Shown here one piece after another: positions 1 through 64,000 of a stretch of 64,000 nucleotides of DNA. The notes beneath the pieces were generated by a model, which worked only from the letters and a program-made list of their open reading frames with translations, made no database searches and was not told where the DNA came from. Each line of letters begins with the position of its first letter. Positions within the stretch are counted from its first letter, which is position 1. Source of the DNA: Schmidtea polychroa (Eukaryota); assembly GCA_044892525.1 (NCBI GenBank), contig CM097885.1:24740001-24804000 (forward strand), in the 5' to 3' direction. A program made the translations under genes and the position numbers.

Positions 1-256
1 GAATATATTATAAAACACGGGGAACCAAACACAGATTAAAGAATACGGATTAAGGAAACAAAAGTTGATAAACCAAAAAAACGAATCAATCTATGACAAT
101 AATATTTTGATATTTATTTTACATGATAAAAAATCGGATAAATTAAAAGTGCAAAAAGACTTCGTTACACTGTAACAACTAGACTCGGAATGACATCTAA
201 AATCGACCCAAACATTCTAGAAACGTCGGCCCTTTACTTCTCACAAAGCATTATAT

Positions 257-348
<92 letters not shown>

Positions 349-352
<4 letters not shown>

Positions 353-546
353 CCTCTATAACTGATTCCTCGTTTCCCAATAAATTTTATAATATCTATT
401 ATTCTCTTCAAAATTTCTCTTCCTTTCGTATTTGCGCTCGATGTAATGTACGCTTGATTGTAAAGTAGTAAATTATCATGATTTGCATTGCTGATTTCAT
501 TGAATTTTGGTGCGCTGGATGCACAAAGCTGCATGTTAGGATACAT
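349..546 (-). pseudogene. hAT transposase fragment (ZMYM1/DUF4371-like), cut by (TA)n
   Basis: Translation REILKRIIDIIKFIGKRGISYRG matches the hAT 'RII..I.FLG.QG.AFRG' region; it runs into the (CA)/(TA) microsatellite at ~252-350. Confidence 0.6.
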
Positions 547-1025
547 TTTATGTGAAAATGCAAAATTTTAACTTAAAAAATATTCTTGTGTTTGTGTTTA
601 TAATATAGGAAATATTTTTGTATCTTTGAACTCAGTAAACTATTCTCTAGCACTTTAATAATTCCAAATATCTTACCCAGTCCTTCTGTAACCCACATGA
701 GTATATAGGAACAGTACATCCTCCTAGCCAAAATAAATATTAGTTCTAGGAAAATAAAAATTATATCTTTGGAATTAGAAGACTATCCTAAGCTCTTTTT
801 GTCATAATAACAATTTTGAAAAAAACAAATATTGTCAACCAATTCAAATTTAAAATTTAGAATATTTGCGTTTTTGACATTTTTTAAAATAGTCTTGTAG
901 CCTTTTACTCGAGAAATTATTCTCTGCATCAATTTATTATTAAAATGTGTGCATTTTTTATTCTAAATTTTTGGGAACCATGACAAACACACTTATTATT
1001 GGTTAGTCTTATTTATATTCTAAAT

Positions 1026-1480
1026 CAGTGTTATCCAAAATTTTTTGAGCCACGGCACACTTGGCTGATTTAAAAGTTTTCGCGGCACACCTAAATTTTT
1101 TTTTTGCTTTATCTGCAATTTTTTATTGCACTTTTAGTAATCTTTTAGTAAGAAATGAAAAACTTATTTACTTGAAATAAATTTAATGTAAAAAATTTTA
1201 AATTTAGAAAGATTAGTGAATGAAAAATTCATAAAACATAGTTGATGAGATTTATGTGCTTCATGTATTTTAGATAGTCAATATTTCTAGTAAGAAATAT
1301 AAATATATAAAGATTGTAAACAAATAAATTTCGCACTTAATTGACTGGTTAACATTTAAATTTGAAATAACTGTTAAAATATCCACAATCATATTGCCTT
1401 TTATTAAGTTGTTTGGAAAAACAGGGTTTTTTCGACTTTTTTTTAAAAATATTTCACGGCACACAGTTTGGACAACACTG
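1026..1480. mobile_element. hAT (Charlie/Buster-type) MITE
   Basis: TIRs CAGTGTTATCCAAA...TTTGGACAACACTG; 8-bp TSD TTCTAAAT at 1018-1025 and 1481-1488. Confidence 0.9.
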
Positions 1481-1805
1481 TTCTAAATGCTCTAATTTTT
1501 TATAATTAAAGCTCTTATTAATTGGGCTAGTGTATAGGCAGATAAAAACATTAATTAGTGGAGATATACACAACTACACGCAAGCATAGTCTAGCAAGCA
1601 TTATTAATCAGCAGATTTGTTACAATTTTATTTTTAAATAAATTCATTGAATTTATATTGAAATTACAATAAATAAGTTTTTTTAATAATAAGAAATTCT
1701 AGACAATCAAATTTTAATAAGTTGTTACAGTTTTATTTAACTTTATTTTTAAAAATGCAAATTGAAGGTTATTACAACACATGTTTTACAAAATTTGTAT
1801 TATGG

Positions 1806-2212
1806 TGAGTTACAAATAATAAAACTATACCCCTCAGTGCTGTTTCCAGCATAACCCACAATACAAGGTTGCTTTCCACCCGATACCCGCTTAGTAATCA
1901 ACGTTGGAACTGTATCGATCGACTGAATACTCACGAAAAGTGAGCATACCTTTGTATAATATAATCTACAAACATTCTAGCCGGTTTGTGGACTACCATT
2001 AAAAGACACGTGTCAGACTTAATTCCAAGAATCCATAACTAAAACACGTTTATTATAAAAACACAAATATTATTAAAACAAATTATAACGTTAAATTTGT
2101 TTGAGGAGTTTCTAAAAAATAATAATTAATGTATAAGTAAGGATTTCAGCATACAATCAAACATGCACAACATCATACCATTATTTAAATACAAATTACA
2201 AAACGCCTCACA
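1806..2212 (-). repeat. Gypsy 3' LTR (407 bp)
   Basis: Starts TGTGAGGCG directly after the PPT (2213-2228, A5G11 on - strand) and ends AACTCA next to the TSD; 2028-2212 is nearly identical to 15444-15627. Confidence 0.9.
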
Positions 2213-2215
2213 CCC

Positions 2216-2548
2216 CCCCCCCTTTTTGAAAACCTTTAACCACTCAATATTTCTCGTGACGGAACTTCCATTTTCCAATTTTATTTCATAACTTCGATCA
2301 TGAATCTTTTTAGTAATCACACCTGGACCCATGTATCCGTTATCACCTTTATTTCGAACATTTACTTTGATCAATACGCAATCTCCAATTTGAAATTCGC
2401 GATTTGTCGCCTGATTGATTTTTTCTTCTTCCACAATCTCTGAGAACCATTCACTGTAAATCTTTTTACCATTTCAGCTGGAGTCTTCCTAATAGTTTTT
2501 TGAAAAGTTGAATTCAACAAAAACTGAACTTCGGGAAGAATATCTACC
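2216..2548 (-). pseudogene. Gypsy integrase C-terminal part
   Basis: Removing the insertion and one CATGAT copy restores DKKHKSWVDILPEVQFLLNSTFQKTIRKTPAEM; ORF 2126-2434 has FQIGDCVLIK...YMGPGVI...YEIKL (GPY/F region). Confidence 0.85.
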
Positions 2549-3259
2549 CATGATAGTAGGTAGTTAGGAGCTTACGGCAACAATATGGGGGGGGGGGGGG
2601 TAAAAAATGTTGCAAACTTTTGATTGCATAACTTTTTCCGTAGACATTTTTTGATTACATAATTGTTGCCGTAATGCCCAATGTTTTCTGGGATTTTAAA
2701 TACAAAAAATTTTTTTTTCAATAAACAAGCCAAGGATAAATATTATTTGGGTGGGTCTCCTTGGTCCTGAGAATTTCAATAGAAAAAGGTAGTCTTCAAT
2801 AAAAAAGCATGGATTATTCAGACTATAGTGAGGGGATCTTCTTGGTCATGGGAATTTCAATAGAAAAGGTGGTTTACATTAAAAACGCATAGTAAATTTT
2901 TAAAATAAAGTAAATTAAGGTCCTAAAAAATTAAATTAAAGTAATGAATGGGCACAAATAACTAAATTAAGGTTCTAAAAAATTAAATTAATTAAGTTAA
3001 TTAAGGTCCAAATTTTAAAATTAAGTAATCAATGGTAAAAAATTAAAGTTAAATAAGTAAATTAAAGTAATAATTTTTAAATTAAGTAATCAATGGTAAA
3101 AAATTTTAAATAAGTAAATTAAAGTAAATTAAAGTATGATTTTGAAATTTATTAACAAAATAATAGTAGGTGTTTGAGAATTGAAATTTTTTAATGAAAA
3201 TTTTTATGAAATAATGTAAAATTGTCATTGAAAAAATTTTCATTTCTCAGGCGCCGTTT

Positions 3260-3493
3260 AGTAGGTAGTTAGTGGCCCGCTGCAGCAATGACCCCCCTCC
3301 CCCGATTTTTTTGCTGCACGATTTTTTTTGCTGCAACTTTTGATTACGCAATTGTTGCAACTCGTTTTTTTTCCTAGGATTTTCAATACAAAAAAAAAAG
3401 TTGCAACAATTGCGCAATCAAATGTTGCAGCAAAAAAAAAGATGCAGCACAAAAAAAAGGCTTGCATTTGCAGCGGGATCCTAACTACCTACT
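3260..3493. mobile_element. Internal 234-bp mini-element with the same AGTAGGTAGTTAG termini
   Basis: AGTAGGTAGTTAGTGGCCCGCTGCA...TGCAGCGGGATCCTAACTACCTACT; its interior resembles the outer TIR; flanked by 46-bp inverted (not direct) repeats. Confidence 0.8.
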
Positions 3494-3539
3494 AAACGGC
3501 GCCTGAGAAATGAAAATTTTTTCAATGACAATTTTACAT

Positions 3540-4330
3540 GAAAATTATGGTCTGAAAAAAATTAAATTACAGTAAATTATGGTCCAAATTTTTCAATTAC
3601 AGTAAGTTATGGTCCAAATTTTTCAATTACAGTAAATTATGGTATATATTTTTAAACTTAAGTAAATTAAGGTCTAAAATTTCAATTAAGTAAATTAAGG
3701 TCTAAAATTTTCAATTAAATTAAATTAGGTCTAAAATTTTCAATTAAGCAAATTATGGTCTAAAATTTTCAAATAAGTAAATTAAGGTCTAAAATTTTCA
3801 AATAAGTAAATTATGGTCTAAAATTTTACATGAAAATTATGGTCTAAAATTTCAATTAAGTAAATTAAGGTCTAAAATTTTCAATTAAGTAAATTATGGT
3901 CTAAAATTTTCAATTAAGTAAATTATGGTCTAAAATTTAAAATTAAAGTAAATTATGGTATATATTTTTAAACTTAAGTAAATTAAGGTCTAAAATTTCA
4001 ATTAAGTAAATTAAGGTCTAAAATTTTCAATTAAATTAAATTAGGTCTAAAATTTTCAATTAAGCAAATTAAGGTCTAAAATTTTCAAATAAGTAAATTA
4101 TGGTCTAAAATTTTCAATTAAGTAAATTAAGGTCTAAAATTTTCAAATAAGTAAATTATGGTCTAAAATTTTACATGAAAATTATGGTCTAAAATTTTCA
4201 ATTAAGTAAATTATGGTCTAAAATTTTAAATTAAAGTAAATTAAGGGTCAAAATTTAAAATTAAAGTAAATTAAGGTTCTAAAAAATTAAATTAAAGTTA
4301 ATTAAGGTCCAAATTTTTTAAATTAAGTAA
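3540..4330 (+). repeat. ~29-30 bp tandem minisatellite inside the Polinton-like element
   Basis: Repeated unit AAGTAAATTA(T/A)GGTCTAAAATTTTCAATT; degenerate copies occur in both TIRs. Confidence 0.9.
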
Positions 4331-5659
4331 TCAATGGTCAAATATTTTAAATAAGTAAGTTAAATTAATAATTTTTAAATAAGTAATGTAATAAGCAAAT
4401 TAAAGTAAGATTTTAAATTTATTAACAAAATAATAGAAGGTGTTTGAGAATTGAAATTTTTTAATGAAAATTTTTATGAAATAATTTTTAAAGTAATTTT
4501 AGATGGAAATTTTTATGGAATAATTTTTAAGATAATTTTTAATGAAAAATTTTATGAAATATTTTTCAATGAAAATTTTAAATGAAAACTTTTATGAAAT
4601 ATTTTTCAATGACAATTTTAGAAAAAAAAAATTTTTTTTGAAATAATTTTAGATGGAAATTAAGTAAATTAAGGGATACATTTTTAAATTAAAGTAATCA
4701 ATGGTCTATATTTTAAACTTCTATATTCGGTAAACAAGGACTAAATTAAGTAAATAAAGGGTTAAATTAAAGAAAATTATGACTAAGTTAATTAGATTTA
4801 AAGAATAATTACCTTTTCATTTAACACTACAGTGTTAATTCTTACCATTTTAGAATAATATTTTTTATCAAAGTTCTTATCTTGATTTATTTAATTTTAA
4901 TGAATTAATTTGAAAGATTATTTAGATACATTTTGGTGTTTAAGGTATTCATTAGTAATTATTTTTTTAGAGTTGATGGTTTTTGTGAATTTTTATCATT
5001 TTCGTGAATTTCATGTGGATTGAATGAATATTAAAAAATTTTAAGTTAGTTCTAAGATAAATTTAATTAATTTCTTGATAATTGGATGCATTTTAATTGA
5101 TTAGTTTTTTAATTTTAAATAAAAATTATTTTTAATGACAGTCAGGTTAATAATCACGTGATAGGATATGACTTTGTAATAATATTTTTTTTTCATATAT
5201 TTTCTAAGAATTTCATGTTGACTGATTAAAAGTTTTAATGGTGATAAATTTAATTGATAAATTTAATTAATTTCTTGATAATTTGTTAAATTTTAAATAA
5301 AAATTAATTTTTTTTTAATGACTGTTAGGTTAATAATTAAGTAATTGGTTTAATTTTAGATGACTTTGTAATGCATTTGACTAAATAATTTTTTCAATAA
5401 TTTTCTAAGAATATTTACACATTGATGAACTTTTTTAAAAAAAAACATAACCTAAGAAACCAGTTAACCTTATCAAGAACTTTAAATTTACTTGATAATT
5501 TACAGAAATGATATACAAAATTTAATTTACAGAAATAATTTACAAAATAATATACAGAAATTTATGATTAAGTTTGCTTTTATGAACAATCAATATATAT
5601 CATCTCTAGTTAGGTATTTGATAGGTGAAATATTTGTAGTAAATAATAAGTTTATTATG

Positions 5660-5784
5660 TCTTTGTTACATAACTCGACTTTAGCGTCAAAATGTGTTTT
5701 TAAAATAAATTTTAATTTTAAAATACCGCAACGTAATATATTAATTTTTTCCTACCCTTCCTTGATTTTGATTGGTTAGAATTT
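5660..5784 (+). promoter_or_regulatory. Putative promoter/cis module shared by two Polinton-like elements
   Basis: Ends ~75 bp upstream of the pPolB ATG (5860) and contains GATTGGTT (reverse CCAAT); a closely similar block lies at 59212-59335 and a partial one at 59864-59932. Confidence 0.55.
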
Positions 5785-5859
5785 GTTCCTATAAACAATA
5801 ATAATCTATAAACAATAATCAATCATTAGTCACATTTAACAAATAATTAACCTTTAAAA

Positions 5860-8800
5860 ATGAATTCTTTAATAGAAAACGTTATGAATGTCCGAGAAAA
5901 AATTCAGGAATTTGGTAAATTTTAATTTATTTATTAATTAATTTAATAATTAATTTAGATAATATTAATGAAGACAATTTAAAATCGAAGATTAAAGGAA
6001 ATTTGAAAAGAAAAAGTAAACATAATTTATAATTTATTGATTTAATTAATTAATAATTTAGGTAATACGAATAAAGAGAAAAATTATGTCAATGTGTCAA
6101 TAAATCGAAATGAAAATTTACAATGTAAGTATTGATTACTTTTTATAATTTAAAGGAAATTTAATATAATTTTTTATTTAAGTAAATGTTAATATTTTTA
6201 ATTTAGTAAATTTTTATTCTTTAGTAAATAAAATTTGTAAAATAATAATAATTTGCAAATTTTTGCGTAAACAATTATTAAAATATTTCATTTAAATTAT
6301 ATTTTTTTTTATTAAATTTTTATTTTATAGGTATACTTTATCCAAATTATTGTTCATCGAAAGAACATGATAATAATTGCCATTCTATAATGGAGAATTA
6401 TTACACGAAAAAATATTATAATAAAACTTATTTTATATGTCCCGTATGTAAGACTAGTGACCCTGTAACATATAGAGTTTTTTATAATAAACATAAAAAT
6501 CACTTAGATAGGTTTAATTTTAAAAAAGATAGTGTTTTTAAAAGACCCTCGACTATAGAAAAAAATAATACAAATAAAAAAATTAAATTAGATACTTCTT
6601 CTTTTGAATCCCAGGTTGAATTAGATGTTGAATCCCAGGCTGGATTGTCTTTTGTTGAATCCCAGGACGGATTGCCTTTTGTTGAATCCCAGGACGGATT
6701 GCCTTTTGTTGAATCCCAGGTCGGATTGCCTTTTGTTGAATCCAATGATGGATTGGTTGTTGAATCCCAGGACGGATTGGTTGTCGAATCCCAGGTCGGA
6801 TTGTCTTTTGTTGAATCCCAGGTCGGATTGCCTTTTGTTGAATCCAATGTTGGATTGGTTGTTGAATCCCAGGTCGGATTGGATAATATTTCCCTTGACT
6901 CTTGGGACGGAAAAACTAATATACAAATAGGGGGTAATCTTCCCATAATACAAACAGATCTAAGGGGTACCCATCAAATATTAAGTTTAAATACTAGCGA
7001 CTTAAATATAAAGGAAATAATATTTCCAGAACAATTAATTATAAAATTACGAGATATTATTAAAGAATTAGGCTCCGTCAAAATTCAATTCGGAATAACA
7101 ATCGAATTTGAAAAAGACGGGGAAATAAAGGTTAATAATATCTCCAATTACGCAAAACCTTTAACTGCATCATTTTTTGATGAAGGTAACTAGGGAACTA
7201 AATGAGAAAATAACTAATACTACAGAGTTAGAAAGTAGTTGGATTATAAAAAATATAACAGAAATCCACTTCACTATAACAAAAATAAGTAGGTTAATTA
7301 GATTAAGTGGTAGGAGTTTCATTGAAACACCTACTTATCTAAAAAATAAATATTGTTTAATTAATATAAAAAACACCGATGATTCATGTTTTTTATATAG
7401 CATTTTAGCTATTTTAAAATATGATGAGGTTATTACACAATATAGAAATAGGACATCCAGTTATAATTTATCCGACTTAATATATAATCTGTTAGAATTA
7501 CCCATGAAATTAAAAGACATTAGGAAATTTGAATCTAAAAATCCTGGCTTAATAATTAACGTTTTTTCTTATGATAATAGCAAACAATTAACAGATAATT
7601 ACGTTTTAAAACATCCACATTTAGACATTATACATCGTTCCAAAGTTTTAAATGGAACTGTAATTAATTTACTACTATTAAATAAAGGAAAAAATTTCCA
7701 TTACGTTGCTATAAGTAATTTAAATAGGTTACTGAATTGTGGTATCAACACTACTTGTCCTACACGCATACAATCATTATGGTGCCATCGGTGTTTGAAT
7801 GGGTTTAGGTATAAACACGCACTGGAAAAACATGAAATATTATGTAAACGTAATCAATTAGGAACAACTCTTTACACTTTCCCTCAAAATAAATTATTGC
7901 AGTTTACTGACTGGTCGAAAACAGTAACTCCTCCTTTTGTAGTTTATGCGATTTTGAGGCTATTTTACCTTCTGATAATCTTCATTTCCAACGACACATG
8001 CCAATATCTGCTGGTCTTTTACTTGTAAATAACTTTGACGGATCTAAATCTTATCAACAGTTCATAGGTTTAGATTGCGTCGAGAGTTTTTTAAGTGCTA
8101 TAGAGGATATAGCAATAAATAAGGTTCTTACTTTTTATTATAAAATGGGTAGGAAACCTATGATTAAATTAACGAAAATTGAACAACGTCAATTTGTTAG
8201 TGCATCTGTTTGTTATCTTTGTTTGAAATCTATCGTCGATCCTGTTAGAGATCACGATCATTTTACGGGGAAATACTTGGGTGCAGCTTGTAGCACATGT
8301 AACATAAATAGGAAAATAAATAAAATTTTGCCTATCGTATTTCACAACTTGAAGGGATACGATATGCATCATATACTTAAATACGGATTAAATAAATTTA
8401 AAAATTGGACTTTAGGTTGCATCCCAATAACGACTGAAAAATTTATTTCTTTGATTGCTCATTTAGGCAAAATTAGCTTAAGATTCATTGATTCTTATCA
8501 ATTTGTCAATGATTCTTTAGCTAAAGCAGTCAAAACTTTGAATTCTTTGCCTTTTACTAATTCTGCTTTTTCTGGTACTATAGTTTCTGAAAAAGGAATC
8601 TTCCCTTATAATTTCGCCACATCTTTAGATATTCTCCAAACTACTTATGAATTACCACCAATCTGAGAGGGTGTCACTGAGCTTGAGTATGAAAAAGCTC
8701 AGGAGATTTGGGTAGAAACTAATTGCCTAACTTTATTAGATTATATGATGATCTACCTAAAACTTGATTGTTTTCTTTTGGCTGATTTCTTTCATCAGTT

Positions 8801-10388
8801 TCGGTTGAAATCTATTGCTCACAATAGATTGGAACCATTGAATTATTTCGGAATTCCAGGTATGTCTTGGTCTTCTGCATTAATGTCTTTAAATGAACCA
8901 ATTGAGCTCATAACTGAAAACGAAATGTTTAGCTTTTATGAGGGTGGAATAAGAGGCGGTCTTACTTTTGTGAATAAGCATTACGTAAAAACCGATGAGA
9001 ACACCGAGTTACTATATATAGATATTAATAATCTTTATGGTTGGGTTTTAAGTCAATCATTACCTTGTGGCGAATTTAGTTTGGTTCTTGATGGATTTGA
9101 TTTAATAATGGATGAATGTAGGAATTTAAATCTTGAATCTTTGTCTTATGGATACACTCTTGAAGTTGATCTTGTAATTCCTTCTGAGCTTCATGATAAG
9201 TTGGATGATTTCCCTGTAGCTGCTGAAAAAATGAAACCTGCTGGGTCTAAGGTTGAAAAATTATTATTAACTCATCTTCCAAAATCTAATTATGTGATTC
9301 ATTGGAGATTATTAAAATTATATTTGGAACTTGGTGTTAAAGTAACACGTGTAAATAGGGGTGTAAGATTTAAGCAATCTCCAATTTTTAAAAAATATAT
9401 AGATACAAATACAGAATTAAGGTCAAAAAGCATAAATAGCTTAGATAAAAATTATTATAAATTGCTAAATAACAGTTTATACGGTAAAACAGTTGAAAAT
9501 TTAAAGAGAAGAATGAATCTTCGTCTTTGTACAACTGCCAATAAATTAGTTAAATATTCTTCAAAGCCGACTTTTAAAAAATCTATTAAAATAGACGATA
9601 ATTTAATCGCGGCATTATTGAATTCAGATTCTATATGTTTAGATAGACCGAGTTACATTGGTCAATCTGTACTTGATCTATCTAAACTTAGAATGTATGA
9701 ATTGCAATATAAGGATCTGGAATCATTTCGCAATGAGTTTAATTGTAAAATTAATATCGTTGCAGGTGATACAGATTCCTTTTTCCTCGAAGTCATTAAC
9801 TGTAAACTTGAGGTTCTTTTACCTGCAATGATTCGAGATAATTTATTAGATACTTCCAATTACAATAGTTGTCATTTCTTATATGGTAAGAACCTAGATT
9901 CTGTCATTGGAAAGTTCAAAGACGAGAATAAAGGTCTTAAATATAAGGAATGGGTTTTTCTTAGACCTAAATGTTATAGCTTGTTGGGTGATGAGGAAAC
10001 AAAAAAGGCTAAAGGTGTAACATTGAAAGGTAGTGACATAAAACATAAGTCATACCTGGATTGTTATAACACTAACCAGATTTTTTCGGTTCCTCAGACT
10101 AAAATAACAAGCAAAAATCATCAAATTTTTACAATTAAAAACACAAAAATAGCACTAACTAACAAAGATGACAAAAGGGTTTGGGTGGGGAAAATTACTA
10201 GTCTTGCATATGGGCATGTAAGATTAAGTGAATTAAATATTGGAGAAAATGTTGGAGAAATTGTTGGAGAAGATTTTGATGAAAATGTTGGAGAAGATGA
10301 GGAAGAATTTAATGAAGAAGATTTTGGAGATTATGTTGGAGAAGATGATATCGATATCGATGACGTTATTTTGTCTGATGAGGACTAA
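5860..10388 (+). pseudogene. Protein-primed DNA polymerase B (Polinton-type), spliced gene with 2 frameshifts and 1 premature stop
   Basis: Exons 5860-5914, 5959-6015, 6062-6124, 6331-10388 are joined by GT-AG phase-1 introns in frame with ORF 6390. Motifs: ExoI VYA(D)FE (1-nt deletion ~7950), endonuclease-VII-like DHDHFTGKYLGAACSTCN, FHNLKGYD, YIDINNLY, KLLNNSLYGK, GDTDS, FLRPKCY. Frameshift ~7190; in-frame TGA 8664-8666; AATAAA ~10397. Confidence 0.93.
6603..6880 (+). repeat. Coding 27/30-bp tandem repeat (VESQDGLPF-like) in the pPolB N-terminal region
   Basis: About 10 units of GTTGAATCCCAGG(A/T)CGGATTG(CCTTTT); this explains the overlapping shadow ORFs in other frames. Confidence 0.9.
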
Positions 10389-10580
10389 TTTTATTAAATA
10401 AAAGTTTATATCTATACATTCGTTATTTTTTTGGTAAATTTTTATGTTTGTTATGTGTCTAGTTCATTTTTATGTGTTTAGTTAATGTTTATATGTTTTG
10501 TTATGTGTCTAGTTATTTTTATGTGTTTAGTTAATTTTTTATGTGTTGTATAGTATTTGGTTGATATATTATTATTATTA

Positions 10581-10630
<50 letters not shown>

Positions 10631-11606
10631 TCATAAAAATTTCTATTAAAAATTATCTTAAAAATTACCATTGAAAAATATTTCATAAAAATTTCCATTA
10701 AAAATTACCATTGAAAAATATTTCATTAAAATTTCTAATAAAAATTACTTAAAAATTAATCCATAAAAATTACCATTGAAAATTAATCATAAAAAATTAT
10801 TTCATAAAAATTTTCATTAAAAAATACCATTGAAAAATATTTCATTAAAATTTCTATTAAAAATTACTTAAAAAATTATTTCATAAAAATTTTCATTAAA
10901 AAATTTCAATTCTCAAACACCTACTATTATTTTGTTAATAAATTTCAAAATCATACTTTAATTTACTTTAATTTACTTATTTAAAATTTTTTACCATTGA
11001 TTACTTAATTTAAAAATTATTACTTTAATTTACTTATTTAACTTTAATTTTTTACCATTGATTACTTAATTTTAAAATTTGGACCTTAATTAACTTAATT
11101 AATTTAATTTTTTAGAACCTTAATTTAGTTATTTGTGCCCATTCATTACTTTAATTTAATTTTTTAGGACCTTAATTTACTTAATTTTAATTTTTTTAGA
11201 ACCATCATTTACTTTATTTTTAAATTTTAGACCCATAATTTGCTTTATTTTAAAAATTTACTATGCGTTTTTAATGTAAACAACCTTTTCTATTGAAATT
11301 CTCATGACCAAGAAGATCCCCTCACTATAGTCTGAATAATCCATGCTTTTTTATTGAAGACTACCTTTTTCTATTGAAATTCTCAGGACCAAGGGACCCA
11401 CCCAAATAATATTTATCCTTGGCTTGTTTATTGAAAAAAAAATTTTTTGTATTTAAAATCCCAGAAAACATTGGGCATTACGGCAACAATTATGTAATCA
11501 AAAAATGTCTACGGAAAAGTTATGCAATCAAAAGTTTGCAACATTTTTTACCCCCCCCCCCCCCCCCCCTATTGTTGCCGTAAGCTCCTAACTACCTACT
11601 CATGAT

Positions 11607-14290
<2,684 letters not shown>

Positions 14291-14387
14291 TAATTTCTAT
14301 AATCAAAAACACCATCACAACAGTTATCATTCAAACTATCACAATCATTCAAAATCATACAACCCTTATTCATATCATTAATTACCT

Positions 14388-15416
14388 TTAATTTATTGCT
14401 CCGATCACCTCCTCGTGTGGTGGAGCATTCCCATTTGGGTACTCAAAATCAGCCTCTGGATCCTCGTCACCGAATGCAGCCACTGATTTATGGAATTTTC
14501 GACGTCTGCCTGGAAATAACTCATGGCACTGATGTTTGAAATGTCCAGATCTTTTACAATGGGCACATTGAATATTGGGGCATTCAGATCTTCTATGACC
14601 TTCTTCGTGGCACGCCCAACATCGCAAAATTTGATTTGTTCGGACATAATCTCGCGAATGAAATTCCCTGGTATTATAAGGCTTACTTCTATTCATAGGT
14701 TTCCATCCATTTGAAATATCATATCGATGTTTTCTGGTAAGATCGCATTTGAATCTTGGATTATGTTGAGGTTCTCTTGTATATTCATCTTTGAATCTGG
14801 GATTAGCTTCTCGTTCTCGAATTGATCTGTTATCATAACTATATCTTGGTAAGCTCTTCTTAACAGAATCAGCATAGCGTTGTGTTTTATCCATTGAAGC
14901 TACATCAGCATGAAATACATTAATTTCTTTTGAAACTTGATCGTGTCTCTTTAATCTTTCTTTCATTTCATCAAATGATTTTAAATCTTGCATTTTGAGA
15001 TCTTTTTTAACTTCTTTATCTTCAAGCGAATTGAATAGCAAATATTTCTTTAGTTCTTCTTCATCAAGTTTATGCTTCAAAATATTTTTTGCAAGTTTCT
15101 CAATTTTTGAGCAGAATTCTTCGGCAGCCTCATTTCCTTGACGATAATTTAGCGCTTCGTTGAGATCATCGATAAGACTTCTGTTCTTAGCAAAAGCGTT
15201 TCTTAATCTTTCTGTATAATGCAGAGTTTCATTAGTCAACTCATTTTTCTTCGTTGAATTGATTGATAGAAAAGCTTTGACGAATTTGCTTCTGTATTCA
15301 TCGACAATATTTGTCATCTCGAAGAATCGTTCCGTTTCTAAGATAAAATCTTCCACGTCTGAATCCATGTCATATGTTTCTGGTGGTTTGATAAAATTTG
15401 CAATTGTGGTCGCCAT
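14388..15416 (-). CDS. gag: Gypsy Gag with two CCHC zinc knuckles
   Basis: Open ORF with CWACHEEGHRRSEC and CAHCKRSGHFKHQC; the likely start is ATGGCGACC (MATTIANF). Confidence 0.88.
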   Translation of the reverse strand: MATTIANFIKPPETYDMDSDVEDFILETERFFEMTNIVDEYRSKFVKAFLSINSTKKNELTNETLHYTERLRNAFAKNRSLIDDLNEALNYRQGNEAAEEFCSKIEKLAKNILKHKLDEEELKKYLLFNSLEDKEVKKDLKMQDLKSFDEMKERLKRHDQVSKEINVFHADVASMDKTQRYADSVKKSLPRYSYDNRSIREREANPRFKDEYTREPQHNPRFKCDLTRKHRYDISNGWKPMNRSKPYNTREFHSRDYVRTNQILRCWACHEEGHRRSECPNIQCAHCKRSGHFKHQCHELFPGRRRKFHKSVAAFGDEDPEADFEYPNGNAPPHEEVIGAIN

Positions 15417-15443
15417 ATTAGCCACAGAGCTACGGGTATTAAT

Positions 15444-15627
15444 AGAATCCATAACTAAAACACGTTTATTATAAAAACACTAATATTATTAAAACAAATT
15501 ATAACGTTAATTTGTTTGAGGAGTTTCTAAAAAATAATAATTAATGTATAAGTAAGGATTTCAGCATACAATCAAACATGCACAACATCATACTATTATT
15601 TAAATACAAATTACAAAACGCCTCACA
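15444..15627 (-). repeat. Gypsy 5' LTR, truncated (first ~184 bp only)
   Basis: Near-identical to 2028-2212 but lacks the equivalent of 1806-2027. Confidence 0.9.
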
Positions 15628-18600
15628 TATGGTTTATTTGATTTTCTGGTTTTTATATTTAATTTTAATTAATTTCGCCGCCATGATGGATATGACCATT
15701 TTCTAGAATATTCTATACTATTTTTAATAATTTTAATATATGATTCCTATTTCTTTTAATTTTTAAGCCGTTTTCTTATTTTTTAGTGATCTAATTTTTA
15801 AAATTTTATTTTTGGATTTCGTTATTGATGTCGACGTTATGTTGGATTTTGTCATTTTCATAAAATATTATATCGTTTTTATATTATTTTTACTATAGTT
15901 TTAATTCTTAATTCATTTTTTTAAATGTTATTTTGTGGAAATCTTTTCATTACCAGCTCCTATTTTTCCTTTATCGCTATTAATTCACATTTGATTACAT
16001 TCTGTTATTTGTCTATGCAATATCTATGCTTAAATTCATGCCATACTTATTACTTTTGTTATTACTTTTGTTATTTATTTTATTTTATTTTTGTGTTTTA
16101 TAATTTTGTTGTTATGTAAGTTCTTTTGTTGGTGTTTAGTTGATGTTGACATGTTTTTATTTGAACTTTACTTAGTGCTGTATCTTCGTGCTATTTCTCT
16201 GACTTATTCCGAAGGGGTTACTTATATATATGGCTAAAATCAGTATTTATTCCAACAATTATAAAAAATACACTCAATTGAACATTAATGATGTCATTTT
16301 GACAAAAATAGAATCGTAATTTTAAAAGGAAATTTTGAATATTTATGAATAGATTTATGATACCTTATATAACTATAAAATTGGACTTTAAAGTCAAATT
16401 ATTTAAAATTTAGAAGACCAAACTTTGACCAAACAATTGTTTACCAAAACTTAAGCAACATATTTTAAATAAGAGAAAATTAAAACAATACTCGGAAAGA
16501 GGCGTAATTCAAAATTTACCCAAAAAAATAATTAAATTCAAATTCTACCCAAAAAAATTTAGAAACCCCCACATCCTAAACTAAAAATGAATATTAAACC
16601 AACGATAAAATATATACGAATACTGTTTACCAATGTTTGCTGTTGGTAAAACACGGTTTAATATCACAGTTTCAATGATAAATAAAAAAAAATGTGGAAA
16701 ACGTTAAAAAAACATGATAGATCATTTGATCACCCCAATTCATTTATATACAATGCTATGTCGAATAGATCGAATGAACCCAATTAATGCCGATATAATA
16801 TGCAAACAGCAGACTTTCAAAATATCAATTTCTAAATTTTATTTGATTTATTTTTTTGGTAGATTTTAGAATGTCCCTTAAAATAAAGTCACATTTGGGA
16901 TACAAACAAAATGCTAAGTTATTGAAAACATTTTTACATGCTTATTCAAATAAATATCTTACATTTATTGTAAAAAAATCCTCATGTGTTCCATATAATA
17001 CTTAATAAAAATTCTTATACAATTTATAAATTGAATTTCATCTTTAATATTGAAATATAAAAAAATAACAATAAAATGAAATAAATTAAATTCATGCTTT
17101 GTGTTAATTGTTATACTTTTAGTATTTATAACATCCATAATTAAATACCAATATTTATTCAATTCAAAAATAATCAATTTGATTGCAATATTTAAATAAA
17201 TCTTCACGAGGATTTTTAATCAGTGTCGAGTAATGTAAGCATAAGGAATTTACATACCACATCAATCCACAACATACATTCATTTAATATTTATTTTACT
17301 TTAAATTATTTAATTAATTAATTTAATTATATTCTCACACTTTGCAAAACATCAAATGATATTGTACAATTTAATTTTAAAAGAGGTCTTAGACGTTTGT
17401 GTAATTTTGAATCAAATTATCTATTTAAAAATTTTTTTAAGTTTTGCTATAATCTTTAATCTGACATTTTAAAATCATTTCAACAAAATTCACCATTTCA
17501 TATATTTTCAAATTTTGATTATTTGCTTCTTCTATCTATAAAAATTCAAATTTACAAGTACAGAGATACAACATTCAAATAAATGCTTTGCCACAGGTAA
17601 AGCCCCAAAAAAGTCAAAAAAATTTTCAAAAAGTACGATATATTTACAAAATGTAATGAGTGAACTAATATGCATGCCCGGATAAAAAATATAAAACAGT
17701 TTTAGTATCCAAAGTATGTACAGCATTTTAGAAATGTTTCAACAGATAAAAAGACGAATTATATCTTTCTGTAATCAGTAGATCCTTTCGTATCCGTTGT
17801 TTAAAAAATATATAATACATTATTTTCATTGCTCTAATTATTACCAAAATGATTCATGCGATGTAAAAGATGTAAAAGAAAGCCCCGTATTCAAATATTT
17901 GATGCTGCTCGACTAGATAGGCATTGTCTTTAATCTGCTTTTTGTTATTTTAAAAGTAAATTTGTCACGAGTATAAATTGATAAAACCTTAAAATGTCAT
18001 TTGGATTAAATGTTATGTTTGATAATAGTAATAAAAACGAAGCCGTAAATTTGTGATAAATATAATAATAAATATTTGATATTTTGTCAAAAGGAAAATA
18101 AAGGGAAAATTTTAAATTGTAGTGATATATTTCACTTTTGTAAATACTGAATGTCATAAAAATCAGTAAATTTAAACTTCGGCAAAACTCGTTTGAAGTA
18201 TTTGAGTCATCAAATATTTCCTGGTTGCATTTTGTTGTTTAGCCAATAAAATTCAAGACACACAAAACATAATACTGCTAACTAATTATAACAAAATATA
18301 AATAAAACTTTACTTCAAATTTAACTATGAAATTTATATGATGTAAAAACTTGTATATTTGTATATTCACGAGTTTTATGATTTAAAAATAACTATTTAC
18401 AAAATTGTTGATTAAAAGTATTTTTTTCAATAATAAAATAATAAATTGTTTTTCTTAAAATTCGAAATGTGACTCGGAACTGAAAATTAATTCCTCTTAA
18501 AGTTATTGAAAATCTGTTTTAAACATTTTAATTCTGGTGGATTTACGGAAACGAGAAAAATCTAATAAACCCAACTTAAATATGATTTCAACACTTGCTT

Positions 18601-19041
18601 CTTCCACCTTACGAGTTTTTAGGGACTTTCTGAGATTGTTCAACATCAAATTCTAAATAAGAAAATCTAGCAAAAACATGCTCAAAAGCATAACAGTCAT
18701 GTCAATACTGAAAATTACTATCACGAACTTGGACATCCTTCTAATGATGTTTCTCAAATCTTGGTGAATTATATCATGAAACAAAATCCTTTTGAGTCTT
18801 GCTGAGAAGATCCAATAAAAATTGACAACATTTATTAGCCTTGTTTTCTTTTTTATCATTTTTTTTTCATTTGATATCTACTTCAGTCTACTACAAATTC
18901 CAAATTAAAATATATGAAATATTCACCGAAGTCTGCCATTTCCATGATAAATAAATTCAAGTTCCGACTGATTACCTAATTGTCATATTGCATAATCTCT
19001 CTTGTATAAAACCGAGAAATAATTAACCAATTTATCATAAA

Positions 19042-19386
19042 ATGATTTCAAATATTATCAACTTGATCAAAGAAAAGATTGAAAAATTAAAAGAAAATTT
19101 TGAATCCGACGATGAGCACGAGTATGAATTAGTGGGTTTTGAAGATTCAAATGATGATAAATGTATAAAACCGGTATATGCGTTTGATGTCTATGGACAA
19201 TTAAAATGGGATAAAAATGCAAAACAACGCCCGGTGATAGTTGTAAATGAATCCCAAAAAAAAGACAATTTATGTAATAAAAATACAACTAAACTATGCT
19301 CTTTGTGCTGTGTCCAGCATAACCCAGAATACAATAGAATTAGCCACTCATTACCCATTGATTATTCAAAGTTTGTAATATATTGA
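19042..19386 (+). CDS. Hypothetical 114-aa protein (unrecognised)
   Basis: ATG in AAAATG context and non-repetitive protein-like composition; no motif recognised. Confidence 0.3.
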   Translation: MISNIINLIKEKIEKLKENFESDDEHEYELVGFEDSNDDKCIKPVYAFDVYGQLKWDKNAKQRPVIVVNESQKKDNLCNKNTTKLCSLCCVQHNPEYNRISHSLPIDYSKFVIY

Positions 19387-19499
19387 AAGGAAAATTTTCG
19401 CGAAAAGTGAGTTCACAAACTATCGATAGAAAATCTATGTCCGATTTCAAAAAAACTACCTGAATTTAATTATTAATATATCTAATCTTATATAAAAAG

Positions 19500-19766
19500 T
19501 TTGCAGATATATTTTCTGTGATTTAGCTAATTTGCAAGTGATGTAATTTCCAGTGTAGCAGGTAAAAGTTGCAATAGAGTTGAATCAGCAATATTGTATA
19601 CTTACCTGGCGCGAAAAGAAATCTTTGCGTCTCCTGCAAATTACTGAGGAGAGACAAAAGCTTGAAACTAGTCTACTATTGAGATTTGCACTGGGTATCA
19701 CAAACCTTCTTATGTTTATATTATTCAAATGTTAGACATCCGTAAAAAAATTTTTTTTACACCATT
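19500..19766 (+). mobile_element. Hammerhead-containing repeat copy (degenerate ribozyme at 19638-19679)
   Basis: ATACTTACCTGGCGCG at 19598; CTGAGGA...GAAACTAGTC/TACTAT; homologous to the copies at 21663-24469 and 61090-61610. Confidence 0.8.
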
Positions 19767-20385
19767 ATTTATTTTTGTTATATTTGTGTTTATTTCTTGC
19801 AATACATCTTGCATTTTACTTTTATGTTCTCAACTTTGGTGTTGCGTTGGATCATTTTATTGGATTTAATTGATATTATTTCATATTTTAATTTTAATTC
19901 TACTCACGGTTATGTTAGCATGCTATTTTTCGAAACATTTTTAACCAGAATTTCTATTTAATTGATGGTAAAATCAGTAAAATCGGAATTTTCAATAAAT
20001 TTGTATGAAATACTTTCCAATAAATTATCTTATTTATTAATACATCTAATAAGCCGCAATGAAATATTTTATTCAACCGAATTTATTTGACGTTTACTCG
20101 ATTCCTTTAAATTCATTTCTTTTGTCCTCGTTATCTTTTCATTATTATTTATTATGCGCATGATAAAAGAGATTATGTGTCCGCATTGTTTCAATAAATA
20201 ATGTATAAATTAAGGTTTAATAGTATTTCAAGCGCAAAGCATGTTGTAATATAATAAAATTGAAAATATATTTGATGTTTATCTTATAGGAAAATCTTAA
20301 AATAATAGTTGTAATAATAATTATAATAATAATAATGATAATAATAATAATAATGATAATAATAATAATGATAATAATAATAATG

Positions 20386-20447
<62 letters not shown>

Positions 20448-20542
20448 TGAACAAATTAAATTCAAATGAAGTCCGAATCAAAGTTTTATCTATCAACTAT
20501 CATTTGCTAGACTCCAAGTGTATAAGTCAACAAAGCATGCTC

Positions 20543-21225
20543 TCAAGTTTTATCATTTTTTGAAATACCAGCTTCAAGTTCTCCAATAATCATCAGACCC
20601 TTTTCTTTTCGATATAGGGGTTTGCATTCACCGGATGCTTAGCAAGCACTGTATTGTAACATTTGATTGCCGATGGTCCCCGGTTTAATTTCAAATTACA
20701 ATGCGCCATATTCAAATATAATTTCACAATATGACTCCATCGAATTTTCTCCTCGTCATCAGTCTCTAACGGCATAGCATGTAATATATCCAATCCTTGT
20801 AAATATTCATTGAGCGCAATTCCAAAACGTTTGTTTCGAACAGCAGCAATGGGATCATTTTGACATTGAACAACTAATTTAATAATTTCATTGAAAGAAA
20901 ATTGGAATTATTCATCAATAAAATTTTCAAACAATTCATCAATAATGTCTGTCAATTTACTAGTCAAAGCTTTGTACTTGACAAATGAAGTAGAATCAGA
21001 TTACTCAACATCATCAACGTCATTATCAAAAGGTAGTGACAAACTACATTCTTTTAGTAGTGATTGATATCCTTCTCCACTAAAAAAACTATCTGTTTCT
21101 TCAGAACCATTAGAACTATACAGCTTGCTCTCTCCTTGTTCCATTAACTCAGTGATGTACTTTCTTTTCAGCATTCGATCTCTTTCATTTTCATTACCAA
21201 ATTTCAAATAAACATCCGTTGACAT
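20543..21225 (-). pseudogene. Intronless FKBP6/Shutdown-like TPR gene apparently lacking the PPIase domain
   Basis: Read-through translation ...FVKYKALTSKLTDI-IDELFENFIDE*FQFSFNEIIKLV...RNKRFGIALNEYLQGLDIL...KLYLNMAHCNLKLNRGPSAIKCYNTVLAKHPVNA(fs)LYRKEKGLMIIGELE resembles the linker and TPR repeats of FKBP6; 2 stops and 1 frameshift. Confidence 0.65.
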
Positions 21226-21318
21226 TTTTTGATTCAAATATTCAAAATAATACATGACCAATAATAATTCCTAAAATTTCGATAAATTCCATTCTTTTCG
21301 AGAATAAAAGCCTTTTTC

Positions 21319-21518
<200 letters not shown>

Positions 21519-21538
21519 TAATAATAATAATAATAATA

Positions 21539-21571
<33 letters not shown>

Positions 21572-21573
21572 AC

Positions 21574-21666
<93 letters not shown>

Positions 21667-21989
21667 ATTGGGATTTGCACTGCGTATCACAAAGTTTGTA
21701 CTGTTTATTTTATTCAAGTGAGACATCCGACAAAATTATTTTACACCATTACTTTATAAGTTAAAAATGCTAAAGGTAATCGGATGCACTTGTAAACAGT
21801 TTCTGTGTATCGACTAATTTTTTAGTTCGCAGAGGTGATTATGATTTTTCATACGCCATGTTTACAAGTTTACAGATTTTTTCTGTGACCAAGCTAATTT
21901 GCAAGCGATGTGATTCCCAGTGTACAGGGGAAAGTATGCAATAGAGTTGAATACTTACTTGGCGCGAAGAGAAATCTTCGCGTCTCCTG

Positions 21990-24327
21990 CAGGCCCAGCC
22001 CAAGACTGACTTATATGGAAACGAAGAAAGGTGTAATCAATGACATATTTATCCAAGAGATGAAAATAATCGAAGCTTTTCCAATTCGCTTTTTTATCGT
22101 CAAATAAGTAATGGTGAAAAATTCCTAAGAAAATGGTTGCACTATTAAGAATCCAAAAATTCTGTATTTTGTTTTTCTTGCAAATTTTATGATCCATCAG
22201 GTAGGTCAAATCTAGCCAAATCTGGTTTATGGGATTGGAAAAATATTCACGACAGCTTGAAAATGCACGAACGGTCAGTTTCACATTTAAAATGTGAAAA
22301 AAACTGGATAGAAACTCGATTAAGATTAAAAGGCAATAAAACTATTGATAAGAATTTGCAGTCTTTGATAGTCCAAGAAAAATATAATTGGAAAAAGGTA
22401 CTAGAAAGATTAATCAACATAACATTATTTTTGTCAAAAAATAATTTAGCATTTCGGGGTTCTTGTGATAAGTTATTTGTTCCGCATAATGGAAATTCTT
22501 TCGGCCTTGTTGAACTTCTAGGAAAATTTGATTTACCATTAAATGAGCATTTGCGCAGGGTGGTCTCACAAGAAATTCATGTTCATTATTGTGGAAAAAC
22601 TATACAAAACGAATTAATAAGTACACTTGGTGATATGACAAGATGTCATATTTTGGATTCTGTTTGTAAACCGAAATATTTTTCGATTATTTTAGACTGC
22701 ACACCTGACATAAGCCATATCGAACAGCTCTCCATAACGTTAAGATTTTATGATGTTGAGGATATGGAAATAAAAGAGCATTTTGTATCCTTTAAACCAG
22801 TTTTTGATTCTACTGGAAAAGGATTATATGATGATATTTCTGAAAGTTTAGAAGAATTCAATTTGGAATTAGCAAACTGTAGAGGCCAAGGATATGATAA
22901 CGGCGCTAATATGAAAGATAAAATTAAAGGAGTGCAAGCTAGAATTTTAAAAGAAAATCCAAGAGCGTTTTTTATGCCTTGCGGTTGTCACTCAATTAAC
23001 CTACTAATTGGTGATAGTGTTTCTTCTTCAATAATGTGCATAAATTTTTTCGGATATGTTCAAAGAATTTATACTTTGTTTGCTGCATCTGTTGGACGAT
23101 GGAATATATTGAAAAAACATATTAAATCATTAAATCCTAAACCTTTAAGTGAAACGAGGTGGGAATGTAGAATCGAATGCATTAAAGCAATAATGTTTGA
23201 AATCACGGAAATTAGAAACGCATTAAATGAGTTGCAAGACACAATATTAGATGCTGCAGTTGTTTCAGAAGCTAGCTCTTTATCTGAAAAATAGAAGATT
23301 TCGAGTTTTTGTTAACATTATCTGTCTGGTACGTACTTTTGTCAAAATTTAATATTGTCAGCAAATCCATGCAAAAAGCTACATTTGATATGAGTAACGC
23401 CATCGAGCTTCTTTGGAATTGTAAGATTTTTCTAGAAAATTATAGAGACTCCGGTTTTTCTGATGCTTTAAAATCGGCCAAAGATCTCGCTGCGCTATTA
23501 AACGTGAACGCACAATTTAAAGCTGTAAGAATCAGAAGGCGACAAAAACAATTTAGTTATGAGTGTGACGATGAAACTCCAGATGTAAATGACCCAGAAA
23601 AAATATTATAAAAATCATGTTTTTAATGTTATGCTGGATCAATCGTTGATATCTATATCAGAAAGGTTTCAGCAAATGAAAGATTTCGAAGATTCGTGGG
23701 GTTTTTTGTTCAATATTCACAATAATAAAAATCGTTGTGATTTGCTGTAGAGTTGCAAAGATTTACATCTGAAATTAACAAATGAGGCCAGTAGTGATAT
23801 AAATGGAATAGAATTGTGCGAGGAAATCGAATCATTGAAGCAATTGGTACCAGATGATGTTAAAGATCCTTTAATATGTTTACAATTTATCAATGATAAT
23901 AATTTGAAAAGTACAGTACCAAATCTGTGGGTGGCTTTACGAATCCTCGTAACAATTCCTGTTAGTGTTGCGAGTGGTGAAAGAAGTTTTAGTAAATTAA
24001 AACTAATAAAAACGTATTTGCGATCTACTATGACGGAAGATAGGTTGAATAATTTGGCCATTATTTCAATTGAAAATAATGTTGTAGCAAACCTAAATTT
24101 GGAGGCAGCAATAGAAAAATTTGCAGACATGAAAGCCAGGAAAAAATCATTCTTATAAATTCTGTTTTTTTATATATATGTCAATCGAAAAAAATGAAAT
24201 AAAGTAATAAATGGATTGTTTTTTGTTAAACTTTTTTATTTTATCATAATTTTTGTACCTAATTTTTAAAATAGGGCGCTTTTTATAATTTTTGCCTGGG
24301 GCGTATAATTATCTCGAACCGGCGCTG
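21990..24327 (+). mobile_element. hAT transposon (Tip100/ZMYM1-like transposase pseudogene at 22257-24158)
   Basis: 8-bp TSD GTCTCCTG (21982-21989, 24328-24335); imperfect TIRs CAGGCCCAG/CAGCGCCGG; motifs LAFRG, ILDCTPDISH, GQGYDNGANM, CGCH, SETRW, SVASGERSFSKLKLIK. Confidence 0.95.
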
Positions 24328-24336
24328 GTCTCCTGC

Positions 24337-24378
24337 ATAGTACTGATGAGAGGCAAAAGCTCGAAACTAGTCTAATAT
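24337..24378 (+). ncRNA. Minimal type I hammerhead ribozyme
   Basis: ATAGTA-CTGATGA-GAG(GCAAAAG)CTC-GAAACTAGTC-TAATAT: core CUGAUGA/GAAA, palindromic stem III ACUAGU, GUC cleavage triplet. Confidence 0.85.
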
Positions 24379-24469
24379 TGGGATTTGCACTGGGTATCAC
24401 AAAGCTTGTACTGTTTATTTTATTCAAGTGAGACATCCGACAAAAATATTTTACACCGTTACTTTATAA

Positions 24470-24573
<104 letters not shown>

Positions 24574-25403
24574 TGGAAATAGCAATATACAAATGTTAAC
24601 AAAAACAATAATAATATTTATTAAAAAGCTTGACTATGAATCAGTAAATATATCGATGTTTGAAAAAATTTGAAAAAAAAAGTTCTTATAACAATAATAG
24701 TATTAATAATAATAATGACAAGAAAAAAGAAAAATAATTATTATAATAGTCAGGTAAGATAGAAAAAACTATATATATTATAGATTTAATTAACAGATTA
24801 CACAAATTTTAATTTATTTTAAAAGTTAAGAATGTAACTTTAATGAAACTTAATTATTGTCTTTCAAATACAGATGCTCGATTAATACATTGAAGAACGT
24901 TAAGAAAAATGTTTGAATCCAGTGGCGGACTATATATTTTCTATGCTATATATGCTATATATGCTATATATGCTATATACGCATCCTTGAGGCAAAAGCT
25001 TCTTTCCCTTCTGAAATTAATACAGAAGGCAAATTTTCTTTTGGGATTTTAAGTTCTTTTCTCGACGCTTTTAATATTATTTTGCAATTGTAAAGTAATT
25101 AAATTGTATACATGAAACTTTAATTTAATAATATAATTAATCCATTAGTTAATATGGGCATTATGTCAATTATTTTTACAATCCAATGGTTTGAACTAAA
25201 TCAGAAAATGTATTGCTTACGAACATGATTCTGGAGCAGAATTTCCTATTAAATCCAAACCGTGGCTTACACAGGAGTTCTCTGATTCTGACATTCTTCT
25301 TAATGTTTATCGAAGTATTAATTGATCATCCTTATTTGAAAGACAATCACTTAGTGCTTTTTATCATACCTGATGATGATAATAATGTTTTTTCCTTTTC
25401 CTG

Positions 25404-25626
<223 letters not shown>

Positions 25627-25649
25627 ATAAAATGAAATAAAATAATTCA

Positions 25650-27470
25650 TTGCGTAAAAGAAAACTAGAAAGTCTACAAAAAATTACAATACCTGTCTTT
25701 GAAGGCAAAATGAAAGAGTACGAACCATGGAAAGCAGCTTTTACTGCGTGTGTTGAGGAAGCGGAAGGTGATGAGGTTGAAAAGATGTTTCACCTGCACA
25801 AGTATCTTCACGGAGAGCCATTAAAGTTAATTGAAAATCTAGGATATTCGGCAAAGGCCTATCAAATGGCTACAGAGAAGTTGGATAGGCGATATGTTGG
25901 GGATGAAAGGATATATTTATCAATGTTAGAGGAGATGGACAAGTTCACGCCAATTCGAGAAGGAGATTTGAAGGATTTAGACTTATCTGTTGGATTATTA
26001 GAAACAGTCACCGTTCAATTTAAATCCACTGGGAAAGAATCTGAGTTAAAGACTGGATGTCTTTTTCAAAAGTGTTTGGGCAAGTTAACTACAAATCTTG
26101 TTTATAAATGGAAGAAGGACAAAATAGAAAAGTAATTGCGGGAGACGATAGAGGATTTGAGAAGATGGATACAACAAGAAGCGGAGATCCTAAGATCTAC
26201 TAACGAGGTCGTGTATGGGATTCAACCAAATCCAGGACTTATGATGGGCCAAGAGTAGAAGATGTGTCTAGAGGAAGAGAAAGCTTCAATCCAGGAGGTC
26301 GGACGCATTTTACGAGGCAACCAGATGGCAGAGTTAAAAGTGGAACGTTCATACAGGCGAATTACTCTAACTTTTATAGATTAGAGTGTGTACAATGTGG
26401 TGGTCAACATTACCTAGACCAATGTGACAAGTTCAAGCAACTCACAATTTCAAAAAGGAAGAAAGTCATCGAAGAAAAGAAACTGTGCAGGAATTGCTTC
26501 AAAAGAAATCACATGGCCAAGGAATGTCGTAAAGAATCTTTCTGCAAGGTTACCGGATGTAAACAAAAACATAACGAATTATTACATGAAAGACAACTCA
26601 GTGAGGAGAGTGAAAAAGGTAACAACACGATGTTGACCCAGAAAGGGATGAACGAGAAAAACGTAAGACCTTACCTTAGTTTAAGAACAATTCCAATCTA
26701 CCTGGAAAATGGGGACAAGAAAATAAAAGTCAATGCACTGTTAGATGATGCAAGCTCAGTAAGCTACATCAATCTAAGAATTTTAAAAGAGTTTCGTTTG
26801 AAAGGGGTTGAAAATATGACACCGATAGGGGTTATCGGCGGTAATGTCCAACAAATGATAGCTTCTCCAGTGACCATGGAGTTAATTAGTAACGACTGCC
26901 GATTGACTAAGAACTTCAATTCGCTGGTCGTAAAAATTATCACGGGAGAAATGAGGGTAATGAATTGGGCGAGAGAAAAACATAAGTGGACTCATCTTAA
27001 GGGCATCCATTTTTCGATGCTAGACGAAAGACAGACAGTTGAAGTTTTAATTGGGGCAGATTATTTAACGCTTCAACGAGCACTCAAAGAAATCGATTGT
27101 AAGTTGGATGAACCGATTGCCCATTTAACTCCACTTGGCTGTACATGTGTTGGAAGAACCTCATTGGGAAGAACTTGGAATCATCAAAGCAATTTTATAA
27201 GAACGTTATTTGGTAATTGCGATGATTTGGAAAGACAAATGGAACGATTTTGGGAGATTGAAGAAAGTGGCTTAAAGGAAAATATATTTGCAGCAAAAGA
27301 CCAGGTGATTTATGAGAAAACAAAATCTGAGATGAAAAATATAGACGGACATTTCGAGGTAAAAGTGCCATGGAAAGAGTCACCAAAATCTTTGCCCAAT
27401 AGTGATAAAATGACAGAAAGTCGGCTGCGAAGTTTAACTAAAGGCTTGAAAAGGAAGATTTACGAACTGA
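25650..27470 (+). pseudogene. BEL/Pao gag-protease (RT/RH/IN absent)
   Basis: ORFs 25650-26135 and 26264-27487 with CVQCGGQHYLDQC, CRNCFKRNHMAKEC and CKVTGCKQKHNELLH; similarity stops just before RT. Confidence 0.88.
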
Positions 27471-27483
27471 GTATCAGGATAAA

Positions 27484-27990
27484 TTGAATGAGCATTCAAT
27501 CTCTAATATTGACAACCACAATAAAATCTTAATTGAAATGATCGAAGAATTGAGAAAGAAAATGAATGAGCTAAAGATATATGATATGAGAAAAGATGAA
27601 TCAATTGAATCATTAAGAAATGAAATCAATGCGATAAAGCCAGAAAATCAAGAGCTGAAAACCATGATGAGAAATAGCAATAATAATTTGTGGATCAAAT
27701 TGGATCAGATGGATATCGAGATAAATGCCAGGTGCAGAAATGATACGGTCAAATCGATAAATGAGCAAATTGAATCTATCAATCAATTAGAATTAGAACA
27801 GCAAATGAAAATTGTCGACAGAAAATGCCAAGAATTGAATGGAAATGTGCACATCATTCACCAGGTGAAGGCTGACAGTGATAGGATGGCGAAGAGAATG
27901 CAGGAAATGAAGGAGGAAAGAGATAAACTGACACGGGAAATAGAGCGAATCAATGAATTTTCGAAAATGCGGCATAATGGGGGGGGGTAA
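27484..27990 (+). CDS. Coiled-coil ORF in place of BEL RT-RH-IN
   Basis: 168-aa heptad-rich E/K/N/M ORF between the pre-RT segment and the pol C-terminal remnant. Confidence 0.5.
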   Translation: MNEHSISNIDNHNKILIEMIEELRKKMNELKIYDMRKDESIESLRNEINAIKPENQELKTMMRNSNNNLWIKLDQMDIEINARCRNDTVKSINEQIESINQLELEQQMKIVDRKCQELNGNVHIIHQVKADSDRMAKRMQEMKEERDKLTREIERINEFSKMRHNGGG

Positions 27991-28921
27991 TCGAAGCAGT
28001 TCCTGGAGAAGAAAGAAAACTATGTGTGACGATAATTAGATGTAAAGGAAAGAAGATATTGAGATGTATCTTCAAATTAATGTTTAATTATAAGAGAAGA
28101 AGATAATGGTAATTTGAGATTGACACCAATGTGTCAAGGGGGAGGATGGTGAATTATCAGTTTATGTCTCGCGTCTGTGTGCGTTTATTTGTTTTTGACA
28201 TTTTGGATTGAGTTGTATGCGCACACAGACGCGATCAGTGTAATTTGGAGATTGTTTTTTATCGAATTTTGGAGATTTGAGTTTTCAATTTTTATTTTTG
28301 GATTTTATATCAGTTGTTTAAATTTGGTAGGTTTTGTGATTGTTTTGAAAATACAAAGGTTTTAAAAATTCGTTAATTCCAAAATGGAAATTTCAAAATG
28401 GAAAAGGATATTATGATTGTATGGAGTAGAGAAGATGGCAAACAGAGTGATGTAATATATGGACATTCAGAATCAATAACGAAATTTATCAACGAAACTA
28501 ACTCATTCCTTGAAGTGTGGATTTATGTGATTATGTAATCGTATGGAATTTAAATCTTGATCAAATGAAGTTGAATAAATTCAAATCACTTGAAGGTTCA
28601 GAAATGATTGACTTTAAGTGGATAGTTGATCCATTATCCAAATATGAATTTCTATATATTCGAACAATAAAACTGGAACAGACGCATGGAAATTTGGACA
28701 CGAATCTCTATAAATTGGTCTTTATGCTTGCCGCTATCCCCGAACATGAGTCAAAGGCTTTTAGCTGATGCTTCGAAAGAAGATGATGCTCAATACAAGA
28801 GCGAGTTTATCAGAGCCAACATGTTCCGTTCGACATTTAAACAATCATTCTCATTTTCCTTCTCTTCCGTAAAAGATTGATTTGCTTTTCTTTCCATCAG
28901 TGCCCCAATCATTTGATGTTT

Positions 28922-29665
28922 TTACTCGATCTCTTGCAGGTCTTTATCTAAGATTGCAGTGATGTCCAATCTTTGCAATTTTTTACTAATCGTTCTTAGA
29001 TCCCCTAATTCTTCATCTAGACTCTCCTTTTGATCTTCAAATTCATCCAACCATTCACTGACTTCCTTCCTATTTATATCATTGAGAATCTTGTTTCTCA
29101 ATCTCGTTAATTTTCCTTTTTTCATTCTCTTTTTCCACAGTCCTTTTTCTAAAATCTCTTCGTCATTGCCACCGCACAGCCTGAGTGAAAAATGAATTGT
29201 CGAACCTACTTGTATGCTATAGTCGTTCAATATTCGTTTTTTTTCTAATTGCTTTCCAGCATAGACTAACGTTTGATAATTTTCCGGAATTCCTTCTTTG
29301 TTTTGAATTTTTTCTTTTACATTTTCAATCGTGTCATTCAATTCAATGTCAAGAGTAATTGTCTTATCAGTAAGAGTTTTGATAAATATTAGCTTCCTAC
29401 TTCTCAATCGAAACTCTCCTTCTTCCTCTATTCGACAACAAGAAGCCTCAAAACCCATTACCCCGCTCGCCCTCAACCTTGACTTAGCTCGCAAAAACGC
29501 CGAGCTTTTTATTTTATTTTTATTTAAACGGTTCCCCTGGCTACCCACTTTAAAAGAGTGCTGGGGCCCATAGCAGCACTTTTTCACTCTCGATGGAGAA
29601 GGGAGGATTGTTAATTTTACATATATAACTTCAAAATAAAATGAAAATAGTTTAAAGGAAACCAT
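28922..29665 (-). CDS. Ubiquitin-domain fusion protein (Ub ~29168-29392 plus charged C-terminal extension)
   Basis: [35 protein letters not shown]...LVYAGKQLE...[21 protein letters not shown]; the true start is uncertain. Confidence 0.85.
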
Positions 29666-29730
29666 TATTCACCATTGATCAGCCAGGGCTGTCTCCAATG
29701 CTCCATTGGTGCGTAGCCCCCTGAAGGTAA

Positions 29731-30303
29731 CTACACTCTGCTACCATGTTTAATTAACCACTTTTTTAATCACTGAACATGGTATCTATGCTGACAGGGC
29801 AACTCGTACACTTCATCGGCCACCTCATAATCTGACAGACAAATGGAACCTGTATCATTATCTTCGGTGATTTTCTTGACTTGTAATTTCTCAATATCTG
29901 CCTCATTTGCTGGTGGAGAACCACTCTTTTCAAATTGATTCATAATTCTCGTTGCAAAATTGTCGAAACTTTGATCTGAAAATATATAATCTGATCTAAA
30001 ATCTAGAGGTAGCAATCCACCAAATAAATTTGATATTAGTTGGCCAAAAACACTATTTCTGTTATCAGGATCTCTTGGAGTAATAAAAAAGGAACCATCA
30101 GTTTCGTTTGTAGTACTTCCACCAGGAATATGACGAATAATATGAAAAAAATTCAAAGCATCATCATCACTTTCCATTGAGTTATCAGATTCAATTCTTT
30201 CAATAAATCCATCATTGCACGTCACACATTTACCATCCTGAGATATGTCAACGTCTCTGTTGCATTTATGATAATAGTAATTATCTGTATTAATCGTAGC
30301 CAT
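29731..30303 (-). pseudogene. Intronless RNF115/RNF126-like RING-H2 E3 ligase copy
   Basis: N-terminal YYYHKC...CVTCNDGFIERI zinc ribbon, SPPA motif, ICLSDYEVADEVYELPCQHRYHVQ*LKKWLIKHGS; TGA at an expected Cys, and the first RING Cys and final CxxC are lost. Confidence 0.85.
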
Positions 30304-30523
30304 TAAATAAATTTACAAAAATTTATTTTCAAAACTTCCAGAAACTCCCAATCTTTTAAACAAACTTGACAAATTCAAACTTCATAACAAATCCAAAATT
30401 CCAATCGAAATCCGAATAAATCTTTAAAATTACACTGATCGCGTCTGTGTGCGCATACAAAAAACCAATGTCAAACGCAAAAAAAACGCACACAGACGCG
30501 ACACATAAACTGATAATTCACCA

Positions 30524-30583
<60 letters not shown>

Positions 30584-31399
30584 TGTAAATTAAGTTAGAT
30601 TATTTTCAAATGTTGGTTGCCCCCATTTCACCCCGATTTTTCTGCAAGACATTTATCATTTGTATCCCGTAATTCCAAATGTAGATTTAAATCAACCAAA
30701 TTCCAATGAGGTAATTCCTACAATGAAATATAAACCGGTGCTCATCAAAAACTAAATAAAAAATATTAGTTGGCATAATAGAACATCAACAATTCCTAGC
30801 AAAAGTTCAAATAAGGACAGCTGAAAATCTCAATTAATGAACGTTATTAACGAAGAGAGAACAGATTTCATATGGGCAAATGCATAAATTTTTATTTCGT
30901 TCTCCATAAATAGTGAGACCTGTATGCGTATGGAGTTTTATTTGGTTTCCTTCTCAAGCAATGTGTAACAAATATTCTGCCGATTGTATTAATAACTGTA
31001 CATATTTTAGGCATTTTACAAATAACACTTCACTAAAACAATAAATGATAATTCAATGAGAAGGATATTAAAATGAAAAGGATATATTTTCAAATTTGCC
31101 CAAATGAATGAAAAATATACAGTAAAATTTCCCGAGAAAGATAATCCGCTTTTCGCAACTTTTTTGTCACTATACTAAAAATATAATAAAATTCTCATAC
31201 GAAAATTTCATTATATAAAATCCATTTTTGTTTATATCTAATCAAATAAGATCATTTTTTGAAAATTATTTTTATGTGTATTAATTGTAAAAAGGCATTA
31301 AAGCATTAAAAAAGGATTCTAAATTAGCCAATATGTATGGACAATTTTTTCATAGACATATCTGATCAATAATTTAATTATTCTAGACCAGTTTTTCAG

Positions 31400-31833
31400 T
31401 TTTTCAGTTTTTCATTTCGGGGATTTTTCCCGAGGCCCTGCACTTTCATATAGAGCATTGAGAATTATACAAACAACTCCTGTTTCAGTAGCTTCAGCCG
31501 AACGCAGTTTTTCCAAATTAAAGTTAATTAAAAATTATCTAAGATCAACCATGCAACAAGATAGATTAGAGGGGGTGGCTTTGATCTCAATAGAGCAGGT
31601 AACAAACAGATAAATTTTGATGATATTATCGAGGAATTAGCAGTAAAAGGTTTTTACGAAATAAGAATAAAAAAATATTATGTTTATGTATGTATATTAT
31701 TGAATATATTGAAGAAATAAATATTTCATTAAATAAATTGATAAAATTATGTTCATGTTTCATTACTTCCTTTTTGGGAAGGAGCCCACATATAAAATTT
31801 CCCCGAGGCCACGTGAAACCCATTGCCAGCCCT
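31400..31833 (+). mobile_element. hAT 3' fragment
   Basis: LRIIQTTPVSVASAERSFSKLKLIKNYLRSTMQQDRL (dimerisation domain); ends GCCAGCCCTG. Confidence 0.75.
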
Positions 31834-32062
31834 GGTTACTCTACAGATTTATTCGTTTCTCTCAAATTTTAACAATTATCATTATATAAATAAAACAAAT
31901 AATTTATTTGCTTTAATTTTATAAATAAATTTTGAATTCCTATGTTCACTCCATAGCTAAAGAATTATTTTCATATGATATTATAAGAACTTTTTTCGAT
32001 TTTCACCATTAATTTCTTTTCAATTGACATTGTATTTATTAAAAAAATGGACTATGAATCAC

Positions 32063-34610
32063 TGATTTTCTAGCTCCCGATTTCCCGGGAAATCCACCAA
32101 AATATCTATTCCCGATTTCCCGAGAAAAAAATTAAATTCCCGGGATTATTTTAAACATTTATCAACAAATAATTGAAAATAAATATTTCAAAACTACTTC
32201 TTGTTTTATTTAAAAATATTTGAAACCAAAGTAACAATTGACTTTTTTGTTTTCGAGATTATGCAGGTGCACTATAACTATATAATATTTTTTTAAAATC
32301 AAAGTGTGTGTGTCTACTGTTTAACAAGCATAAATTTAAAGTTTAAATAATTTTCTTTGTTTATTTGTGAATTAAAGTAAGTTTTATTAAATTTCAATAA
32401 CAATTTTTTTACTGATATACAATTTTAAATAATAAAGGGTTATTAAGGAGAAAGAATGTCAACAGAAAGGACTTGGATATTTTATTTTACCATTGATTCT
32501 ACTAATAAGGACAAAGCAAAATGCAATAAATGTAATCAAATGATTGTGAGAAAAGGAGGTTCAACAAGTGGAATGATCCGTCATTTGAATATCCAACATG
32601 GAATAGATTTGGTTACTAAGAATGATAAATTCGACGCGCCAAGTACATCATCGCCTGGCACATCTGATAAATCTATTTCAGGAAATCAAAATTCCATTTT
32701 AAAATATATAAAGAAAAAAACATTAGAAGAAATCCTTGCAAAACTAGCAGCTCTAGATGGAATTTCCATCAATGTTATTTCGAAAAGTACATTTATTCGT
32801 GAATCTATTTCTGCGAAAGGATATTTTCTTCCTAAAAATCCTTCACACATAATGAATCTTATATTTAACTATTATGCCGAAATCAAATCCGAACTTTAAT
32901 GTAAATTTTCAACTATTTTAAAAGCAAATCAAAAATTTTGCTTAACTTTAGATGAATGGACAAGCAGCCGTAATCGTAGATACATGAATATCAATGATGG
33001 AATATTCGAAAATTTGGGATTAATAAGAATTGAAGGAAGTTTTGGAGCTGAAAAAACGTTAGATATAGTTAATGAGAGGTTAAAGGAATTTCATTTAAAT
33101 TTATCTACAGATATTATTGCAATCATAACTGATGGAGCAGCCGTTATGGTTAAATTTGGGAAGTTAGCTCCTGCTTTCCATTTACAATGCTACACACATG
33201 GAATTGATCTGGCTGTTTTGGATACTCTTTTTGGTTCTGCTAAGACAAAATTATTATTGGTAAAAAATCAGAAGCAACAAGTAGACCAATTATTAGATGA
33301 TGATAGCGACATTGAAGGTATAGAAAGTGATGATGATAGTCTTGATAAAGAGGAAAATTCAGAATTTGAGGGATGTCATATGAACATGATACAAATATAT
33401 GTGACCTTAAATTCAATGAACTAAAACCAAAAATCCAGGATGTAATAAAACAGATCCGCAAGATATCATCATTTTTTGAAAAATCGCCAGTGCGCAACAC
33501 AATTCTTCAGCAAAATGTTAAATTAGAATATGGTAAAGAATTAAGCTTATTATTAGACTGCACGACAAGGTGGAATAGCTTGTTAGATATGTTGGAAAGA
33601 TTTGAGCAAATTAGAATTCCGATTAAAAGAAATCTATGTGAAATTAATGCTACATATCTACTTGATAACGAAGATCAGCTCTTCCATATAGTAAAAGCAT
33701 TAATTGCTTGTTTACTTCCAGTAAAATTAGCCTCCGAAGCATTATGTCGACGTGATATGGATTTAATAAAAAGTGAGGGGATTCTGTCGTTTGTAATAGA
33801 GACGTTAAATGCGTTAGATAATTCAATATCTCGAGAATTACTACAAAATTTTAAATTGCGGATGATAACTTGAAGACCAAAAATTTTAATTTCACCCAAA
33901 TAATCCAGATTTATTGTATTCTAAACAAGATGATAATTTTTTTGAAATGTCGTCGAAATCTGAAATGATTAAATTATCTAAAGAATTGTTACACCGCCTA
34001 TTTCCAGTTTATATCATTGAGGACACCGTTGAGCTTGAAAATGAAAATAGTGTATTAATTTCCGATACGGAAATTAATATAGAATCAGAGATGCCAGCAA
34101 ATGTTTTGAAACGAAAGCTTGAAAGTGCTATAAATATATGAGCACCAAAAAACAAAATACCGGAGATAAAGAATATAAGACTTTATTAACCGAATTTAAT
34201 TTATTTAAAGCCAGTGGAAAATTAACAAAAAATTTGAAGATGCTCTTAGATGCTCTTCTTTGCATTAAACCAACCTCAGTGGAAAGTGAAAGAGTATTTT
34301 CGACTGCTGGCCTTTTTGTCAATAAACTTAGGACAAGACTCAACGATAAATCAGTTAATGCACTAGTTTGTCTTAGAACTCATTTTAAGAACTGTGCTGA
34401 TAAATAACTTTTTGTTGTAATTAAGTTTTTTTATAGTAATTAAGTTTTCAGTTGTAATGAAAAAAAATGAATATATTAAATGTTTTTTTTAAATTCAATT
34501 TTTTTTAATTAGTAGATAGTATAACCCGGGTTTCCCGGTTTTCCCAGGAACATCTTCCAAATATTCTCGTTTCCCGGGATTCATTATTTGGCGGGAAATG
34601 AGAAAACCTA
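32063..34610 (+). mobile_element. hAT transposon with BED-finger transposase pseudogene (32456-34407)
   Basis: W.YF...KAKCNKC...GSTSGMIRHL..QH (BED), LDEWTS, TDGAAVM, CYTH, TRWNS, PTSVESERVFS; subterminal TTCCCGGG repeats; right end ...GAAAACCTA; degenerate 8-bp TSD TGAATCAC/TGAACCAG. Confidence 0.9.
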
Positions 34611-35008
34611 TGAACCAGTAAATATATCGATGTTTTTTTTGATATTCACGAATTTTCGGCACTGCCTTTTTCAAGTGATTTTGAAATCATCTAGTCCAGA
34701 CTAAAAATGTTAGAGGCATGCTCCAGTTATGATATTTAAGACCTAAACATAATTTGGAAATCTTTTCACGAGAAAGATTTCTGGATGATTTATTTCTCCT
34801 TATCTAGATGCACTGTAACTTTGTATAGAACATGTTTTTGTTTATATTCCACCTTTAAATTGAAGTTCTTTCTAAAAGTTTAAAGCCTTACAAACCCATT
34901 TTTTTAAATATATGAAGCAAAAGTGTTTATGAAATTGCATAAATGTGCAAACCGCTTCATTTAACTCCTTCCATTGAATCGTAAACTTATTGTTATTTTC
35001 ACCTTAAG

Positions 35009-35194
35009 ACAATGCTATCAAATGTCCATCAATTGGAAACTGAATTACGACGAGAAAAAGAGCTGCGAAATAAACACAGTCAAACTGCTCAAGAGATTGA
35101 CTTACTTTATAGGCGCTGCGACGAATTGGAAAAGGAAAACCGAATTCTCACAAAACAAACAGATGAATATGAGAAACGAATGATATCTCACAAA
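35009..35194 (+). CDS. ERC: ERC/ELKS/CAST (Bruchpilot-like) exon
   Basis: AG|ACA...AAA|GT, phase 0, 62 codons; ENRILTKQTDEYEKRMISHK resembles ERC ENDLLRKTLEEMELRIETQK. Confidence 0.8.
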
Positions 35195-36119
35195 GTATGC
35201 TTGACATTTTTTATTAGTTATTATATAATATATGATTAAAAGATTTACATTTACTTTTCATTTACCATCAAAAATATATTTGATATAATTGTAAATCAAG
35301 CTGCTTAATAAAGAATCGTCCATGCTAATATTCTGTAACCAAATAGAACTCATTCTAAGTGAATTGGTGGTGACAATTTTACATGATCCGTTAAGTTTTC
35401 TGCAGATTCTCTTTGTTGACTAAACCTACTTGACCCAATGACCAAACTCACATGTTCCTTCTACTTGAAGTTTAAAGTTATTAATATCATAACTGAAGTT
35501 TCCCATAAGTCATAAATTGAAGCCTCATATAATTCATTTTTACTTTAACAATTTTCGCAGCTGGCACAAGTTCTACTCGTAGTTCTTTTACGGATCTGTT
35601 GATAAACGATATTCTGAATAAATTGTCCTAATTCTGCAATTGATCGGTCTGAGCAGGAAGTAGAATTGAAAGTCGACTGTCGTACATTGGGAATTGAATT
35701 GTTTGAAAAAATCAAGAAAAATCAAATTTCCAGCTTCTAACATTCCCTTCTTTTCATAACATATTTTACTAGAATTTTCCTTTTTTCATTTATTTAAACA
35801 GACTTTAATTTTACTTTGTAAATAATTAAATAATATTTTAATTACAAATATATTTATATAAATTTTAATTATAGCTAATTTAATATAATGCTTGTAAGTC
35901 TTAGTATAGTTATTGATAAAATATTTTACTTTATTGAAAATATAGTTATACTTGAATTATATGACCTGTTCAATAACCAATATAATAACCATAACAAAGC
36001 AAGCGACATGAAAATATTTTCGAGGATAAGATAGCTCTTTTTCATCTTATAGTCGGAAATTTTTTCATTTGTATTAAATATATTATTCGTAGCAAAAGGC
36101 TTAAATCATCAATTCATTC

Positions 36120-36243
<124 letters not shown>

Positions 36244-38399
36244 AAATGATGGTAACAACATAAATTAAATGTTAAGCAAAGAAATAATTAGATGAACCTT
36301 TGATGCAAAATATATATAATGTTAGAAAATTTTCGATTAAAAGATAATCTACAAGTGATAACTTTGGTTTTTGTCTTCATAAATATTTTTAATATTTTTG
36401 GCGATTATAATACAAAAAGTATTTATGATATCATATATAAAAGATTTTAAAAAAGAAATCATAATTTTACATAATTTGGTTTTTTAAAACAAAATATAAA
36501 GGATCATTTTTATTTTTTATTCATATATTTTATTATTAGTCAAACCGCAATTGGACCCAGTTGATTTGTAGTTAATAAAAATGAAGAAAAATATCTTTTT
36601 ATTTATATATTTTTTCATAAATCTAGAATAAATGAACAAAATCATTGTCAATTTTTATATTCACAACAAATCTAGAGAAATATCTAATAAATCGTCGAAA
36701 TTAAATCATAAATCGCAACTATCAATGATGGATTACCATTAATTTATAATTAATTTGAAGAAAAATGTTTAGCTCAGTTAAACAAAACAGCTGATTAAGA
36801 TTTATTTTCCAAAACTGAAAATTTGAATAATACATTTTTTGAGATTGTTCTTTTTCTTTTTTTTGAGAATTCTGTTGCCGTTCCAAATTACTAGCTCTCC
36901 AAATTGGATGCAAATATCTCCTTATTAAATTCATGCTGTCGTTTGCCCTTTTTCTGGTTCGAAAATTCATCAAAAAATCTAAATTTTATCAGGTTGAATA
37001 TTTTGTAAGTTATCCCTTTGTGAATTGTTTGAGAGGAAAAGACAAAATTGATTTATTATTCTAATTTAATTATTAATAATAAAACCAATCCAAATATTTT
37101 GAAAGTAAAAATGATTTAGTCTATGGTCACTAAATTGACCCGGAAAAATGTTAAATTCTTACAAGGAAGTGATGCTAAGCACGAGAATAATTCTCACTTA
37201 CAATATTGAGCTCTTCATTTATTTTTTGCTTTTTTTTGATAGAATATTTTATAATTTTTATAAATAGTTAGAACCTAATTAAAAGTTACTTAATTATTAA
37301 AAAAAAATTAAAATTTTTGGAGAAAAAGTGGTAACTAGTGGTAAATCTAAAGTTAAACGAGTAAAATTAATTTAAAATTAGGAAGGATTGTAACGAAATA
37401 ACAAATTAATTTATTAATTAATCTCATTTATTATTCAATGAAAATACGTTGAGACGTTGATTAGTTTTGTAAGTCATTTAAAGGGATCGCGCCAATAATT
37501 GCTTGTTGGCTCCGAAGAGCGGAGGGCAATTAATCATAGTGATTGATTACAACCAATTTATATAAATCGAAACGATAAGTGAGAAAACGCATTAACCTCA
37601 AGAACTGAGCTAAAGCCAATAACCTACCACAAGATTAGAGATTATTTTCAGGGATAAAATCCTCTGAATGTCTAAACCAAATATAATAGAAAATCCTTGT
37701 AAACTGTATTTTTGTGATCAATAAATAAATTCTATTTTGCCATAGAATATGCAAATCACAAAAAGTCCTGAAATCAAAGGAAATTACTGAGAATTCTTTA
37801 GCTTATAAACTGACAACAACAACATAAGCAAAATTTTGAAAGCCAAATTTTCTCTCATTTTGACATAACTGTGAAGCAGGTGCCGAAAATATTCAGAGAT
37901 TTACAAAAATGTAGACACTAGAGAAAAAGATTAATTTTAATTGTGATAAAATAACAAAAAAAATTCGAATTGGAAATGTAAAAAGAGAAAACATATTACT
38001 ATTAAATATGAATTTCTCCTTAATTTCAGCCAATAGAAAATAAGATAAATAATTTCATGGCGGTTCAAAAGATTAAAATCCAAAAATGAAATATATCAAG
38101 AATATTATAAGAACTTTTTTCAATTTTCACTGCTAATTTCTTTCAATTGACATTGCATTTATTAAAATGCTTGACTATGAATGAGTAAATGTATCGATGA
38201 TTTTTTTATATATTTATTGATTCATAGTCAAGCTTTTTATTAAATACAATATCAAGGATATGTTTAATTTAATTTTTGTTAATATACAAAATTTATGCAT
38301 TCATCAAAATATAAATAAATCTAGTAACTTATATGTAATTATAATTGTTACTGTTAAGGTTGTGCTAAGTAATTAAAAACTAATTAATAAGATTTCAGT

Positions 38400-39218
38400 C
38401 CGGTGTGAGACAATATAATTTGCTGTTTCATACGGACGTGCTTTCAAATGGGAAAGTGATTCAACTTGTGTGCCACCTAAAGATTGAAATCATCTCATTC
38501 CAAAAAACTGAAGATTTTAGGATTCGATTTTCACAGCGAGTTGTGGTGACTTAAAGTAGCATTTCTCTCTGATTTAGTCAAAATGCTTAACATACCCAAT
38601 AAAAACTTCCAAGGACCTAACGAGAATATTGTGGCAGAACTAGAAGACTTAATGTATTCAAGGAAAAACTTGCTTTTTGGAAAAACAAATTGTTGATCAA
38701 TGACTTTGAACCGTTTCAATGACTGACAAACTTGACAAGAAAGATTTAATTATTGAAGATATCAAATTGACTTTGAACAATCTTCAAAAATCTATGACGA
38801 GGTATTTTCCATCTCTAGGCGTTGAACAATATGATTGAGTATTGAACCCGTTTCGAAATTGTGAGGCCAAACGATTATTGACACTAGAAGAAGAAAAGTT
38901 GGTTGATCTAAAAGAGGACTCGGTATACAAAACTAATTTTTTGCAAGTTAAGGTTTCTGAATTCTGGATCTCATTGGGAAATCAGTATCAAGAATTGAGC
39001 TTTAAATCTGTGAAAATGTTGCTACCGTTTGCAAAATCATATTTATGTGAAGCAGGACCGAAATTAAAACTAAGAAGCGCGAACGATTACTGAAATTTGC
39101 TTGTCGTCAATTGAGCCTCGAATTAAAAAATTATTTTGAGCTTTTTAATTGTAGGTGTTCCGCCAAAGAAAATATGACATTTTAGGGTTCCGCCAACAGA
39201 AATAGTTTGGAAACACTG
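38400..39218 (+). mobile_element. Charlie/Buster hAT 3' fragment
   Basis: FWISLGNQYQELSFKSVKMLLPFAKSYLCEAG; ends in TIR TTTGGAAACACTG. Confidence 0.8.
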
Positions 39219-39466
39219 TCTTGAATCGACAGAATGACCTTAAAATGATTTACTTTATGGTGTCTACGGTAACGAATGACCTAATTGTTCTACAATTTAC
39301 CGAGGGGTTACATTTGGCATTAACACATATATTCAATAAGAATATTTATTATTAAAATATTCGAGCCATGTTTCACTCCAAAATTTAAAATTAGTGAAAA
39401 GTTATAAAAGGTTTTGAAATATTGAAATTATTTTTTAAAATATTTCAAAAATTCGAAGACAATTAA

Positions 39467-39695
39467 CCCTTTCGCCCCTATTGGGACAATACGTCCCAGA
39501 AACTTTCATCATGATCCTACTGGGATATTTTCAAAGCAATTTGCGGTGTTAAAGTTTATTATTATCCCAGGACTTTCTAGGATATTCAGAAGCTCCACGA
39601 TTACAAAAATGAGAATATTTCATATTTAGGTCAATATTAACAAGTTCCAATATATAAATTTAGCATAGTGTCATAAGCGGAAAGTCGGTAAAGGG
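39467..39695. mobile_element. piggyBac-type MITE
   Basis: TTAA-CCCTTT...AAAGGG-TTAA. Confidence 0.7.
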
Positions 39696-39932
39696 TTAAA
39701 AAACAAAAGGAAAAAGGCATTCAAATTAGATTTGTAAAAGATTATTTAATAGTTGATAATTCTCAATTAATAAAATTTGCATCAAAGGTTCACAATTCTT
39801 ATTCATTTAATTCTTATTATTATTATTGTTTAATCATTTATTTATGATAGAAATTGATAAAGGCAGTGCCGAAAATTTGTTTGCCATAATGAAAATAAAA
39901 TAAATATTCTTATAATTTACTTATTATCATGA

Positions 39933-40063
<131 letters not shown>

Positions 40064-40068
40064 AATTA

Positions 40069-40105
<37 letters not shown>

Positions 40106-40147
40106 TTTTTTTATTATTATTATTATTAATATTATTATTATTATTAA

Positions 40148-40214
<67 letters not shown>

Positions 40215-40541
40215 TTATTATTATTATTTTCCTAGTAATACAATCTATACATTTGTAGGATTAGACAGAATTATATAATATGACAGTATTTCATATCAAA
40301 TTATCCTCTTCTATGAAATTGATCCTTGATCAGATTTATTAAATGAAATTCAGATTTTATAAGAAATCAAATTTTTATTATTTTAGACGAGCTTATAAAA
40401 AATATATTTCAATTAGCCGATCTAGATATGAATGTTCAAAAGTGAATGATATTTAATAAAATGGTGCCAAAAATCTTATTAGAATATTGGCATGATAAAC
40501 ATTTTATATAAAACTATAACGTGTCAGACCTCCATATAGAT

Positions 40542-40961
40542 CAGAGCTCCGCAACCTTTTCTCACCCGCGGCACACCTAAAGACTTAAAAAATTTCGCGG
40601 CACACCACAAACAAAAATTTTTAAAAATTTACGTGATAAGAAATGCACAAACAGAAAATGTATTTTAAATTTATTGTTCTTAAAAATAAATTTCTCTAAA
40701 ATTTCTTGTATTTATTGTTCAGGCTGTAAAACTTGGTAGCACAATATAAGACAATAAATTTAAATGTGAACAACCTGAAATGTAATTTTTTTAAACCATG
40801 TTTATTGACCGAATATTTTGTCAACAACGCAATTATTTGTAAACAAGATCGATATAAGCATAACGCACGTGTCCGTCATAAACCCTATATTTTTTCTCGG
40901 GTAGGCATTGCGCCGCGACACACCTAGCATCACCTCAAGGCACACCGGTTGCGGAGCTCTG
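40542..40961. mobile_element. hAT MITE
   Basis: TIR CAGAGCTCCGCAACC/GGTTGCGGAGCTCTG; 8-bp TSD ATATAGAT; subterminal GCGGCACAC motifs as in the MITE at 1026. Confidence 0.92.
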
Positions 40962-41012
40962 ATATAGATAATATTAAGACCCATTGATATATTACTTTAA
41001 TGTTTCTACTTA

Positions 41013-42170
41013 CAGTGACGGACAAAAGCTTAGCAGCACCTATTCCAATATAGAAATTTATTAAATAACAGTTAACAAATAATTTAAAAGTTATTAAACA
41101 TATTAAAGCAGTTATTAGTACTTAGTATATATCCTCTAGGCTTGATGACAGCAACAATCCTTGCTGACATAGAATCCACTTGGCTGCAGCAATAAGCAGG
41201 AGTGATTTCTGTCTACCAAAGCTCTTGCATCTTCTGTTTTAAATCAGGCACATATGATGGCTTCTTAGTTGAAACTTTTTTCTTCAATTGTGCCAAGCAT
41301 GTTTCAATTGGGTTTACATCTGGTGACGATACAGGCCAGCCATCCACTACAGGAATATTGTGTTCCATGAGCCGTCATGAAGAAGATGGGTGCAATTATG
41401 ATTTGCCATGTATGTCAGGAAATGATGTGACAGTATATCAACATACATAGTGGAGTTAATTGTTGTGCCTGCAGGCATGAACAAAATTCAACCAGTTCCA
41501 GTACTGCTAATGGGTGACATAATCATCACGAACGATGAATGTTTAATAATATTGATAGTAAATCGGGAATGGTAACGTTGATAAGGAGGTCGATGAACAT
41601 ATGGAATTGCAATTGAACTGCTGTACACTGGCCTTATCAGCTAACACGACTTTATGCCATTCAACAGACGTTCAGCTTTTGTAGCAATAACAGAAAACCA
41701 GTCGATCTACAATGTTGTATTTAGAGCAGTGGTTCTTAACCTGAGGTCCATGGACCCCCAGGGGGTCCGCGAACGGGTTCCAAGTGGTCCGCGACACTAT
41801 TTACAAAAAACTATTATTTTTGTTTGAAGCTGAATAAACAGATTTATAAATAATTATTAAAAAATGTATGTGTTTTACTATCAATTTATTAATTTTTTAA
41901 CATTTTAGGGGTCCGTCGGTACCAATTATATATTTATGGGGTCCATAAGTTTGAAAAGGTTAAGAACCCCTGATTTAGAGAGACGTTGTTTTTCTGCTGG
42001 ACGATAGGCAGCTAGCTTGAATTTGTGAGTAAGTCGTCTTTGAATAGTACGAATGCTAGGTAGCAATTACCAGGTAATTAACCAAGAATATGAAGAGCTG
42101 ACATCAATGAATTCTTGAATAATAGCATGTACTTTCCGCACTACCGTTGACACATTTTCATGTTAATTTT
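41013..42170 (-). mobile_element. Decayed Tc1 element, interrupted by a hAT MITE
   Basis: TA-CAGTG end at 41013; - strand WPVSSPDVNPIE and EWHKVVLAD motifs. Confidence 0.75.
41727..41972. mobile_element. hAT (Charlie-type) MITE
   Basis: TIR CAGTGGTTCTTAACCT/AGGTTAAGAACCCCTG; 8-bp TSD ATTTAGAG. Confidence 0.92.
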
Positions 42171-42246
42171 TAGTCAAAGTTGTAAAACTTACAAAAATAT
42201 TATTTTTACTTTTAAATAAAACACTTTTAATAAATTTACATTTTAG

Positions 42247-42480
42247 GAAAGCCTTGTTACAGCTGAAGAAAATATCCGAAAGCTATTAGAAGTTGTTAAA
42301 GTTGCCAAATCAGCCTCATCTGGACATAGCTCCTTACAAGGTTTACGGTTGGAGAGATTTGAGGAAGACCAGACAGAAATAGAAAGGCTGAGATCCCAAA
42401 TTCACGAATACTCACAACGCACCATTGACTTAGAAAGAGCAATTGTTGAAAAAGATTTTGATATTTCCAGAAATAAAGAA
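42247..42480 (+). CDS. ERC: ERC/ELKS exon
   Basis: TTTTAG|GAA...GAA|GTAAGT; ESLVTAEENIRKLLEVVK resembles ERC QTLNARDESIKKLLEMLQ. Confidence 0.85.
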
Positions 42481-42899
42481 GTAAGTGTTTTACAAAATCG
42501 TTTAAAAATAAAACCTTTGAATTTTTGGCGCAGAAATTACCAGAATTCATTCTTATTACCTTTGTTTTATTGTTTTCCTTTTCAATTTTTTTATTATCAT
42601 TTCAGTCAAAACCCCTAAAATAACATTTTATGTAAGTGACTTCTTATGCAAAACGACTTGTACATTTATAAAAGTTTTTGACAACATATGCTGCACCAAG
42701 TACTTTTTTGAACCTTACATTATTTTTTGAAATATCATTAAAAAAGAAAACAGATCAAAGGTGACCCAAGCCAATCGTTATACGTTTTTCTGGATTCTCA
42801 AAGATTTATTTGGACTATTTAATAATTTTGTAATGTATAAAAAAACTCTGCTAATTTTTTTTATGGATCATGTTAGTGGTTGCAATAAACAAATAAATA

Positions 42900-42961
<62 letters not shown>

Positions 42962-64000: not shown

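What the first reader, a model, noticed from the sequence alone, without database searches (positions are those of the whole stretch)
2555..11600. Polinton-type element reduced to a single gene (pPolB) but integrated with a clean 6-bp TSD
Seen: AGTAG...CTACT termini, ~0.7-kb TIRs, TSD CATGAT and one gene, a protein-primed PolB. No integrase, ATPase, capsid or protease ORF or remnant is recognisable in the 9 kb; the rest is AT-rich repeat. Established: canonical Polintons are ~15-20 kb and encode pPolB plus an RVE integrase that makes 6-bp TSDs. Inference: this is a replication-only unit mobilised in trans, or one segment of a multipartite Polinton-like system.
Basis: partly seen in the sequence, partly recalled or inferred. 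Interest (0 to 1): 0.85.

Follow-up and report, generated by a model that had tools for sequence, protein, structure and literature searches.

The report
Mirror-image, polymerase-only Polinton satellite
This 9-kb insertion is a damaged half of a many-copy, mirror-image jumping element that carries only a DNA polymerase gene, twice; it likely borrows the integrase of a complete virus-like Polinton in the same genome and likely rebuilds one arm from the other when it is copied.

Summary
Termini, TIRs, TSD CATGAT and the lack of integrase, ATPase, capsid and protease genes are confirmed. But this copy's pPolB is broken, and its 9-kb form is a deletion whose junction occurs once in the genome. The usual form is an 11-17 kb palindrome: two divergent pPolB genes and no other gene, around a central pair of inward-facing Polinton termini. 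33 of 37 elements with both ends found have exact 6-bp TSDs. The arms of one element differ by a median of 1 base in 3.06 kb, against 116 between elements. Inherited pPolB variants are under purifying selection (omega 0.09). A complete 17-kb Polinton family (K; at least 107 capsid genes) shares the termini and exchanges pPolB sequence with the family, so a multipartite system is not needed. Best model: a helper-dependent satellite that keeps its own polymerase, is integrated in trans, and copies one arm from the other by fold-back. That mechanism is inferred; post-insertion gene conversion is the main rival. I found no description in seven literature searches. This scan earlier noted gene-less palindromes in this genome, and one note mentioned polymerase-carrying relatives.

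The parts
2549..2554 (+). left target-site duplication CATGAT
2555..3215 (+). remnant of the left arm (outer terminus and 661 bp); the rest of the arm, with its pPolB, is deleted
   Evidence: inverted match to 10875-11600; two-arm relatives
3203..3230 (+). deletion junction joining the left-arm remnant to the centre; unique to this copy
   Evidence: 1 match genome-wide at up to 1 mismatch
3214..3539 (.). centre of the palindrome: 46-bp perfect inverted flanks around a 234-bp stretch bounded by two inward-facing termini; folds as one long hairpin (-138 kcal/mol, DNA parameters, no shuffle control)
   Evidence: the junction motif occurs 121+110 times genome-wide, control 0
3260..3295 (+). inner terminus alpha, of the type found at the ends of the complete family K
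3458..3493 (-). inner terminus beta, a degenerate inverted copy lacking the C/G run of true ends
3542..4650 (.). 29-bp and 13-bp AT-rich tandem repeats, about 78-80% like the subterminal repeats of the right end and of K in inverted orientation
5860..6124 (+). three likely leader exons of pPolB (55, 57, 63 nt; introns of 44, 46, 206 nt, all phase 1); splicing not shown by RNA
   Evidence: sequence; lengths and GT/AG kept in 66 of 74 arms scored
6331..10388 (+). main exon of protein-primed PolB, broken in this copy; includes an in-frame 27-bp tandem array (6626-6881), an endonuclease VII-like insert and an acidic tail
10875..11600 (-). right TIR and outer terminus
11601..11606 (+). right target-site duplication CATGAT
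11607..15479 (-). Gypsy LTR retrotransposon (gag, RT-RNaseH, integrase) interrupted by the insertion; its integrase continues at 2553-2186

Best explanation
The window holds a singly deleted, broken copy of a many-copy Polinton derivative whose usual form is an 11-17 kb palindrome with two pPolB genes and no other gene, which is likely integrated by the integrase of a co-resident complete Polinton and likely regenerates one arm from the other by fold-back DNA synthesis. SHOWN: palindromic anatomy, 6-bp TSDs, absence of other genes, arms of one element alike across subfamilies up to 6% apart, purifying selection on inherited pPolB variants, a complete family K with the same ends and a recombining pPolB. 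INFERRED: (1) the element's own pPolB (or K's) primes at the outer termini; (2) a strand that ends in, or has just copied, the central pair of termini folds back and is extended along its own arm, giving a hairpin whose unfolded duplex is the palindrome; (3) integrase from K (or F, which shares the first 12 bp of the ends) inserts it with a 6-bp TSD; (4) the type-A length of about 16.3 kb, close to K's 16.7-17.3 kb, may reflect packaging in helper capsids (weakest step); (5) after insertion, this copy lost most of its left arm and its pPolB decayed.
For: 50 of the 83 scored pPolB matches (97-100% aa identity) lie in 25 divergent pairs within 20 kb. 33 of 37 elements with both outer ends have exact TSDs, 2 more have one mismatch. 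27 two-arm elements: median 1 difference between arms in about 3,060 bases, 116 between elements; 79 substitutions private to both arms of one element against 33 private to one arm. Omega: 0.09 for variants shared by two or more elements (177 syn, 63 non-syn), 0.39 for both-arm private, 1.31 for one-arm private (both vs one, Fisher p=0.023); 0.11 for shared variants absent from 19 K copies. In 17 type-A centres the two sides match up to about 13 bases inside the inner termini (2 mismatches in 170 at positions 0-9, 33 in 170 at 10-19), and the mismatches at 13-14 recur in different clades. A second subfamily has a different centre, again bounded by inward-facing termini, of the family-G type. 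Family K: ends, TSDs and full gene set, pPolB a median 4.8% from the palindromes. One TSD-bounded 8.4-kb single-pPolB monomer exists, and 3 of 20 unpaired centre motifs start at terminus alpha against non-mirror DNA.
Against: No extrachromosomal DNA, reads or RNA were seen; all mechanism is inferred from one assembly. In 8 of 27 elements the arms are no closer to each other than to another element (all in young, near-identical clusters). Three elements carry the same stop or frameshift in both arms, as post-insertion conversion or assembly polishing would also give. No matching far-end TSD was found for the three alpha-start loci (0 of 3), and the TSD-bounded monomer lacks the hairpin. 163 of 255 shared variants also occur in K, and two palindromes nest in the K clade, so part of the selection signal may be imported. 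Type-B palindromes are 11.2-14.0 kb, which weakens the packaging argument. Most two-arm loci were picked from paired pPolB hits, which favours young, symmetric copies.
Confidence: 0.63

Rival explanations
1. Same non-autonomous, trans-integrated family, but the palindrome arose once or twice and is copied as an ordinary long-TIR element; arms stay alike through arm-to-arm gene conversion or mismatch repair (in the chromosome or in the snapped-back strand), partly inflated by assembly polishing. The inner termini are then fossils.
For: Stops or frameshifts shared by both arms of single elements (3 cases); omega of both-arm private changes (0.39) is above that of inherited ones (0.09; p=1e-7); no TSD-confirmed hairpin monomer.
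Against: Both-arm changes are still depleted of non-synonymous changes relative to one-arm changes; mismatches just inside the inner termini persist across clades although the stem continues; two different centre types both consist of paired termini.
Confidence: 0.22
2. The palindromes are repeatedly formed copy-back (defective) products of the right end of K that integrate but rarely propagate; selection on pPolB happened in K.
Against: Palindrome arms have no match to K between the subterminal repeats and intron 3, so the leader and promoter are their own; they share a centre K lacks (231 motifs); near-identical clusters occupy many loci with different TSDs; omega 0.11 for variants absent from 19 K copies.
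Confidence: 0.11
3. One reading: the 9-kb one-gene form is itself the mobile unit, or one segment of a multipartite Polinton.
For: Several TSD-bounded one-pPolB copies of 4.7-10.6 kb exist, one a plain 8.4-kb monomer; one 8.15-kb unit has ATPase, integrase and capsid genes but no pPolB.
Against: The window's junction and that of the pPolB-less unit each occur once; the short copies differ in size and breakpoints; single-arm private changes are near neutral (omega 0.79); complete helpers are abundant.
Confidence: 0.04

Closest known systems
Polintons / Mavericks (polintoviruses, adintovirus-like)
   Same: AG...CT ends with a short repeated motif, 6-bp TSD, protein-primed PolB with exonuclease and palm motifs; the co-resident family K has the standard set (rve integrase, A32 ATPase, Peptidase_C5; capsid-type ORFs by homology to family F).
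   Different: No integrase, ATPase, capsid or protease; 'TIRs' of 5-8 kb against 100-1,500 bp given in PMC10748475 (passage); two pPolB genes; an internal pair of termini.
Non-autonomous DNA transposons (MITE-like and foldback derivatives)
   Same: Keep the ends, borrow the transposase or integrase in trans (definition in PMC6431247, passage); gene-less palindromes with the same centre occur here.
   Different: Keeps a 1,300-residue replication enzyme under purifying selection; length near that of the helper rather than minimal.
AAV snapback genomes and copy-back defective viral genomes
   Same: One end of the genome duplicated in mirror image, helper-dependent, may carry a subset of genes (PMC8235507, abstract only).
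   Different: Here the form is integrated, heritable and diversified into subfamilies, with a protein-primed polymerase and no Rep endonuclease gene.
pPolB linear plasmids and rolling-hairpin replicons
   Same: A replicon reduced to its polymerase (plasmid pPolB architecture in PMC11161782, passages); a head-to-head dimer is what 3' hairpin self-priming gives (recalled from parvovirus biology).
   Different: Chromosomally inserted with integrase-type TSDs; hairpin intermediates not observed here.

Membership tests
Polinton/Maverick (autonomous) | protein-primed PolB | tested here: met
   Pfam PF03175 on two window pieces; open 1,305-1,340 aa frames with Exo I-III and Pol A-C motifs in other copies (motif patterns recalled). 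The whole open frames scored only PF02945 in hmmscan. Broken in the window copy.
Polinton/Maverick (autonomous) | retroviral-like (rve) integrase | tested here: not met
   no hit in 36 of 37 elements; the exception is a nested Gypsy
Polinton/Maverick (autonomous) | packaging ATPase, major and minor capsid proteins, protease | tested here: not met
   no hit at E<=0.01 with K proteins in 37 of 37
Polinton/Maverick (autonomous) | TIRs of 100-1,500 bp with AG...CT ends | tested here: inconclusive
   ends met; window TIR 661/726 bp, but it is the remnant of 5-8 kb arms
Polinton/Maverick (autonomous) | 5-8 bp (typically 6-bp) TSD | tested here: met
   33 of 37 exact
Polinton/Maverick (autonomous) | N-terminal terminal-protein and active vOTU domains in pPolB | not tested
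   only a recalled OTU-like Cys motif was matched; no structure was predicted
Non-autonomous Polinton derivative | shares ends with a co-resident autonomous family | tested here: met
   K ends, TSDs and gene set; F shares the first 12 bp
Non-autonomous Polinton derivative | many independent insertions lacking the integrase | tested here: met
Non-autonomous Polinton derivative | mobilisation by the helper's integrase shown directly | not testable with these tools
   inferred from ends and TSDs
Snapback / rolling-hairpin replicon | both arms templated from one strand | tested here: inconclusive
   arm phylogeny and omega classes fit; conversion not excluded
Snapback / rolling-hairpin replicon | hairpin-ended extrachromosomal intermediate | not testable with these tools
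   no reads of free DNA available
Multipartite (segmented) element | complementary segments as recurrent families, no complete genome | tested here: not met
   complete K abundant; pPolB-less unit unique

The most novel reading that the evidence does not exclude
A heritable satellite of an animal Polinton that keeps only the polymerase, replicates through an obligate hairpin monomer primed at an internal Polinton terminus (a rolling-hairpin-like cycle run by a protein-primed polymerase, the cruciform perhaps resolved by its own endonuclease VII domain), doubles itself to capsid length to ride in helper particles, and swaps polymerase alleles with its helper.
Probability: 0.33. Interest if true: 0.87.

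Novelty: new variant of a known kind. Interest (0 to 1): 0.72.

Why it matters
By my recall, Polinton replication is modelled (excised single strand, panhandle, protein priming) but has not been observed. A family whose whole body is one inverted repeat records in its two arms how each copy was made, so the model becomes testable from genomes and from free DNA in a host with many young copies. It also shows a helper-satellite relation inside one genome in which the satellite keeps the replication gene and drops the integrase. Surveys that require five Polinton proteins within 20 kb (methods passage of PMC10748475) would miss such elements.

Tried and rejected
Pfam A32 family search of the genome was too insensitive to find helpers (2 weak hits); a protein query found them. 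Families F, G, H, J were rejected as parents (pPolB 55-62% identical). C2:125116400 looked like a full-length parent but is a family member nested in an F pPolB plus a deletion. A MITE insertion at the centre with its own TSD was rejected for present copies: the flanks are inverted, not direct. Assembly fold-back artefact was rejected for the palindromes: different flanks with TSDs on both sides and interrupted host genes that resume across the insertion; polishing between arms is not excluded. TSD partners for three alpha-start loci: none near. Expression: no RNA holder listed and no reads were laid, so splicing and transcription are untested. Public protein search found relatives at 61% identity or less and gives no context. 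Kapitonov and Jurka 2006 and Krupovic and Koonin 2015 were not held; Repbase could not be searched and may already list such families. No supplements were read. The host was not identified; flatworm names were used as guessed search terms only.
Full report
1. Observation. The element runs from 2555 to 11600, begins AGTAG and ends CTACT, and has CATGAT on both sides. The ends match over 2555-3215 and 10875-11600 with 3 substitutions in 659 aligned bases and several indels. It interrupts a Gypsy integrase whose two parts align, separately, up to and from residue 1023 of a Gypsy pol from another locus. The only gene is a pPolB (Pfam PF03175; an endonuclease VII-like insert scores below cut-off). 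It is broken into four frames by two frameshifts and a stop. Ten core proteins of the closest complete Polinton find nothing in it at E<=0.01.

2. The family. The window lies in a 781-Mb assembly. A 14-base terminus pattern occurs 702+696 times against 7+4 for the control. A search with the C-terminal 518 residues scored 83 of 16,334 candidates, all 97-100% identical; 50 of the 83 lie in 25 divergent pairs within 20 kb. Fetched loci show the usual form: 11-17 kb, two arms of 5-8 kb that are 97-99.7% identical, one pPolB per arm pointing outwards, often with open frames of 1,305-1,340 codons. Of 37 pPolB-family loci where I found both outer ends (window included), 33 have an exact 6-bp TSD, 2 have one mismatch and 2 do not match; 36 have no hit to K core genes and one holds a nested Gypsy. 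Most of these loci were chosen from paired hits, so they favour young symmetric copies. A less biased sample is the 23 paired centre motifs listed on contig 1 up to 164.6 Mb: of 21 examined, 8 are two-arm pPolB elements, 3 keep one arm or part, 9 are gene-less and 1 is a remnant. The window copy is a deletion derivative: its junction is found once genome-wide at up to one mismatch, and its private codon changes are 2 synonymous, 13 non-synonymous and 1 stop.

3. The centre. Type-A elements (17 two-arm copies, median 16.3 kb, range 14.4-17.0) have 205-426 bp between two inward-facing termini, with inverted flanks; the junction motif occurs 231 times, control 0. One inner terminus (alpha) matches ends of family K letter for letter in some copies; the other (beta) lacks the C/G run of true ends. 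Type-B elements (8 copies, 11.2-14.0 kb) have a different centre of about 1 kb, bounded in 4 of 12 loci checked by a differing pair of termini resembling those of family G; others have lost one or both, or duplicated one. Two centre types built the same way suggest a recurring mechanism (inference).

4. The arms. In an alignment of 67 arms over 1,021 codons, the 27 two-arm elements differ between arms by a median of 1 base, while arms of different elements differ by a median of 116 (range 0-195). In 19 of 27 the partner arm is the nearest sequence, in 3 tied, in 5 not; the last 8 lie in near-identical young clusters. 79 substitutions are private to both arms of one element, 33 to one arm. Omega by class: 0.09 for variants shared by two or more elements, 0.39 both-arm private, 1.31 one-arm private, 0.79 single-arm elements (simple counting against the commonest codon, no correction for mutation bias). 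So pPolB was under selection in the replicating lineage, one-arm changes are neutral decay, and both-arm changes lie between. In 17 centres compared without gaps, symmetry holds outside the inner termini (31 mismatches in 765, mostly from one deleted copy) and for the first ten bases inside (2 in 170), then fails (33 in 170, 73 in 170), and the mismatches at positions 13-14 recur in separate clades. Against a simple reading: one stop and two frameshifts are each shared by both arms of a single element.

5. The helper. Families F, G, H and J are complete Polintons but have pPolBs only 55-62% identical. One locus with the window's outer terminus carried integrase and capsid genes and led to family K: 107 of 107 scored capsid matches at 99-100%. 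Of 5 K loci fetched whole, 4 are about 17 kb with TBP-like, ATPase, integrase, two PZ, capsid, protease and pPolB genes, 3 of them with exact TSDs; the fifth is an 8.15-kb unit without pPolB whose junction is unique. K's pPolB is a median 4.8% (minimum 0.9%) from the palindromes; the tree is mosaic, with two palindromes inside the K clade and one K copy among the palindromes, and deep nodes are poorly supported. 163 of 255 shared variants also occur in 19 K copies; the other 92 still give omega 0.11. The palindromes' leader and promoter region has no match in K. K's integrase is interrupted at the same place in 6 of 6 copies by a 42-nt GT-AG segment, likely an intron; F has at least 23 open, near-identical integrases. 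Either could act in trans; which one is not shown.

6. Monomers. One 8,434-bp single-pPolB element with a TSD has a plain K-like left end and no hairpin. Among 20 unpaired centre motifs, 3 begin exactly at terminus alpha against non-mirror DNA, as a hairpin-capable monomer would, and one gene-less locus has a 5-of-6 flank match at its far end. The predicted far-end TSDs of the three were not found nearby. Monomer evidence is therefore suggestive only.

7. Mechanism. A strand whose 3' end lies in alpha can pair with beta a few hundred bases away and be extended along the arm; the unfolded product is the observed palindrome, with inverted flanks and identical arms, and mismatches inside the short stem survive. 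The same product arises if the polymerase turns back on its nascent strand after copying the centre. I cannot separate these. Integration in trans follows from the shared ends and TSDs (established for non-autonomous elements; PMC6431247, passages). The length match to K fits the size constraint reported for vertebrate Mavericks (about 17 kb, 10% variation; PMC8097293, passages), and gene-less type-A palindromes keep 15.4-16.8 kb with non-coding filler, but type B does not fit.

8. What is known. Polintons are defined by pPolB plus integrase, 13-25 kb, TIRs of 100-1,500 bp and 5-8 bp TSDs (PMC10748475, passages; 'palindrom' and 'non-autonomous' do not occur in its text). pPolB architecture and endonuclease insertions are described in PMC11161782 (passages). 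AAV snapback genomes are the nearest viral analogue (PMC8235507, abstract). Seven searches (listings and abstract starts only) showed no palindromic or pPolB-only Polinton family; Repbase, subscription journals and the two founding papers could not be read. Earlier AI notes of this scan describe gene-less palindromes with Polinton ends in this genome, one mentions polymerase-carrying relatives, and several describe the spliced leader in sister families. The element fails membership as an autonomous Polinton and works like a helper-dependent snapback satellite: a new variant of a known kind.

9. Verdict. Observation partly confirmed; interpretation partly supported. The window copy itself is a dead fragment; the family it reveals is the finding. 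Interest 0.72.

Noticed in passing
window 55595-60774: A second, gene-less 5.2-kb element with the family-F type terminus (complete at 60774, shortened at the left end), an internal inverted repeat (55714-55915 / 59076-59277) and CAA-rich arrays; it shares about 170 bp with the region upstream of the pPolB leader.
   Followed up: partly
L127:5954-5995 and five other K copies: K's integrase holds an identical 42-nt GT-AG segment flanked by a short direct repeat, absent from family F: a likely recently gained intron.
   Followed up: partly
L003-L006, L067-L068, L077-L078, L115-L116, L133-L134: At least six pPolB-family elements sit inside genes of other Polintons; enrichment over chance was not tested.
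   Followed up: no
L121-L122 (G000:C1:8291964-8300115): 8.15-kb TSD-bounded K derivative with ATPase, integrase, capsid and part of the protease but no pPolB; junction unique.
   Followed up: yes
L143-L144, L151-L152, L139-L140, L137-L138: Gene-less palindromes of 15.4-16.8 kb share the type-A centre and about 2 kb of arm; the pPolB region is replaced by about 4 kb of unrelated non-coding DNA.
   Followed up: partly
L031:2238-2705; L127:3713-4225: Families F and K encode a short TATA-binding-protein homologue (Pfam TBP E 2e-15 for F); noted repeatedly by earlier scan notes.
   Followed up: no
L047-L049 (G000:C3:16575500-16605499): Family-F sequence in a 6.5-kb inverted duplication at 99.9% identity with mirrored flanks; a larger rearrangement or an assembly fold-back.
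   Followed up: no
L050-L051 (G000:C2:103446500-103466499): A complete family-J Polinton with two pPolB genes in tandem.
   Followed up: no
window 28922-30312: A ubiquitin-like ORF and a RING-finger-like ORF on the minus strand, names by eye.
   Followed up: no
window 22149-23294, 25641-27990, 32447-33873, 51465-51989: Remnants that look by eye like hAT transposases and a BEL/Pao gag-protease.
   Followed up: no

Follow-up and report, generated by a model that had tools for sequence, protein, structure and literature searches.

Host mRNA retrocopies in the LTRs of a BEL/Pao retrotransposon of Schmidtea polychroa, in frame with ubiquitin-Gag-Pol

In the available portion of their survey (PMC3118150), BEL/Pao retrotransposons (Belpaoviridae) have a single gag-pol frame with DUF1759, a protease, a reverse transcriptase (RT), the Pao peptidase/RNase H, an integrase and DUF5641, and are bounded by long terminal repeats (LTRs) of the form TG...CA with 5-bp target duplications, all of which are shared by the element described here. 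The element differs from the layout given in that portion in that its frame starts 100-300 codons inside the LTR, in host-derived sequence, and in that a ubiquitin domain precedes Gag. The word ubiquitin occurs 0 times in the main text of the survey, and a search for five motifs in 9 of its supplements yielded rows of species only. In LTR-mediated retroposition, as set out in the accessible part of Tan et al. 2016 (PMC5131818), host captures replace part of the internal ORFs and give rise to non-autonomous elements; one case by a Pao element is included, and captures by maize Bs1 and yeast Ty are cited.

The window analyzed here is a stretch of 64,000 nucleotides of Schmidtea polychroa (contig CM097885.1, positions 24,740,001 to 24,804,000), in which a sequence-only reading had described positions 28147-30523 as one BEL/Pao LTR with long terminal inverted repeats, acting as a cargo cassette for ubiquitin-system genes. 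The assignment to BEL/Pao was borne out. A family search with a piece of the integrase region returned 162 candidates, 20 of which were fetched; LTR pairs 97.8-99.7% alike were found in 17 of these 20 integrase-bearing loci (one partial), and exact 5-bp target duplications were present in 11 of the 14 full elements tested. In the intact copy L116, a single frame runs in the order gag, protease, RT, RNase H/Pao peptidase and integrase, with ubiquitin in front and Pfam matches to DUF1759, DUF1758/Asp protease, RVT_1, Peptidase_A17 (E 1e-43), Integrase_H2C2 and DUF5641. All 20 of 20 protein database matches contain a Pao peptidase domain. The primer site is the 18-nt complement of the 3' end of a genomic tRNA-Met, which we take from its features to be of the initiator type, and the primer-site pattern has 298 exact matches in the genome compared to 0 for the control; the tRNA-Met 3' pattern has 1228 exact matches genome-wide. 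At L242 (G000:C1:79.33-79.39 Mb), tRNA-Met genes corresponding to the element's primer tRNA are arrayed in tandem every 454 bp. We also looked for the pattern expected of a Pack-TIR transposon, a unit never found as paired direct repeats around BEL gag/pol, and found instead that the LTRs occur both as such pairs and as solo LTRs with 5-bp duplications.

The 121-bp left end of the unit has 709 candidate places in the genome, 40 of which were scored. It begins sharply at the same TG in 30 loci, with the same polypurine tract ahead in 5 of the 30, and those copies, traced inward, extend for ~700 bp and close with the sequence whose last position in the window is 28843 (LTR-A). Full-length copies of LTR-A elsewhere (605-807 bp) are flanked by exact 5-bp target duplications in 10 of 14 cases, and LTR-A also serves as the 5' LTR ahead of the primer site in L070. 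Of 30 loci with the second type (LTR-B), 8 stand ahead of a primer site, 9 are solo LTRs bounded by an exact 5-bp duplication, and 13 were assigned to neither class; at L057, LTR-B stands at both ends (95% alike) with a 5-bp duplication. The 2377 bp are not one LTR, as had been proposed: the left LTR closes at 28843 and the right 777 bp are a second LTR followed by a primer-binding site, so that the unit is two different LTRs of ~700-800 bp from one BEL/Pao copy, set tail to tail by an internal inversion. LTR-A and LTR-B of the window copy are unlike and have only ~200 bp in common.

The shared ~100-bp LTR head (28147-28246, plus strand, with an internal 15-bp inverted repeat at 28169-28183/28220-28234) folds as a hairpin (z -3.2). 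Its core pairs are nearly invariant across 135 heads with no covariation (G-T 32 vs A-C 30), and the flanking positions lean toward G-T; the head is likely a promoter or a 5' RNA hairpin. The same hairpin motif with another terminus was observed on the minus strand at window 20490-21402, enclosing a TPR-like frame (TPR_1, E 7e-4) between (AAT)n tracts; this unit, a relative of which occurs in L042, is probably the LTR of a sister family. In L044 (G000:C1:111578950-111588949), at ~2.0-2.8 kb along the oriented stretch, a Rab1-like frame lies behind a hairpin head, and in front of that head stands a short inverted repeat together with a polypurine-like tract; the unit may be a miniature derivative. 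Adjoining a solo LTR-A in L031 is an ORF cluster (3000-9950) that we take to resemble a Polinton-like element. The window also contains decayed DNA-transposase-like frames at 22149-24158 (DUF4371) and 31356-33424, both presumably hAT-like.

The window copy lies between two (ATT)n tracts of one orientation (25406-25625 on the left and 30524-30583 on the right), which fits, weakly as this is repeat sequence, one insertion into one microsatellite. On the plus strand, gag (DUF1759 and three zinc-knuckle-like motifs), protease and the first residues toward RT occupy 25626-27487 at 92% to L116 and are interrupted by a stop at 26133-26135. The copy contains no RT to integrase; a coiled-coil-like frame (27442-27990, plus strand) replaces RT, RNase H and integrase, as in a non-autonomous subfamily, and none was found in the 20 of 20 integrase-bearing loci. 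The remnant of BEL pol noticed from the sequence alone is present, as ~200 bp before the polypurine tract are 74% identical to the region at the 3' end of pol in an intact copy. This tract (28138-28146, plus strand) recurs ahead of the LTR head in many copies, and directly after it the unit begins with TG and closes with CA, as had been described, with inverted arms at 28147-28190/30480-30523 (95%) and 28213-28246/30427-30460 (100%). Overall, the inverted ends extend over ~100 bp at 89% identity, and their 14-mer core occurs 6 times in the 64-kb window vs 0.00 expected.

Within the unit, LTR-A is the 3' LTR of the copy (28147-28843, plus strand, 697 bp, TG...CA). The decayed plus-strand frame reported there was recovered from 28398 as ORF-A (28398-28843), the leader frame of LTR-A, which is frameshifted in the window copy and has 0 Pfam matches; a longer variant gives weak WD40-like matches. 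At the inversion junction (28843/28844), the terminal CA of LTR-A abuts the opposite strand of the ubiquitin-gag piece. The minus strand then holds the N-terminal helical part of Gag (28844-29167), which directly follows the di-glycine of a ubiquitin-like domain ending LRLCGG (29168-29392; PF00240, E 4e-22). Ahead of ubiquitin on that strand are an AT-rich linker (29393-29728), open in frame in intact copies and broken here, and the tRNA-Met primer-binding site (29729-29746), matched at 16/18 positions in the window copy and at 18/18 in the 298 exact-pattern copies. LTR-B, the 5' LTR (29747-30523, minus strand, 777 bp), contains the intronless RNF115/126-like frame that had been recognized (ATG 30303; Pfam zf-RING_11 and Zn_ribbon_19). 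This frame (29747-30303, minus strand) was retrocopied from a host RNF115/126-like mRNA, of which it comprises codons 1-188 and 2 nt from the last exon; it has a stop at 29770-29772 and has lost its zinc ligands. The ubiquitin frame, which does lie inside 28147-30523, had been regarded as captured cargo antisense to the element; it is sense to its own LTR, forms the N-terminus of Gag, and is a fixed part of the element polyprotein. The window therefore contains one non-autonomous BEL/Pao copy in which the segment 25626-28843 is inverted.

We assign a probability of about 0.62 to the reading that this is an internally inverted, non-autonomous copy of a family with LTR bodies that were retrocopied from host mRNAs and share one frame with ubiquitin-Gag-Pol, and with a leader that is likely disposable and removed at the di-glycine by host deubiquitinases. 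This reading draws on observed LTR boundaries, intron loss, frame keeping, the pattern of selection and the uniqueness of the inversion.

The LTR body in this family is a retrocopy of spliced host mRNA. The RNF115 piece has 1077 candidates in the genome, 40 of which were scored, and through database protein P0001, which contains the RING end absent from the LTR, the host RNF115-like gene was identified; it has 7 exons and 6 GT-AG introns, and 6 of 6 introns are absent from LTR-B. The terminal AAACA of LTR-B spans the last exon junction of the host mRNA, which continues with TGGTA, the first 5 nt of the primer site; at this 3' junction, a AAACATGGTA-like sequence is common to the host mRNA and to the LTR end plus primer site. 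In addition, coatomer-like cargo corresponds to 7 host blocks at 95-100% with the introns gone, and chaperonin cargo lies within a 450-codon host frame at 98%. The proposal that the LTRs carry captured host gene sequence is upheld. Primer-site loci were examined in 90 cases from the first 100 listed of the 298, all on contig C1 and with the exact pattern, a sample biased to younger copies. The 62 of these 90 loci with leaders of at least 100 codons fall into 35 clusters; 13 of 22 leader representatives match EAP30, Proteasome, DSPc, Cpn60_TCP1, Ras, Adaptin_N, Cofilin_ADF or LIM (4 of the 13 matching two unrelated families, as mosaics), and 9 match nothing. Gene names for the cargo (RNF115, PSMA6, SNF8, COPG, CCT3, Rab1) are our assignments by sequence likeness. 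The cargo consists most often of proteasome alpha and ESCRT-II pieces, and the supposed ubiquitin-system theme is not supported, as chaperonin, coatomer, Rab, phosphatase, LIM and cofilin pieces are also carried. None of 9 loci compared was the host gene of the proteasome cargo. In G000, 150 matches to the N-terminal signature of proteasome alpha were scored, many of them probably further LTR cargo. Cargo sits between the LTR start and the primer site, and also in solo LTRs, with no replacement of internal ORF sequence. The genome is thereby seeded with many intronless look-alikes of housekeeping genes, which confuses annotation, RNAi design and read mapping.

Two readings that give the capture itself a benefit fit these data to a limited degree. 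We offer only tentatively the view that the LTR is a standing gene-capture slot in a BEL/Pao clade, in which a cleavable ubiquitin uncouples Gag-Pol from the leader, the repeated region is rebuilt time and again from mRNAs of essential host genes, and this turnover is favored as a disguise against piRNAs. If true, viral cap-snatching would have a heritable counterpart here, and hundreds of solo LTRs would keep supplying chimeric retrogenes that come with a promoter. A benefit at the RNA level is somewhat more doubtful. Here an LTR composed of essential host mRNA would provide piRNA camouflage or borrowed export or translation signals, with capture favored and ubiquitin cleavage enabling it, as the origin of the cargo in housekeeping genes, the many different leaders among copies with very young LTR pairs and the 95-100% identity of recent captures to host exons would suggest. 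However, frequent co-packaging is expected of any abundant mRNA, which would account for the cargo list without selection, and an RNA-level benefit is in any case compatible with the main reading rather than exclusive of it.

The ratio pN/pS was compared between variants shared between copies and single-copy variants. Values for ubiquitin were 0.36 shared vs 1.31 single-copy (p 0.0015) and for gag 0.31 vs 0.60 (p 0.043). The corresponding values were 0.69 vs 0.66 for the proteasome leader, 1.5 vs 1.4 for the ESCRT leader, 1.0 vs 0.7 for the RNF115 leader and 0.84 vs 0.83 for ORF-A; the phosphatase leader had too few variants. Purifying selection thus acts on ubiquitin and Gag and not on the leaders, of which the frame is kept and not the function. 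In the RNF115-like leader, the last CxxC lies outside the LTR, so that the last two zinc ligands are missing, and among 36 copies Cys11 is kept in 2, Cys155 in 7 and His178 in 13. Neither the eight RING ligands nor the N-terminal zinc finger of an RNF115/126 RING-H2 E3 is intact in the leader. In the opposite direction, the differences from the host gene that are common to most LTR-B copies are 11 silent and 7 replacement, as would fit either a degree of past constraint on the peptide or change on the host side. With zinc ligands lost and amino-acid selection absent among copies, a working E3 that modulates host defense, as first suggested, is not supported.

The same comparison bears on the idea that captured pieces are chosen for a protein effect, with broken E3, proteasome, ESCRT-II or Rab fragments serving as dominant negatives or decoys that aid particle assembly or blunt host control. 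We consider this unlikely. It would account for the prevalence of proteasome alpha and ESCRT-II cargo and for the TRAF-type RING and zinc fingers carried by a relative from a metagenome, and of the 6 replacements on the element side of the RNF115 leader, 3 fall at zinc ligands (binomial P 0.003), from which it follows that the RNF115 peptide was seen by selection. Zinc-ligand loss equally fits the detoxifying of a passenger, however, the fragments are partial, mosaic and of fast turnover, and no amino-acid constraint among copies was found in the four leaders with enough variants.

The reading frame connects the leader to the polyprotein. In 62 of the 90 copies, at least 100 stop-free codons of leader lie in the primer-site frame, compared to 1 and 0 in the other frames, and ubiquitin is in the primer-site frame in 56 of 80; as the copies are related, these counts are not independent events. 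Only 37 of the 90 are open both in the leader and on to ubiquitin, as expected with decay. The linker varies in length and sequence across copies, with shared lengths being multiples of 3 in 10 of 14 cases, and four linkers contain 0 in-frame stops vs 6-14 in the other frames (shuffle P 0.001-0.004). Among young copies (18 loci, 2 of which had no ubiquitin anchor), the polyprotein frame runs from inside the 5' LTR across the primer site into ubiquitin in 10 of 16 and is broken between LTR and ubiquitin in 6 of 16; three young copies, their LTR pairs at least 99% alike, each have one frame of 2121-2238 codons that begins within the LTR. The main lineage ends ubiquitin in LRLCGG and the second domain of a sister lineage ends in LGLAGG, neither being the canonical LRLRGG, so that cutting by ordinary deubiquitinases is not assured. 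This sister lineage with diverged Gag keeps the di-glycine just before Gag. The lineage (L128-L131, L133, L134, L148, L150) was observed to have the same primer site, followed by a near-canonical ubiquitin, a diverged ubiquitin and the diverged Gag, a pair that looks like a fresh capture from a polyubiquitin mRNA.

An in-frame Met stands directly before ubiquitin in the main lineage and a splice-donor-like AAG/GT at the start of the linker, after the primer site, which would also allow a different start or a spliced message. Together with the donor-like sequence after the head, these features would fit a cargo that is an untranslated passenger, with Gag-Pol made from that Met or from a spliced message and the openness of the leader left over from recent coding capture. 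This account is very improbable. Leftover openness would not align independent captures in one frame (62 vs 1 vs 0), AT-rich linkers of many lengths are kept open, the same read-through occurs in distant elements, and in the two-ubiquitin lineage the first ubiquitin is not preceded by a Met in the copies inspected.

The inverted ends that suggested a designed unit are two LTR heads, a by-product of an inversion seen once. The junction 28843/28844 is spanned by the window alone among the 40 best of 471 candidates, all others stopping or starting there. In five natural copies (L056, L060, L061, L064, L068), the ubiquitin-gag piece that ends at window 28844 runs straight into gag from window 25626, whereas in the window the two pieces point opposite ways, and the break at the end of the minus-strand piece continues in register at 25626, where the gag piece begins. 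Long terminal inverted repeats with convergent promoters are therefore not supported as the design of the element. As the break falls exactly at the terminal CA of the LTR, an integrase accident is the likely source, and an assembly error at the junction may be an alternative; L047 resembles the window copy, yet its break is not at an LTR end. That the 2377 bp are a real mobile cassette with terminal inverted repeats, whether Pack-TIR or an LTR with convergent promoters, is scarcely credible despite ~100 bp of inverted ends at 89% and inward-facing ORFs inside 28147-30523, given the junction's restriction to the window among those 40 best candidates, the free-standing LTR that each half forms elsewhere and the register kept at 25626. 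A Pack-TIR or other non-autonomous DNA transposon was likewise rejected, the junction being unique to the window among those 40 candidates and the left end closing at ~700 bp with no inverted partner. Two different LTR types at the ends of one copy were observed in the window (28147-28843 vs 29747-30523) and also in L061; intermolecular plus-strand transfer or later recombination could be the source of such unlike pairs. L061 and L108, which both have unlike LTR pairs, are cut by other insertions, and the flanks in the window are microsatellite.

For the main reading, retrocopied leaders in frame with a cleavable ubiquitin, a series of steps can be proposed from the arrangement of the signals. 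Transcription would start in or just after the ~100-bp head and polyadenylation would occur near the LTR end, so that the cargo would be part of a long R region at the 5' end of the transcript. With tRNA-Met as primer, reverse transcriptase would copy this R region first and could switch to co-packaged mRNAs at short matches, and a captured piece would then be copied into both LTRs. Ribosomes starting at a captured AUG would reach Gag-Pol only if the frame is open, which would put selection on the frame and not on the protein, and cleavage after ubiquitin would give the same Gag N-terminus whatever the leader, making repeated capture tolerable. In 64 of 90 copies an AATAAA starts 28-50 nt upstream of the LTR end, vs 0-9 in five control windows, a position that points to a long R region; LTR-A and LTR-B have no AATAAA at this 28-50 nt position. 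Four contig sets, three of them only presumed to derive from RNA, cover gag-pol and portions of the LTR, with no linker joint among those listed and little coverage of the linker bin in two runs of one sample; we draw no conclusion from these sets.

Outside this genome, ubiquitin and Pao domains occur together in 2 of the 20 protein matches, both of them metagenome elements (41% and similar overall identity), and a further search gave the same 2 loci only. In both, the frame continues through one and the same translated primer-site motif, not present in the other 18 matches, and ubiquitin ends in di-glycine before Gag. In one of them (L246), a leader of 528 codons with TRAF-type zinc fingers is contained in the 1.8-kb stretch from tract to primer site; LTR limits in these elements were set from tract and primer site alone, as neither contig holds a second LTR. 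Because two distant elements share it, the layout of leader, ubiquitin and Gag appears to be old rather than a local accident. No description of this layout was found in the literature outside Repbase reports and subscription journals, nor in the available portions of PMC11410931 and PMC8672886.

The ubiquitin domain appears to make capture cost-free for the element. If translation and cleavage hold, this would be a new retrotransposon expression strategy, a natural record of the mRNAs that enter particles, and a direct test of transposons hiding from small-RNA defense in host sequence.

Known systems share single parts of this arrangement. The primer site of Ty1 lies inside GAG, and ubiquitin inserts in cytopathic pestiviruses act as a cleavage signal. 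Ty1, in the accessible part of its description (PMC5454406), has a 5' UTR of nt 1-53 and resembles the present element in its tRNAi-Met primer and in an early Gag start with a frame that passes through the primer site; it differs in that this stretch comprises few conserved codons, with no host-derived or variable leader and no ubiquitin. Cytopathic pestiviruses, in the portions available (PMC13517609; see also PMC8310069), likewise carry host ubiquitin in the viral polyprotein, single or doubled and often in mosaic inserts; those inserts characterize sporadic, dead-end variants of an RNA virus (PMC13517609), whereas here ubiquitin is fixed and selected across a retrotransposon clade. With LTR-mediated retroposition, as far as it is set out in PMC5131818, the family has in common partial, intronless and sometimes multi-gene captures, which here too may have been joined by template switching at short matches. 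The captures described here, in contrast, form the LTR body in elements with a complete pol, stay in frame and turn over repeatedly. Gene capture known from LTR elements is internal and disables the element, whereas here active-looking elements carry the capture in the LTR, at both ends and in every solo LTR. Finally, the planarian giant Gypsy element Burro, in the part of its description consulted (PMC6431247), also has a polyprotein with host-like ubiquitin-system domains (RING, TRAF/MATH, SUMO-like). Burro is a Gypsy element of >30 kb with these domains internal and after Gag, whereas the present element is a BEL/Pao of ~7.5 kb with variable cargo in the LTR, before Gag.
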